Source: Candidatus Gastranaerophilales bacterium
GTDB taxonomy: Bacteria > Cyanobacteriota > Vampirovibrionia > Gastranaerophilales > Gastranaerophilaceae
Assembly: GCA_944325025.1 (NCBI GenBank)
Contig: CALUYN010000005.1
Location: 14,478 to 78,477 of the forward strand
Direction: 5' to 3'
DNA: 64,000 bases
Shown: piece after piece, positions 1 through 64,000 of the stretch
Layout of the letters: every line of letters begins with the position of its first letter
Position numbering within the stretch: the first letter of the stretch is position 1
Notes under the pieces: model-generated
Told to the model about the DNA's origin: nothing
What the model saw: the letters and a program-made list of their open reading frames with translations, nothing else
Database searches by the model: none
Translations under genes and position numbers: made by a program

Positions 1-7500: not shown

Positions 7501-8077
7501 TGATTAAATCGGGGTTAGTTCTTTTTTGATCTTCAAGCCCGTGATCCTGAAGTTCAATATAATAATCATCTCCAAACAAATCTTTATAGCGTTTTGCAAC
7601 AGCTTTTGCTTCTTCATAATCTCCCTTTAAAAGGTTTTGAAGAACTTCTCCGCCTAAACAGGCTGAACAGCATATAATTCCTTCATGATGTTCTTTCAAA
7701 AGCTCAAAATTTATTCTCGGCTTCATGTAAAAACCTTTGCATGCAGCATCAGATGCAAGCTTTACAAGATTCATGTAGCCTTCGTTATTTTTTGCAAGAA
7801 GTATTAAGTGATAGCGCGGATTGTTGTTCGGGTCGTGTTCTGAGATATCTCCGTTATGAACGTAGAATTCGCAGCCAATTATAGGTTTAATCCCCGCTTC
7901 TTTTGCTTCAAGATACAAATCCAATGCACCGTACATAACACCGTGATCTGTTATTGCAACAGCAGGCATGTTGTGTTCTTTTGCAAATTCACAAAGGTCT
8001 TTTAATTTTATTGCTCCGTCAAGCAGTGAGAATTCACTGTGAAGGTGCAGCGGTACAAATTGCGTATCTTTATCCAT
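4592..8077 (-). CDS. dnaE: DNA polymerase III alpha subunit
   Basis: PHP domain (HLHSEFSLLDG, TDHG, TNDSHY), GPGRGSAAGS, ERFLNPER, PDIDTDF, C-terminal OB fold. Confidence 0.97.
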   Translation of the reverse strand: MDKDTQFVPLHLHSEFSLLDGAIKLKDLCEFAKEHNMPAVAITDHGVMYGALDLYLEAKEAGIKPIIGCEFYVHNGDISEHDPNNNPRYHLILLAKNNEGYMNLVKLASDAACKGFYMKPRINFELLKEHHEGIICCSACLGGEVLQNLLKGDYEEAKAVAKRYKDLFGDDYYIELQDHGLEDQKRTNPDLIKIAKELGIKMIITNDSHYLRKEDADWHDTLLCMQTQSMKDEENRFHFPNNEFYVKTVSEMRDAFKWMDSETFDECIKNTVDIAEQCHVTIKWEAPLPDFPVPPNHTTDSYLEELVQQGLKRKYGEENITPELKERVQYELSIIEKMGFSAYFLITWDFIHYAKTHDIPVGPGRGSAAGSVVAYALDITDLDPIRHHLLFERFLNPERFSMPDIDTDFCIEKRGEVIDYVVKKYGEDKVCQIITFNTLAARNAFKSVARVFGMEYAKSNRTASLIEDTIEGSMIEGSELKNLYDTDPEIKRVIDTAKCVEGIKCGIGMHAAGVIISYKPLDQIVPVQPSKDGIIITQYHREILEKMKLLKMDFLGLRNLTMIHKTVKLVKRCQGIDVDINHIPLDDKPTYDMLVRGETVGVFQLESSGMTSLVKKLKPDVFEDLGALVALFRPGPLGSGMVDDFVERKHGRQAITYAHPRLEPILKDTYGTMVYQEQIMQIFQVMADYSLGQADQVRRMMGHKDPVAMAAQKGKLVEGSAKYGMKKEEAEDLFEKIENFAQYCFNRAHSSAYAFVAYQTAYLKCHYPVEYLSALLSSVAGDQDKTQAYIEEALKYGIKVLPPDINKSYLEYAPDGHNIRFGLASIKQVGEGVIEEIIKEREENGEYKSIYDYIKRLDTKCSNKKTLEGLIKAGAFASIEKSRKQLWNNIEYITATASKESKAKESGQGSLFDMLGDTAEIDDAKFQLAGSDEEYDARTIQNFEKEFLGFYVTSHPLSTIRDKLPFLMTHKISEIHELPNDKVVTICGLVTTMRQIPTKKDPTKFIRFLTIEDLSGKIEVVAFNGKIAEYGDYLQSEQRVIISGKVNRRSDDEPPSIIVETVKTVDNSNIFTITLTDEFKFEEVVLLKNILCQHSGSDPVMFKLKDFDDDVKILTASIFWVESTNDLVNQLKKQFNDRLDIDVRSLDTNEQAEEELETASA

Positions 8078-8130
8078 GATTTAAATTTTATCACAGTTAA
8101 ATTTTAAAATGGTTGAATGTTAAAGAATAT

Positions 8131-9057
8131 TTATTCGTAATTTTCAAGAGTTTTGTTTATTCTTTCAATCATTTCTTCTTTTAAAAATTTCGGAGAAATT
8201 ATTGTGCACTGTGTGCCGTATCTCATCAGTCTGTGCAGTAAAAGGTTGAGATCTTCGTTTTTGTTAACAATAACCTGGCTTCCGTCATATTCAATTTTAT
8301 CTAATCTTTCCCAATCCCTGATTTTATAATTTTTTGCGAGTCTGTTTTTTATTCTGTATACGACAGTTGTGGGTATTGCTTGTGTTGATGATGAGATAGG
8401 AAGTTGTTTTATTGATTTTATATTATCGGTTGGAATATCATAGACTCTTGAACCGTTATTCCCAAGAACTTTAAGACAATGTTTTCTTTTTTCATAAATT
8501 TGTTCAATAGGAGAACAAAGTAAATTTATTTCTCCTCCTTTATCATCAGTATAAATAATTTCTAATTTTTGTTTGTCTTTACATAATTTTGCACAGTATT
8601 TTAATTGATCTGTAATTTCTGAATTTGAAAATTCCAAATCAAGATTTTGAGTGCTGTTTTCAACACGGCAAATATTTTGTGCAGAGTCGTCAAAGCGAAT
8701 TTCAAGAGCCCTGATAAAATCTTCAAAATTCGTTTTGTTTTTGCCTTCCGGCAAAATATCTCCTGCCTGTTTTAGAAGTTTGATACTTTTTAAATCGTCT
8801 ATATCAAATTTTATTTTGTAAGGCGAAGAAAGCATTTTATATTTATGATTTATTTTTTTTACTTTAATGCCAAAGATTTTCATAGCATTAAGGTATTTGT
8901 TTAATGTTACATGGGTATTTGATTTCCCATTATATTCACCATCTGAAAAATGATTTATTACCTTTTTAAATTCCACATCGCCTTCGTAGAGCATTTTTAT
9001 GAATTCAAAAAGTTTTATACAGGAATCATTGTATTTTGCAGTTAATTTTTTAGTCAC
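8131..9057 (-). CDS. HTH-WYL-WCX transcriptional regulator (PafC/PafB-like), divergent
   Basis: C-terminal LLHRLMRYGTQCTIISPKFLKEEM resembles a WCX domain; WYL-like IIY...P...DNIKSI segment; GTG start overlaps the upstream stop. Confidence 0.75.
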   Translation of the reverse strand: MTKKLTAKYNDSCIKLFEFIKMLYEGDVEFKKVINHFSDGEYNGKSNTHVTLNKYLNAMKIFGIKVKKINHKYKMLSSPYKIKFDIDDLKSIKLLKQAGDILPEGKNKTNFEDFIRALEIRFDDSAQNICRVENSTQNLDLEFSNSEITDQLKYCAKLCKDKQKLEIIYTDDKGGEINLLCSPIEQIYEKRKHCLKVLGNNGSRVYDIPTDNIKSIKQLPISSSTQAIPTTVVYRIKNRLAKNYKIRDWERLDKIEYDGSQVIVNKNEDLNLLLHRLMRYGTQCTIISPKFLKEEMIERINKTLENYE

Positions 9058-9994
9058 AATAATACCCCGCTTTCATATCTTTCAAAAGTTCTACAAATTT
9101 GTTTTTAAATTCGTCAGGGTGAATAATTTTGCACAAAGGCCCGTATTCTAAAAGTCTTTGTCTTAATAAAAATTCGTTTGAAGTTGTCACTTCTATAACT
9201 GTTTTATTCTTGTTTTGTTCTATGATTTTTTCATTATCATTAAGTTCTATCTTATCAGGAGGGCATTTTAGTTCATATATAACCCTTATAACCTGAAGAT
9301 CATCAGGAATAGTTTTTTGAAGTTTAATTTCTTTAATCTGATTAATTCTGTTTACAAGAAAACTTCCATATTGTTTATACTCAAACCCTATTCCATAAAG
9401 GTATATTTTATTGTTTGAAATATCTATTTTGTCAGCAATAATTTCAATGTCTTTTTTCCCTGTATTTGGAGAACTGTAATTTATAACAATCTGTTGTTTT
9501 TTATCACAGCAATCAAGTAAATCCTTTAAAAGTTCTTTATCAATATCACGCAGCATAGAAATTTTTTTCATATCGCTTATGAATTGATTATTTTTTATGT
9601 AGGAGCCAATTTTTTCAAAAAAGTTGTCCATCGCAAGTAATTCTGTAACATCCATATTTTTTACAATGCTTTTATATACCTTGACTATGCTCTGAATCTG
9701 TTCTGGAGATAATTTGAGTTCGAAGGGATGAGATAGAATAACATATCGCGAAATTGAATCTTCTCCTCTTATTCTTTTTACTTCACAGCCTATTCTTTTT
9801 AAAGAATTTATGTAAACTCTCACTGTGTCAATTGAAATTTTTTCTCTTAAATATGGATGGTTAAGAAAGTAGCTGCAAATTTCGTCATATGATTTTGGCC
9901 CCTCTGCAAGCAGTGAAAATAATACAAGAGCTTTATAGCCTGTAAAAGACATTAAATTATACGTAACTTTTTGATTCTTTAAAAATTCTTTCAT
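9050..9994 (-). CDS. HTH-WYL-WCX transcriptional regulator (PafB/PafC-like)
   Basis: N-terminal HTH-like ISIDTVRVYINSLKRIG, WYL-like KIYLYG...FLVNRI, WCX-like RLLEYGPLCKIIHPDEFK; likely start MKEFLK at 9994. Confidence 0.8.
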   Translation of the reverse strand: MKEFLKNQKVTYNLMSFTGYKALVLFSLLAEGPKSYDEICSYFLNHPYLREKISIDTVRVYINSLKRIGCEVKRIRGEDSISRYVILSHPFELKLSPEQIQSIVKVYKSIVKNMDVTELLAMDNFFEKIGSYIKNNQFISDMKKISMLRDIDKELLKDLLDCCDKKQQIVINYSSPNTGKKDIEIIADKIDISNNKIYLYGIGFEYKQYGSFLVNRINQIKEIKLQKTIPDDLQVIRVIYELKCPPDKIELNDNEKIIEQNKNKTVIEVTTSNEFLLRQRLLEYGPLCKIIHPDEFKNKFVELLKDMKAGYYCD

Positions 9995-10200
9995 TATATT
10001 TCCCCACTTTATTATACTATAAATCTGCGGGCATGTACAAGCGGCATGCTTTCTGCTATAAATTTTTGTTGTCAAATATTTTTTCCAATTTTTTTACGTA
10101 ATTTCATTAAATTTTCTTCATTAAGATTTAAGAACTTGAATTTTTTATTGATTTTATTAGGGGCATGGTCAATTGTAAATTTTATTTTATTTTTCTTTAC

Positions 10201-10229
10201 TTGTCAAATTTGTTACTTAGTTTTACATT
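10201..10229 (+). promoter_or_regulatory. Putative sigma70 promoter
   Basis: TTGTCA-17 bp-TACATT. Confidence 0.4.
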
Positions 10230-10463
10230 AAAACGTATAGACAAACCGGTCAATTCACCCCGTATCAGAGTGATAACAAGAGTTGCCGGAGGGATAGTAA
10301 GATATTGAGTAAGAAAAAGAGGTGATGGCTTAAATCCTTGAGAGGAAGATGATAAAAGATAAGAAGTGTACAGAAAAAGTGCAGTATGATTAGGGATTTT
10401 TTTTATTTTAGGAGATTAAAAAAATTTTTAAGGGGATAGGAGGATAGTTGTATTTTCAAAGAT

Positions 10464-10490
10464 AAGCTTGCCTAATCGCAAGCTTTTTTA
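10464..10490 (+). terminator. Intrinsic terminator upstream of anmK
   Basis: AAGCTTGC-CTAATC-GCAAGCTT followed by TTTT. Confidence 0.6.
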
Positions 10491-10503
10491 TATTATATAA
10501 ATT

Positions 10504-11637
10504 ATGGCTGAAGAGTTGGAAACAAAACTAGTTATCGGGTTAATGTCCGGAACATCCTGCGATAGTATTGACGCGGGGTTGTGTGAAGTGCATCCTGACA
10601 TGTCTGTAAAGCTGATATCAGGTATTAATTACAAATATCCAGAGCAGGTCAGAGCAAAAATTTTTCAGCTTTTTTCAGGAAATGTATCAGTTAAAGATAT
10701 ATGCCAGATGAATTTTGTCATAGGTCATTGTTTTGCTGACGCCTGTAAAGTATTGATTGAAGAACATGGAAAACCTGATTTTATAGCAAGCCATGGCCAG
10801 ACAATTTTTCATTTCCCTGTTGATGAAAAGTTAGATAAAATTTCTTTAAAAAGTACTTTACAAATAGGGGAAAGTGCTGTTATAGCAATAGAAACAGGAT
10901 GTCTTACTATATCAAATTTCAGGGAAGCTGACATGGCGGCAGGCGGAGAAGGCGCGCCTTTAGTTTGTTTTGCTGACGAAAAGTGGTTTAAGCCTTTAAA
11001 GAAAAATATTCTTGTGCAAAATATTGGCGGCATTTCTAATGTTACCGTAATATCTAATGATTACCCTACATTCGGCTTTGATACTGGACTTGGAAATATA
11101 ATGATAGATTATTGTACAAATAAATATTTCAAACTTCCTTATGATAAAGACGGAAAAATTGCAGATTCCGGGAAAGTTTCACAAAGTTGGCTAGAGTGCT
11201 TATTGCAGGATGAATACTATTTTAAAAATCCTCCAAAAACGACCGGCCGTGAATATTTTTCTTCTGAATATATTGAAAATGCTCTGCGTTTTGCACCTAA
11301 AAAGCCTGAAGATATAATTGCAACGGTTACGGCATTGACTGCAAAATCTATAACAACTGCTTATGAACGTTTTATCTATCCTGATATTGATGTAAAAGAA
11401 GTAATCATTGGAGGCGGAGGTGCTTATAACCCTGTATTAATGAAATACTTACGTCATTATCTGCCCAAGCATATTGATTTAAAAACACATGAAGCTTATG
11501 GTATATCTAATAATTTTAAAGAAGTTATGGCATTTGCGCTTTTAGGTTACTGCACATATTATAATATTCCTAATAACCTGCCTTCATGTACCGGCGCAGA
11601 TAAAAAAGTTGTTTTAGGTAAATTGGCTAATTGTTAA
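10504..11637 (+). CDS. anmK: Anhydro-N-acetylmuramic acid kinase
   Basis: IGLMSGTSCDSID, SHGQTIFH, DMAAGGEGAPL, NIGGISN, FDTGLGN, KTTGREYF, GGGAYN motifs. Confidence 0.95.
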   Translation: MAEELETKLVIGLMSGTSCDSIDAGLCEVHPDMSVKLISGINYKYPEQVRAKIFQLFSGNVSVKDICQMNFVIGHCFADACKVLIEEHGKPDFIASHGQTIFHFPVDEKLDKISLKSTLQIGESAVIAIETGCLTISNFREADMAAGGEGAPLVCFADEKWFKPLKKNILVQNIGGISNVTVISNDYPTFGFDTGLGNIMIDYCTNKYFKLPYDKDGKIADSGKVSQSWLECLLQDEYYFKNPPKTTGREYFSSEYIENALRFAPKKPEDIIATVTALTAKSITTAYERFIYPDIDVKEVIIGGGGAYNPVLMKYLRHYLPKHIDLKTHEAYGISNNFKEVMAFALLGYCTYYNIPNNLPSCTGADKKVVLGKLANC

Positions 11638-11774
11638 TAATTTTTTTCTGATTATTATTATAACAATATTAATTATTGTAAACATTATTTGTATCAGGTG
11701 GCAATTTATATTCTTTAGGAGTATTAATAATGAGTGTAAATGTTACCCTAATATGAAAACAAAAAGGAGAAATT

Positions 11775-11999
11775 ATGATTAATAAAGTAGCATTATCTTC
11801 ATTTGAAACATTAGCAAAATCTGGTGCTAAAATGCCTGAATACGTAAGAGCTTCTTCAATTTTGCCTAAATTACCCGAAACTAATGCGGCAAAAGCTGCT
11901 GTTGCAAAAGCTGAATATTCAAGTCCGTTTGCACCGATTATTGATAAAATGCCAAAAAATGAAATGCCTAAAATTACATACTTAGATATTTTTGGTTAA
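11775..11999 (+). CDS. Small hypothetical protein (74 aa)
   Basis: Strong SD AAGGAG upstream of ATG; codon usage plausible; converges on the nnrD-like gene. Confidence 0.65.
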   Translation: MINKVALSSFETLAKSGAKMPEYVRASSILPKLPETNAAKAAVAKAEYSSPFAPIIDKMPKNEMPKITYLDIFG

Positions 12000-12806
12000 T
12001 AAATATTGTTTTATAGCATAAGGAATGTACCTGACTGTATCAGAAGCAAGAACACCGTAAGCAGTCAGGTCTTCTTTTGCTAAATCTCCTGCAAGCCCGT
12101 GTAAATATACCCCGAGAACCGCAGCATCAAAAATATTCATTTTTTGAGCAAGAAGACCTGCAAGCATACCCGCAAGAACATCTCCGCTTCCGGCTTTTGC
12201 AAGAGCACTGTTTCCTGTCGAGTTATGATAAATTTTGTCTTTATTTGAGGTTACAATTGTTTTGTGTGATTTTAATACAGTTACACAATTGAACTTTTTT
12301 GATATTTCTTTTGCAGAATTTTCAAAATTTTCAAGAATTTCTTGCAGCGAACAGTTTAACAGTCTTGAGGCTTCTTTAGGGTGAGGGGTTAATATTACAT
12401 TCCCGTCAAATGATAAATTTAATTCAGATAAAATATTCAATCCGTCCGCATCTATGACTGTTGGAATATTGCCTCGCCGCTCAATTGTATTCGAGAATAT
12501 ATTTTTTGCTTCATCTGATGTGGAAAGCCCGCAGCCTATGAGCAATATTGTTGCTTGTTTTAATAGTTCTGGAATTTTTTCTATTGGAGAAAGCACTATT
12601 TCCGGAGTATAAGATGCCGCAGCTTTGAGTGCTTCTTTGCATGAGGCAAGCTCAACATAACCGGCACCTGTTTTAAGGGCTGATACGCAGGAAAGATATG
12701 CAGCACCTGTCATATATTTAGAACCTGAAACATTTAGAATTTTACCGAATGTTCCTTTATTTGAATTTTCCGGCCTTTCAGGCATTTTTGGCAGTTTATA
12801 GTCCAT
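11982..12806 (-). CDS. nnrD: ADP/ATP-dependent NAD(P)H-hydrate dehydratase (stand-alone domain)
   Basis: NKGTFGK, GAAYL, VIDADGL, ILTPHPKEASRL, LAKAGSGDVLAG motifs. Confidence 0.9.
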   Translation of the reverse strand: MDYKLPKMPERPENSNKGTFGKILNVSGSKYMTGAAYLSCVSALKTGAGYVELASCKEALKAAASYTPEIVLSPIEKIPELLKQATILLIGCGLSTSDEAKNIFSNTIERRGNIPTVIDADGLNILSELNLSFDGNVILTPHPKEASRLLNCSLQEILENFENSAKEISKKFNCVTVLKSHKTIVTSNKDKIYHNSTGNSALAKAGSGDVLAGMLAGLLAQKMNIFDAAVLGVYLHGLAGDLAKEDLTAYGVLASDTVRYIPYAIKQYLLTKNI

Positions 12807-13245
12807 TTTGTCTAATTACCTCATAAGCAACAATTGCAACAGAGTTTGAAAGATTTAAACTTCTTTGCCCTTCTTTCATCGGAATTGTCAGAGCATTTTT
12901 GTCTTTTACGTAAATCTCCGGCAGTCCTCTTGTTTCCGGCCCGAATACTATAAAATCTCCATCTTTAAATTTTATATCTGTGTATAATCTTTTAGTTTTA
13001 GTTGTCAGATAATAAAAATTAGCATCTTTATTTGCGTCTAGCAATTCTTCCATTGTATCAATTTTGTGGATATCTACACTGTCCCAGTAGTCTAATCCTG
13101 CTCTTTTTGTATATTTGCTAGAAAGTGAAAACCCGAGTTTCCCTACAAGATAAAGGCTTGCTCCTGTGCAGGCGCAAAGTCTTGCGATATTGCCGGTGTT
13201 TTGCGGAATTTCTGGCTCGTATAAAACTATATTAAGTTTAGCCAT
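12796..13245 (-). CDS. trmL: tRNA (cytidine/uridine-34-2'-O)-methyltransferase, SPOUT family
   Basis: IVLYEPEIPQNTGNIARLC, RAGLDYW, FGPETRGLP, RSLNLSNSVAI. Confidence 0.93.
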   Translation of the reverse strand: MAKLNIVLYEPEIPQNTGNIARLCACTGASLYLVGKLGFSLSSKYTKRAGLDYWDSVDIHKIDTMEELLDANKDANFYYLTTKTKRLYTDIKFKDGDFIVFGPETRGLPEIYVKDKNALTIPMKEGQRSLNLSNSVAIVAYEVIRQNGL

Positions 13246-13246
13246 T

Positions 13247-13867
13247 TTATTTATCCTTATTAAATAATTTCGGGCTTTCAACAATTACAGGAATTGCTCT
13301 GACAACGCAGAAAATAATTGCAGCCCAGGCAAAAATCATGGTAACTAAATGCAGGGTTGGTGTGCCTTCCCACAATTCCATTCCCGGAGTATTTACAGCT
13401 ATTAAAAGTAAGAATGCCAGAACTTTTGCAACAGCATAACTTATTCTCATAAATTTTGAGGCACATATAAATTTCCCCCACGAAGTTGACTGCATGGATT
13501 TGTCCCCGAAAGCTGTCATTCCTTGAGAAAGTGCAACACTTCTTATGCCGTCTGTTGTAAATGCTCTTGCAACGCATACAAGCGGAAATAAAATATTTAT
13601 CCACCCCATTACAGCAAATACAGTCCAGTATGAAACTTCAACAATTCTGTCGCCCAGTATGTCTAAAACTGACCCCCATTCTGATGACTGGTTAAGTTTT
13701 CTTGCAAGATATCCGTCAAGCCCGTCCATAGAAAATGCAATTATAGTTAGAATGAATGCAATTAAGTATGCCCAGGTCGTTTGTTCATACAGAAGTGCTA
13801 TTGCAGCATATGCGACAAAAATTCTTGATATTGAAACGATATTTGCAAGATTATTTTTTATATTCAT
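13247..13867 (-). CDS. CDP-alcohol phosphatidyltransferase (PgsA-like)
   Basis: DGLDGYLARKLNQSSEWGSVLDILGDR signature. Confidence 0.88.
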   Translation of the reverse strand: MNIKNNLANIVSISRIFVAYAAIALLYEQTTWAYLIAFILTIIAFSMDGLDGYLARKLNQSSEWGSVLDILGDRIVEVSYWTVFAVMGWINILFPLVCVARAFTTDGIRSVALSQGMTAFGDKSMQSTSWGKFICASKFMRISYAVAKVLAFLLLIAVNTPGMELWEGTPTLHLVTMIFAWAAIIFCVVRAIPVIVESPKLFNKDK

Positions 13868-13914
13868 TGATGCCTCTCTTATTTTGTTATCCGAATTAAT
13901 TTTTGAACTTTTAA

Positions 13915-14913
13915 TTATTTTTTAGTTCTTGATAATGCAAAATTAACTTCATCAAGCTTTTTCACTTTATCGCCTAACATAATTTTTTCTGCTTCTTCAA
14001 GGATTTGAGTTACCATACAGCCGTTGTCGCCATCCGAACGGGCTTTTTTGCCTGTTGAACAACAGCTTATAAAGTGCTGGCATTCAAGTTTAAGCGGTTC
14101 AATTTCCAAATAATCAAGTTTAATATTTTGGGTGTTATCTTTTACAAAATTGTCGAAAATAACAAGTTTGTTTTCAGCAACAGTGTCATCTAAAATCGCA
14201 GTTGCTTTTGTACCCCTGACAAGAAGCTGAACATGTTTTCTCGGAGTAATCCAACTATCTGAGATGTGTCCTATTACACCGTCTTCAAACTGGATGCCAA
14301 TATGTGTGATATCCATAATTTCGTTCTGGTCAGACGAGCAGCCCAGTGCTGAAATTACATGAACCGGAGCTTTACCTGTTACGTAACTTATCATAGAAAC
14401 GTCATGAGGCGCTAAATCCCACATAACGCTTCTGTCATTTTTGAAGTAGTTTACATTTAGTCTGTCGCTTTGAGCATAAATTATTTTACCTAACGCTCCG
14501 TCTTCAATAAGCATTTTTAATCTGTTAACCGCAGGATGATAAAGAAGCAGGTGCCCTACCATAAGTACAAGCCCTTTGTCATGTGCAAGCTGTGTCAAGT
14601 CGCGGGCTTCTGCAGCAACTGTTGAAATCGGCTTTTCTACATAAACATTTTTGCCTGCTTCAAGCATTGCTTTAACCATTTTGTAATGTGTGTGGCTGGG
14701 AGTTACTACACATACGCCTGTAATTTCTTTGTTATTAATTATTTCATGAAAATCTTTTGTAACTTTTACTCCCGGATATTGTTCGGTTACTTTTTTCAAG
14801 TTTTCTTCATCAATGTCGCATACGGTATCTAAAACATTCAGATTATAAAAATTCCGAACTATATTTCTTCCCCATACACCGCAGCCAATTACTGCAACTT
14901 TTTGTTCACTCAT
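13915..14913 (-). CDS. Gfo/Idh/MocA family oxidoreductase
   Basis: GCGVWG Rossmann motif, VEKP, DLAPHD. Confidence 0.9.
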   Translation of the reverse strand: MSEQKVAVIGCGVWGRNIVRNFYNLNVLDTVCDIDEENLKKVTEQYPGVKVTKDFHEIINNKEITGVCVVTPSHTHYKMVKAMLEAGKNVYVEKPISTVAAEARDLTQLAHDKGLVLMVGHLLLYHPAVNRLKMLIEDGALGKIIYAQSDRLNVNYFKNDRSVMWDLAPHDVSMISYVTGKAPVHVISALGCSSDQNEIMDITHIGIQFEDGVIGHISDSWITPRKHVQLLVRGTKATAILDDTVAENKLVIFDNFVKDNTQNIKLDYLEIEPLKLECQHFISCCSTGKKARSDGDNGCMVTQILEEAEKIMLGDKVKKLDEVNFALSRTKK

Positions 14914-15000
14914 TTTTAATTCCCTAATTCTTATCTAATACTAATAATATCATACGACACAAAGATTAATTTGCAAATAATTAAATAAGTTTTACAAAAT

Positions 15001-15867
15001 TTATTGCTGTGCCTGCTGTGCATTTTGCGCCGCCTGAACTCTTAACTGGTGCATCTGCTCGCATCTTTCAAAGAAAAGCTCTTTATCTTCCGGCGGGAAA
15101 AATGCGGACAGTTTTTCAAGCAGCGGCTGCGGAAATTCCGATAATGTTGACATTTTGGTTAATATATCTTCATTTAGAGGGTACATTGTTCTGTAATTCT
15201 TGTTAAAAATAGCTCTAGTTTCTGCGATAGTTCTTTGTTGGTTTTGTTGAACTTTTTCTCCTAATTTGTAAGTAACATAATTAGTATCAAAATATACAGG
15301 GTTATATTTTTTTAGAATTATTCTTATTATAAGGTCATAGTCTGCAAGTAACTTGAATTTTTCATCAAAATATCCTTCTTTTTCAATCATTGATTTTTTA
15401 AAGAACATAGCCTGCCGTGCGCATGGCAGAACCTGAAAAACTGTGTGCATTGCGGGAGCAAATAGAAATACAAAACCTTCAGGATGCCTGCAATAAGCAG
15501 GAGCAAATGAAAAATCTGCATTATTTGCTTCCATAAGGTTTACTATATCGTAAATTGACGTTATATCATGAATAAAATCATCACAGCTTAAAAAAGTTAC
15601 ATATTTACCTTTAGCACGCATAACCCCTTTGTTATATGCTTCAAATTTTCCGGTATCCCTTTCTGAATAAAAGTTAAAAAATCCTAAATTTTTATAGCTT
15701 TTTAGAATTTCTATAGTTCCATCGTTTGACATATTATCAATTACAAGATGTTCAATATTGGGATAAGTTTGCAGATCAATCAACTTAACAAGCAGGTTAA
15801 AGTCGTCTGCAAGATTATTTTGAATTAAATTGTGGGTTGGTGTTATAATCGTAACAAAAGGTTCCAT
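15001..15867 (-). CDS. Glycosyltransferase family 2
   Basis: TIITPT, VIDNMSNDGT, AYNKG, FLSCDD. Confidence 0.85.
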   Translation of the reverse strand: MEPFVTIITPTHNLIQNNLADDFNLLVKLIDLQTYPNIEHLVIDNMSNDGTIEILKSYKNLGFFNFYSERDTGKFEAYNKGVMRAKGKYVTFLSCDDFIHDITSIYDIVNLMEANNADFSFAPAYCRHPEGFVFLFAPAMHTVFQVLPCARQAMFFKKSMIEKEGYFDEKFKLLADYDLIIRIILKKYNPVYFDTNYVTYKLGEKVQQNQQRTIAETRAIFNKNYRTMYPLNEDILTKMSTLSEFPQPLLEKLSAFFPPEDKELFFERCEQMHQLRVQAAQNAQQAQQ

Positions 15868-16025
15868 TTATTTACTCCTATTCTTCTGTAAGAATAGCAT
15901 ATTTCCTCTGGTTTTGCGAATTGTTACGAGATGTAAATTCTGCTGCTAAAATATAACAAAAATGTTTAACTTCGAGTAAAAATGTATACGGTTGAGTGTT
16001 TATTAAAGAATATTAGGAGGTAATT

Positions 16026-16445
16026 ATGAGTCAGAGTACTACGGTTACGCCTTTTGAAGTTGGTGTTATGTCAGCAGCTGTCGGTGCGGGGGTCGGTTAT
16101 GCTCTTGCTCCGAGAAAGTACAATCTTGAGCAATTATTGACAATTGAGCCTGATGTTTTTGAAAAATCATTGCCGCAGAAAAATTTAGTTAAAGCAACAG
16201 ATGCTCAAAAGATTGCGCATAACACAATTGTGGATGCAAGAAATGCGATTATTAAGGCGGCTAAAAAAAATGCAGCAGAAGAAAAGCTTGTAGAATTATT
16301 AAAATCTCCGGATTTAGATGCGGCATATAAATCAATTAAAGGCTTTTTACCAAAAGCCCGTGCACAATCAGCTGTAGTTTTAGCTGTAATAGGCGGAGCA
16401 ATTGGCACTATTGCAAAAATGATTTATAACCAGAAAAACGCTTAG
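16026..16445 (+). CDS. Hypothetical protein with two Gly/Ala-rich hydrophobic segments
   Basis: SD AGGAGG upstream; 139 aa. Confidence 0.75.
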   Translation: MSQSTTVTPFEVGVMSAAVGAGVGYALAPRKYNLEQLLTIEPDVFEKSLPQKNLVKATDAQKIAHNTIVDARNAIIKAAKKNAAEEKLVELLKSPDLDAAYKSIKGFLPKARAQSAVVLAVIGGAIGTIAKMIYNQKNA

Positions 16446-17794
16446 TATTTTGTATAAATATCTCTCAGTATGTATTCTTCAAGCGATTTTTTATCAGTTA
16501 TTTTTGTTTTCGGATCGTTTATCATTATGTCAAAAGCATACGTTTTTCCGCTTCTGGAAGTAATATAACCTGCAATGCAGCTGACATCTGATAAAGTTCC
16601 TGTTTTTGCATGTAAGTTATCTTTAAAATAAAGCATTCTGTTTGAGAGCGTTCCTTCTCCTGAAGTCGGAAGAGATTTTATGAAATCTGTATCATCCGCC
16701 CTTTTTACAAGAAATTCGCTCATAAAATCAGAGGTCACTATATTATTTTTAGAAACACCGCTTCCGTCAATTATTTTTATATCCGAATAGTCAAGTTTAA
16801 GTTTATCAAAATAAGCTCTGAGCATTTGGAGAGAATGTTCGAGTGAGCCTGTATTGTTTGTGAACTTTGCCCCTGCTGTTTTAAAAACGGTTTCTGCAAC
16901 GAAATTGCTGCTGTTTGTTAAAACCGGTTCAATTACATCTTCTATCGGGCGGTCAACCTGAGCGACAAGATATACATTTGATTTAGGCAGTTTTTTCTGT
17001 GTAAAATTCCCGTAATAATCCATTTTTTGATCCCGAATTGCTTCTTCAAGACGCAATATGAAATATCTTTTAGGATGATTTATCGGAATTTGTTTTTTGG
17101 TCTGTTCTTTAATTGTGCCTTCGGCATTAATTATGTCCGGTGAAATATGGTTATTTCTGGATATTTTTATATCGTTTTTGCTGCCTGTTGTAATAAGGTT
17201 CATAAATGTTACGGGGTAGAATTTTGTAACATAAATATTTGCAGGCGCATCTTTTGTTGTCGGTGAAATTATTATATCAAGCAGATTTTTGTCCAGATTA
17301 TATGAACTAAATTTCGGCATAAGCGGGTTTAAATCGTCATCCCATTGCCAGCCTTCTCCCCATTCTTTATTATCAAATATATAGTCATCAATATAGATGT
17401 TTTTAGGGGAGATTATATTTTTATCTTTGGCTGTTTTAATTAAATATTTTAAATCAGAGGATGATAAAAACGGATCCGCGCTAAGTACTAAAAACAATTC
17501 ATTATTTGTATTTTTATATAATTTGGTTGAATATTTGTAATCTTTTCCGAGTGTATCAAGCGATGCGCTCAGGGTTACTAACTTTAGAGTAGATGCAGGC
17601 ATGGATGATTTTTTGTCATTTAGTTTATAAACAGTTTTTCCGGTTGTAACATCTTTGACAGATACTGATACGGAATCTTTGTTTATTCCGGATGCTGATA
17701 TGGTTTTATCTATTGCTCCTGCAAATACTTTACTTTGAATGCAAAATAATAGTGTCAGGCAGAATAGTAAATTTAAATATTTTTTCATACGCAT
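16442..17794 (-). CDS. dacB: D-Ala-D-Ala carboxypeptidase/endopeptidase (PBP4, peptidase S13)
   Basis: Signal peptide; PASTLK (SxxK), SSN, DGSGVS, AKTGTL. Confidence 0.92.
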   Translation of the reverse strand: MRMKKYLNLLFCLTLLFCIQSKVFAGAIDKTISASGINKDSVSVSVKDVTTGKTVYKLNDKKSSMPASTLKLVTLSASLDTLGKDYKYSTKLYKNTNNELFLVLSADPFLSSSDLKYLIKTAKDKNIISPKNIYIDDYIFDNKEWGEGWQWDDDLNPLMPKFSSYNLDKNLLDIIISPTTKDAPANIYVTKFYPVTFMNLITTGSKNDIKISRNNHISPDIINAEGTIKEQTKKQIPINHPKRYFILRLEEAIRDQKMDYYGNFTQKKLPKSNVYLVAQVDRPIEDVIEPVLTNSSNFVAETVFKTAGAKFTNNTGSLEHSLQMLRAYFDKLKLDYSDIKIIDGSGVSKNNIVTSDFMSEFLVKRADDTDFIKSLPTSGEGTLSNRMLYFKDNLHAKTGTLSDVSCIAGYITSRSGKTYAFDIMINDPKTKITDKKSLEEYILRDIYTKY

Positions 17795-18600
17795 TTAACC
17801 TCGTAGTTTGGTTTTATATCATTTATACAGGTACACTTTTCTCTGAAATCGTACATTGGAGAAAAATCTAAAACGGCTTGCATTGCGCCTTCTTTTTGGT
17901 CTTTTATTTCAGACAATGTTTCTCCTTTGTAATCTATAATTCTTGAATGTCCTATATTCCATTCATTTTCTTCAATGTATCCCGATTGAGTTAATGCTAC
18001 CATAAAAGTTTGGTTTTCAACAGCTCTTGATCGTGTCATACATTCCCATGGTATCGGCTTTTTTAATCCCCATGCCGCGCAGTTTATAAAAAGGTCAGCA
18101 CCTGCTTTTCTGTACGCTCTGTAGATTTCCGGAAACCTAATATCGTAACAAATTGTAAGTCCTGTTTTAACTCCTTCAATATCAACCATAACAGCTTTGT
18201 CACCGGCCTGGACAAAGTCGCCTTCCCCGCATCCGTAATATGAGAAAAGATGGTTTTTTGAATATGTACAAATAAGTTCGCCTTTTCTGTTAATAACAGG
18301 ACAGGTGTTGAAATAGTGTCCGTTTTCATTTGTGATAAAGCTTCCGCCGACAACCCAGCAATTGTATTTTTTTGCAATGGATGAAAGAAAATTAATGGTT
18401 TTGCTTTCAGAAATTTTTTCAGCAGTTTGCCTGAAATTTTTAGGTGACCATCCGCATGTCCATACTTCAGGCAGTATTATTATATCAGTCTTTTTAATAT
18501 CCCTTTTTATTAATTCATCAACTTTTTTTATATTAGCTTCCGTATCAGCAATTTTTGAACACATTTGGATAGCTGATACATTTATTTCTTTTTGTCCCAT
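17785..18600 (-). CDS. Carbon-nitrogen hydrolase (nitrilase/omega-amidase-like)
   Basis: Catalytic triad contexts LPEVW, YSKNHLF, ICYDIRFPE. Confidence 0.9.
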   Translation of the reverse strand: MGQKEINVSAIQMCSKIADTEANIKKVDELIKRDIKKTDIIILPEVWTCGWSPKNFRQTAEKISESKTINFLSSIAKKYNCWVVGGSFITNENGHYFNTCPVINRKGELICTYSKNHLFSYYGCGEGDFVQAGDKAVMVDIEGVKTGLTICYDIRFPEIYRAYRKAGADLFINCAAWGLKKPIPWECMTRSRAVENQTFMVALTQSGYIEENEWNIGHSRIIDYKGETLSEIKDQKEGAMQAVLDFSPMYDFREKCTCINDIKPNYEVKCV

Positions 18601-19262
18601 AATTTTTGTTTTAAAGCCTCTTCATAATATTTTTTCTCATTTTTTTCTATTTCAAAGAGTTGTTCTTTTATATTTTCTTTGGCGGCATTGAGTTCATCAT
18701 CAGTTGCATTTTCGCTTACGTAAACAGGTTTTCCGTATATGTTTAAAATATTGCAATCTCCAAGCGGAGTTTTCATTTTGTCCCAGGATGGCAGTGTGAT
18801 AAAAGTTTTCTGCGGTGAATACCAGTGAACAGGAATTATTGGCGCCCCTGACATTTGAGCGAGTTTAACAGCACCGTTTTTGACTTTATGTAATGGTCCG
18901 TGGGGACCGTCCACCATTATTGAAACACATTCACCGCTTTTTAATTTAGTCAGCATTTGCATTGTTGATTCAACTGCACCTTTTTTGCCTGCGGAGCCTC
19001 TTACGACATTAAACCCCCATTTTTCGCAGACGCCTGCGACAATTTCACCGTCTATTGAGGTGCTTATTAAAACGCTTAGATGTTCTCTATCTCTTATTCC
19101 GTGAATTAAAAATTGATTTTTATGCCATAGCGCATATATACAAGGCGAAATCCCTGGATTGTTAAATTCTTTAATATGTGTGAATATTTCCTGAAATCTT
19201 AGAATTTTATAAGTAATATGCGCAAGAGTTTTGACATTTTTGCTATTAATTATTCTAACCAT
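18582..19262 (-). CDS. DUF374-type lysophospholipid acyltransferase family protein
   Basis: ALWH, ISTSIDGE, VVRGS, MVDGPHGP motifs. Confidence 0.8.
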   Translation of the reverse strand: MVRIINSKNVKTLAHITYKILRFQEIFTHIKEFNNPGISPCIYALWHKNQFLIHGIRDREHLSVLISTSIDGEIVAGVCEKWGFNVVRGSAGKKGAVESTMQMLTKLKSGECVSIMVDGPHGPLHKVKNGAVKLAQMSGAPIIPVHWYSPQKTFITLPSWDKMKTPLGDCNILNIYGKPVYVSENATDDELNAAKENIKEQLFEIEKNEKKYYEEALKQKLWDKKK

Positions 19263-19286
19263 GCCTCAATTATATCATAAATAGCC

Positions 19287-19314
19287 TTGATGTTTTTATA
19301 TATTTTGTTATAAT
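19287..19314 (+). promoter_or_regulatory. Putative sigma70 promoter of pilin-like locus A
   Basis: TTGATG-16 bp-TATAAT, 40 nt upstream of the ATG at 19354. Confidence 0.4.
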
Positions 19315-19353
19315 AAAGATTATTGATTTAATGCATAAAATAAAGGAGTAAGT

Positions 19354-20669
19354 ATGAATAATAATAAATTAACAAGATACGAGAGCTTCGGGGGGGGGGC
19401 ACTTTAGGCTCCGCCGTAGGCAAAGACGCAAAGAGGCATAGATGCAAAGCCAATTTAAAGATACTAGGGTACTATGTCACTAGGGCACTAAGACGTATCG
19501 TAACAGTTTTCCCTCTCTCGGGAGAGGGATTAAGGGAGAGGGTAAATTTAGAAGGCAGAAAGATAAGAAGATATGAGGGTAAGCTATTAACGGTAACTAA
19601 CCCCTTCCTTGCCTTATTAGGTAAGGATAAGAGGAAGTGTAACAACCAATACCCACCCCAACCCTATCTTACTCGCTTTGCGATAAACTTTCCTCTCACA
19701 AACGATACTCAATCGTTTGTTCGGCAGAGTGGCTCGGCCTTTCACCCTCTGCAAAGCGAGCGCTCTCAAATCAGGGAGGGTGCTACATGTCATTGCGAGG
19801 AGGGCTTAAGCCCGACGTCGCAATCGCAAGATAGTGAGATGCTGAAACAAGTTCAGCATGACGAGTTTAGTTTTCTGAAACGCACTTATCGTCTTAAAAA
19901 TAAACTCTCTTCACGTTTCACTCTTCACTCTTTACTTAAAAAGAAAGCTGCCTTCACCCTCGCCGAAGGTGCTACGCACGTAGCCCACTCTCACAATATC
20001 CGTCGAGTTGCATTTACCTTGGCGGAGGTTCTCATCACCCTCGGTATAATCGGTGTTGTTGCTGCCATGACAATTCCGACTCTAATAAACAAGTATCAGA
20101 TGAAAGTATTTGAAACAGCGTTTAAAAAACAGTATTCAGCTGTTCAGTCTGCAATAGATATGCAGTTTTTAAATAACGGGGTATCTGATTGTTATATGTA
20201 CTGGCAGAGAGATCTTAATGCTTACGGAGCCGAAACATCTCAATGTTATGAATTATATTCAGAAATTATTAAATATATGAATTTATTCAAAATAGATTAT
20301 TCTATTAGAGATAGTTACGCCAGAAAAGCTCAAGTACAGGCAAACGGCGGGAAATTTGTCAATAGCTCTGTAGCTTACGATTCTTATATAAACACAAGTT
20401 GGGCTTATGCTTCAAATAACGGAGCAGTTTTTTTAATCACTATGTTTTCTCCTGTTGTAATAATAGATGTAAACGGAGAAAAAGGTCCTAATAAATGGGG
20501 CTATGATGTATTCTTTCTTGTATTGTCCAATCATGACGGCAATTTGAACAGAATTCTCTTGACGGATGAATTAGCAACTATTGTAGAAAAAGGCGGTCGT
20601 TTACCGAGAAATATTTTGATAAACAAGGAAAAAACAGAGGACAGTGATTTTACAATATTCTGGAATTAG
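19354..20669 (+). CDS. Pilin-like protein (class III signal), frameshifted at a G10 tract; putative phase-variable gene A
   Basis: SD AAAGGAG + ATG 19354; G10 at 19390-19399; the current frame stops at 19405-19407. One more G gives a continuous 438-aa ORF that includes the track ORF 19839-20669 with AFTLAEVLITLGIIGVVAAMTIP. Confidence 0.8.
19390..19399 (+). repeat. G10 homopolymer tract
   Basis: Ten consecutive G inside the start of the reading frame. Confidence 0.9.
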
Positions 20670-20791
20670 TCTTTGAAAATAACTATTGATATGGCTTAAC
20701 TTTTATTATAAAACTTAAGCCCTTTACTTGCACAAATTCTTTTTTGAAGTATGATTTATATAGATGTACTAATTAAAATAAGGATAAAAAG

Positions 20792-22084
20792 ATGAAAGTA
20801 ACTTTAGAAAATGAAAAAGAAAATGTTGTAAAATTAAATATTACAATTCCTGCAAAGGATGCAGCTGATGCATATAACAATGCAGTCAGAAAAATCTCTC
20901 AGTATGTAAATATTGACGGTTTTAGAAAAGGCAAAGCTCCGCGTTCTGTTGTTGAAAGACATGTCGGAACTGAAAGAATTAAACAGGAAGCTATTGAAAA
21001 TCTTATGCCGAAAGCTATTAATCAGGCTGTTGTTGACAACAAGCTTGATTTAGTCGCTCAACCGTATATTACAGCTTATAACTTTAATATTGGCGAAGAT
21101 TTGACAGTTACTGCAAAAGCAGAATTAAGACCTGAAGTAACTCTCGGTCAATACAAAGGGTTAAAATTAGAGGTCAAAGATGCTTCTGTTGCTGAAGATG
21201 CTATGCAAAAATCAATTGATAACCTGCTAAATCAATATGCAACTCAAGAAACAGTTATTGACAGAGCTGCAAAAGATACTGATATTGCAGTAATTGATTT
21301 TGAAGGATTTTGCAACGGCGAAAAAATTCAAGGCGGCGATGCAAAAAATTATCCGCTTGACCTTGCTCATTCAAACTTTATCCCGGGATTTGCAGAACAA
21401 ATTGTCGGTAAAAACTTGAATGATGAATTTGAAATTAAGGTGACTTTCCCTGAAAATTATCACGATGAAAAATTAAAAGGACAGCCTGCAACTTTCAAAA
21501 TTAAAGTTAACGAAATTAAAGAAAGAAAAAAGCCTGAACTCAATGATGAGTTTGCTCAAAAAGTAGGCCCTTTCAAAACAGTTGATGATTTAAAAGCTGA
21601 TATTCAAAAATATCTTGACTCACAAAGAGAAAGAACAAATAAACAAAATTCTGAAAATGAAGTGTTTAAAACTGTTATTGATGCTTCAAACGTTGATATT
21701 CCAGAATCTATGATTGAAAGAGAAGTTGCTTCTTTGAAAGAGGAATATAAGCAAAGATTAGCTGCTCAGGGTATTACCTGGGAAACTCTTGTTAAATCAC
21801 AGGGTGAAGATGAATTAACAAAAAATCTTCATGAAGATGCAAAAACAAGAATTAAAAATTCTTTAGTAATAGATAAAATTGCAAAAGATGAAAATATTAA
21901 ACTTGAGCCAAAAGATATTGAAGCTAAATTTGCACAACTCGGTGCAGCTTACGGTATGAAACCGCAGGATTTAATTAAGCAGCTTGGCAAAAGCCCTGAG
22001 GTTTTGACTTCAATTTCTCAGCAGGCGTTGAATGACAAAGTAAGAGATTTCTTAGTTCAAAACAATACTGTTGAAATTAAGTAA
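20792..22084 (+). CDS. tig: Trigger factor
   Basis: GFRKGKAP ribosome-binding motif, FKBP domain (IDFEG, FIPGFAEQIVG); upstream of clpP-clpX. Confidence 0.96.
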   Translation: MKVTLENEKENVVKLNITIPAKDAADAYNNAVRKISQYVNIDGFRKGKAPRSVVERHVGTERIKQEAIENLMPKAINQAVVDNKLDLVAQPYITAYNFNIGEDLTVTAKAELRPEVTLGQYKGLKLEVKDASVAEDAMQKSIDNLLNQYATQETVIDRAAKDTDIAVIDFEGFCNGEKIQGGDAKNYPLDLAHSNFIPGFAEQIVGKNLNDEFEIKVTFPENYHDEKLKGQPATFKIKVNEIKERKKPELNDEFAQKVGPFKTVDDLKADIQKYLDSQRERTNKQNSENEVFKTVIDASNVDIPESMIEREVASLKEEYKQRLAAQGITWETLVKSQGEDELTKNLHEDAKTRIKNSLVIDKIAKDENIKLEPKDIEAKFAQLGAAYGMKPQDLIKQLGKSPEVLTSISQQALNDKVRDFLVQNNTVEIK

Positions 22085-22100
22085 GTTAAAAATCTAATAT

Positions 22101-22130
22101 ATGTGCCTGATTTATTTCGGGCACATCTTT
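22101..22130 (+). terminator. Terminator after tig
   Basis: ATGTGCCTGA...TCGGGCACAT-CTTT. Confidence 0.6.
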
Positions 22131-22182
22131 GCTATTTTATATTTATAGTTTATAATTTAATTGATAAAGAAAGGATAAAAAG

Positions 22183-22773
22183 ATGAGCTTTGTACCTGTA
22201 GTAATAGAACAATCAAGCAGAGGCGAACGTTCTTTCGACATCTTTTCAAGATTGTTGAGAGAAAGAATTATTTTCTTAGGAACTCCAATTGACGATATGG
22301 TTGCAAATTTGGTTGTAGCACAATTATTGTTGCTTGACAGTGAAAATCCTGAAAAAGACATTATGCTCTATATAAATAGCCCTGGCGGCAGCGTAACTGC
22401 AGGTTTTGCTATTTATGATACAATGCAGCATATTAGAGCAGATGTTTCTACAATTTGTCTTGGACAGGCTGCTTCCATGGGTGCATTTCTGTTATCTTCA
22501 GGCGCTAAAGGAAAACGTATGGCACTTCCTCATTCGAGAGTGTTAATCCATCAGCCTTTAGGTGGAGCTCAGGGACAGGCAACTGATATTGAAATTCAGG
22601 CTGCTGAAATTATAAGAATTAAAAAATCATTGAATGAAATTTTGGCTTCAAATACAGGCCAGTCAATTAAAAAGATAGAAAAAGATACAGACCGTGACTA
22701 TATCATGACACCGGCAGAAGCTTTAGAATACGGTATGATTGATAAAGTTATATCAAGAGATGCAATTAAGTAA
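22183..22773 (+). CDS. clpP: ATP-dependent Clp protease proteolytic subunit
   Basis: YINSPGG, GQAASMG (catalytic Ser), LIHQP, DTDRD. Confidence 0.97.
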
Positions 22774-22825
22774 AAGAAAGGATTGGCAAGCGTTACAGTT
22801 GGTTTCGCAAGCTATGGTATAAAAG

Positions 22826-24124
22826 ATGGTAAAACATGATGACAGCAGATTAAAATGTTCATTTTGCGGTAAATCACAGGATCAGGTCAAAAAATTAATC
22901 GCAGGCCCTGAGGTTTATATTTGTGATGAATGTGTTGATTTGTGTAATCAAATTTTAGACGAAGAATTTTTTGAAAATAAAGACAAAGAAGGCTCTGACA
23001 GCGAAAATTCAGCAGAAGAAAAGCCTATCCCAAAACCGCATGAAATTAAGGCTTACCTTGATGAATATATAGTAGGTCAGGATGATGCTAAAAAAGTTTT
23101 GTCTGTAGCTGTTTATAACCACTACAAAAGGTTAAAACACAATAAAGACAATGACAAAGATGCTGTTGAAATTCAAAAATCGAATATCCTGCTTGTGGGC
23201 CCGACAGGTTCCGGTAAAACTTTACTTGCGCAAACGCTTGCAAAAATGCTTGATGTTCCGTTTGCAGTTGCTGATGCTACAACATTAACTGAAGCAGGAT
23301 ATGTAGGCGATGACGTTGAAAATATTCTTCTCCGTCTTTATCAGAATGCGGAATTTGATTCTGCAAAGGCTGAACGCGGGATTATTTATATAGATGAAAT
23401 TGATAAAATTTCAAGAAAATCCGAAAATACTTCAATTACGCGTGATGTTTCAGGTGAAGGTGTTCAGCAGGCTTTGTTAAAAATGATAGAAGGTACTGTT
23501 GCTCATGTTCCTCCTCAGGGAGGCAGAAAACATCCGCATCAGGAATTTATTGAAATTGATACGAAAAATATTCTCTTTATTGTCGGCGGTGCGTTTGTAG
23601 GTTTGGAAAAAATTGTTGAACGCAGAGCAGGCGAAGGAACCTCCGTTGGATTTGGCGCAAAAGCTCCTATGACTCAAATTGAAAAAGAGGCCGCTGCTGC
23701 AAGAATGCTTAAAAAATTACAGCCGGAAGACTTGCTCAAATTCGGTATGATTCCTGAATTTATCGGCCGTGTTCCTGTATATGCCGTACTTGATCAACTC
23801 AATGAAAAAACATTGAAGATGATTTTAACTGAGCCTAAAAATGCTGTATTAAAGCAGTATCAGGCTTTGTTAGAAATGGACGGTGTAGACCTTGAATTTG
23901 AACCTGAAGCAATTGATTTGATTGCACAGGAAGCTATAAAACGTAAAACCGGTGCGCGTGCGCTGCGTTCTATTGTTGAAGAAATCATGCTTGATGTAAT
24001 GTATGATGTTCCGACAAAAGGCGATGTTACAAAATTTGTTGTTACAGCCGATATGGTAAAAAACAGAAAAAACGCAGAGGTTGTACAGCTCCCAACTAAT
24101 TCCAACAAAGAGGCAAGTGCGTGA
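22826..24124 (+). CDS. clpX: Clp protease ATP-binding subunit
   Basis: C4 zinc finger CSFC...[31 protein letters not shown]. Confidence 0.97.
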
Positions 24125-24618
24125 TATCTGAAAATTTCAACATGGAAAATTTCAAATTAGTTTTAATTATCCTTATTTTTTTAGTGATTTACATTGTTTT
24201 TCTTTCTTCTTTAGAAAAATTTGAGTGTTCAAAAATCACTAACAAGTGTGAAGTTACAAAACTATTCAATAATTCAAAAGTTATTTCATCATATGACATA
24301 TCCAAAATATTGTATAGTGAATGTACGGAACCTATAACAAATTATTCCCCGAGAGACTTAAATAGTGGTACTTCTTATTTGTTTTCAATTGCTGTAAAGA
24401 CAAAGGCTAATTCTTTATCAACAACTGATGAAGGCATATTTTATACCAAATCATGTGATAAAAAAAGTTCTGAATTTAATGAATATTTAAATTCTGATAA
24501 AGAAAAATTTTCTTTTAAAGAAATCTCAGGTTTAGGTTATTTTTTATTATTTGCTTTAATAATAGCTTTTATTGCATCCCTCTATGGTGCTGTTTTACAA
24601 TTAAAAGAATTAGAATAG
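24121..24618 (+). CDS. Hypothetical 2-TM protein, paralog 1
   Basis: TM segments at both ends; FECSK..NKC and [11 protein letters not shown] shared with the next gene. Confidence 0.75.
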
Positions 24619-24643
24619 TTTGTTCAAATAAGGAGGCAAGTGC

Positions 24644-25159
24644 ATGATGGAACAAAAAGCGCACAAAATGTCATTAATTGACAAAATTGGGACAATAATT
24701 GTAATACTTTTATTTATTTCTCTTGCTATTCTGCCTTTTGTGCTTATTTCCTTTCATTATAAGAAATTTGAATGTTCAAAAAGTTCAAATAAGTGCAGAG
24801 TTGTAAAATTATTTGATTCAAAAAAAACACTTGCAGTCTATGATTTGTCTAAAATAGCTCATGCATCTTGTTATATAAGAAGAAACGGCAGACAGGGCAG
24901 GTCTATCCCTCCAAACTATGTATTTTATATATCTTTTAAACCTTTAGCAGATCAACCTTTCTCTACTTATAATGTTGACATTTTGAGAAAATATCCTTGT
25001 AAAGGAGAAAGTGAAAGGTTTAATAAATATTTAAAATCTGATGCTGAAAAATTTGTAATTAAAGAATATTCATTGGGGGATATTAAATTTGTTATATCTG
25101 CTTTATTTTTTATTTGGCTTGCTGTTTATGTAATTAAGGATAATTTAAAATATTTTTAA
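24644..25159 (+). CDS. Hypothetical 2-TM protein, paralog 2
   Basis: SD AAGGAGG; same Cys pattern as 24121-24618. Confidence 0.75.
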   Translation: MMEQKAHKMSLIDKIGTIIVILLFISLAILPFVLISFHYKKFECSKSSNKCRVVKLFDSKKTLAVYDLSKIAHASCYIRRNGRQGRSIPPNYVFYISFKPLADQPFSTYNVDILRKYPCKGESERFNKYLKSDAEKFVIKEYSLGDIKFVISALFFIWLAVYVIKDNLKYF

Positions 25160-25234
25160 TAATAAAATTTGTTTGTGAAAATTGATAATCTTTACATATT
25201 TGAAATATAAATATATTTATGAAAAAATATATTT

Positions 25235-28087
25235 ATGGGGAATAGTAAAACACTTATTTTAATTGACGGACATGCTCTTGCGTTCAGGCAGTATTATGCT
25301 CTTGAACGTACGAATATGAAAACATCAGATGGTACTCCGACCTGGGCTGTTTATGGATTTTTTAAGGCTGTTTTTGACCTGTTGAAAAACGATAATTTAA
25401 AAGCTGATGCAATAGCCGTTGCATTTGATGTAAGTCATCATACATTCAGAACGGAAACTTATACTGAATATAAAAGTAACCGTGAAGCCATGCCTGATAA
25501 TATGAGAGTGCAAATGGAACTTATATATGAAGGGTTAAGGGCTTTTAATATTCCTATTTATACAAAAGAAGGCTATGAAGCTGATGATGTTATAGGAACA
25601 ATTTCAAAAGAAGCATGTGAACTCGGGAATAAGGTTTTAATCCTGACCGGCGATCAAGACGCTTTTCAGCTTGTGGATAAAGAAGGATGTGTTAAAGTTA
25701 TTCTTCCGTCTAAAGGTGAACTTGTTGAATACAACTGGGATAAGATTTATGAAAAATTAGGTGTTTATCCTAATCAGGTCATTGATTATAAGGGACTCAG
25801 AGGTGATGTGTCAGACTGTATTCCGGGCGTAAAAGGCATTGGCGAAAAAACTGCTCAAAAACTTCTCGCAAAATACGGAACACTTGATAATATTCTTGCA
25901 GATTGCGAGAATATTCCTGAAAAATCTGTAAGAGAAAAGATTTGTGCAGGAAAAGAACAGGCAAAAATGAGCCAGTATCTTGCAACAATTGTAAGAAACC
26001 TTGATATTAATTTTGATTTTGACAAAACTAAAGTTGAACTGCCGCCGATTTCTGTTGTAACAGAGTATCTTAAAAAGATGCAGTTTTATACATTTATAAA
26101 GAATATAAATGAAATTATGTACTCTTTTGATAAAGTTGAGCGAACAACACCTGTTGTATTGCCTGATAATAGCGGAAGCTGTCAGCTCGGATTTTTTTCA
26201 GAAGCTGTAAACGAAGAAATTAATAAAGAATCAGGGTATAACAGTAAAAATAAACTGATTGTTGATACTGCTGATTTAGATAGCCTTGTCGAGGAGTTAA
26301 ACAAACAATCTCTTGCCGCTTTTAAAGTATATGCAAATATAATAAGTGCAGTAAGAGCTGAAATTGTCGGGATTTCATTTGCATATAGTTCGGACATAAC
26401 CGCTGATAAAAGAATTAGTTATTCTAATTCAGGTACTGTTTATAGTAGTTTTTATATTCCGTTTGACCATTCAAATATTCAAAATCAGTTGCGTACAGCC
26501 GATGTATTGGATAAGTTAAAGCCATTTTTTGAAAATGAGCAGATAAAAAAAGTAACTCATAATGCAAAAAGTGCCTATAATGTATTGAGATGTTTTGAAA
26601 TTTTGTCAAATGGAATAATTTTTGACACAATGCTTGCAAGTTACGTAAAAGATCCGCAGAGAAATCATGAACTTGATATTCAGGCAATGGAGCACTTAAG
26701 TCATGCTATTATTCCTTTTGCATCGTTTGAAAAAGACAAGAAAAAACAAATTAAATTGAGTGATGCGCCTGTAGAAAGTGTTTTAACTCATACTTGCGAT
26801 GAGATAGTTTCTGTGCTTGAACTTGCAAAATATTGGACTGCAGAGCTTGATGAAAAAGAACTTGATATTGTTTATAATATTGAAATGCCTTTGACGTTTG
26901 TTCTTGCTGATATGGAATATGACGGGGTTTCTGTGGATGAAATGTATCTTGCACAGCTTACTGTTTCAATGAATTTGGAACTTTCACATATTGAAGAAAA
27001 AATATTTAAACTTGCAGGCTGTCATTTTAATATAAATTCTCCGCGTCAGGTAGGCGAAGTTCTGTTTGATAAAATGGGGATTAAAGCTAAGAAAAAACGC
27101 GGAAAGGCAAATTATTCTACAAATGCAGCTGTTTTGGAAGAATTAGCTGAGGAATATGAAATTGCGCAGCTAATTCTTGATTACAGAAAATATGCAAAAC
27201 TTAAATCAACTTACACAGAAGCATTGCCGGCGTTGATTGATATTAAAGACAGGCGGATTCATACTACGTATAATCAAACGGTTACAGCAACAGGCAGATT
27301 GTCATCTTCAAATCCTAATTTACAAAATATTCCTGTCAGAACTGAAGAAGGCAACAAAATAAGAAATGCATTTGTTCCGGAGGATAAAGAAAATTCGCTA
27401 ATTCTTTCTGCTGATTATTCTCAGATTGAGTTGCGCCTTTTAGCACATATTACGCAGGACAAGCATCTTCTTGAAGCCTTTAACAGCGGAATAGATGTAC
27501 ACACGCTTACTGCCTCAAAAGTTTTTGATGTTCCGGTCGAGCAGGTTACAAAAGATATGAGATACAAATCAAAGGCTGTAAATTTCGGAATTATTTACGG
27601 TCAGAGTAAATACGGACTCGCAAAGGCACTCGGAATTTCTAATGCGGAAGCTGAGGATTTTATAAATAAATATTTTGCAACTTATCCTCGTGTAAAAGCT
27701 TATATGGAAGGAACAGTTAAAGAAGCTGAAGAAAAGGGTTATGTCCAGACAATTTTTGGCCGCAAACGATATCTTTCTTCAGAACTTTCAAGTTCAAATG
27801 CAATGATAAGAGAATTTGCAAAACGTGCCGCAATTAATCAGCCTATGCAGGGTTCTGCCGCTGATTTAATGAAAATTGCAATGATAGAATTTTCTCGCAA
27901 ACTTAAGGAAAATAATTTAAAATCAAAGATGATTATTCAGGTTCATGATGAACTTGTTGTAGAAGTTTTAAAATCAGAACTGGAGGATGTAAAACGGCTT
28001 GTAAAAGAGGCTATGGAGCTTAATCAGCCTTTATCTGTCCCTCTGGTTATTGATATAAGTGTAGGTGAGTCGTGGAAAGAACAATAA
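25235..28087 (+). CDS. polA: DNA polymerase I
   Basis: 5'-3' exonuclease (LIDGH, EADDVIG, GDQD); TATGRLSSSNPNLQNIP, ADYSQIELR, KAVNFGIIYG, QVHDE. Confidence 0.97.
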   Translation: MGNSKTLILIDGHALAFRQYYALERTNMKTSDGTPTWAVYGFFKAVFDLLKNDNLKADAIAVAFDVSHHTFRTETYTEYKSNREAMPDNMRVQMELIYEGLRAFNIPIYTKEGYEADDVIGTISKEACELGNKVLILTGDQDAFQLVDKEGCVKVILPSKGELVEYNWDKIYEKLGVYPNQVIDYKGLRGDVSDCIPGVKGIGEKTAQKLLAKYGTLDNILADCENIPEKSVREKICAGKEQAKMSQYLATIVRNLDINFDFDKTKVELPPISVVTEYLKKMQFYTFIKNINEIMYSFDKVERTTPVVLPDNSGSCQLGFFSEAVNEEINKESGYNSKNKLIVDTADLDSLVEELNKQSLAAFKVYANIISAVRAEIVGISFAYSSDITADKRISYSNSGTVYSSFYIPFDHSNIQNQLRTADVLDKLKPFFENEQIKKVTHNAKSAYNVLRCFEILSNGIIFDTMLASYVKDPQRNHELDIQAMEHLSHAIIPFASFEKDKKKQIKLSDAPVESVLTHTCDEIVSVLELAKYWTAELDEKELDIVYNIEMPLTFVLADMEYDGVSVDEMYLAQLTVSMNLELSHIEEKIFKLAGCHFNINSPRQVGEVLFDKMGIKAKKKRGKANYSTNAAVLEELAEEYEIAQLILDYRKYAKLKSTYTEALPALIDIKDRRIHTTYNQTVTATGRLSSSNPNLQNIPVRTEEGNKIRNAFVPEDKENSLILSADYSQIELRLLAHITQDKHLLEAFNSGIDVHTLTASKVFDVPVEQVTKDMRYKSKAVNFGIIYGQSKYGLAKALGISNAEAEDFINKYFATYPRVKAYMEGTVKEAEEKGYVQTIFGRKRYLSSELSSSNAMIREFAKRAAINQPMQGSAADLMKIAMIEFSRKLKENNLKSKMIIQVHDELVVEVLKSELEDVKRLVKEAMELNQPLSVPLVIDISVGESWKEQ

Positions 28088-28494
28088 AACTTTTTATTTT
28101 ATCTTTTGTGGTATTTTTATCTTTTGCATTGCAGGTCAGAGCAGAAGACAGCCTGCTTTTGAGTAATTTGATTACTCCGCAGAATGTTAACTTTAATATT
28201 TGTACAAGAACTTATATTTTGCCGCAGGATAAGCTGTTTTATATGGCAATAGCAAGTGCAAATGCAAATAATTTTGACGTCGAGGAAATCCAATCTAAAA
28301 CGGGTTATATTTTATTTACTGCCGTTAATAAACAGTATCTTGCAAGTGTTGTTAAGGTGGATGACAAGCATTCTATGCTCAAGATTACTCCTACAAATAA
28401 CAATTACTTTTTCCCGCCGGGAGTTGTATTGAACTTTTTCAGATACATAGATTTGTACGGCGCAACTCCTCTTGTCAATGTTCCGAAAGTTTAA
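28072..28494 (+). CDS. Hypothetical exported protein
   Basis: N-terminal signal-like sequence ending VRA; overlaps the polA end. Confidence 0.7.
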   Translation: MERTIKLFILSFVVFLSFALQVRAEDSLLLSNLITPQNVNFNICTRTYILPQDKLFYMAIASANANNFDVEEIQSKTGYILFTAVNKQYLASVVKVDDKHSMLKITPTNNNYFFPPGVVLNFFRYIDLYGATPLVNVPKV

Positions 28495-29303
28495 TTATCT
28501 AATACTTTGTGAGCTTCGTTTACTATCCCATCAATATCAAAATTTTCCGGTTCGGTTTGTTCTGTTGAAAGCCATACAAGATATTCAATATTGCCGGAAG
28601 GACCTTTGATAGATGAATAAGTCAAGCCTTTGATTGAATAGCCGAGGCTTTTGGCAAATTTAAGAACGTTTTCAATAACTTCTTTGTGGACTTTTTTATC
28701 TCTTACAACGCCGCCTTTTTCAACTTTTTCTTTACCTGCTTCAAATTGCGGTTTTATAAGACAAATCATTTCATGAAAACCAGGATTAAGAAGTTTTTTT
28801 AAATTTTCAAGAACTTTTGTAAGAGAAATAAAAGATAAGTCGCTGACAAGTAAATCTGCAACGGGTTCGTTATCTTTATAAATGTCAGAAAATTGGCATA
28901 TTTTAAGGTTTGTTCTTTCTATTGTTTTTACACGGTTGTCAGAACGTATTTTCCAGTCCAACTGTCCGTATCCGACATCAACAGCGTATACAAATTTGGC
29001 ACCGTTTTGCAACAGACAGTCTGTAAATCCTCCGGTTGAAGCTCCTGCATCAAAACAAATTCTATTTTCTACACAAAAATAAAATGCATCAAGAGCTTTT
29101 TTCAGCTTAAAACCTCCGCGGGAAACATAAGGCATTGATTTAACTACAATATCGTATTCTTTTGAAGGATTTATTTGAAATCCTGCTTTTGTAATGTATT
29201 CATCATTGATTTTTACATGTCCTGCAAGAATAGCGGCTGAAGCCTTGCTTTTGGTTTCAAAATAGCCTAAATCTGTGAGATATTTGTCCAAACGTTCTTT
29301 CAT
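28491..29303 (-). CDS. tlyA: TlyA family rRNA 2'-O-methyltransferase
   Basis: S4 domain (KERLD), YVSRGGFKL, DAGASTGGFTD, DLSFISL, LIKPQFE. Confidence 0.95.
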   Translation of the reverse strand: MKERLDKYLTDLGYFETKSKASAAILAGHVKINDEYITKAGFQINPSKEYDIVVKSMPYVSRGGFKLKKALDAFYFCVENRICFDAGASTGGFTDCLLQNGAKFVYAVDVGYGQLDWKIRSDNRVKTIERTNLKICQFSDIYKDNEPVADLLVSDLSFISLTKVLENLKKLLNPGFHEMICLIKPQFEAGKEKVEKGGVVRDKKVHKEVIENVLKFAKSLGYSIKGLTYSSIKGPSGNIEYLVWLSTEQTEPENFDIDGIVNEAHKVLDN

Positions 29304-29341
29304 AAGAAAAGATTATCAAACATAAAACATAAAATCAAATT

Positions 29342-30441
29342 TTACCATGGATAGTCGTCTTTAATTTGCCAACCGTCAAGCATAATAAGTTTAGTACAGT
29401 ACAAATTTTCATATTTTTCCCCGTTTCCGGACATACAGTATGATTTTAATCTATCTCTGTCTGTATCAGGCCCCAAAGCCTCCAATTTCATTTTATTTAC
29501 TCCATCAAACTGAAATGCAAAAAAGTCTCTGCCTAAAATATTGGGCCCCTTTTTCCCATTTATGTCAACAAAAATAAGAGGATAAGTGTAAACAGATGTA
29601 CTGCCATTATATAACATAAATAAAGTGACTCCATTTGTTAATACTAATATATATGAAGGAGTAAACATATACTCTCTTCCATCTCTGGTCTTTGGATATT
29701 TATACCCTGCATATTCTATATTACTTGTCAATATTGGTTTTGTTAGCAGCTTTAGATAAGGAATAAGATATGTGTCAGCAAAAGATTTAATTAATTCTTT
29801 CGGCTGAGTCGGGTCATTCTGGTTCGGGGTTGAAGCTGCCATCCCCCAACTTGAAATATCTCCATAATCTGTCTGAGCATGTACTATCGCCTGTGATAAA
29901 ATGCTATATGTTTGTTCTAATCTTTTTGCCGCAATTTGTTTTTGGTACTTTACACTCATTCCGGGAATAGTAAGAGCTGCAACTACACCGATTATGCCGA
30001 AGGTGATAAGAACTTCCGCCAAGGTAAATGCGGCTTTACGAATATTGTGAGAGTGAGCTACGTGCGTAGCACCTTCCGCCAAGGTAAATGCCGCTAGTTT
30101 TTTTAGTGAAGAGTGAAGGGTGAAACGTGAAGAGAGTTTATTTTTAAGGCGATAAGACGATAAGACGTTAGGACGATAAGTCAGTTTCAGAGAATAAATG
30201 TCATCCTGAACGTCGGATTGACATCTGTATTTCAGCATCTCACTATCTTGTGATTGCGGATCAGCTGCGCTGTCCGCAATGACGAAAACAATAGAACCCT
30301 CAGGATTACATGACAAATACTGACATGAATTGTTTAACATGTCAGTGTGCGTAGTACACCCGCAATAACAATTTTTTAAATGTGTCGGGTCAAGCGGCAC
30401 GCTTGGGGGGGGGCAATTCTCAGCTTTTTATCTCTTTCCAT
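29342..30441 (-). CDS. Pilin-like protein, frameshifted at a C9 tract; putative phase-variable gene B
   Basis: SD AAAGGAG (30455-30449) + ATG 30441; C9 on the coding strand (G at 30405-30413); the current frame stops at 30378-30376. One more C joins it to the 352-aa track ORF (366 aa total) with AFTLAEVLITFGIIGVVAALTIP. Confidence 0.8.
30405..30413 (-). repeat. C9 homopolymer tract (coding strand)
   Basis: Nine consecutive G on the plus strand, beginning at codon 10 after the ATG. Confidence 0.9.
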
Positions 30442-30509
30442 AATTAAACTCCTTTATGTTTATCTACTTTTTATTATTGTTATTATTTTTTGTATTTTTG
30501 TCAAGAGTT

Positions 30510-31265
30510 TTAAATTTTGAATATTAGTTCTGATGTCTGAGCTGTTATTCTTATAACTTCCTCTAAAGTTATTCTGCGTAGTTTTGCGATTTCTTCAGCA
30601 ACAAATTTTACATATGCGGGCTGATTTTCCTGCCCGCGGTAAGGAACAGGTGTCAGGTATGGAGCATCCGTTTCAAGTAGTATGTGTTCAAGCGCAACTG
30701 CCTGTACAACTTCTTTCATCTTTACTGCGTTTTTAAATGTTACTACCCCGCCTATCCCGAGATACCAGCCTTCTTTTATACATTCTTTTGCAAATTCAAC
30801 GCTGCCTGAAAAGCAGTGCATAACAACTTTTGAGCCATTGTTGTATTCTTTTAAAATATCAAATGTATCTTTGTGTGCATCTCTATCATGGACGTCAATT
30901 GGAAGATTTAATTCGTTTGCAAGTTTAATCTGTTTTATAAAGATTTCTTTTTGCAAATCGTTAAAGCTTTTATCCCAGTAATAATCAAGCCCGACTTCTC
31001 CAATTGCAACAATTTTTTTATTTTGGGCAAGATTTTTTATTTCATTAATAAGTTTGTCATCCCAATCTTTTGCATCAGACGGGTGAACACCGAGCATCCC
31101 GTATACATTGTCATATTTATTAATGAGTTTCATAATTCCTTCAAAATCTTTAGGATTTGCTGCAGGAACTATTAGTTTATCCACGCCGTTTTCGTTTGCA
31201 TTTTTCAGAACATCTTCGACTGTAATGCCTTCTATCATATTTATGTGTGTATGTGTGTCTATCAT
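30510..31265 (-). CDS. tatD: TatD family deoxyribonuclease
   Basis: IDTHTH, GVHP, IGEVGLD, VHDR, MHCFSG, LETDAPYL. Confidence 0.93.
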   Translation of the reverse strand: MIDTHTHINMIEGITVEDVLKNANENGVDKLIVPAANPKDFEGIMKLINKYDNVYGMLGVHPSDAKDWDDKLINEIKNLAQNKKIVAIGEVGLDYYWDKSFNDLQKEIFIKQIKLANELNLPIDVHDRDAHKDTFDILKEYNNGSKVVMHCFSGSVEFAKECIKEGWYLGIGGVVTFKNAVKMKEVVQAVALEHILLETDAPYLTPVPYRGQENQPAYVKFVAEEIAKLRRITLEEVIRITAQTSELIFKI

Positions 31266-31304
31266 AATTTAATTGTAGCACGATTATTGTGATATAATAA
31301 AGGC

Positions 31305-32039
31305 ATGAAAGAGGGAAGTTTGAAATTATCAATAGGTCATCTTTATCCGAAACTTTTGAACCTTTATGGCGATATGGGAAACATAATAACGCTTACAAAA
31401 CGCTGCGAATGGCGCGGAATTGATGTTGAATATGACCCGATTGGCGTTGGTGACAGAATAAGAGAGCATGATTTATACTTTATAGGCGGCGGTCAGGACA
31501 GACAGCAAATAGAAGTTGCAGAAGAACTCTATAAACATAAAGATTTCTTGTTAGAAGAACGTGACAAGAATACTGTGTTTTTAGGTATCTGCGGCGGGTA
31601 TCAGCTTTTCGGACATTATTACCAACCATTTGAAGGGGATAAGCTGAAAGGCATAAGTTTGTTAGATGCTTATACGGTTGCAGGAAAAAAAAGATTTATC
31701 GGAAATGTTACTGTTGAAACTGATTTTTTAACTCCTGCTACACTTGTGGGGTTTGAAAACCACAGCGGGCTTACTTATATTCAAGGTGAAACAAAGCCAT
31801 TAGGAAAAGTTTCTGTTGGTAACGGAAACAACGGGCAAGATAAAACTGAGGGCGCAAGGTACAAAAATGTATTCGGGACTTATTTGCATGGCTCGCTTCT
31901 TCCCAAAAATCCTAATTTCGCTGATTATTTAATTGAACTTGCTCTTGAAAAGCGATATGGTGAAAAAATTGAATTGTCAAAACTTGATGATAAATTAGAA
32001 CTGGAAACTCACAATTCGCTAATAGGAAAGGCTTATTAA
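31305..32039 (+). CDS. CobQ/GatD-like type 1 glutamine amidotransferase
   Basis: LNLYGDMGN, GGGQD, ICGGYQL, FENHSG, TYLHGSLLPKN. Confidence 0.88.
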   Translation: MKEGSLKLSIGHLYPKLLNLYGDMGNIITLTKRCEWRGIDVEYDPIGVGDRIREHDLYFIGGGQDRQQIEVAEELYKHKDFLLEERDKNTVFLGICGGYQLFGHYYQPFEGDKLKGISLLDAYTVAGKKRFIGNVTVETDFLTPATLVGFENHSGLTYIQGETKPLGKVSVGNGNNGQDKTEGARYKNVFGTYLHGSLLPKNPNFADYLIELALEKRYGEKIELSKLDDKLELETHNSLIGKAY

Positions 32040-32464
32040 TGAGCAGAGAAACAGTTTTAAATTTGTATGATAAATGGTGCACAATACCGGATAAAATAAG
32101 ATTTTTGTTTATCGGCGGAGTTAATGCCGCGTTTTCCTACATAATTTTTGCAATAGCAGTTTATTTAATAGGTCAGGAGCATTATCAGATTTGTGTTGCT
32201 CTACAGTGGGCAATTTCTTCTGTTTTTTCGTTTGTAAATCAAAAAGTTTTTGTTTTTTGTACAAAGGGGCACTGGCTCAAAGAATATTTAAAATGCTGTA
32301 CAACCTGGGTTGTAAGTTATGCATTTAATGCTATTATTCTTGAAATAATTGTAAAATATGTGACCAAAAATGTTTATGTAGGACAGCTTGTTTCAATTTT
32401 GCTTGCTGCTGTTGTTACTTATGTGCTATTTAAATATTATGCATTCAGACATCATAAAAAATAG
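32039..32464 (+). CDS. GtrA family membrane protein
   Basis: RFLFIGGVNAAFSY, four TM segments, FVF motif. Confidence 0.85.
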   Translation: MSRETVLNLYDKWCTIPDKIRFLFIGGVNAAFSYIIFAIAVYLIGQEHYQICVALQWAISSVFSFVNQKVFVFCTKGHWLKEYLKCCTTWVVSYAFNAIILEIIVKYVTKNVYVGQLVSILLAAVVTYVLFKYYAFRHHKK

Positions 32465-32466
32465 GT

Positions 32467-33195
32467 TTATTTTAAATCTTGATTAAAATATCCTACGATA
32501 AATTTTAATTTTTTCATTGCTTCTTCATAAGTGAGTGTTAATGTTTCTAAAAAACGGTGGTCAAATATCTGTAAAGTTTTTTGTTGGCTGTCAATTTTTA
32601 CTATAGTGTAGCAATGATTGTCGCTCATCCCTTTATGCAATCCAAAAGCTGTTCCTGTGACAAAACTGCAAGGCTCAGAGCTGTCTATCTCTTGCAACAA
32701 CTCTTCTGCTTTATCTCTTTTAGATTTTAATGACAAATTTAATTCTCCTTCATTGAAAATAAGAGGTTTTCTTCCTGTAAACATTTCAAGGAAATTAGAT
32801 GGTTTGTTAAATTCAAATTTTTCGTTGCAGCTTGGAAATCTGCATATCCAAGGCTTTTTTGACGGATGATTTTTTATTAATTTATTCATTGCAACTTCAA
32901 TCGCTTTAATAATAGGATTATGAGGAATTTTTATTTCTATCGGATTATAGTATTTGTCCATGTATATAAGATTATCCATTTCTTTTTGAGTTACAAAATA
33001 ATCTTCTACCTTACCGTTGACATTGTTAAATCTTATGCGAAAACCGTCTTGTGTATGAGCTATATTCTCTGATAAGATTTTTCTTCCGTTTGAGGTATTT
33101 GTCAGTGCTCCGATTGATGATACAAGATAGCAGTCCTGAAAATGCTGTACTGCATATCTTAAATTTTGCATTTCTTCTAATCCTATAGGTTTCAT
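32467..33195 (-). CDS. Hypothetical protein, calpain-like cysteine peptidase motifs
   Basis: QHFQDCYLVSSIGAL and HCYTIV resemble peptidase C2 Cys and His motifs. Confidence 0.55.
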   Translation of the reverse strand: MKPIGLEEMQNLRYAVQHFQDCYLVSSIGALTNTSNGRKILSENIAHTQDGFRIRFNNVNGKVEDYFVTQKEMDNLIYMDKYYNPIEIKIPHNPIIKAIEVAMNKLIKNHPSKKPWICRFPSCNEKFEFNKPSNFLEMFTGRKPLIFNEGELNLSLKSKRDKAEELLQEIDSSEPCSFVTGTAFGLHKGMSDNHCYTIVKIDSQQKTLQIFDHRFLETLTLTYEEAMKKLKFIVGYFNQDLK

Positions 33196-33249
33196 ACCCG
33201 CTATAAAACATGTGAATGTGAAAAATTGCCTTTATTAAAAAGCGGTTAA

Positions 33250-34986
33250 TTACTTAACCGCTTTTATTATTTCAACAAGTTTTTGTGTGGCTTCTTCAGG
33301 TGTGTATTTTTCCTGTTCACCGGTTTCTCTGACCTTATATTCAACAAAGCCTTCGTTAATTGTTTTACCGACAGTAACTCTGAACGGGAAGCCTATTAAA
33401 TCAGCGTCCTTAAATTTTACACCGGCTCTTTCATCACGGTCGTCAAGAACAACTTCAACTCCTGCAGATTTTAAATCTTCATACATTTTTTCTGCAACTT
33501 TCATTTGAAGTTCATCGTTAATGTTAACAGGAACTATTACAACGTGATAAGGCGCAATTGCAATCGGCCATTTTATTCCGTGTTCATCGTAGTGAGCTTC
33601 AACCGCTGCAGCTGCTGTTCTTGAAATCCCTATCCCGTAACATCCCATTACATACGGGTGAGTTTTGCCGTTTACGTCAGTATATACAGCATTCATCGGC
33701 TTTGAATATTTTGTTCCGAGTTTAAAAATGTTACCGACTTCAATACCTTTTGTTACAAATAACGGTTTGCCGCACTGAGGACAGAATTCACCCTGTTGTA
33801 CAAGTCTGATATCAGCATACTTAATATTTTCTATCCCTAAATCTGATAAATTAGCGTCAACCATGTGTTTGTCTGTTTGATTAATTCCGACAACAAAGTT
33901 TTTCATATCACGGACAGTTTCATCTGCGATAATTTGTATTCCTGTCATTCCCTTTGGTCCGATAAAGCCGGGGACGGTATCAAATCCTTTTTCAGCCATA
34001 AGTTCTGCAATTTCTGCTGAGGAAGCTATTCTTATTTCAATACCGCCTGCAGCGTTCATTAACTTGGTTTCTTCAACTGCTTTGTCAGCTCTTATTAGCG
34101 CCAGAACAGGTTTTTTGTCTATGATATAAACCAGAGTTTTCAAAATCAATGTATCAGGAATATTTAAAAATTTGCTTAATTCCTCAATTGAGTGAGTGTT
34201 AGGAGTATCAAGTATTTTGGTTTCGTTAAAATATTCCTTGCCGTCAACTACAGTTTGAGGCAGATTCGATATAGCGTGGTTTGAATTTGCTGAATAATCG
34301 CAGGAATTGCAATAGAAAACGTCATTTTCGCCCGCATCTGTATCAGTGATTACCATAAATTCGTGTGAAACGCTTCCGCCTATTGCGCCTGAATCAGATT
34401 GAACCATTTTTGTTTCAAGTCCGCATCTTTCAAATATCTTTTTGTAAGCTTGAGCCATATTTTGATATTCTTTGTCAAGACCTTTTTCATCCAGGTCAAA
34501 GCTGTAGGCATCTTTCATAATAAATTCTCTGCCTCTTAAAAGCCCATATCTCGGTCTTATTTCATCGCGGAATTTTGATTGTATCTGGTAAAGATTTACA
34601 GGCAGCTGTTTGTAAGATTTTAATCCGTCACGTGCAACTGATGTAATAATTTCTTCGTGTGTAGGCCCGAGGCACATATCTCTGTCGTGGCGGTCTTTCA
34701 AACGCATCAATTCTTTTCCGTATACTTCCCATCTGCCAGATTCTTCCCAGAGTTCTTTTGGCTGAACAAACGGCATTAAAAGTTCCTGCGCGCCTGCTCT
34801 ATCCATTTCTTCTCTTACAATATTTTCAATCTTTTTTAAAACTCTCCACATCAAAGGCATATATGTGTAAATCCCCGGTGAAAGCTTTTTTATAAATCCT
34901 GCTCTGCCGAGCATTTTATGTGATATAACTTCTGCATCAGAAGGGTATTCTCTCAGGGTTTGTACAAATAATTTTGACATTTTCAT
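33250..34986 (-). CDS. proS: Proline--tRNA ligase (bacterial type with editing insertion)
   Basis: LGPTHEE, FRDEIRPRYGLLRGREF, GIEVGNIFKLG, MGCYGIG, DDRDER. Confidence 0.97.
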   Translation of the reverse strand: MKMSKLFVQTLREYPSDAEVISHKMLGRAGFIKKLSPGIYTYMPLMWRVLKKIENIVREEMDRAGAQELLMPFVQPKELWEESGRWEVYGKELMRLKDRHDRDMCLGPTHEEIITSVARDGLKSYKQLPVNLYQIQSKFRDEIRPRYGLLRGREFIMKDAYSFDLDEKGLDKEYQNMAQAYKKIFERCGLETKMVQSDSGAIGGSVSHEFMVITDTDAGENDVFYCNSCDYSANSNHAISNLPQTVVDGKEYFNETKILDTPNTHSIEELSKFLNIPDTLILKTLVYIIDKKPVLALIRADKAVEETKLMNAAGGIEIRIASSAEIAELMAEKGFDTVPGFIGPKGMTGIQIIADETVRDMKNFVVGINQTDKHMVDANLSDLGIENIKYADIRLVQQGEFCPQCGKPLFVTKGIEVGNIFKLGTKYSKPMNAVYTDVNGKTHPYVMGCYGIGISRTAAAAVEAHYDEHGIKWPIAIAPYHVVIVPVNINDELQMKVAEKMYEDLKSAGVEVVLDDRDERAGVKFKDADLIGFPFRVTVGKTINEGFVEYKVRETGEQEKYTPEEATQKLVEIIKAVK

Positions 34987-35118
34987 AGTAATTAATTCCT
35001 TATAAATTTTTCTTATGTTTTTATTTTATCATAAAAAAAATAGTCTTGAACTTTCTTTTTCCTCTCCCATAGGAGAGGGAGCTGCGCACGCCATGTTAGG
35101 CGATATAGAAAATTTGAT

Positions 35119-35147
35119 AAAAAAAAGAGGCTGATTTCACAGCCTCT
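35119..35147 (-). terminator. Terminator of 35186-36016
   Basis: Minus strand AGAGGCTG-TGAAAT-CAGCCTCT followed by a U tract. Confidence 0.75.
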
Positions 35148-35185
35148 ACTACACTTTCACACTACTAAAATTATATATTTGGGGG

Positions 35186-36016
35186 TTAATTTTTTGTTAA
35201 ACCTAAAGCTGCCATTGTTCCGACTGCTGCACCGGCAAGTATACCCCAGAAGGTTTTACACTTGGCTCCTGTTTTTATGCCTTTCCAGATTAATCCTGCT
35301 GATGCAAGAATGCCGCCGCCTACAACTGCTCCACCTGCAACATTACCTGCAAATTTCAATGCATTTTCGGATCTTCCTACTGGCTGACCTGTTAATTGTG
35401 ATATGTTTTCTTCTGCTGTTTTGCCATCTGCAAAGCCGAATGTTAATGTCTGTAAGAAACCTTGAGTAAATGAATCTCTGCCATGTTCTCTAATGTCTTC
35501 ATGTATTGATTTTCCAGTACATTGTTTATATAGTGTTGATGCTCTGTTTGCAATATCTTCATCACTGGCAGCACCACCATACAGACCTCTTACACTTTCT
35601 TTAAAAGAGTTATATGCTTGAATAATTTGTTCCTGTTCATTTCGCATAATCTTTTCATGCAGCAGGCCTGCTTGTTTTGCAATGCCTTCTTCAGGTGCAT
35701 TCAATCTAAGATTAGCATTTCTCATTTTTTGTTGATAGTTAATCTGGTTGTCAATCATGAAATCTTGATACTGTTCGTAGTTTTTATAGTAGTTTTCATA
35801 ATTGTAACCACCGCCAACAAATCCGGGCATAAATGGCATTGTCATTCCAGGATAGGCTCCAAATATACTTCCGTTCATACTTAACATCGGATCCATTCCC
35901 ATTCCATACGGGGGATATACGTCTAATCCTGTCAAGTCATTTAATGCTATTTGATTGTTATACAGGTTTGGATATAATCCGTATAATCCTGCTGCAGCCA
36001 TGTTAAAGCCTGACAT
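35186..36016 (-). CDS. Hypothetical protein; Met/Pro/Gly-rich N-terminus, C-terminal Gly-rich hydrophobic hairpin
   Basis: SD GGAGGT; 276 aa. Confidence 0.8.
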   Translation of the reverse strand: MSGFNMAAAGLYGLYPNLYNNQIALNDLTGLDVYPPYGMGMDPMLSMNGSIFGAYPGMTMPFMPGFVGGGYNYENYYKNYEQYQDFMIDNQINYQQKMRNANLRLNAPEEGIAKQAGLLHEKIMRNEQEQIIQAYNSFKESVRGLYGGAASDEDIANRASTLYKQCTGKSIHEDIREHGRDSFTQGFLQTLTFGFADGKTAEENISQLTGQPVGRSENALKFAGNVAGGAVVGGGILASAGLIWKGIKTGAKCKTFWGILAGAAVGTMAALGLTKN

Positions 36017-36179
36017 AACCTAACCTCCAAATTGATTTTTAACCTACCTTACTTATATAAAAACTTTTTGCTTCAATAAATTGCTTTTTTTATGACTAAA
36101 ATGTTACAAATTCGTAACAATAATGTATTGCATTTTATTAAAAAACACTATAAAATGCCTATATAATGAGGTATAGCGC

Positions 36180-37286
36180 TTGAAAAAGTTTTTTTCTGTT
36201 TTATTTACATTATTAATTATAGCTGCAATTGGTGCAGCTGTATATTTGCGCCCGCAGTTTTTTCAAAGACAAATTGACAAAATACAAGGCATGTACTTTG
36301 TTCACAAAGGAGATAAGGCTTTAAAAAAGCAAAAATTGCAAAAGGCTATCGAATATTATAACAGGGCGTTGGCATTATATCCTGAACATTACGGAGCGTG
36401 GTACAATTTGGGAAATCTTTATGTGATATATGAAGATTACTACTCTGCAGTTGATGCTTATGAAAAGGCTTTTGAGTATAACCCGAAAATGATTATTGCC
36501 CGAATGAATTACGGCATTGTTTCTGCTGAGAAGCTCGGTGATTTTGACGGTGCTATTACCCAGTATGATGAAATTATAAAAACAAAAAGACATCTTCTTT
36601 CTATCCCTTTTGTTTACAGCAACAGAAAGAGCTATAAAGTTAATAAAGGGCTTGCTTATTACAACAAGGGAGTTGCATATAAGCAAAAGTCAATTTTTCT
36701 TAATGATGAATATGAAATGCGCAGGCAATATTTGCTTAAAGCTTTAACTGCTTATAAAGAAGCATGTAAAATTCTAAAAAAAGATTACGATGCAAGATAC
36801 AATCTGGCTTTAACTTATCATTTGCTTGGAGATTACCATGAAGCAGGGTTAGCATATTGCAAGGCTATAGAGCTTGCTCCCATGAATTATGAAGCACATT
36901 ATAATCTGGCTATTCTTCTAAGACATTTGAAATACTATAAAGAATCTCTTGAAGAACTTGAAAAAGCTACAACTCTAATTACAAATTCGGGAGGAAGTGC
37001 AAATAGGCAAAGATATATTTTTGATGTTATGAATGATGTTACAAGAACTATTCTCGCAAATTCAAACAGTGACTTAGTCGAGAAGATTGGTGATGACAAA
37101 GATGAAAAGAACCCGACAGTAACATATATAAATGGAAAAATAGTGTTAACTGATGAACTCGATAGTGCAATTATAAAAAATTTCAAAATTTGCGGTTCAA
37201 AAGAAATTTTCCAGGAAGAAATAGATGGTGATTATAATGAATTTGATAATGTCCGCTATAATGTAAATGTTCCAGGTGTTGAGTAA
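36180..37286 (+). CDS. Tetratricopeptide repeat protein with N-terminal anchor
   Basis: Repeated AWYNLG/ARMNYG/ARYNLA/AHYNLA helices; TTG start with SD GAGGT. Confidence 0.85.
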   Translation: MKKFFSVLFTLLIIAAIGAAVYLRPQFFQRQIDKIQGMYFVHKGDKALKKQKLQKAIEYYNRALALYPEHYGAWYNLGNLYVIYEDYYSAVDAYEKAFEYNPKMIIARMNYGIVSAEKLGDFDGAITQYDEIIKTKRHLLSIPFVYSNRKSYKVNKGLAYYNKGVAYKQKSIFLNDEYEMRRQYLLKALTAYKEACKILKKDYDARYNLALTYHLLGDYHEAGLAYCKAIELAPMNYEAHYNLAILLRHLKYYKESLEELEKATTLITNSGGSANRQRYIFDVMNDVTRTILANSNSDLVEKIGDDKDEKNPTVTYINGKIVLTDELDSAIIKNFKICGSKEIFQEEIDGDYNEFDNVRYNVNVPGVE

Positions 37287-38132
37287 TTAACCTTTTACAG
37301 CTCCTTCATTTTCTCCTGAAATGAAATACCTTTGCATACACAAGAAAAAGATTAAAATCGGTATAGTAGAAAGAATTGACCCTGCGGCGATAAATCTCCA
37401 ATTTGAACTGAACATTCCCTGCAAATTATTAACTCCAACAGGAAGAGTATACATTGATTCTTTTGTCAAAACAATGCTAGGCCACAAAAATTCTCCCCAT
37501 GAACCGATAAACGTAAATATTGCGAGTACCGCAAGCGAAGGTTTTACCATCGGCATTAATACTTTCCAAAATACCTGCCATACATTGCACCCGTCAACAA
37601 TTGCAGCTTCTTCCATTTCTCTGGGTATTCCTAAAAATGCCTGCCGCATTAAAAATATTCCAAAAGCATTTACTGCAAACGGCATAATTAATCCCATAAA
37701 TCCTGCAAAATTGTTTACTGTATCTATAAGATGGAGCTTTATCGTTATTAAATATACAGGAAGCATTATTGCCTGAAATGGTATCATAATCGTTGCAAGC
37801 ACTGCAAAAAATGTAATTTTCTTTCCTTTAAATTCCATTCTTGCAAGCGGATAGCCTGCCATGGCTGAAAGTATTAAGTTTAAAATAACTGTTCCGCCTG
37901 CTACAATCATGCTGTTTATAAAATATCCGATGAAATCAACTTTGTCCCATACTCCTGTATAATTTGCCCAGGTGAAATCTGAAGGGATTATCTGCGGCGG
38001 GTATGCAAAAATGTTTTCACTGTTGCCTTTTAAAGAGGTTGAAATAAGCCAGATAAAAGGAAAAATTGACAACAGCGAAACTGCAATCAATATTATGTGT
38101 GTGTATATGTTTTTAACTTTTAAACCTTTCAC
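37287..38132 (-). CDS. Carbohydrate ABC transporter permease (MalG-like)
   Basis: EEAAIVDGC EAA motif, AGYPLAR, WGEFLWP. Confidence 0.92.
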   Translation of the reverse strand: MKGLKVKNIYTHIILIAVSLLSIFPFIWLISTSLKGNSENIFAYPPQIIPSDFTWANYTGVWDKVDFIGYFINSMIVAGGTVILNLILSAMAGYPLARMEFKGKKITFFAVLATIMIPFQAIMLPVYLITIKLHLIDTVNNFAGFMGLIMPFAVNAFGIFLMRQAFLGIPREMEEAAIVDGCNVWQVFWKVLMPMVKPSLAVLAIFTFIGSWGEFLWPSIVLTKESMYTLPVGVNNLQGMFSSNWRFIAAGSILSTIPILIFFLCMQRYFISGENEGAVKG

Positions 38133-38149
38133 CTTTTTTAACCTTTCAA

Positions 38150-39022
38150 CTATATTTGATATTTGTTTCGTTCAAAACAAAGTATATTTATCAAAGAAAA
38201 TACCATTACGATTCCTAATAATACAACTGCCATTGCAGATGCGAACCCTAAATCTAGATTTTCGAAAGCTCTTTCGTAAATATAGTATACTATTGTTTTA
38301 CTGGAGTTTAAGGGGCCTCCTTTAGTCATTACATATATTTCTGCAAATACTTTCATGGCTGATATTGCACTTATTGTAGTTACAAGTGCAATAGTAGGCA
38401 TTATATGCGGAACAGTGACAGTTAAATGCTTTGTTAAAAAATTTGCACCGTCAATCTCGCATGCTTCGTAAAGTTCTTTTGGAACGCTCATTAGTGCGGC
38501 AAGATAAATTATCATGTAGTATCCTATACCCTTCCAGATTGTAACAATAATAACCGAATACAGAGCATAATTAGGATCAGTAAGCCACCCAACAGCTGAA
38601 AAACCAAGTTTGGTTACAAGATAATTTAGAATCCCCTGGTCTGCGTAAAGCCATTTAAAAGCTATAGCTGCAACAACAATTGATACAATTACCGGAAGAT
38701 AAATAAGAATTTTATATAAAGTAACTCCTTTGATTTTTTGATTAATCAGTATAGCGAGAAATAGAGGCAATATTGCAAGCACAGGAACTGCCACAAACAA
38801 ATATATAAACGTGTTCCACATAACTTTATAAAATACTGGATTTTTAAAAAGTTTAATATAATTATCTATCCCTATAAACACCGGATTATAAATATCTTTG
38901 GAATAGTCAAGAAAACTTAAACCGAACGTTTGAAAAAAAGGGATAAAAAAGAATACTATAAGCACAATAGCTGCAGGCAATATAAAAAGGTATGGAGCAT
39001 ATTTCCCGTAATATTTAAACAT
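38150..39022 (-). CDS. Carbohydrate ABC transporter permease (MalF-like)
   Basis: ELYEACEIDGA, WKGIGYYMIIYLAAL, MTKGGP. Confidence 0.92.
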   Translation of the reverse strand: MFKYYGKYAPYLFILPAAIVLIVFFFIPFFQTFGLSFLDYSKDIYNPVFIGIDNYIKLFKNPVFYKVMWNTFIYLFVAVPVLAILPLFLAILINQKIKGVTLYKILIYLPVIVSIVVAAIAFKWLYADQGILNYLVTKLGFSAVGWLTDPNYALYSVIIVTIWKGIGYYMIIYLAALMSVPKELYEACEIDGANFLTKHLTVTVPHIMPTIALVTTISAISAMKVFAEIYVMTKGGPLNSSKTIVYYIYERAFENLDLGFASAMAVVLLGIVMVFSLINILCFERNKYQI

Positions 39023-39078
39023 ATACTAATTATTACATTGTTTTTTATTGCGGTCAATTATGTTGTGTTTTCTTAAAA

Positions 39079-39942
39079 TTAGTTAGGGCATCTTACAAGC
39101 CATATGTCACTTATAACATTCTCAAGAACACGTTTGCTTACGGAGCCTGTTAAAAATCTGTCAAGTTTTGATTTGTTTTTTGACCCGAGAACTATTAAGT
39201 CTATTTCATTTGTTCTTGCGTAATCAATAATTTTTTGAGCAGGAATGCCGGTCAGAATTACTGTTTCATCAACTTTAATATTATTATCAGAAAGCAGTGA
39301 CTGAATATCTTTTATTGCGCTTGCTGCATATATTTGCTGCTGCTTTTGAATTTGTAAAAGCCAGTTTGTATCAAGTGTGCCATCCAAAAATAGAAGATTA
39401 GGATCTTCATTTACCATGCATATAGATATTTCTTTGTTCTCCAAATTCATGTTAGGAAGAATTTTACTTATAATCCCGAGAGAACATTTTGTGCCATCTG
39501 TTGTAAGAAGCAGCTTGTGCTTTTTATTTTGCTCTTTAGCAATATATGCAGATACTTTACTTGTGTTAATTATTTCTTGCGACACAGAGCCTAACCATTT
39601 TTGTATGCCTTTTTTGCCGTGCGAGCCCATTAATATCAAATCGTAATTTTCGTTTTCAGACTGCTCAATAATGCTTTCAACTGCAGAACCGCAGCTTTTT
39701 ATTCTGCTGCCCGTTTTAAGCCCTAGTTTTTTGATTTCTTCTTCCGCATAATCAAGTATTGTATCTGCGACATTTGCGCAGGAATATGTAAAATTTTCTT
39801 CTTCTATAGTGATTTCTTCGGGTAAAAAACTCCAGTCAATAACACAAATAGTGTCAATTACGGCTTCTTTTATCCATTCAGATATATTGTATAAAGCGTT
39901 AAAACTTATTTTTGAGCCGTCTGTGCAAAATAGTATTCTCAT
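39079..39942 (-). CDS. Tandem universal stress protein
   Basis: Two USP domains: DLILMGSHG...LGSVS and DLIVLGS...TGSVS. Confidence 0.9.
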   Translation of the reverse strand: MRILFCTDGSKISFNALYNISEWIKEAVIDTICVIDWSFLPEEITIEEENFTYSCANVADTILDYAEEEIKKLGLKTGSRIKSCGSAVESIIEQSENENYDLILMGSHGKKGIQKWLGSVSQEIINTSKVSAYIAKEQNKKHKLLLTTDGTKCSLGIISKILPNMNLENKEISICMVNEDPNLLFLDGTLDTNWLLQIQKQQQIYAASAIKDIQSLLSDNNIKVDETVILTGIPAQKIIDYARTNEIDLIVLGSKNKSKLDRFLTGSVSKRVLENVISDIWLVRCPN

Positions 39943-40074
39943 ATAATTTTCTCCCTTATTTATTTTTCTTCAATATAATTTATGTTAAGGAAAATTACAT
40001 TGTCTGGTATTCTATATTTTTTTCTGTTATTATGTTTATACGGGAAATGTTTTTATAGGAATAGTGTTATAGTT

Positions 40075-40695
40075 ATGTCATCACAGCAAGATGTAAAACA
40101 AAAAATTAATTTAAGGGATTATAAAGTTTTAATAGAAACAATTGCAAAGGTAGAATATCAAAAATTTTCTAATTCACATCTAATCGACCTTCCGGAGTTG
40201 ATTAATATAGGTAACCATACTTTATATATTTTATTTAAAAATCATTCTCCAGAAAGTTTTAATAATACATATCTTTCTACAGCTATCAAATGGGCTATAA
40301 GAAATGAAGTGAGACGAAGATATAAATGGTATTCTCTAAAAAATAAGAAACAGCAAAACCTTGAAGAAGAAGACAGTAATATTAGGGAAGAAGTTTATAA
40401 AACAATTCTTTCTATAGATGAAATGCAGGATGCTGAAGTGCCTACGCAAATTAAAGCAGAGGACAAAACCCCTGAAGAATGCATTGAACTCAGCGAATTA
40501 AAAGCTGAAATTATTGAATCGATGAAAAAACTTCCGCAGCGTGAAAGAGAACTGATTGAATATAAATTTTTTAAAGATATGAAACTGAGAGAAATCGCGG
40601 AAGAATTTAACATTTCCCAGTCAAGAATTTCGCGTATTATTCAGTCGGGGTTAGATAAAATTAAACGTGATTTAAAAAAGCAGGGGATTATTTAG
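40075..40695 (+). CDS. Sigma-70 family RNA polymerase sigma factor (FliA/WhiG-like, divergent)
   Basis: Region 4: LPQRERELIEYKFFKDMKLREIAEEFNISQSRISRI; degenerate region 2; start taken at MSSQQD. Confidence 0.85.
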   Translation: MSSQQDVKQKINLRDYKVLIETIAKVEYQKFSNSHLIDLPELINIGNHTLYILFKNHSPESFNNTYLSTAIKWAIRNEVRRRYKWYSLKNKKQQNLEEEDSNIREEVYKTILSIDEMQDAEVPTQIKAEDKTPEECIELSELKAEIIESMKKLPQRERELIEYKFFKDMKLREIAEEFNISQSRISRIIQSGLDKIKRDLKKQGII

Positions 40696-42122
40696 TGAAA
40701 ACAATATTTGAAAAAAGTAACAATGTACCTGGCATAACTCTTTGCGATGAAGAAGCCAAAATGGATTTTCTGGACAGCAAATTTTTCAGAACTTCTGAAA
40801 TAGGTTTGCCAAATGTTAGCGAACTTGAAGCTTTAAGACACTATAAAGAACTTTCTGACAGGAATTTTTGTATAGAAAAAGGCTTTTACCCTCTTGGTTC
40901 ATGTACTATGAAATATAATCCAAAAGTAAATGAACTTCTTGCATCATTGGAAGGTTTTACAGATCTTCATCCTTTGAGCGATGATTGTGATTGTCAGGGC
41001 GCTTTGGAGCTTATGTATAAACTTCAGGAGGCTTTGAAAGAAGTTACGGGAATGGATGCTGTTTCTTTGCAGCCGGCAGCCGGTGCTCAAGGCGAACTTA
41101 CAGGCATGATGGTTATAAAAAAGTATTTTGAAGTAAAAGGCGAAAAAAGAACAAAAGTTATAATTCCAGATTCAGCCCATGGTACAAACCCTGCAAGTGC
41201 GCATCTTTGCGGTTTTGAAATTGTTCCTGTTAAATCAAATGATAGAGGACAGGTTGATACTGATGCTTTAAAATCTTTGATTGACAGAGATGTTGCTGCA
41301 ATAATGATGACCAACCCGAATACTCTTGGAATTTTTGAAGAAAATGTTCTTGAAATTTCAAAAATCATGCACGAGAACGGCTCTCTTTTGTATTATGACG
41401 GAGCTAACTTTAATGCAATTATGGGATATTCAAATCCAAAATTAATGGGTTTTGATGTCGTTCATTTAAATCTTCATAAAACTTTTGCAACTCCTCATGG
41501 CGGAGGCGGCCCTGGAGCAGGCCCTGTTGGTGTTGTTGAAAAGTTGAAAGATTTTTTACCTGCGCCTGTTGTTGATTTTGATGGGCAGAAGTATTTCAGA
41601 AATTATAACATAAAACATTCTATAGGACAGGTAAAAGCTTTTTACGGAAATTTTTCTGTACTTGTTAAAGCTTACGCCTATATTCTTATGATGGGGCAGA
41701 ATTTAAAAGAGGCCAGTGAAAATGCTGTTTTAAACGCGAATTATTTGAAAGAAAAACTGAAAAATGCTTATCTTTTACCGTATGATGAACCTTGCATGCA
41801 TGAATTTGTTCTGTCCGGTGAAAAACAAAAACATGAAAATGGCGTTTCAACGCTGAATATTGCAAAAGCTCTGATGGATGAAAATACTCATCCGCCGACA
41901 GTGTATTTCCCGCTTATTGTTCATGAGGCAATCATGATTGAGCCGACTGAATCTGAAACTAAAGATGTAATGGATGATTTTGTTAAAGTTATGTTGAAAA
42001 TCGCTGATGAGGCAAAAATTAATCCTGAAAAAGTTATTTCAGCACCGCATTCAACACCTGTTAAACGGATTGATGAAACTTTAGCTGCACGTCATCCAAA
42101 TTTAAAATTTGTACAAGAATAA
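40695..42122 (+). CDS. gcvPB: Glycine dehydrogenase (decarboxylating) subunit 2
   Basis: FYPLGSCTMKYN, QPAAGAQGE, SAHGTNPAS, HLNLHKTFATPHGGGGPG, EPTESE. Confidence 0.95.
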   Translation: MKTIFEKSNNVPGITLCDEEAKMDFLDSKFFRTSEIGLPNVSELEALRHYKELSDRNFCIEKGFYPLGSCTMKYNPKVNELLASLEGFTDLHPLSDDCDCQGALELMYKLQEALKEVTGMDAVSLQPAAGAQGELTGMMVIKKYFEVKGEKRTKVIIPDSAHGTNPASAHLCGFEIVPVKSNDRGQVDTDALKSLIDRDVAAIMMTNPNTLGIFEENVLEISKIMHENGSLLYYDGANFNAIMGYSNPKLMGFDVVHLNLHKTFATPHGGGGPGAGPVGVVEKLKDFLPAPVVDFDGQKYFRNYNIKHSIGQVKAFYGNFSVLVKAYAYILMMGQNLKEASENAVLNANYLKEKLKNAYLLPYDEPCMHEFVLSGEKQKHENGVSTLNIAKALMDENTHPPTVYFPLIVHEAIMIEPTESETKDVMDDFVKVMLKIADEAKINPEKVISAPHSTPVKRIDETLAARHPNLKFVQE

Positions 42123-42139
42123 ATTAAAGAGAAAATAAA

Positions 42140-43291
42140 ATGAGTAAAGAAAATAAAAAATTAAAAGTAGCATTTCCCCATATGGGAACAGTATATATAG
42201 CCTGGTCAGCAGCATTAAAAAAAATAGGTGTAGAACCTTTTGTACCGCCTTATACCAGTAAAAAGACTCTTTCGCTTGGAACTAAACATTCACCTGAAGC
42301 AATTTGTCTGCCTTATAAGCTGATTTTAGGAAACTTCATTGAGGCAATAGAAGGCGGCACGGATTATGTTGCAATGATATCTTCTCCTGGCTGCTGCCGT
42401 TTGGGTGAGTACGGAAATTGTATTAAAAATGCTCTTACAGATTTAGGCTATCACGCAAAATACATAGAATTAACTCTATATGACGGATTGAAAGGAATGT
42501 ATGACTTTTTAAAGGCAATAAGCGGGAAAAATGATCCTATTCTTTTTGCAAGAGCAATTAATATTGCAATAAGAAAAGTCTTTGTTCTTGATGATTTGGA
42601 AAATCTTTTATCTTATTACAGAGCAAGAGAAATTACTTTTGGAGATGCTGAAAAACATTATAACAAAGCTCTGCAGATGATAAAAGACGCTGATAACACC
42701 CGCAGCTTAAATAAAGCCAAAAAGCATGCATTTGAAGAGATGAAAAAAACAAAAATTGACCCTAAAAAAGAAGTTTTGCATGTTGATTTAACAGGTGAGA
42801 TTTATCTTGTGTGCGACGAATTTTCAAATCAGAATATCACAAGGGAACTTGGCAAAATGGGAGTGCAAACCCGCAGAAGCCTTACAATCAGCAGCTTTTT
42901 AAAAGATGCTATTATACCTAAAGCTTTCAGAAAGGGAGAAACTCACCTTCAAAGAGCATTCAGAATGGCAAAACCCTATCTAATGCGGGATATCGGCGGA
43001 GATTCTCTGGAATGTGTATCTGATGTTGCTTATGCTGACGAAAGAGGAATTGACGGTATTATTCACATAAGCCCGTTTACCTGTATGCCTGAGATTATGT
43101 CGCAGAATATTTTTCCTGCTATGAGAGAAAATTGTGATATTCCTATTTTACCGCTTATTATGGATGAACAGACAGGAAAAGCAGGATATCTCACCAGATT
43201 GGAAGCTTTTGTAGATTTGATGAAACGCAGAAAAAGAAAACTTTCAGCAAATACCTCTGTTGAAGAAAAACAGGAAGAACTTATTAAGTAA
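42140..43291 (+). CDS. 2-hydroxyacyl-CoA dehydratase/activase-related protein
   Basis: AFPHMG, PEAICLPYK, GCCRLGEY, PFTCMPE, DEQTGKAG.TRLEAF. Confidence 0.75.
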   Translation: MSKENKKLKVAFPHMGTVYIAWSAALKKIGVEPFVPPYTSKKTLSLGTKHSPEAICLPYKLILGNFIEAIEGGTDYVAMISSPGCCRLGEYGNCIKNALTDLGYHAKYIELTLYDGLKGMYDFLKAISGKNDPILFARAINIAIRKVFVLDDLENLLSYYRAREITFGDAEKHYNKALQMIKDADNTRSLNKAKKHAFEEMKKTKIDPKKEVLHVDLTGEIYLVCDEFSNQNITRELGKMGVQTRRSLTISSFLKDAIIPKAFRKGETHLQRAFRMAKPYLMRDIGGDSLECVSDVAYADERGIDGIIHISPFTCMPEIMSQNIFPAMRENCDIPILPLIMDEQTGKAGYLTRLEAFVDLMKRRKRKLSANTSVEEKQEELIK

Positions 43292-43334
43292 AAAGGTTAT
43301 TTAATTTATTCATTAGTTGAGGTTTTTATTAGAT

Positions 43335-44198
43335 ATGAAAGAATTATTTAAAGATGCTGCAAAAATAACAAATTATAATTTAATTTTAACTATACCGTTA
43401 ATTATATTTATAAAAATTTTAGATTTGTATTCGCTTTATTCAAAGTATACTGTTGATACTGTCCCAAAGTTTGTTTTAGCGTCTATTACAATACTTTTCA
43501 TGTTTGGTGTATTTTGTGCCGGATGGTTTTATATGGTTCAGGGGGCAATAAATCTTTCAAAAAAAGTTTTTGTTTTAGATGAGGACAGAGCAAAGGCAAC
43601 TTTGTATTTGTTCAAGACAATACCGGACGGAGTTGGAAAATTTTTCTTGTCATTTGTCGGAGTGTATGTAATATTCTTTTTTATACAAATTATTGCTACT
43701 CCGCTTGTATATTTAACGGGCGCGAAAATTATAGGTTCTCTTGATGAAGCATCTATGTTGAGCCTTCAAGAGATTGTAATAGATCCGAATACAAACCAAG
43801 GAATGGCTTCTTTTATTGATAAATTGACTCCAGAACAGATTGTATTTTTCGGGAAGTGGAGTCTTTTATTTATGGTTGTTACATCAATAATTATGTATTT
43901 ACTGATGTTATGGATTCCTGAAATTATTTACAAAACGCATAATCCTTTAGCTGCTTTGTGTAGTTCTTTAATCAAACTTTTTAAAGACTTTTTTACATCA
44001 TTTAGATTATATATTTCGTTATGGCTTATGGGGTTTGCATTGTTGTTTATAAATACTTTTGCAGTGATAAATCCTGTGGCTTATATAATTATGAGTATAG
44101 CTCTTTTCTATTTTTCTGTTTATTTTGTTGTACTAATTTTCTTATACTATGACAGAACCTTTGTGGAACCGGTAAACAGTGACAATGAAAAAAAGTAA
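43335..44198 (+). CDS. Hypothetical integral membrane protein
   Basis: About 6 hydrophobic segments; ATG 43335 with GAGG upstream. Confidence 0.75.
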   Translation: MKELFKDAAKITNYNLILTIPLIIFIKILDLYSLYSKYTVDTVPKFVLASITILFMFGVFCAGWFYMVQGAINLSKKVFVLDEDRAKATLYLFKTIPDGVGKFFLSFVGVYVIFFFIQIIATPLVYLTGAKIIGSLDEASMLSLQEIVIDPNTNQGMASFIDKLTPEQIVFFGKWSLLFMVVTSIIMYLLMLWIPEIIYKTHNPLAALCSSLIKLFKDFFTSFRLYISLWLMGFALLFINTFAVINPVAYIIMSIALFYFSVYFVVLIFLYYDRTFVEPVNSDNEKK

Positions 44199-45054
44199 AG
44201 TAATAGCAGTTGTTGGAGCAACGGCTAGCGGAAAAACATCTTATGCCATAGAACTTGCAAAGAAGATTGACGGAGAAATTGTTTCTGCGGATTCCAGGCT
44301 TGTTTATAAAGGTTTGGATATAGGTACAGCAAAACCAACTTTAGAAGAACGTTCTAATGTTCCGCATTATATGATTGATATAGTTGAACCTGAAGTTGAT
44401 TATTCTGCAGGCTTGTATGCAAAAGAGGCTAAAAAATGTATTGATGATATTCTTTTGCGGGGAAAAGTTCCTGTAGTGGTCGGGGGGACAGGACTTTATT
44501 TCCGAATTTTGCTTGAAAACTTTAACCTGCCGGAAACTGAACCTGATTATGATTTGAGAAAACAACTTCGCGAATTAGATTTCCCAACAGTTTACAAAAT
44601 GCTTTATGAACTTGACCCTGATGCGGCATCTCTTGTAAATGAAAATGATAAACGGCGGGCTATAAGATTTATTGAAGTTATCAGACAATGCGGCTGTCCG
44701 CTCTCTAAGGCACGCGGGTTTAAAGAAGCTGAATATGACGTTGACTGGATTGGATTAAATTTCCCCAGAGAAGAACTTTATGAAAGAATTAATAAGCGTG
44801 TTGATTTGATGATAGAACAAGGTCTTGTTGATGAAACAAAGCACCTTCTTGCAAAACACGGCCGTATCCCGACGATTGTTGATACTATCGGATACAGGGA
44901 GATAATTTTATATCTTGACGGAATAATGGGTTTAGAGGAAGCTGTGGACAAACTCAAGCAAAATACAAGAAATTATGCAAAAAGACAGCTGACGTGGTTT
45001 CGAAAAAATCCTGATATAAAGTGGAATTGTTATCCTGAGCGAAAACGGAAATAA
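44185..45054 (+). CDS. miaA: tRNA dimethylallyltransferase
   Basis: GATASGKT, SADSRLVY, DIGTAKP, GGTGLY, TRNYAKRQLTWF. Confidence 0.96.
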   Translation: MKKSKVIAVVGATASGKTSYAIELAKKIDGEIVSADSRLVYKGLDIGTAKPTLEERSNVPHYMIDIVEPEVDYSAGLYAKEAKKCIDDILLRGKVPVVVGGTGLYFRILLENFNLPETEPDYDLRKQLRELDFPTVYKMLYELDPDAASLVNENDKRRAIRFIEVIRQCGCPLSKARGFKEAEYDVDWIGLNFPREELYERINKRVDLMIEQGLVDETKHLLAKHGRIPTIVDTIGYREIILYLDGIMGLEEAVDKLKQNTRNYAKRQLTWFRKNPDIKWNCYPERKRK

Positions 45055-45116
45055 TTCCAAAACTAATGAAAAATTTTCTTTTATATGTTACAATTCATTC
45101 TAAAGAGGGTTATGTG

Positions 45117-48100
45117 ATGAAAAAATTTTTTAAATATTTTGGGATAACTGTTTTATCGCTAATAATTTTTGTTTATGTAGTTTTTTTAGCTGCTCCGTTG
45201 TTTTTATCAGGAATTGCAAATTCTTATACCGGCCAAATATCGAAAATGATTGAGGACTCTTGCGGTTTTAAAGTTAAAATTGAAAATATTAAAATATTAA
45301 CGACTCCCAAATTGACCGCAGGACTTTATGCCGGCCATATAGAAGCTGCAATGCCTGATGGAGAACAGTTCCTGATGGCTGATAATGTCCAGGGAAAAAT
45401 TTCTCTTTTGCCGTTGATGTTGCGAAAGATTGAAATTGATATGGCAGGTGCAGATAATGTAAATTTGAATTTAAAGATTAAAAAAGACGGTAAATTTTTA
45501 CTAGAAAATTTTGTTCCTGAAGCGAATGAAAAAGAAACACCGCAAAACCAAGCTATGACAGAGCTGCCTTTTGGCTTTAAACTCTCAAATCATCTGCCTG
45601 ATATAAAAGTAAACAATTATAATATTTCTTTTATTGATGGGGTTACAGACAAGTCATATTCAATAAGCGGCGAAAGATTTTCAATAAAAGATTTTATTCT
45701 TGATAAAAAAATAAAACTTTATGCAGCAGGTCAGGTAATGTTAGATGACAGAGTTCAATTTAATTACGATGTGAATTTGTTTAATAAAGTTATGCCTGAT
45801 TTGGATTTAAATGATATGGTATTTTCATCATCTGCCAAGCCGGAGTCAAGCAATCAATCCGCCGCCATAAACATAATTGATGTATTTAAAAATATTTATC
45901 AAAATCAATTCAGTGCGAATATAATTGCTGATTTAAAAACAACAGGTTCTTTTGATGATATTCATATTAATGGTACTGCGAATGTTTCTGATATGGGGCT
46001 TGCGGTTAAAGGTAAAAAGCTGCCGTCAAGTAATGTAGATATAAATTTTAAAGGGAACAAAATTGATTTCTATTCGAAGTTATTTACCGGTGAAACAGAA
46101 ATTACCGAATTTACAGGTAATGTAAAAACAGGAAAATCACCAAAAATTGATTTAAACTGCAAATCAAATGCTCAGTTTAACAGTATTTTGCGTATTGTTG
46201 ACAGTATTGCAGAGTCTTTCGGATATAAGGATTTGAACACGTTATCTGCAACAGGTTCTGTTGATGCTGATTTTACGATAAAATCAAATTTAAAAAAAAT
46301 TGAATCTTCTGGATATTTAAGAGTTAACCCATCATCATTTGCATACAAACTCTATAACATTTCTGTAAATGATATTATTGCAGATATTGATTTGTCAAAT
46401 AATATGGTTGATATCAAGGATGCTCATCTCTCTATTTTAGGACATCCTTTGAAAATTTCAGGAACACTGACTCCTGAAGCTGTTGCAGATATCAAAATAG
46501 CTGCGGATAAATTGAGTATAAAGGGTTTAATGCTTGCTCTGGGGCAGGTTCAATTACTAAAAGATAACGATGTAAAATCGGGAGTTATCTCTGTAAATGC
46601 TTTGTTAAAAGGCCGTTTAGACAAAATAGTTCCAACAGTCAATCTGACTGTGGATAATTTGAATATAAAAAATATTCCTTCAGATACATCTGTCAAACTT
46701 GTTTCATCTGCCATAGATTTATCAACAGACGGTAAAAAAACAGACGGCTCTGTTAAAGCTTCAAATGCAAGTATTATCAATCCAATTGCAACGCTTTCTA
46801 TGCCGCAGGCACAGATTACATTCGGCGATAAAGATATTGTTATCGATAAAGCTGATGTTTATCTTAATAACTCCAAAATCGCGGTTACCGGCAAAGTGAC
46901 TGATTATATTCCTAATAGTATAAAATTTGATATTAATGCAAACGGAAATATTTTGGCATCAGATATTAAATCAATGATTCCTGCAGATTTTAGAAAAGAC
47001 GTTGTTGCAAAGGGCTCTTTGCCGCTTGCAGTTTCTGTGGCAGGAAATGCTGACTCACAGGATATAAAATTTTCTTTAGATGCTAATCAATCAAATTATG
47101 TTTCTATATTAAATGTCAGCCAGTTAAACGGCAAATCAACTACGATAAAAGGCAATGTAAAATTGTCAGGTGATACATTAAAGCTTTCAGATACCGGTAT
47201 TTTTGCAAATAACGAAGGTCTGCTTTATGTAAAAGGTTCGGTATCAGATTTGTACAAAACGCAAAAGTTAAATTTAAATATTTCATTACCTTCAAAAATT
47301 TCAATGGAAATTCCGGGATTTAAAAAATCAAAGCTTGACGCTTTTGGAAGTATTAATGTGTCAGGAACAGCGTTAAGCCCTCACCTAAACGGTAATATTG
47401 AAATCTCTGTGATTGAATTACCGGATATGCTTCTCTCCTTGAATGATATGTCTGTTTCCTTAAACGGGCCTATAGTTAAAGGGAATGGAACTTTGATGAA
47501 ATTCGTATCCGGCGGAATTACTGCTGAAAATCTGGCGGCTGATTTTAATTTATTAAACAATGTATTTTATCTGAAAAATATCACGGGCGACGCCTTTGAC
47601 GGCAAAGTGAGCGGCAATGTTTCATATAATATTGCAAACGGATTTATAGGCGTTAATTTTACAGGGTCTGATATGGATGCTCAAAAAGCAATAGCAGGTG
47701 CTGCAGGTTTAAAAAATGCTCTATCAGGCAGACTCGGATTTGATGCTGATGTGACTTTGCATGGCGCAACTGATGTTGAAATGATGAAAAATCTTAAAGG
47801 CAAAGCAAATTTTGAAATTAAAGACGGTACTCTCGGGAATATTGGTCGTTTTGAAAACTTTTTATTCGCTCAAAATCTTCAGTCAAACAGTATAATAAAA
47901 GCCGCTGTAAATTCAGTTGCCTCTTTGCCGACTATTAAAAATACGGCCGAATTCAAGTCAATTTCAGGAAATTTAACTTTTAATAACGGTTGGGCAAAAC
48001 TCAATCCGATAAAAACCTCAGGCCCTTCAATGGCGTATTATATAACCGGTCAATATAATCTTTTAAATGCTACTGCAAATGTAGTTGTGCTCGGCCGAAT

Positions 48101-48587
48101 TTCAGCTGATGTTGTCAGCCTTTTAGGTCCTCTAGGAGATTTATCAGTTACAAAACTTACTTCCTATATTCCAAAATTTGGCGCATTGACCGGAAATTTA
48201 ATTAATGCATTAACCTCTGACCCTAAAAATGAAAATGTATCTTCAATCCCGCAATTGTCATCAGGGAATACGAATTATAAAGATTTTAAAGTCGTATTCA
48301 ATGGCGGTGTTGAAAGCAAGAGTTCTGTGAAATCTTTCAAATGGCTGTCAAAATGTGATACATCAGCCCTTGAACAGCCTACTGTTAAAGAACAGGTTGA
48401 GCAGACAACGCAGGCTGTTAAAGATGCGGTTCAGCAGAAAATTGATGATATAAATGCTCGCCGTGAAGCCCAAAAGCAGTCTGCTCAGGAAGCAAATCAA
48501 CAGTTGAAAGATACTGTACAAGGTTTGAAAAATTTATTTAAAAAAGACAGCAGTGCAACACCTGCAGATACAACTACGGTAAATTAA
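45117..48587 (+). CDS. AsmA-like / TamB-like large beta-rich envelope protein
   Basis: N-terminal TM anchor, ~1150 aa of beta-strand-like repeats, C-terminal LKGKANFEIKDG...FKSISGNLTFNNG...GQYNL. Confidence 0.7.
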   Translation: MKKFFKYFGITVLSLIIFVYVVFLAAPLFLSGIANSYTGQISKMIEDSCGFKVKIENIKILTTPKLTAGLYAGHIEAAMPDGEQFLMADNVQGKISLLPLMLRKIEIDMAGADNVNLNLKIKKDGKFLLENFVPEANEKETPQNQAMTELPFGFKLSNHLPDIKVNNYNISFIDGVTDKSYSISGERFSIKDFILDKKIKLYAAGQVMLDDRVQFNYDVNLFNKVMPDLDLNDMVFSSSAKPESSNQSAAINIIDVFKNIYQNQFSANIIADLKTTGSFDDIHINGTANVSDMGLAVKGKKLPSSNVDINFKGNKIDFYSKLFTGETEITEFTGNVKTGKSPKIDLNCKSNAQFNSILRIVDSIAESFGYKDLNTLSATGSVDADFTIKSNLKKIESSGYLRVNPSSFAYKLYNISVNDIIADIDLSNNMVDIKDAHLSILGHPLKISGTLTPEAVADIKIAADKLSIKGLMLALGQVQLLKDNDVKSGVISVNALLKGRLDKIVPTVNLTVDNLNIKNIPSDTSVKLVSSAIDLSTDGKKTDGSVKASNASIINPIATLSMPQAQITFGDKDIVIDKADVYLNNSKIAVTGKVTDYIPNSIKFDINANGNILASDIKSMIPADFRKDVVAKGSLPLAVSVAGNADSQDIKFSLDANQSNYVSILNVSQLNGKSTTIKGNVKLSGDTLKLSDTGIFANNEGLLYVKGSVSDLYKTQKLNLNISLPSKISMEIPGFKKSKLDAFGSINVSGTALSPHLNGNIEISVIELPDMLLSLNDMSVSLNGPIVKGNGTLMKFVSGGITAENLAADFNLLNNVFYLKNITGDAFDGKVSGNVSYNIANGFIGVNFTGSDMDAQKAIAGAAGLKNALSGRLGFDADVTLHGATDVEMMKNLKGKANFEIKDGTLGNIGRFENFLFAQNLQSNSIIKAAVNSVASLPTIKNTAEFKSISGNLTFNNGWAKLNPIKTSGPSMAYYITGQYNLLNATANVVVLGRISADVVSLLGPLGDLSVTKLTSYIPKFGALTGNLINALTSDPKNENVSSIPQLSSGNTNYKDFKVVFNGGVESKSSVKSFKWLSKCDTSALEQPTVKEQVEQTTQAVKDAVQQKIDDINARREAQKQSAQEANQQLKDTVQGLKNLFKKDSSATPADTTTVN

Positions 48588-48591
48588 TGTT

Positions 48592-48631
48592 AAAAAAACA
48601 GGATGGAGAAATTTTTTCCATCCTGTTTTTT
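48592..48631. terminator. Bidirectional terminator between convergent genes
   Basis: AAAAAAACAGGATGGA...TCCATCCTGTTTTTT. Confidence 0.85.
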
Positions 48632-48646
48632 AGTTTTTTATATTAA

Positions 48647-49723
48647 TTACTTTTTCGTTTCAATATAATTCGTATTTGGAATATATGAACTTTCTCCGCT
48701 AATCTCTATTTTATCAAGTATTTTTGCGCGTTTTTTGCGGAACAGCATATCAACAAATGCTTCCAGACGTGTAATAAATCCTGCTTCGCCTGTTTGTTCA
48801 TCAATTGTTAAGTTAAGCAAAGGCTTGTTAAAACGTTTTGCCCGTCTTGTAATTCTTTCTATCATCAATGAATCAGGCCCGCAGCCGAACGCTGTTAAAG
48901 TTATTAAACCGTCAATTTTCATATCTTTAAGATAATGTCCTGCAGCTCCTGTCATTTCTCTTTCGTTCGCCCAGTACATATCTTCTCTTAATGCTTTTAT
49001 ACCGTCATCCATCTGTTCATTTGAAAGTTGGAGTGCTGAATAGACTCTTACATCCATTTTTTCAAGCTTGTCAAATATTTTCATGGAAGTTCTTTCGTCA
49101 AAAATATTGTATCCATGAGAAATTAAAGCAATAGAAATCGGAAATTCTTTTGTCTGGTTTTCTATGAATACTTTACCTTGAAGAGCATAATTCATTGCTT
49201 TTTTATAACTCATTCCTGATTTTGACATAATATGAAAATTGTTATAGGTTCTCCAACCGGCTTTTGAAGCTTTTTTAATCCGTTCCATATCAGTAATTCC
49301 GAAAGGTTCAGCCATTTCTTTCAAAAATTCATATAAGCCTTGATTTTTTTCGGATTTGTCAAGAGTTGCCTCAATCATTGTAAAATCTTTTTTTACAACA
49401 TTTCTGACTAAATCAGGCAATCCTCTGATTTTAGAGCAGTTGTAAATCTTCGGCGCAATTGACTGAATTGATGGTACAAGGATTTTGTCCACGCCTTTAT
49501 CTATCAAATTAAGTACATGTCCTATATAAACTTTTATTGGCAGGCAGGTTTCTGTAACAACAAGTGCCGAACCGCGAGTCATAGTTTCTTTTGTTGTAAC
49601 GTCAGAAAGAACTATTTTAATCCCTAAATCAGTAAAGAACCCGTGGTAAAACGGATAGTTATGATAAAAAGACATTCCTCTCGGGATACCTATTGTCATT
49701 TCATTATTTTTGTTATTTTCCAC
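48647..49723 (-). CDS. Acyl-CoA dehydratase activase-related protein (DUF2229-like)
   Basis: IGIPRG, ETCLPIK, YNCSK, FGCGPD, DEQTGEAG.TRLEAF. Confidence 0.75.
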   Translation of the reverse strand: MENNKNNEMTIGIPRGMSFYHNYPFYHGFFTDLGIKIVLSDVTTKETMTRGSALVVTETCLPIKVYIGHVLNLIDKGVDKILVPSIQSIAPKIYNCSKIRGLPDLVRNVVKKDFTMIEATLDKSEKNQGLYEFLKEMAEPFGITDMERIKKASKAGWRTYNNFHIMSKSGMSYKKAMNYALQGKVFIENQTKEFPISIALISHGYNIFDERTSMKIFDKLEKMDVRVYSALQLSNEQMDDGIKALREDMYWANEREMTGAAGHYLKDMKIDGLITLTAFGCGPDSLMIERITRRAKRFNKPLLNLTIDEQTGEAGFITRLEAFVDMLFRKKRAKILDKIEISGESSYIPNTNYIETKK

Positions 49724-49846
49724 GATTATAAATCCCCTTTGCTACTTTTATAATACTTCAAAATTAAAATTTTTGCTATTATTTTGTTTAAAATGTTACA
49801 TAAGATATGTTATTTTTGTGCTAAAATTTATATAAAGGGGTTATAA

Positions 49847-50596
49847 ATGCCGCAGTTTTTTATAAATTCTAAAGAAGTTGTTAACAACAAGGTTGTTATT
49901 TCTGATAAAGAAAATTATAACCATCTTGCCAAATCTCTGCGGATAAAAAAAGGTGAAAAACTTCTTTTAATTGACGAAAATCAAATTCAATACGAAACTG
50001 TTGTTGAAAATGTTACAAATAAGGAGATAACAGTTTATGTTGAAAATAGTTATAAATCTAGCCGCAGCCTTGATTTTAGATTATATCTTGGACAGAGCCC
50101 GCTTAGAAGCAATGCTCAATCAATTATTGTTGAAAAAGCAGCTGAACTCGGAATTGAAGGGATATATCCTGTTTTTACTGATAATTGTGCTCTTAATAAA
50201 TCAGTTATCGAAAAGAAAATTGATAAATGGCAGAGGATTATGTATGAGGCTTCTAAACAATGTGAAAGGGCGTATGTCCCGAAATGTTTTGAACCGTCAA
50301 CTCTTGAAGATATAGTAAGTTTAAATAAAAACGGGTATAAAGTTATAGCATTTTGCGAAAGGCTTTCACAAATAAGTTTACACAAATATTGCAGTGAACA
50401 TCCAGTTCAAAAAGATGATAAAATTTTAGTTATTATCGGGCCGGAAGGCGGGTTTTCAGATAGGGAATTTAAACTGTTTGAAAAAAATAATATTCCTATG
50501 CTCACTCTCGGGAATTTAATACTAAAAGCAGAAACTGCAGTTATAGTTGCTTTGGGAAATTTGATTTATGAATTCGAAAATTACAGAAAAAATTAA
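49847..50596 (+). CDS. rsmE: 16S rRNA m3U1498 methyltransferase
   Basis: HLAKSLR, EKAAELG, EASKQC, IGPEGGFS, LGNLILKAETA. Confidence 0.93.
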   Translation: MPQFFINSKEVVNNKVVISDKENYNHLAKSLRIKKGEKLLLIDENQIQYETVVENVTNKEITVYVENSYKSSRSLDFRLYLGQSPLRSNAQSIIVEKAAELGIEGIYPVFTDNCALNKSVIEKKIDKWQRIMYEASKQCERAYVPKCFEPSTLEDIVSLNKNGYKVIAFCERLSQISLHKYCSEHPVQKDDKILVIIGPEGGFSDREFKLFEKNNIPMLTLGNLILKAETAVIVALGNLIYEFENYRKN

Positions 50597-51965
50597 ATCT
50601 GATACTATTTTGTCTAAGATAATTACTGATTTTGACAATAAAATTTATCTTGTCGGCGGTGCTGTACGCGACTTTTTGACTGATAAAGAAACAACTGACA
50701 GAGATATTATTGTTATGGATGAAGATGCACGCGAGTTCGCATTAAAACTTGCTGACGTTTTTGATGCTACTTTCGTACCTTTGGATGAAGAAAATAAAAT
50801 CTACAGGCTAGTTCTTTCAGATAAGATAAATTATATAGACGTTACAAATCCAGTTGGCGGTACTATCGAAAAAGATTTAATGCGGCGCGATTTGACTATA
50901 AACGCTATTGCTGTTGATATAAGAAGCGGTGAAGTTATTGATATTGCAGGTGGCATTACGGATATTTATAATAAATGTTTGAATTACGTTAATGAGCATA
51001 ATTTTGAGGATGACCCTCTACGTCTTTTGCGTGTGTATAGATTTCAGGCATTGTTGGGTTTTGAATTGGCTCCGGAAACAATTACCGCTGTATGTAAATT
51101 TGCCAATTTAATACATAAACCTGCTGTTGAAAGAATTAATTACGAAATCTTAAAACTGTTCAGCGGTAAATTTGCTGATAAAGCTTTGGAAAATATGAAC
51201 AAAACCTGGATTTTGGAAGAAATTTTCCCATTTGTCAAAGAGCTGAAACAGGTTCCGCCGAATTCTCACCATCATCTTGACTTGTTTCATCATTCTGTAG
51301 AAACTGTCAGGCAAATTCAATACTTGTATGAAAATTCGGACGATGTTGTAAAAGAACATTTGCAAAAAATAGATTTCGGCGGCTTTTCAAGGTTAGCACA
51401 TCTAAAGCTTGCAGGGTTTATGCATGATATCGGTAAATTTTCAACATGGACTATAGAAGAGGGCAAACATCGTTTTATAAAACATGATGATGTCGGCGCA
51501 AAACTGTCTGTTAAATTTTTAAAGGACTTACATTTTTCTAACAAGCAGATAGATTATATTTCATCAATGATTAAATACCATATTTATCCTTCGCATGTTA
51601 TGACATCTCCGCAAATAACCGAAAAAATTATGATGCGATATGTTCGCAAAATGGATATAAATTCAATTGATGCAATTATTCTCGCACAAGCAGATAGATT
51701 ATCAGCGCGCGGGCCTGAAATAACAGATGAAATTGTAGAACGTAATATAAATTCTTTAAACATGCTTTTAAAATTTTATTTGGAAGCACGCGAGAATTTA
51801 AAACCTTTACCAAAGCTTCTGAGCGGAAATGAAGTTATGGAAATATTGAATATAAAACCTTCGCCAAAACTTGGAGAGATAATGAATGCCCTGCACGAAG
51901 CTCAGATTTCAGGTGATGTTGTTACGCGCGAGCATGCTGTAAATTTCATAAAAACTCTTGACTAA
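50568..51965 (+). CDS. tRNA nucleotidyltransferase (class II) with HD domain, probably CC-adding
   Basis: VGGAVRD, DRD, RRDLTINA, DDPLRLLR, ERINYE, HD motif MHDIGK. Confidence 0.88.
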   Translation: MNSKITEKIKSDTILSKIITDFDNKIYLVGGAVRDFLTDKETTDRDIIVMDEDAREFALKLADVFDATFVPLDEENKIYRLVLSDKINYIDVTNPVGGTIEKDLMRRDLTINAIAVDIRSGEVIDIAGGITDIYNKCLNYVNEHNFEDDPLRLLRVYRFQALLGFELAPETITAVCKFANLIHKPAVERINYEILKLFSGKFADKALENMNKTWILEEIFPFVKELKQVPPNSHHHLDLFHHSVETVRQIQYLYENSDDVVKEHLQKIDFGGFSRLAHLKLAGFMHDIGKFSTWTIEEGKHRFIKHDDVGAKLSVKFLKDLHFSNKQIDYISSMIKYHIYPSHVMTSPQITEKIMMRYVRKMDINSIDAIILAQADRLSARGPEITDEIVERNINSLNMLLKFYLEARENLKPLPKLLSGNEVMEILNIKPSPKLGEIMNALHEAQISGDVVTREHAVNFIKTLD

Positions 51966-52260
51966 TATATAAACAATATATATAATTTTTCAGGAATAAG
52001 CGTAATTGTTACAATTATTTACAAAAAAATTTTATATAATTTTTCGTTTAATTTTTGCTTTTTGATTATTTTTTCGAGGTTTATTCCATGATGAATAAAA
52101 ATTTTTATTTAAAATATTTTATTTTTAAATAAAAATCCAAAAATAAATCTTAATATCTCCTTTACAATTGCCAATCGAAACGCAATTTTTTTTTTGCCCG
52201 GCTTTTAATATTCTTGTGTCATTGTTATAATAGGTGTGTAGTTTTAAACCAGACAATATT

Positions 52261-53991
52261 ATGATTGATAAATTAAGATTAGGTAGTTCTGAAAATACTA
52301 AATATACCCCTCAGAAACAAAAAGGGAATAATCGTTCAAACAATCAAAATCCATCTTTTGGCGGATTAGGTGATGGTTTGATCAGTGCTGTTCAGTTGTG
52401 TGAAAAATACCCTATGGTAAATGTTTCCGCACTGGATTTATCTACAGCAATTGTACCCAGAACGATTATTGAAACAAAAGAATCAAACGGACATGCAGGG
52501 TTTGAAGCATTTAGACGTGAATCTTCAGGACTTGTTGTCAACTGTTTAATTCCCAGCTTTATTGTTATGGGAGTTGCAAGCCTTCTTAAACGTCCTATTA
52601 TGGGCAATTTTAATAAGTCAAACCTTATTAACACCTGGGCAAACAGTGATGCTATAGATAAAGTTCACAAGTTTTACGGCGAAGCTAAAGGAGCAACACA
52701 GAGAGAACGTGTATTTAATACATTCAGAGATCAGCTTTCAAGCCTATCAGGTGTTGACGGATATGATAAAAAAGAATTCGCTGACATTTTCAAAATTTCT
52801 AAAGACAGAAACGGTCGTACAGTAGTTGGAAACGGAAAAATTAAAGATGCATTAAATTCTTTAACAGATGCTGTTATGGCTGAAAAACTAGATAAAAAAG
52901 CCGTTAAAAAGGCCTATAATGCTATTATTGAAGAAACTCACATTGCTGAAAATATTAAATTCAAAGGTGACAAAGGATACTTCTCTAATAATTTGGAATC
53001 TGTCTGCGATGACACAGTTAAGCTTTTAAGAGGCGTTGTAAAAGAAAATATTACTGATGCAGGTAAACTCTCTGAATACTTCTCAAGGGCTAAAAGACTT
53101 GTTAACTGGAAGAGTGTCGGAGGGCTTGGTATAATTATACCGCTCGCAATTTCTATGCAGCCTATTAACAGATGGATTACACATAAAACGTCCGGTCAAA
53201 AAGGTGCACCGATTTATAAAGATTTCGGTAAACAAAAAGAACACCATGAGCTTACACCTAAAGAAAAAGCACAGTTATTGACACAGAAATTTATTTCAGT
53301 TGGTTCTATGATTGGTGTTGCTGCGTTGTCTATGTTTATGGACAAGCCTTCGTTAAAAATGTTCCAGTTTAAAGGTTTGTTCCCGACTATGGATCAGGCT
53401 AGAATTATTTCAACAGCTACTTTTGCAAGCCGTATGGGAGCTGCTGAAGATGTCAACGAACTTAGAGAAGCAACGGTTCGTGATATTGCAACATTTGCAA
53501 GCTTCTATTTCTTAGGTGATTATGTGGCAAAAGGTATTGCTACTTTGTTGGAAAAAATGAATAAAGATAAAGGTGTTCATTTAATAAACCGTATCGGTAA
53601 AGCTCCGGAAAAGGATGCTAATATAATGAAAAAATTCTGGTACTGGGCTAAACATACAACATTAAAATCATCAGATGAACTAGTTACAGTGAAAGATAAA
53701 CGCTTACGTACTATATGCCAGATAGGTAATATTGCCTTCTCTCTCCTTGCGTTAGGCGTGTTTATACCGTTGTATACAAGATCAAAAACTAATAAAAAGC
53801 ATGCAGAAGAACTTGCAAGATTGAATGCTGAAAAAAATAAATTAAATTCAACGGACTCTCAAGATGAGTCATCATCTTCGCCAAATTCGCTTTCTTATAC
53901 GGGAATTTCCTCATCAGGAAGCCAAATCGATTTTTCAAAATCAGTTTTAAGCAATAAACCGGCATTTAAATCTTTTATACGTCAGGAGTAA
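52261..53991 (+). CDS. Large hypothetical membrane-associated protein, paralog 1
   Basis: Shares motifs with 53998-55662 (PRT, AG.E..RRE.SG, QP.N, FKGL.PT.DQ, ELRE..V.D). Confidence 0.8.
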   Translation: MIDKLRLGSSENTKYTPQKQKGNNRSNNQNPSFGGLGDGLISAVQLCEKYPMVNVSALDLSTAIVPRTIIETKESNGHAGFEAFRRESSGLVVNCLIPSFIVMGVASLLKRPIMGNFNKSNLINTWANSDAIDKVHKFYGEAKGATQRERVFNTFRDQLSSLSGVDGYDKKEFADIFKISKDRNGRTVVGNGKIKDALNSLTDAVMAEKLDKKAVKKAYNAIIEETHIAENIKFKGDKGYFSNNLESVCDDTVKLLRGVVKENITDAGKLSEYFSRAKRLVNWKSVGGLGIIIPLAISMQPINRWITHKTSGQKGAPIYKDFGKQKEHHELTPKEKAQLLTQKFISVGSMIGVAALSMFMDKPSLKMFQFKGLFPTMDQARIISTATFASRMGAAEDVNELREATVRDIATFASFYFLGDYVAKGIATLLEKMNKDKGVHLINRIGKAPEKDANIMKKFWYWAKHTTLKSSDELVTVKDKRLRTICQIGNIAFSLLALGVFIPLYTRSKTNKKHAEELARLNAEKNKLNSTDSQDESSSSPNSLSYTGISSSGSQIDFSKSVLSNKPAFKSFIRQE

Positions 53992-53997
53992 TAAAAA

Positions 53998-55662
53998 ATG
54001 AAAATTCAACCAGTAATACCCCAAATACAACAAAATAAAGAAAATAAAAAAGACAATATAAAATTTACAGGTGCATTTGATGCGTTTACACTCGGATTAA
54101 GGTTTTTAGAAACAAATCAGGCGTGGGGCGCAAATGCAGTAGATCTTGGTTCTATGGTTATTCCGAGAACCACTATTGACTTTGTTAACAGAGGCCCTGC
54201 AGCAGGTATGGAAACCGGCAGGAGAGAAGCATCAGGTACAATTAACCATTCACTTGTAGGTGTGTATGGTACTGTTGCAGGTTTAGCTCTTGCAGCTGCT
54301 ATGAACAGCAAATACGGCATAAAAGCTCATAAAATATTTGTTGATGATGAAACTCTTGAAATTTTGGGTAAAGCCTGGGATAAGCAGGTTAAGGCAAACA
54401 ATTCTTCTCCGCTGAATAACTATTTGACAGATGTATTCGGCTCTGCAAAAACACGCATTGGAGAAGAATGGATTAGTATTCCAAAAGAAAATATTAATAA
54501 TCTTGTAGAGAAGTTCTCAAATGAACTTTCTTCAAAGAATGCTCCGGCTACTATATCAAAGGATTTAAAATCTTATGCTCAATCTGTAATAACTCATGCT
54601 ACAGGTTCTGAAACTAACTTCAAGCTAGCAGAAAAGCAAAATCCTGTTACATTATCTAACATGTTAGATAGTGTTTATAATGTTTCAAGAACTTTTGTTA
54701 CTGACAAAGTTGGTAACGAATTTAAATTGAGCAAAGATATAAACACCAACCAGTTTATCAACTCTTTAAAGAAAATGAATTTACACCGTTCTATGTTAGG
54801 TTTAGGTATTGCAGCAGCTATCGGGATGTCAATTCAGCCTTTAAATATCTACCTCACTAAAAAGAAAACCGGCAGTGATGGTTTTGTCGGCGTTGAAGGA
54901 CGGCAAAAAGATAATTCCGCAGGTTTCTGGGGAATGAAGGCAGCAGCTTCAGCAATCTTTGGCGGAGGAATTCTTGCGTCAATTGGTTTGAAAGACGGCG
55001 TAAAAGGATTGATGAAGAAAATTCAGTTTAAAGGTCTGGTGCCGACGCTTGATCAGTTTAAATTTATTTACGGTGTTACTATTATGTCAAGGTTTATGGC
55101 TGCCCGTGATAAAGATGAACTTAGAGAATCCTGTGTAAAAGACGTTCTTGGCTTCTTCAACTGGCTGATTTTAGGCAACTTTGTTGCAAAAATTACCGCA
55201 AATGCTATGGATAAATCTCTTTTAAATTACAGTGAAAAAGAACACGGTAAAGGCATAGTTAAAAAGATTTTGAATGCACCGATGAGAACCCGCGATGAAG
55301 TTTTACACAGCGGTTTGAAAAAAGCAGGTATTGACTCAATTGAAAACGGTAAAGCGCTTACATTTAAACAAATGTTAAAGAAACTATCATCTTCTTCTGT
55401 TACTGAGGCAATACGTAAAGAAACTAAAGGCAAATTAAGAGTTCTAAGTATTGCTCAAATTGCAGGTTACTTGTACTCTGGACTTGTATTAGGTGTAGGA
55501 ATTCCAAAACTTAATATTTATATGACTAATAAGTCTGAAGCAAGACGTAAAGCAAGATTGGCAGCACAAAAAGCTGAAAATCCTGAACAGAATATGCCTG
55601 CTGAACAGTATCAATCGATGATGAAACCTGATAATTTGGCTTTTTTGAGTAAATATATGTAA
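53998..55662 (+). CDS. Large hypothetical membrane-associated protein, paralog 2
   Basis: SD AGGAG; same motif order as paralog 1. Confidence 0.8.
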   Translation: MKIQPVIPQIQQNKENKKDNIKFTGAFDAFTLGLRFLETNQAWGANAVDLGSMVIPRTTIDFVNRGPAAGMETGRREASGTINHSLVGVYGTVAGLALAAAMNSKYGIKAHKIFVDDETLEILGKAWDKQVKANNSSPLNNYLTDVFGSAKTRIGEEWISIPKENINNLVEKFSNELSSKNAPATISKDLKSYAQSVITHATGSETNFKLAEKQNPVTLSNMLDSVYNVSRTFVTDKVGNEFKLSKDINTNQFINSLKKMNLHRSMLGLGIAAAIGMSIQPLNIYLTKKKTGSDGFVGVEGRQKDNSAGFWGMKAAASAIFGGGILASIGLKDGVKGLMKKIQFKGLVPTLDQFKFIYGVTIMSRFMAARDKDELRESCVKDVLGFFNWLILGNFVAKITANAMDKSLLNYSEKEHGKGIVKKILNAPMRTRDEVLHSGLKKAGIDSIENGKALTFKQMLKKLSSSSVTEAIRKETKGKLRVLSIAQIAGYLYSGLVLGVGIPKLNIYMTNKSEARRKARLAAQKAENPEQNMPAEQYQSMMKPDNLAFLSKYM

Positions 55663-55666
55663 TTAT

Positions 55667-55697
55667 AAAGCCGGTGAACGAAATTTCATCGGCTTTT
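55667..55697. terminator. Bidirectional terminator
   Basis: AAAGCCGGTGAA...TTCATCGGCTTTT between convergent genes. Confidence 0.75.
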
Positions 55698-55720
55698 AAT
55701 TTTTAAGCTTTAAATTTGAA

Positions 55721-56653
55721 TTAGCCTAATTGAGCATTTGCTCCGGAAACTACTTCTATAATTTCCTGTGTAATCGCAAATTGTCTTGTTTTGTTGTAGA
55801 CAACTGACAATTCGGAAATCATTTTTTCTGCGTTGCTCGTTGCTGCTGACATTGCAGTCATTCTGCTTGCAAGTTCACTTGCCTGTGCTTCTAAAAGCGA
55901 CTGATAAAGTATATTTGTCATATACATTGGCACAACTTTTTGCAAGATGCTGTGCATATTTGGCACAAATTCCATTAAAGGATCTAAAACATTGTCATGC
56001 AATTTTTCTTCAGCTTCCCCTAAATTTTGCAGAGGTAAAATATCCCAGTTTTCAACAAAATAGCTCATCATATTCTTAAAACGGGTTGTAATAACTTCAA
56101 TTTTGTCTATTTTGTGTGAAACAAAGTATTCTGCTATATCTTCAATTATAAGACTTGCGCCTTCAGGAGTTGGAGAATTTGCTGCTTCAAAATAAGTTTT
56201 TGCTATTTCACAATTGAGTTCTTTGCATTTTCTTTTTAAAGATGAAACACCTTTTTGACCTACTATAAACAAAACAGTATTTATGCCCTGTGCTTTATAA
56301 TCTTTTATTGTTTGTAATGTTTTTCTTATAATATTAGCATTGTAAGCTCCTGCAAGCCCTTTATTAGAGGTAATTACAAGAAGCCCTACGGTCTTAATTT
56401 CCCTGACTTGCAAAAGTTCAGGGTAATTATCTATAGCTGATTTAATTTTCAATCCTTGAGCACTGTAATTACCCACAGAGTCAAGCAATTTTTTGAACAT
56501 TGAAACAAGTTCACCGGTAAACGGTCGTGACAATTTTACGGTATTTTCAGCCTTTTTAACCTTGGCTGCAGCAACCATTTTCATTGCTCTTGTAATTTTT
56601 TGTGTGCTTTGAACACTCTGTATTCTGTTTTTTATGTCTTTTAAGTTTGCCAT
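55721..56653 (-). CDS. atpG: ATP synthase F1 gamma
   Basis: KITRAMKMVAAAK, SNKGLAGAYN, SELASRMTAM, TRQFAITQEI. Confidence 0.96.
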   Translation of the reverse strand: MANLKDIKNRIQSVQSTQKITRAMKMVAAAKVKKAENTVKLSRPFTGELVSMFKKLLDSVGNYSAQGLKIKSAIDNYPELLQVREIKTVGLLVITSNKGLAGAYNANIIRKTLQTIKDYKAQGINTVLFIVGQKGVSSLKRKCKELNCEIAKTYFEAANSPTPEGASLIIEDIAEYFVSHKIDKIEVITTRFKNMMSYFVENWDILPLQNLGEAEEKLHDNVLDPLMEFVPNMHSILQKVVPMYMTNILYQSLLEAQASELASRMTAMSAATSNAEKMISELSVVYNKTRQFAITQEIIEVVSGANAQLG

Positions 56654-56734
56654 TGTTATACCGCAGCTTACAAACATTTACAGGGCGTTTTATTTATTAC
56701 ACCTGTTTTGCTTTATAAACTTTCCTTTCTTAAC

Positions 56735-58808
<2,074 letters not shown>

Positions 58809-58812
58809 GGAA

Positions 58813-59316
58813 TTATACCTTATCTAAATTTTCAATGCTTTCATCAATATATTTTTTGTGAAGTTCAGGATTATTTTCAAGCATATTTTTTATATGTTCC
58901 TGAGCAAGTGCTACTGATGATTTCAATGTTTTTTCCGACATTTTAGCCGAAAGTGTTTTTTCTTCTGCTGAAATTACTCTTTCAATATTTTTTTCAATTA
59001 ATTTTACCTGAGCATCAGTATTTTCAGAAATCTGTTTAGATATACCTTCTGCCCTTTGCGAAGCTTCTTTCAACCTGCTTTTGATATCTTCATCAATATG
59101 TTCGATTGCTTTTTGAGCGCCTGCAAGTTTATTTTTAGCATTTTCCTGTTCTTTTTTTGCATTGTCAATTGTGTTGACGATATCAAGTCTTATTTTTTCA
59201 ATAGTATCTGCCAGATTAATTTTCTTAAACAGTATTGCAAAAATAAGTATAAGAACTACAAAATTAAATGTATTTGATTCAACTATAAGGTTCCAAAAAT
59301 TCAACAATTCATTCAT
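58813..59316 (-). CDS. atpF: ATP synthase F0 subunit b
   Basis: ESNTFNFVVL TM (cyanobacterial-like ETNLIN motif) plus coiled coil; start directly follows the b' stop. Confidence 0.88.
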   Translation of the reverse strand: MNELLNFWNLIVESNTFNFVVLILIFAILFKKINLADTIEKIRLDIVNTIDNAKKEQENAKNKLAGAQKAIEHIDEDIKSRLKEASQRAEGISKQISENTDAQVKLIEKNIERVISAEEKTLSAKMSEKTLKSSVALAQEHIKNMLENNPELHKKYIDESIENLDKV

Positions 59317-59317
59317 A

Positions 59318-59785
59318 TTAATTGAGTATCCTGTTAATAAGTTCATTGTCGGTATTTTCTATTTTTACATCCATACCGAGTACTTTTGAAGATATTACTT
59401 CTGCCAGATCTTTAACTTTTGTTTTAAGTTCTTCAGTATACTGGTTTGCTTCAGTTTGAAGACTTGATTTGGCAGAAGTTATTTCTTCCATTGATTTTTG
59501 TTTCGCTTCTGATGTTTTTGCTCGGGAATTTTCATTAGCTTCGTTAACTTTATCCGCAACAAGTTTTTTCGCATCGGCAACAGATTTATTCAATCTGTCA
59601 TCTCTGTCTTTTAAAATCGCATCAGCTTTATTGCTTGAATTTAGAGCGTCATTTTTTGTTTCATCCAAATATTTTTGTCTTTCGCAAATTACTCTTCCAA
59701 GCGGTTTATAAAATATTATATTCATAATTACTGTGAATATAATAAAACTTACTGCTGATACTAAAAATGTTGCGTTAAATTCCAT
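59318..59785 (-). CDS. ATP synthase F0 subunit b' (second b)
   Basis: FNATF...FYKPL...ER pattern plus coiled coil. Confidence 0.88.
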   Translation of the reverse strand: MEFNATFLVSAVSFIIFTVIMNIIFYKPLGRVICERQKYLDETKNDALNSSNKADAILKDRDDRLNKSVADAKKLVADKVNEANENSRAKTSEAKQKSMEEITSAKSSLQTEANQYTEELKTKVKDLAEVISSKVLGMDVKIENTDNELINRILN

Positions 59786-59799
59786 TGCAATTTCTCCGA

Positions 59800-60039
59800 T
59801 TATTTACCTAACAGCAAGAATGCGATAACGAATGCATACAATGCACAAGCTTCTGATAAAGCGGCGCCGAGCAAGAAGAAACCGAATGCTTTACCTGCAA
59901 CTTCCGGTTGTCTTGAAACTGCATCCATTAAACCTTTTGTAGCAAAACCAATACCGAGTCCTGCACCTACTGCACCAAAACCGATTGCAATACCTGCACC
60001 TAAGTGTGCCATTTGTGAAATTGAAGCTGTGTCTACCAT
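59800..60039 (-). CDS. atpE: ATP synthase F0 subunit c
   Basis: GAGLGIG, RQPE, conserved Glu in LSEAC. Confidence 0.95.
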   Translation of the reverse strand: MVDTASISQMAHLGAGIAIGFGAVGAGLGIGFATKGLMDAVSRQPEVAGKAFGFFLLGAALSEACALYAFVIAFLLLGK

Positions 60040-60076
60040 TTTTTTCTCCTTTATTTAAATACTTTTTCTAAAGTAA

Positions 60077-60766
60077 CTAATGTTCGCCTGTTGCTGAGCC
60101 GATATATGCTATGGTCAGCATCATAAATACAGTTGCCTGAATAAATGCAACCAGAATTTCAAATAACATTATAGGCAGAGGCAGAAAATATGCCAGACCG
60201 CCTAGTGCTATAGAAACAAGGATTTCTCCTGCAAATATGTTTGCAAAAAGTCGGATTGCAAGGCTTAAAGGTCTTGTAAACATTTCTAAAAGTTCAACAA
60301 GCGCCATAACAATTCCAGTAAAACTCAGTTCATGCAAGAAGAATTTATGACCTTTTGCCCTGATACCCATAAATACATAGTATATTAAAACTATTATTGC
60401 CATTGCGGCAGTAAGGTTTATATCATTAGTCGGGGAAGCAAGCTCGCCGCCGTTTTTAAGGTGGATAATTCTCAACGGAAGCTGCCCCATAAGGTTTGCT
60501 GTTACAATAAAAAGAAATAAAGATGCAACTAAAGGTACATGCTGTCTGTTTTCATTTTCTACCATAGTGTCAAGTGTTCCGTAGAAAAATTTCATAATAC
60601 CTTCAGATACAGCCTGAAGTTTGCCCGGAACAAGGGAAAGGTGTCTTGTTGCCATAATTGCAAATATTATAACAACAGCCATTGCAAACCACATTGTAAA
60701 AATTGTATCAAGGTTTAAAGATATAGCATGCCCTGAAATATTTAATGTGTAAACCCAATGTTCCAT
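60077..60766 (-). CDS. atpB: ATP synthase F0 subunit a
   Basis: PTNDINLT, RPLSLAIRLFANIFAGE, FIQATVF; start MEHWVY with SD GGGAG. Confidence 0.95.
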   Translation of the reverse strand: MEHWVYTLNISGHAISLNLDTIFTMWFAMAVVIIFAIMATRHLSLVPGKLQAVSEGIMKFFYGTLDTMVENENRQHVPLVASLFLFIVTANLMGQLPLRIIHLKNGGELASPTNDINLTAAMAIIVLIYYVFMGIRAKGHKFFLHELSFTGIVMALVELLEMFTRPLSLAIRLFANIFAGEILVSIALGGLAYFLPLPIMLFEILVAFIQATVFMMLTIAYIGSATGEH

Positions 60767-60871
60767 ATATTTCTCTCCCTTATGATTTAATTGTAACTCG
60801 TAAAAAAAAAATCGCAAATTTTTTTTGTTTGTCCTAATATTGTTATATATTATTGCTGTACAGGGGAACTA

Positions 60872-61594
60872 ATGAATATTATTAATCTTGATAAAGTCAA
60901 TTCAACAAATTTATATGCGAAAGAAAATCTTGAAAAGTTTTCGGATAAATCCGTAATTTCTGCGGATATTCAAACAAATGGCAGAGGCAGATTTAACAGA
61001 AACTGGGTTGACATGGGGGAGGGCAATCTTTTTATGTCAATTGTTCTAAAACCGTCATCCGTATTTAGTCCTGTGTATGCAAATCTTACCCAGTATTTGT
61101 CTGTTATTTTATGCAGAATTTTTGAAGAATACGGGCTTGAACCGGAGATTAAATGGCCTAATGATGTATTAATAGACGGCAAAAAAATTTCAGGAATTTT
61201 GTGCGAAACTGTTATTCAAAATGGCAGTTTGAATGGGTTGATTTTAGGTGTCGGTGTAAATTTAAATGCTGATAAGGATAAGCTTTCACTTGTTTCAGAT
61301 AAGCCGGTTACTGCTTTGAATTTAGAGCTTTTCAGAGAGTACGAAGATAAACATTTGTTCACAGAGAAGCTTTTAAATGAATTCTTTAAACATTATGATA
61401 GTTTTTTGATGAACGGATTTATCATGATAAAAGATGAATACTTACAGAGATGCAGTTTTATCGGTAAAAAAATCAAAGTAAAATTATATGACAAAACAAT
61501 TACCGCTGTTGCAATGCGGCTTACTGACAGCGGAGAATTAATATTGAAAGATAGTGAAAAAGAGGTTGCATTAAGTGCAGGCGATATAATATAA
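60872..61594 (+). CDS. birA: Biotin--[acetyl-CoA carboxylase] ligase (no HTH)
   Basis: STN, QTNGRGR, KWPND, KKISGIL, GVGVN. Confidence 0.93.
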   Translation: MNIINLDKVNSTNLYAKENLEKFSDKSVISADIQTNGRGRFNRNWVDMGEGNLFMSIVLKPSSVFSPVYANLTQYLSVILCRIFEEYGLEPEIKWPNDVLIDGKKISGILCETVIQNGSLNGLILGVGVNLNADKDKLSLVSDKPVTALNLELFREYEDKHLFTEKLLNEFFKHYDSFLMNGFIMIKDEYLQRCSFIGKKIKVKLYDKTITAVAMRLTDSGELILKDSEKEVALSAGDII

Positions 61595-61611
61595 TAAATT
61601 CAACAGGAGAT

Positions 61612-62208
61612 ATGTATATGAAAAAAGCGGCGGTTTTGGGTTCAGCATCAGGACAAAATTTAAAGGCAATTGTAAAATACTTTGAAAACAAAGACGTTAA
61701 AATTACGGCTGTTTCAGATATTGAAAATTCTGATTTTTTGCAGGTGGCAAAATCTTTAAATATTGAATGGAAATTTTTGCCATATGAGCAGAATTTTGAA
61801 TATTTCTCAGCACATGATTTTGATTTAATAGCTTTATCTGACTACAGGCGCCAATTAAAGTCTGATGTTTTGGAACTCGGAAAATTCATAAGCGTTCATC
61901 CATCTCTGCTTCCCTCATTTAAGGGACCTGATGCAATAAACAGAGCTTTTTTCTCAGGGGTTAAAGTTTCAGGTGTAACTGTACATTTGATTAATGAAGA
62001 TATTGATAACGGAAAAATAATCGCTCAATACCCTGTATTAATTGGGAATTTAACGCATTATGACGAGTTTGAAAGCGATATACATGCTCTTGAAGATTTG
62101 TTGTATCCGATAGTTATAGAAAAAATATTAAATAATCAGGTCTTTGATTTTCCGGATTTAATTCAGGGAAATCAATGCGGAGGCTGCGGCGGATGTGTTA
62201 AAGATTAA
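61612..62208 (+). CDS. Formyltransferase, PurN-like
   Basis: [21 protein letters not shown]; divergent N-terminus; C-terminal CGGCGGC. Confidence 0.75.
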
Positions 62209-63557
62209 TTTACTTTAATTTCCTGTCCGTTGTCGTTAAAATATAATATTTGTCCGTCATTAGCCTGCAGAGTATAATATTTTACCCCGTTTGCGTCGGC
62301 TTCCAATGCAGGGAATTGTACAATATTAGAACCTGATTCATTTTTTATAATTGTATTATTCTCAAAATTATTCCCGTTAACTTCAGGACTTACGAATGCC
62401 CTATATAGATCTGTATCCTGCAATGGGGTGTTTTTTGCCGTATATTGTCCGTTAGAAATTTTTTCAACAAAAGAGGCTTTATTATAATTATTACCAAGTG
62501 ATTTTTTTAGTATATCAACTGCTGAGAGATCTCTTTGGCTTATACTGCTTCCGATATTTAACTGAATATCAAGTCTGCTAGCCGGAGATTGATCATTAAG
62601 AGTCTGCTTCATAAAATTATTTATATTATTTTGATAAAAATTAGACTTTAGACCTTCATTGTTTTGAATTTCTCCATTTACAAAAAATTCTCCGATATTT
62701 AATGCATTTTCCTTATAATCATTATAAGGATCAAAATCAGGAGCTGAAGGTGGTAATATCTTTTCTGCTCCAGTATCAGTTACTACAGGCTGTGCCGATG
62801 CTTGAATTTCGGACGCATCTTCTATTATTCCGTTGTTGAACTCGACTTGTTTGCCGGTTTCATCAAAGTAAAATATTTCATTATTGCCGTGAAGTGTAAA
62901 ATATTTAGTTCCGTTTTTATCTATTTCTACAGAAGGTATTTGCACGTTATTTGCGCATGCACCACGTGGCAGAAGTTTGTTGTTTTCCCCTGTAAAGTTA
63001 TCGCCATTAACATCCTCACTTATAAATACTTTATATAAATCCGTATTTTCTAGCCATTGGTTTTCAGGGATAATTTCTCCGTTTTCATTTACTACTATTC
63101 TACTGTTATTATTTAAATGGTCTCCAATTACTTTATTTAAAATGCTGTATGGCGTGTCATTATCTTTTCTTGTCATAGATTTGCCGGCTTGCATTTCGAT
63201 TACTATTTTTGTTGCGGAATCATCATCATTTAAAGACTCTGTACTCAGTAAAGCAAGATTATTTGCATAAAAATTTGATTTCATATTTTTGCCGCTAAGC
63301 TGTGTAATTTCTTTGCCACCGATGGTTATTGTTCCCATATTCATATTTTGCGGGCTGTAGTCTTCTTTTTGTATAAAAATTTCGTTGTTTTCAAGCACTA
63401 ATTTGTTGCCGGTGTAAATTAAATTTTTATCCCTTATACCTGGATTTAACTTTAGGATTGTTTCAATATTTGTATTATATTTTTTTGCTATATGAGTTAA
63501 ATTATCACCATATTTAATTGTGTAAACTAATTTATTGCCATTAATATTTTCTACCAT
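62205..63557 (-). CDS. LysM domain protein with internal domain duplication
   Basis: [30 protein letters not shown]...IYTGNKL is a LysM; two homologous ~165-aa blocks follow. Confidence 0.85.
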
Positions 63558-63724
63558 ATAATCTCCATGTTATTTTATTATTATATATCTATAAACACTT
63601 TTTTTTTGTGAAAAGTCTGAAAATATTTATATTGATACAAAAGTTAATATAATAATTATACTTAACATAGTGCAATATTTTTCACAATGTTATATAATTA
63701 AGTTGATGTTGAAGGAGTTAAATT

Positions 63725-64000
63725 ATGTCAATAGATGATGCATTAGTTATGATTTTGGCAGGCGGAGAAGGTAAAAGATTATACCCTTTGACCAAAGACA
63801 GAGCAAAACCTGCTGTTCCGTTTGGAGGTAGATACAGAATTATAGATTTTGTATTAAATAATTTTATAAATTCAGGTTTTTTCAAGATAAAAGTTTTGAC
63901 TCAATACAAATCAGATTCTTTAAATAAGCATATAACCAGAGGCTGGGCATTGTCGCCTTTTTTGAATCAATATGTTGATTTGGCGCCGGCACAGATGAGA
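63725..64000 (+). CDS. glgC: Glucose-1-phosphate adenylyltransferase (3' truncated by window edge)
   Basis: [42 protein letters not shown]; SD AAGGAG. Confidence 0.93.

Follow-up and report, generated by a model that had tools for sequence, protein, structure and literature searches.

The BIMEs of E. coli, and the NIMEs and Correia elements near Neisseria pilE/pilS, are extragenic mosaics of REP-type palindromes and short motifs. Poly-G/C contingency genes, as found in Campylobacter, Neisseria and Haemophilus, form a second point of reference: in each, a homopolymer just past the start codon determines in which frame a surface-structure gene is read, and a genome contains many of them. Palindromic repeats also occur within genes. 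Rickettsia palindromic elements (RPEs) are in-frame palindromic repeats within ORFs (Ogata et al. 2000, as reviewed in PMC10969869), and intragenic REPs are known as well (PMC3733652). The CGTC-tagged REP super-family, high-copy hairpins with an 8–9-bp stem, a 4–5-nt loop and an unpaired CGTC tag at one end only, is described as having no dedicated transposase and as sometimes intragenic (Di Nocera, De Gregorio & Rocco 2013, PMC3733652).

Here we describe a locus that combines features of these systems, found in a stretch of 64,000 nucleotides (the window) from a 1.76-Mb, 35% GC metagenome-assembled genome of Candidatus Gastranaerophilales. Our main reading, to which we assign a probability of roughly three in four, is that positions 19401–20012 are the coding leader of a type IV pilin-like precursor, and that this leader acts as a frame-filtered harbour for REP-like DNA.

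The locus agrees with RPEs and intragenic REPs in that small palindromes lie in ORFs, keep the frame, add a weakly constrained peptide and have intergenic copies too. The likeness to RPEs, which extends to the joint occurrence in in-frame ORFs and intergenic DNA, is one of analogy, the organisms being unrelated. RPEs and intragenic REPs are single insertions distributed over unrelated housekeeping proteins, whereas here multi-module arrays (to ~840 nt) occupy the predicted cleavable prepilin leader of one family, in ~37 genes; unlike RPEs, they are coupled to a putative homopolymer frame switch. With CGTC-tagged REPs (PMC3733652) the locus shares an 8-bp stem, a 4–6-nt loop, a one-sided tag and the lack of an evident dedicated transposase. 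The tag, however, is YGTC, neither Melainabacteria nor Gastranaerophilales is listed for the super-family in PMC3733652, and most other leader modules (CCCTC...GAGGG hairpins, 7/8-mer blocks) are of another type.

The mosaics of palindromes and motifs resemble BIMEs and NIMEs, and arrays outside leaders are often capped by a RAYT-type GTAG REP. As with Neisseria NIMEs, the arrays are tied to a variable pilin family, but BIMEs and NIMEs are extragenic and the mosaic described here would be translated. The position of the tract just past the start codon and the many loci per genome are shared with contingency genes. Unlike those genes, the family has up to 280 repeat-derived codons between the tract and the functional protein, and a tract length tightly peaked at 10, usually one base short of in-frame.

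The literature searched contained no paper on Gastranaerophilales/Melainabacteria pilins or phase variation, nor any report of comparably long prepilin leaders. Within that literature, the concentration of REP-like arrays in the predicted cleavable prepilin leaders of a large, putatively switchable family, with leaders some ten times the described length, is apparently new. Class III signal peptides are not known to approach the 60–280 aa of these leaders, which counts against the main reading.

A pilin-like cassette with a putative homopolymer switch

The gene carrying the mosaic, locus A, is organized as follows.

19281–20725, + strand: whole cassette (promoter, head, leader, pilin, terminator-like hairpin), 1445 nt
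19287–19314, + strand: promoter-like TTGATG-16-TATAAT with TG extension
19343–19348 and 19354–19356, + strand: Shine-Dalgarno AAGGAG and head start codon ATG
19390–19399, + strand: G10 homopolymer, 12 codons past the head ATG
20013–20669, + strand: mature type IV pilin-like protein, with a FTLAEVLITLGIIGVVAAM helix and a variable globular part

The promoter-like element is the sole + strand match of its kind between the upstream gene and the pilin body. With G10 the head, whose ATG lies in frame 1, does not read into leader and pilin, which occupy frame 0; G11 or G8 would bring it in frame. At G10, the head ORF terminates at TAG 19405–19407. Frame 0 is free of stops between 19368, immediately ahead of the G-run, and the end of the pilin ORF at 20669, and segment 19401–20012 forms an in-frame N-terminal extension between the head (Shine-Dalgarno, ATG and G10, 19343–19399) and A/FTLAEV (20010–20015; the slash marks the predicted cleavage site). 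From G-run to cleavage site the leader is 204 aa long, far outside the ~5–30 residues usual for type IV pilins.

The pilin assignment follows from RRVA/FTLAEVLITLGIIGVVAAM at 20001–20069, a cleavage motif of the form G/F-T-L-x-E or A/F-T-L-x-E followed by a hydrophobic helix of ~20 residues. The N-terminus matches GspG/PilA/ComGC models, with N_methyl (PF07963) at E = 0.005, under the model's cut-off. The same genome has a Peptidase_A24 (prepilin peptidase) match at C1:35420–35809 and three T2SSE ATPases (PilB/PilT-type), all above cut-off.

Over 741 nt, locus A reads the same in ten independent assemblies, bar one G10-to-G9 change and, in another, one SNP. As these come from different assemblers and agree, assembly artefact was ruled out as the source of the mosaic. 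The homopolymer is the sole length-variable site seen among them (G10 in 9 of 10, G9 in 1). Both lengths are OFF, and so no ON form of the locus A gene was seen. The cassette is missing between the same two flanking genes in 6 congeneric genomes; we had sought an orthologue in sister species for a comparison of filled and empty leaders, and found the whole gene absent there. The closest homologue (L017, 75% identical) is not syntenic and has a short leader.

A paralog family with a tightly set tract

Locus A is one of 47 pilin-like paralogs with the cleavage motif in this genome, 35 of which have an upstream G or C run of 8–12. Nearly all share a head layout of Shine-Dalgarno, ATG, ~10 codons, TTC, G10 and CAC, and in most heads a conserved stop lies two codons past the tract at G10. 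The leaders range from 7 to 280 aa and draw on a limited set of blocks whose order, number and orientation vary; the family also includes short, module-free leaders (7–31 aa). About 35 other Gastranaerophilales species have the same design, with the tract present in 41 retrieved pilin loci, 39 of them open up to it. The leaders carry a net positive charge (median +8) and contain no membrane-helix-like window; going by known prepilin topology, this would suit a cytoplasmic extension that is later removed.

The tract lies within the ORF, and its lengths of 8–12 include both ON and OFF states among paralogs and species. The distribution is sharply peaked, with 44 of 60 runs of at least 8 being exactly 10, and in pilin heads G10 is nearly always one base short of in-frame. 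Long non-pilin ORFs carry G10/C10 in frame, as in a ~1000-aa ATPase-like ORF with 582 aa before and 417 aa after the tract. The contrast argues against assembly undercalling, and a systematic error of that kind is unlikely. It suggests that pilins are set one step away from the modal tract length. A less likely possibility is that the tract, one base short across species, is read by programmed slippage, which would give a low, set expression of every gene.

The leader is a mosaic of palindromic and tandem-repeat modules

Leader A resolves into the following modules.

19401–19452, + strand: leader block TLGSAVGKDAKRHRCKA nearest the head, with 8-mer array GCAAAGAC x3.8; ~15–24 genome copies
19453–19494, + strand: 42-nt module with four 8-mers ACTAGGGT/ACTATGTC/ACTAGGGC/ACTAAGAC
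19507–19546, + strand: hairpin module TCCCTCTC-TCGG-GAGAGGGA, then a third GGGAGAGGG; ~35 genome copies
19547–19665, + strand: two shared blocks (~8–10 copies), including a degenerate hairpin of the CCTTCCCT-N4-AGGGAAGG family
19666–19768, + strand: nested palindromic element
19769–19833, + strand: AGGGAGGG hairpin arm, then GTC-tagged hairpin ATTGCGA...TCGCAAT with inner palindrome GGGCTTAAGCCC
19836–19864, + strand: CGTC-type tagged REP (8-bp stem closing a 5-nt loop), tagged GACG 3′ of the stem
19885–19947, + strand: single CTTATCGT 8-mer unit and 7-mer array CTCTTCA x4.3, encoding SSRFTLHSLLKK
19949–20012, + strand: decoy (first) AFTLAE motif, palindrome GCTACG-CA-CGTAGC (GATHVA), and HSHNIRRVA to the −1 alanine

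An earlier note on this DNA had listed palindromes and 7–8-bp tandem repeats in the leader. All were recovered at their positions, above chance: the 612-nt leader contains 4 perfect inverted repeats of at least 8 bp, compared with a mean of 0.5 in 2000 shuffles (P ~0.0025). To that list we add the 8-mer array GCAAAGAC at 19420–19449. The ACTAGGGC-like tandem 8-mers span 19463–19490, and the 42-nt module that holds them is a 14-codon indel, present in 3 of 6 aligned paralog leaders and absent from the other 3. The perfect inverted repeat TCCCTCTC/GAGAGGGA maps to 19510–19517/19522–19529. In the nested element, outer arms CTCGCTTTGC/GCAAAGCGAG (19672–19681/19751–19760) surround inner arms ACAAACGAT/ATCGTTTGT (19698–19706/19712–19720), and paralogs that read PPQPSLIREGA are shorter here by the element's 33 codons (99 nt). 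Versions in other genomes have no inner ACAAACGAT hairpin, and we thus describe the element as palindromes nested in palindromes.

Further towards the pilin, the ATTGCGA/TCGCAAT inverted repeat occupies 19792–19798/19818–19824 and belongs to a CATTGCG...CGCAAT hairpin family with 46 loci, 11 of them in leaders. The stem of the tagged REP pairs ATGCTGAA with TTCAGCAT (19839–19846/19852–19859). The CTCTTCA 7-mers lie at 19907–19936, in a block with ~40 copies that mostly stand right before the cleavage site. The mosaic peptide includes FPLSGEGLRERV and MLKQVQHD. Pfam returned nothing meaningful for the leader peptide, and an Rfam scan of 19250–20100 gave a single match, at chance level only; as RNA, leader A folds with a z-score of −4.1 against shuffles.

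Different parts of the locus have different nearest relatives in the genome: contig C16 for the head (93%), a leader on C35 for 19401–19665, including the two shared blocks at 19547–19665 (90%), C7 for 19866–19948 (93%), C1 for the GATHVA block (97%) and C20 for the pilin body (71%). Paralog exchange is a plausible account of this pattern.

A second member of the family lies in the window.

29964–30447, − strand: locus B head (ATG ~30444, C9 30405–30413), 125-codon mosaic leader and pilin N-terminus

Like locus A at G10, locus B at C9 is assembled out of frame. The two loci have common blocks of 193 nt (85%) and 29 nt (97%), and both contain the later modules. As the earlier note observed, locus B has four 8-mers at 30151–30182 (GATAAGAC GATAAGAC GTTAGGAC GATAAGTC) where locus A has one, a difference of 24 nt.

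The earlier note raised the possibility that changes in repeat number act as a second switch. For a slipped-strand version, in which gain or loss of 7-mer or 8-mer units would shift the frame, speak the difference of three 8-mer units between loci A and B and a unit of 7 or 8 nt that is not a multiple of three. The units are, however, imperfect (75–81% matches, as opposed to the near-perfect units expected of such a switch), and copy number is constant in the ten independent assemblies. The paralog variants TYRLKNK, TYRPNVLSSYRLKNK and TYRLIVLSLKNK are all in frame, and the 7-mer block is a conserved 40-copy module. We consider a second switch hardly credible; on our reading the 7–8-bp repeats belong to the modules and do not form a switch of their own.

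The pilin frame is kept open in leaders, while arrays elsewhere are mostly closed

Across the 37 intact leaders (3903 codons), the pilin frame contains no stops, whereas the two other forward frames contain 235 and 351. The same holds for 12 long leaders from other species (1713 codons), with 0 stops compared with 109 and 152. The 24 leaders that reach 200 nt each have the pilin frame, and no other, open, and the open frame starts within a few codons of the homopolymer; among 39 long leaders, two are broken. Non-leader arrays of the same modules behave differently: the 19 that reach 200 nt have only 2 open frames out of 114. The earlier note had proposed that palindromic modules build up in leaders while selection maintains the open frame, and had named random stops in paralog leaders as the observation that would count against it. 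These counts, with the indel bias and the clean 51- and 87-nt indels described below, uphold its proposal.

A bias of indels towards multiples of three, which that note had suggested looking for, is present in leaders only. Measured between collinear shared blocks, the length difference is divisible by three in 156 of 188 comparisons of leaders (83%) and in 18 of 50 from non-leader arrays (36%). Since non-leader arrays have no such bias, the modules are not built in threes and the bias is imposed in leaders. Small gaps within BLAST alignments have a weak multiple-of-three bias (75 of 256); these are probably alignment noise or compensated pairs, for which reason we rely on the block-to-block differences. 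The reading frame agrees between copies of a shared block in 333 of 334 cases.

The peptide so encoded is weakly constrained. Codons with a single difference divide into 863 synonymous and 1358 non-synonymous in leaders, and into 4341 and 834 in the mature pilin. Position 3 of leader codons changes somewhat more than positions 1 and 2 (0.145 versus 0.095), and the leader peptide may therefore not be fully neutral.

An alternative reading takes the leader as an untranslated, structured 5′ RNA, with the pilin beginning at the internal ATG 19839. This is where gene callers place the ORF start; moreover, the head ORF is out of frame at the assembled G10 and the RNA fold is significantly stable. 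Yet 146 more codons are open upstream of 19839, exactly to the G-run, and the same is true of 37 paralogs and of other species. ATG 19839 lies inside the hairpin stem ATGCTGAA, without a Shine-Dalgarno sequence, and there is no + strand promoter-like site near it. Non-leader arrays of the same modules are, moreover, full of stops. In public data, gene callers began many such long ORFs at arbitrary internal starts. The frame statistics largely refute the 5′ RNA, which we judge to be very improbable.

Modules are gained and lost between orthologues

Leader modules match 241 non-leader regions (18.6 kb) of the genome, and each hairpin family has the majority of its copies outside leaders. Arrays number 37 in leaders against ~44 others of at least 120 nt. 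Gain or loss of modules at orthologous positions is observed directly for P0011 and P0074, the same pilin (94% identity) recovered in two different studies, at loci L110 and L112. Promoter, head and G10 are common to both, and the leaders differ by two clean indels, each a palindromic module. The 51-nt presence/absence is a hairpin module, counterpart of 19507–19546, and the 87-nt one is a nested palindrome, counterpart of 19666–19768. L110 also contains one 27-nt module in both orientations, each copy open in frame. We identified neither a target-site duplication nor a dedicated transposase for leader modules; the term mobile accordingly refers here to presence/absence patterns alone.

The 19836–19864 module fits the CGTC-tagged REP super-family in stem, loop, copy number and one-sided tag. 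Its family has 115 perfect 8-bp hairpins, mostly with 5-nt loops, and 109 of these carry a (C/T)GTC tag on exactly one side (YGTC, not strict CGTC). A looser pattern, the CYGAA hairpin family, finds 153 loci in which the stem position beside the fixed core covaries between G-C, T-A and C-G; this position is paired in 84%, versus 34% with shuffled partners.

The earlier note had also suggested looking for a RAYT or GIY-YIG gene flanked by the leader palindromes, and here the outcome is divided. Two ORFs match the REP-associated tyrosine transposase (RAYT) model NF047646, at 152 and 128 bits (cut-off 80), and the RAYT on contig C13 is flanked by GTAG-tagged GGTGGGA...TCCCACC hairpins, the arrangement of a REPtron, where REPs in inverted orientation stand on both sides of their RAYT gene. 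Neither this RAYT-type GTAG REP (16 copies) nor the hairpin of the second RAYT (4 copies) occurs in any leader; the search thus recovers the enzymes without linking them to leader modules. Of the 13 RAYT-type REP copies that do not flank a RAYT gene, 9 adjoin leader-type module arrays, outside leaders. Contig C27 has one small GIY-YIG gene, and the palindrome family on its flanks is represented in one leader.

A proposed frame-filtered harbour for repeat DNA

These observations can be joined in a model in which translation from the head, leader cleavage and module movement are the steps suggested by sequence. Translation would begin at the Shine-Dalgarno-led ATG at 19354, and the ribosome would then cross the G-run, which would set the reading frame. 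Some 204 codons would be read before the prepilin cleavage motif A/FTLAEV is reached. The leader would remain cytoplasmic and be taken off by prepilin peptidase, so that its amino-acid sequence would hardly matter; being of little importance, that sequence could act like intergenic DNA for small palindromic repeats. The residents are CGTC/GTC-tagged REP hairpins, CCCTC...GAGGG-type hairpins and short tandem-repeat blocks. Modules would be gained, lost, nested and swapped among paralogs, and the survivors would be variants that add multiples of three without a stop in the pilin frame, because any other variant would kill the gene in its ON state. The expected outcome is a BIME-like mosaic that can be read from end to end.

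A different possibility is that selection favours the mosaic for some role it plays itself, beyond tolerating it. It could supply recombination handles, shared blocks that reshuffle heads, leader blocks and pilin bodies among the ~40 paralogs to yield antigenic or functional variation. It could also work as RNA, the untranslated hairpins of the OFF state silencing internal initiation or promoting transcript termination or decay. Several findings fit: the segments of leader A each have a different nearest relative, a large fraction of all arrays sits in leaders, the cassette as a whole is inserted where sister species have none, and most heads have the conserved stop two codons past the G10 tract. 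But the module-free leaders of 7–31 aa, with the similarly short leader of the 75%-identical homologue, indicate that the mosaic is dispensable, and module content varies freely between orthologues. Independent insertions could equally give differing best hits, and no recombinant junctions were demonstrated. The recombination handles proposed in the earlier note are plausible in view of the patchwork of relatives. We regard selection for an own function as unlikely. It is likewise doubtful that the prepilin leader is a dedicated translated platform combining signal peptides of up to ~280 residues, recombination handles and an OFF-state silencer.

Under the frame-filtered harbour reading, the discarded part of a protein is a place within genes where selfish or structural repeat DNA can persist. 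The family offers a natural experiment on frame-only selection, with the same modules closed outside leaders and open within them. If the leaders are truly made, the size range of class III signal peptides would be extended about tenfold, raising questions for the peptidase and for membrane insertion. Because gene callers start at arbitrary internal codons, both the putative switch and the leader are invisible in databases. The findings add to the view that a common, uncultured gut lineage has a very large and putatively switchable set of pilin-like genes.

Poly-G heads and prepilin motifs

Across the whole source genome (G000, whose contigs carry C numbers here), 44 of 60 G/C homopolymers of at least 8 are exactly 10 long, and nearly all sit in TTC-G10-CA flanks, which may be oriented with or against the gene. 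Runs in the window include a G10 at 19390–19399 and a C9 at 30405–30413. With G10, pilin heads need one more base to be in frame; long non-pilin ORFs, among them an ATPase-like ORF of ~1000 aa and glycosyltransferases, carry their G10 or C10 in frame. The poly-G head of the pilin genes is shared by a second protein class, far larger in size and with the N-terminus FTLAEMMVVMLILSII; two cases also contain the mosaic leader modules of the pilins.

C32:10548–10826, C16, C14 and C19, larger proteins (680–800 aa)

At 19949–20030 of the window the AFTLAE prepilin motif occurs twice, spaced 60 nt, with the palindrome GCTACG-CA-CGTAGC between the copies and a hydrophobic helix after the second copy only. 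Leaders account for 10 of the 17 loci at which this block occurs in the genome.

Cassette presence and absence

19281–20725 (window), complete pilin cassette: promoter, head, leader, gene and terminator-like hairpin

Six congeneric genomes lack this complete cassette; in them only a short spacer, of 34 nt in the closest genome (G017), lies between the acyltransferase-like (DUF374) gene and the trigger factor gene. Neither a target duplication nor a terminal repeat was seen.

Transposase and GIY-YIG genes and nearby palindromes

C13:11354–11894, REP-associated tyrosine transposase gene
C7:73364–73729, REP-associated tyrosine transposase gene
C27:3095–3600, GIY-YIG ORF (103 aa) with the palindromes around it

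The C13 transposase gene is flanked by GTAG-tagged GGTGGGA...TCCCACC hairpins, of which the genome holds 16 copies; of the 13 copies elsewhere, nine cap mosaic arrays that lie outside leaders. The GIY-YIG ORF is enclosed by two copies (~95 nt each) of a compound palindrome that combines TCCTGAGCG...CGAAGGA with GCGATTCTTCGG...CAGAATGAC. The latter, a second hairpin family, is also present in one pilin leader and two arrays outside leaders.

Broken leaders and inverted REP copies

C9:26622–27370 (minus-strand coordinates), broken long leader
C7:30556–31347, broken long leader

One of these two leaders shifts frame once, at an A-rich run, and otherwise stays open for 235 codons; the other is interrupted in several places and resembles a pseudogene. 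At L110, one of two orthologous pilin loci from different studies, one leader (560–1240) contains the 27-nt CGTC-type REP in both orientations, ~400 nt apart, with the frame open through both copies. Such inverted copies could, in principle, allow inversion of the intervening segment.

What the first reader, a model, noticed from the sequence alone, without database searches (positions are those of the whole stretch)
29342..30455. Pilin-like gene B independently shows the same switch with a C9 tract
Seen: SD AAAGGAG, 7 nt, ATG, then MERDKKLRIAPPQACRLTRHI* with C9. With C10 the frame continues SVPLDPTH... into the pilin (366 aa, 138-aa leader). Same architecture as gene A, but with the opposite base and an unrelated N-terminal sequence; both need +1. 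Two independent instances make coincidence unlikely.
Basis: partly seen in the sequence, partly recalled or inferred. Interest (0 to 1): 0.8.

Follow-up and report, generated by a model that had tools for sequence, protein, structure and literature searches.

The report
Poly-C frame switch in pilin leader
A run of nine C's just after the start codon keeps a pilus-subunit-like gene of an uncultured chicken-gut bacterium (Gastranaerophilales) out of frame; it is one of about 35 such genes in this genome, a slippage-type on/off design known from pathogens that I found no report of in this lineage.

Summary
On the minus strand, SD AAAGGAG, 7 nt and ATG open a 21-codon ORF through a C9 tract. One more C would fuse it to a 366-aa prepilin-like protein.

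It is not an independent second case.
- The 1.76-Mb genome has 63 G/C tracts of 8 or more; 44 are exactly 10.
- About 35 of 47 pilin-like genes carry one about 10 codons after SD+ATG. About 28 need +1 nt and about 8 are in frame.
- Their leaders hold 8 stops in the pilin frame, against 264-369 in the other frames.
- Sampled same-genus species carry 0-100 G10 tracts; other genera of the order carry 0-3.

Gene B uses C and gene A uses G because the genes lie on opposite strands. The G-run sits on the G-rich DNA strand in 53 of 56 tracts.

Under-calling is excluded: long non-pilin genes are in frame at G10.

At a paralog this genome has G11 (ON) and another sample has G10 (OFF), with matching flanks. 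Gene B shows C9, C10+GC or C12 in about 20 samples, always OFF.

Best reading: slipped-strand phase variation with OFF as the default (0.72). RNA-level slippage is not excluded. No raw reads were available.

The parts
30476..30504 (-). Promoter-like site, TTGACA-17 nt-AACAAT, directly after the tatD stop codon
   Evidence: 10 of 12 matches, the best site in the region. This is a consensus match only.
30449..30455 (-). Shine-Dalgarno AAAGGAG, 7 nt before the ATG
   Evidence: Nearly all tract-gated paralogs show the same SD+ATG arrangement.
30376..30441 (-). 21-codon ORF read in the present (OFF) state: MERDKKLRIAPPQACRLTRHI plus stop
   Evidence: The MxxKKLRIAPPP head is shared with 5 other C-type paralogs and with orthologs in other species.
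30405..30413 (-). C9 homopolymer on the coding strand (G9 on the + strand): the frame gate
   Evidence: Alleles in other samples are C10+GC (12 ENA assemblies and 5 Logan runs) and C12 (2 runs).
30029..30403 (-). 125-codon leader in the pilin frame, reachable from the ATG only if the tract gains 1 nt
   Evidence: It has 0 stops in this frame against 12 and 8 in the other two. None of its in-frame ATG/GTG/TTG codons has an SD.
30067..30320 (.). Multi-copy repeat modules inside the leader: octamers CTTATCGT-like, heptamers TCTTCAC-like, and the block around ATG 30238
   Evidence: contig depth is 10-50 times that of the flanks in four metagenomes. The same modules appear in the leaders of paralogs.
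30057..30088 (-). First FTLAE copy, without a hydrophobic helix (30088-30074), followed by the palindrome GCTACGCACGTAGC (30070-30057)
   Evidence: Conserved in gene A and in many paralogs.
29342..30028 (-). Mature pilin-like protein, 228 aa plus stop: FTLAEVLITFGIIGVVAALTIP helix, then an alpha/beta head
   Evidence: Pfam N_methyl E=8e-4, below the family cut-off. Weak ComG/GspG matches over the N-terminus. AF2 model with pLDDT 87.7: helix 3-55 plus a five-strand sheet.
19390..19399 (+). G10 tract of sister gene A, on the same chromosomal strand as gene B's G-run
   Evidence: state OFF(+1), with a leader of 204 codons.

Best explanation
Gene B is a contingency locus. It encodes a type IV prepilin-like surface protein whose only usable start (SD+ATG at 30441) lies 9 codons upstream of a hypermutable poly-C tract.

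In the present state (C9) translation stops after 21 codons. A one-base gain by slipped-strand mispairing during replication would fuse the start to a 138-aa leader and the 228-aa pilin-like body. Because the tract lies in the leader, which the prepilin peptidase would remove, the extra Pro codon would not change the mature protein.

The gene belongs to a family of about 35 such genes in this genome, each with its own promoter, SD, ATG and tract. The commonest tract length (10) is one base short of ON for nearly all of them. Most copies are therefore OFF in most cells and a few are ON, like a lottery of surface variants.

Shown here: the anatomy, selection to keep the leader open, genus-wide recurrence, length polymorphism at gene B, and a G10/G11 OFF/ON difference at a paralog.

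Inferred: that gene B itself switches ON, that switching is reversible within populations, that the leader is cleaved, and what the protein does.
For: Anatomy.

Family census:
- 63 G/C tracts of 8 or more, 44 of them exactly 10.
- About 35 of 47 pilin-like genes are gated: about 28 OFF(+1), about 6 OFF(+2), about 8 ON.
- The roughly 11 ungated pilin genes have ordinary short leaders of the MKKxA|FTL type.

Leader selection:
- 12,723 nt of leader hold 8 stops in the pilin frame, against 369 and 264 in the other forward frames and 209-323 in the reverse frames.
- 27 of 35 leaders have no in-frame start with an SD.

Not an assembler error:
- A 991-codon AAA/M41 gene, two GT2 genes, an AAA gene and a DUF1796 gene are in frame at G10.
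- 12 independent ENA assemblies give C10 at gene B.

Genus-wide: about 974 G10, 122 G9 and 94 G11 tracts in 24 species; 0-3 per genome in other genera of the order. Species G008 has 23 pilin loci OFF(+1) and 6 ON, with the tract inside a normal-length leader, for example MLFKRKAMSAPPPEG|FTLAE.

DNA-level switch at paralog C3:9945: G11 (ON, 418 aa) in this genome against G10 (OFF) in an ENA sample. The flanks match at 200 of 200 nt upstream and 299 of 300 nt downstream.

Gene B alleles: C9, C10+GC and C12.

Other genes with tracts are of the usual phase-variable kinds: glycosyltransferases and YadA-head adhesin-like proteins. A prepilin peptidase homologue is present.

Precedents: Campylobacter poly-G genes with modal lengths 9 and 10 (PMC6321876) and Bifidobacterium breve pilus G-tracts (PMC9187656).
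Against: - No ON allele of gene B was found. About 20 samples and 6 syntenic species are all in the OFF(+1) frame.
- The three gene B alleles differ by multiples of 3 nt, so none of them changes the frame.
- Heterogeneity within a sample could not be measured. Only contigs were served, and they break at the tract.
- MutS and MutL are present, unlike in Campylobacter.
- The very narrow length peak at 10, the fixed flank and the strand rule are not predicted by plain slippage.
Confidence: 0.72

Rival explanations
1. Programmed recoding at the RNA level. The tract length is held fixed, and the frame is corrected in a fraction of molecules either by RNA polymerase slippage (adding one base) or by -1 ribosomal frameshifting on the C/G run. 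All paralogs would then be expressed at a low level without any DNA change.
For: - The consensus is pinned at 10 and at the same OFF(+1) offset across about 20 samples and 6 species at this locus, while the ORFs stay intact.
- 23 OFF(+1) against 0 OFF(+2) in G008.
- A run of 9-10 could fill the RNA-DNA hybrid, and G GGG GGG or C CCC CCC is formally a slippery heptamer (own knowledge).
Against: - There is no stimulatory RNA structure downstream of the tract in gene A or gene B (z = -0.6 and 0.0).
- The conserved flank TTC-Gn-CA is tied to the DNA strand, not to the mRNA. It is the same whether the gene reads G or C, so it is not an RNA signal.
- In-frame G10 sits in long genes that efficient slippage would damage.
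- A true DNA difference, G10 against G11, giving OFF against ON exists at a paralog.
Confidence: 0.15
2. A decaying pseudogene: a frameshift mutation in a homopolymer has inactivated the gene and nothing switches.
For: The gene is out of frame in every assembly seen.
Against: - The 353-codon frame downstream of the tract is intact here, and frames of 239-336 codons are intact in 5 other species (the G013 contig ends 34 codons in).
- 35 paralogs keep leaders free of stops.
- SD and ATG are conserved.
- Mature domains diverge fast but stay open (31-52% identity against 73-83% for the four species whose TatD was also matched).
Confidence: 0.06
3. An assembly or sequencing artefact: systematic under-calling of homopolymers, with a true length one longer.
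For: Most pilin loci would become in-frame with one more base.
Against: - Non-pilin genes with G10 would then all be broken, yet they are in frame.
- The same lengths appear in 24 genomes, including one with 760-kb contigs, and in assemblies from several studies.
- G11 is called where it occurs.
- The strand rule cannot be a sequencing artefact.
Confidence: 0.02

Closest known systems
Campylobacter jejuni/coli poly-G contingency genes (PhasomeIt study, PMC6321876)
   Same: - An AT-rich genome of about 1.7 Mb from the chicken gut with tens of intragenic G/C tracts.
- A peaked length distribution: 9 (53%) and 10 (26%) there.
- Targets are genes for surface structures and glycosyltransferases.
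- The switch is a frameshift ON/OFF.
   Different: - Here most tracts sit in one paralogous family, in its cleavable leader.
- The mode is 10 (about 80%), and for that family it is the OFF length.
[quoted passage not shown]
- MutS and MutL are present.
- Whether a strand rule relative to GC skew or a fixed flank exists there is not stated in the text I read.
Bifidobacterium breve UCC2003 sortase-pilus G-tracts (Penno et al. 2022, PMC9187656)
   Same: A gut commensal whose pilus genes are annotated as split by a G10/G11 tract. Replication slippage restores the frame, and the reference state is OFF.
   Different: - Two loci of sortase-dependent pili, not about 35 type IV prepilin-like genes.
- The tract is inside the gene body, not in a removable leader.
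- Slippage there was measured by maximum-depth sequencing; here it was not.
Neisseria pilC1/pilC2 (poly-G in the signal-peptide coding region) and the opa family (CTCTT repeats in the signal peptide; about 11 loci). From my own knowledge, not read here.
   Same: The repeat lies in the part of the ORF that is cut off on export, so a length change alters expression but not the mature protein. For opa, a multigene family has an independent switch per copy.
   Different: - A different export signal (Sec signal peptide against class III prepilin leader).
- A far smaller family.
- Isolates show mixed ON/OFF states, whereas consensus states here are almost all OFF.

Membership tests
Homopolymer (SSR) phase-variable contingency locus | G/C tract of 8 or more inside the ORF or promoter, placed so that a length change alters expression | tested here: met
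   C9 lies 9 codons after the only SD+ATG. One more base fuses the start to a 366-aa ORF.
Homopolymer (SSR) phase-variable contingency locus | Tract length differs between strains or samples at the same locus | tested here: met
   Gene B shows C9, C10+GC and C12. Paralog C3:9945 shows G11 against G10 with identical flanks.
Homopolymer (SSR) phase-variable contingency locus | Both ON and OFF alleles occur at this locus | tested here: not met
   All of about 20 samples, 8 cluster members and 6 syntenic species are OFF(+1) at gene B. The feature is met for the family: G11 is ON at 3 loci here, and the C3:9945 flip is.
Homopolymer (SSR) phase-variable contingency locus | High-frequency, reversible length heterogeneity within one population | not testable with these tools
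   Only Logan contigs were served, no raw reads. The contigs break at the tract.
Type IV pilin / prepilin-type (class III signal peptide) protein | (G/A)|F-x-x-x-E motif with Glu5, followed by about 20 hydrophobic residues | tested here: met
   The sequence reads A|FTLAEVLITFGIIGVVAALTIP. Pfam N_methyl gives E=8e-4 at 19.3 bits, just under the 21.2-bit cut-off. F1, T2, L3 and E5 are invariant in 32 paralogs.
Type IV pilin / prepilin-type (class III signal peptide) protein | Short basic leader (about 5-30 aa) before the cleavage site | tested here: not met
   The leader would be 138 aa here. It is met in relatives, with about 15 aa in G008, and in the 11 ungated paralogs.
Type IV pilin / prepilin-type (class III signal peptide) protein | Long N-terminal helix plus a beta-sheet head | tested here: inconclusive
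   The AF2 model shows helix 3-55 and five strands, pLDDT 87.7. Foldseek against the PDB gives no significant match; the top hit is D. nodosus FimA at E=0.28.
Type IV pilin / prepilin-type (class III signal peptide) protein | Prepilin peptidase (A24) encoded in the genome | tested here: met
   PF01478 match at 34.3 bits, over the cut-off, at C1:35420-35809.
Programmed -1 ribosomal frameshift site | Slippery heptamer plus a downstream stimulatory structure, conserved on the mRNA strand | tested here: not met
   The run is formally slippery. However, folding gives z = -0.6 and 0.0, and the flank conservation follows the DNA strand, not the mRNA.
Transcriptional slippage site | Transcripts with a length distribution different from the DNA | not testable with these tools
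   Only RNA contigs were available. They cover both sides of the tract and end at it.

The most novel reading that the evidence does not exclude
The tracts may not be free-running slippage repeats. They could be a genus-specific cassette with three fixed properties:
- the G-run is always on the G-rich (presumed leading) strand;
- it is framed by TTC...CA, even inside unrelated genes;
- it is held at exactly 10.

These would be set either by a replication-coupled mechanism that keeps the length at 10, or by RNA-level slippage. Either way, each of 35-100 surface-protein genes would get the same low ON probability, giving a default-OFF lottery built into the removable prepilin leader.
Probability: 0.2. 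Interest if true: 0.8.

Novelty: new member of a known kind. Interest (0 to 1): 0.55.

Why it matters
Gastranaerophilales are uncultured gut relatives of cyanobacteria, and little is known of how they interact with the host.

A set of 35-100 switchable pilin-like, adhesin-like and glycosyltransferase genes in a genome of under 2 Mb would make them one of the densest users of homopolymer phase variation. It would also do so in a commensal rather than a pathogen.

It matters for annotation too. Gene callers start these genes at internal codons (352-, 332- and 312-aa forms of gene B are in public databases) or treat them as frameshifted.

The strand rule and the fixed flank offer a handle on how replication direction shapes the stability of such tracts.

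Tried and rejected
- **Read-level length distribution.** Two searches for runs returned only Logan contigs. One read-laying run was lost to a filter. Contigs of G-type loci break at the tract because 31-mers are shared with paralogs. The apparent G10/G11 mixture at C3:9945 in X1 and X2 turned out to be paralog C20:1391.
- **Riboswitch or known RNA in the leader.** Rfam finds only five tRNAs in the whole window.
- **Frameshift-stimulating structure.** None.
- **Internal start at the conserved ATG 30238.** Rejected: it has no SD, and 13 paralog leaders have no ATG at all.
- **Silent cassettes like Neisseria pilS.** Rejected: every copy has its own promoter-like site, SD and ATG.
- **Loss of mismatch repair as the cause.** Rejected: mutS, mutS2 and mutL are present.
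- **Fold match to a solved pilin.** Not significant.
- **Pfam family for the head domain.** Only a weak DUF6613 match (E=0.05), although that family is recorded for most homologues.
- **Literature.** Searches combining Melainabacteria or Gastranaerophilales with phase variation, homopolymer or pilin terms listed no paper on this.

Full report
**1. Observation**

Gene B lies on the minus strand between tatD (31265-30510) and tlyA (29303-28491).
- A promoter-like TTGACA-17-AACAAT site sits at 30504-30476.
- It is followed by SD AAAGGAG (30455-30449), a 7-nt spacer and ATG (30441-30439).
- The ORF runs through a C9 tract (30413-30405) and ends after 21 codons, reading MERDKKLRIAPPQACRLTRHI*.
- The frame that one extra C would reach is open for 353 codons (SVPLDPTH...DDYPW*) to 29342.
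- Runs of G8 or longer occur at only two places in the window, genes A and B. Shuffles expect 0.09.

**2. It is one member of a large system**

The window is C5:14478-78477 of a 1.76-Mb, 35% GC, 43-contig genome. Related records name it Candidatus Gastranaerophilales, and it occurs in chicken-gut and manure metagenomes.

The genome holds 63 G/C tracts of 8 or more: 4 of length 8, 5 of 9, 44 of 10, 5 of 11 and 2 of 12. Only three tracts have length 7.

There are 47 pilin-like genes with the FTLAEV motif.
- About 11 have ordinary short leaders of the MKKxA|FTL type and no tract.
- About 35 have no start codon near the motif. Instead their frame is open back to a tract that sits about 10 codons after a strong SD+ATG.
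- By my frame census, about 28 need +1 nt, about 6 need +2, and about 8 are in frame.

**3. The leader is translated**

- In 12,723 nt of leader from 35 loci, the pilin frame has 8 stops, 7 of them in one atypical locus.
- The other forward frames have 369 and 264 stops, and the reverse frames 209-323.
- 27 of 35 leaders contain no in-frame ATG/GTG/TTG with an SD, and 13 have no ATG at all.

So the ATG upstream of the tract is the start, and the frame must be joined at the tract.

In gene B the leader is partly built of multi-copy modules. Contig depth over 30067-30320 is 10-50 times that of the flanks. The leader also contains a second FTLAE copy and a palindrome, as in gene A.

In species G008 the leaders are short, and the tract lies inside a normal prepilin leader, for example MLFKRKAMS-APPP-EG|FTLAE. 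That is probably the basic design. The long leaders of this genome look like later insertions that had to stay in frame.

**4. Not an artefact**

Non-pilin genes with G10 are in frame:
- a 574+417-codon AAA/peptidase M41 gene;
- an AAA gene;
- two family 2 glycosyltransferases;
- a DUF1796 gene.

Uniform under-calling would break all of them. Twelve independent ENA assemblies from several projects give C10 at gene B. G11 is called where it occurs.

**5. Genus-wide**

- In 24 same-genus species there are roughly 974 G10, 122 G9 and 94 G11 tracts, or 0-100 G10 per genome.
- Twelve other genera of the order have 0-3 per genome.
- In G008, which has contigs of 760 and 422 kb, all 36 loci I read are G10. 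Of the pilin loci, 23 are OFF(+1), 6 are ON and none is OFF(+2).

**6. Why gene B has C and gene A has G**

Within every contig, all tracts have the G-run on the same strand, and that strand is the one with positive GC skew. This holds for 53 of 56 tracts (p = 8e-13). Two of the three exceptions have skew near zero; the third is an atypical T-C9-A tract.

In G008, all tracts on the 760-kb and 422-kb contigs are G on the + strand.

Genes A and B lie on opposite strands of a contig with positive skew, so A reads G and B reads C.

On the G strand the flank is TTC-Gn-CA(C)T. Position -1 is C in 50 of 56 tracts, -2 is T in 49, +1 is C in 51 and +2 is A in 43. The flank is present in the non-pilin genes too. 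The conservation therefore belongs to the DNA, not to the mRNA or the protein. I have no explanation for the strand rule, the flank or the narrow peak at 10.

**7. Evidence for switching**

*Gene B.*
- Samples X1, X2 and X7 carry the window's C9.
- X3, X4, X5, X9 and X14, together with 12 ENA assemblies, carry C10 followed by GC. This is the usual context, also seen in species G041 and G013.
- X10 and X27 carry C12.
- All three forms keep the same OFF(+1) frame.
- No 366-aa form exists among the database cluster members, which are 352, 332 and 312 aa, plus two fragments of 166 and 168 aa.

*Syntenic locus.* The tatD-pilin-tlyA arrangement exists only in a sub-clade (G041, G013, G010, G001, G022; G024 has a pilin gene after tatD but no tlyA motif was found). 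In eight other species tatD abuts tlyA. Where the locus is present it is C10 or G10 and OFF(+1), with intact ORFs except in G013, whose contig ends 34 codons in.

*Paralog C3:9945.* This genome has G11 and a 418-aa in-frame product. An ENA sample has G10, which is OFF, with 200 of 200 nt upstream and 299 of 300 nt downstream identical. Two further samples have A+G9. This is a one-base difference between ON and OFF alleles at one locus within the species.

*Other ON alleles.* ON forms of other paralogs also exist in public data, for example P0009.

**8. Mechanism**

The simplest reading is slipped-strand phase variation in which the modal length is the OFF length for the pilin family and the ON length for the other genes.

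A metagenome consensus shows only the majority allele. A locus that is ON in a minority of cells will therefore look OFF everywhere. That fits the uniform OFF state at gene B and the narrowness of the length peak, compared with Campylobacter isolates (9: 53%, 10: 26%; PMC6321876).

RNA polymerase slippage or -1 frameshifting is not excluded, but there is evidence against it:
- there is no downstream structure;
- the flank is bound to the DNA strand;
- in-frame G10 occurs in long genes.

MutS and MutL are present, so the high mutability is not due to loss of mismatch repair.

**9. What the protein is**

- The N-terminus has the prepilin methylation motif with Glu5.
- A peptidase A24 gene is present.
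- An AF2 model (pLDDT 87.7) has a 53-residue helix and a five-strand head, but no significant match to a solved structure.
- Homologues carry DUF6613.

I call it type IV pilin-like. The filament it would join and its function are unknown.

**10. Novelty**

Full-text searches listed no paper linking Gastranaerophilales or Melainabacteria with phase variation or homopolymer tracts.

Earlier notes of this scan describe the same switch in at least 16 other genomes of the order. None mentions the strand rule.

The kind of system is known: Campylobacter, Neisseria pilC and opa, and Bifidobacterium breve pili (PMC9187656). What is new is the lineage, the scale, the placement in the prepilin leader, the default-OFF setting and the strand and flank rules.

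Noticed in passing
whole genome; window 19390-19399 and 30405-30413: Strand rule: the G-run of 53 of 56 tracts lies on the strand with positive local GC skew, whatever the gene's orientation. Every contig is uniform, and G008 shows the same over 760 kb.
   Followed up: partly
all tracts, e.g. window 30402-30417: The flank TTC-Gn-CA(C)T on the G strand is conserved even in unrelated genes (GT2, AAA/M41, DUF1796). Gene B's own allele has lost the 5' C (T-G9-CA) through a 3-nt deletion relative to the common C10+GC form.
   Followed up: partly
window 30379 and downstream (minus strand), run X10: In one metagenome the same promoter, mini-ORF and tract (as G12) are followed by unrelated sequence from 30379 on. 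This suggests that the gene body was exchanged at or near the tract.
   Followed up: no
window 28491-31265; loci L076-L095: The pilin gene is an insertion between tatD and tlyA found only in a sub-clade of the genus. In eight species the two housekeeping genes are adjacent. The mature domain diverges much faster (31-52% identity) than TatD (73-83% in four of the same species).
   Followed up: partly
genome C14:14961, C16:1691, C16:20392, C19:13746: Four tract-gated genes of 560-695 aa combine a prepilin N-terminus with YadA-head repeats and a C-terminal Peptidase_S74 chaperone domain, which is an unusual adhesin-like architecture.
   Followed up: partly
window 30101-30128 and 30151-30182: The leader contains four tandem heptamers (TCTTCAC-like) and four tandem octamers (CTTATCGT-like). 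These unit lengths would also shift the frame if the copy number changed.
   Followed up: no
genome C4:75662 and C42:2336: Two FtsH-like or AAA paralogs carry an in-frame G10, one of them 574 codons into the gene. They are candidate default-ON phase-variable genes.
   Followed up: no
window 30300-30560, RNA run X15: Metatranscriptome contigs cover both sides of the tract and run upstream past the promoter-like site into tatD, so read-through from tatD is possible. Both contigs end at the tract.
   Followed up: no
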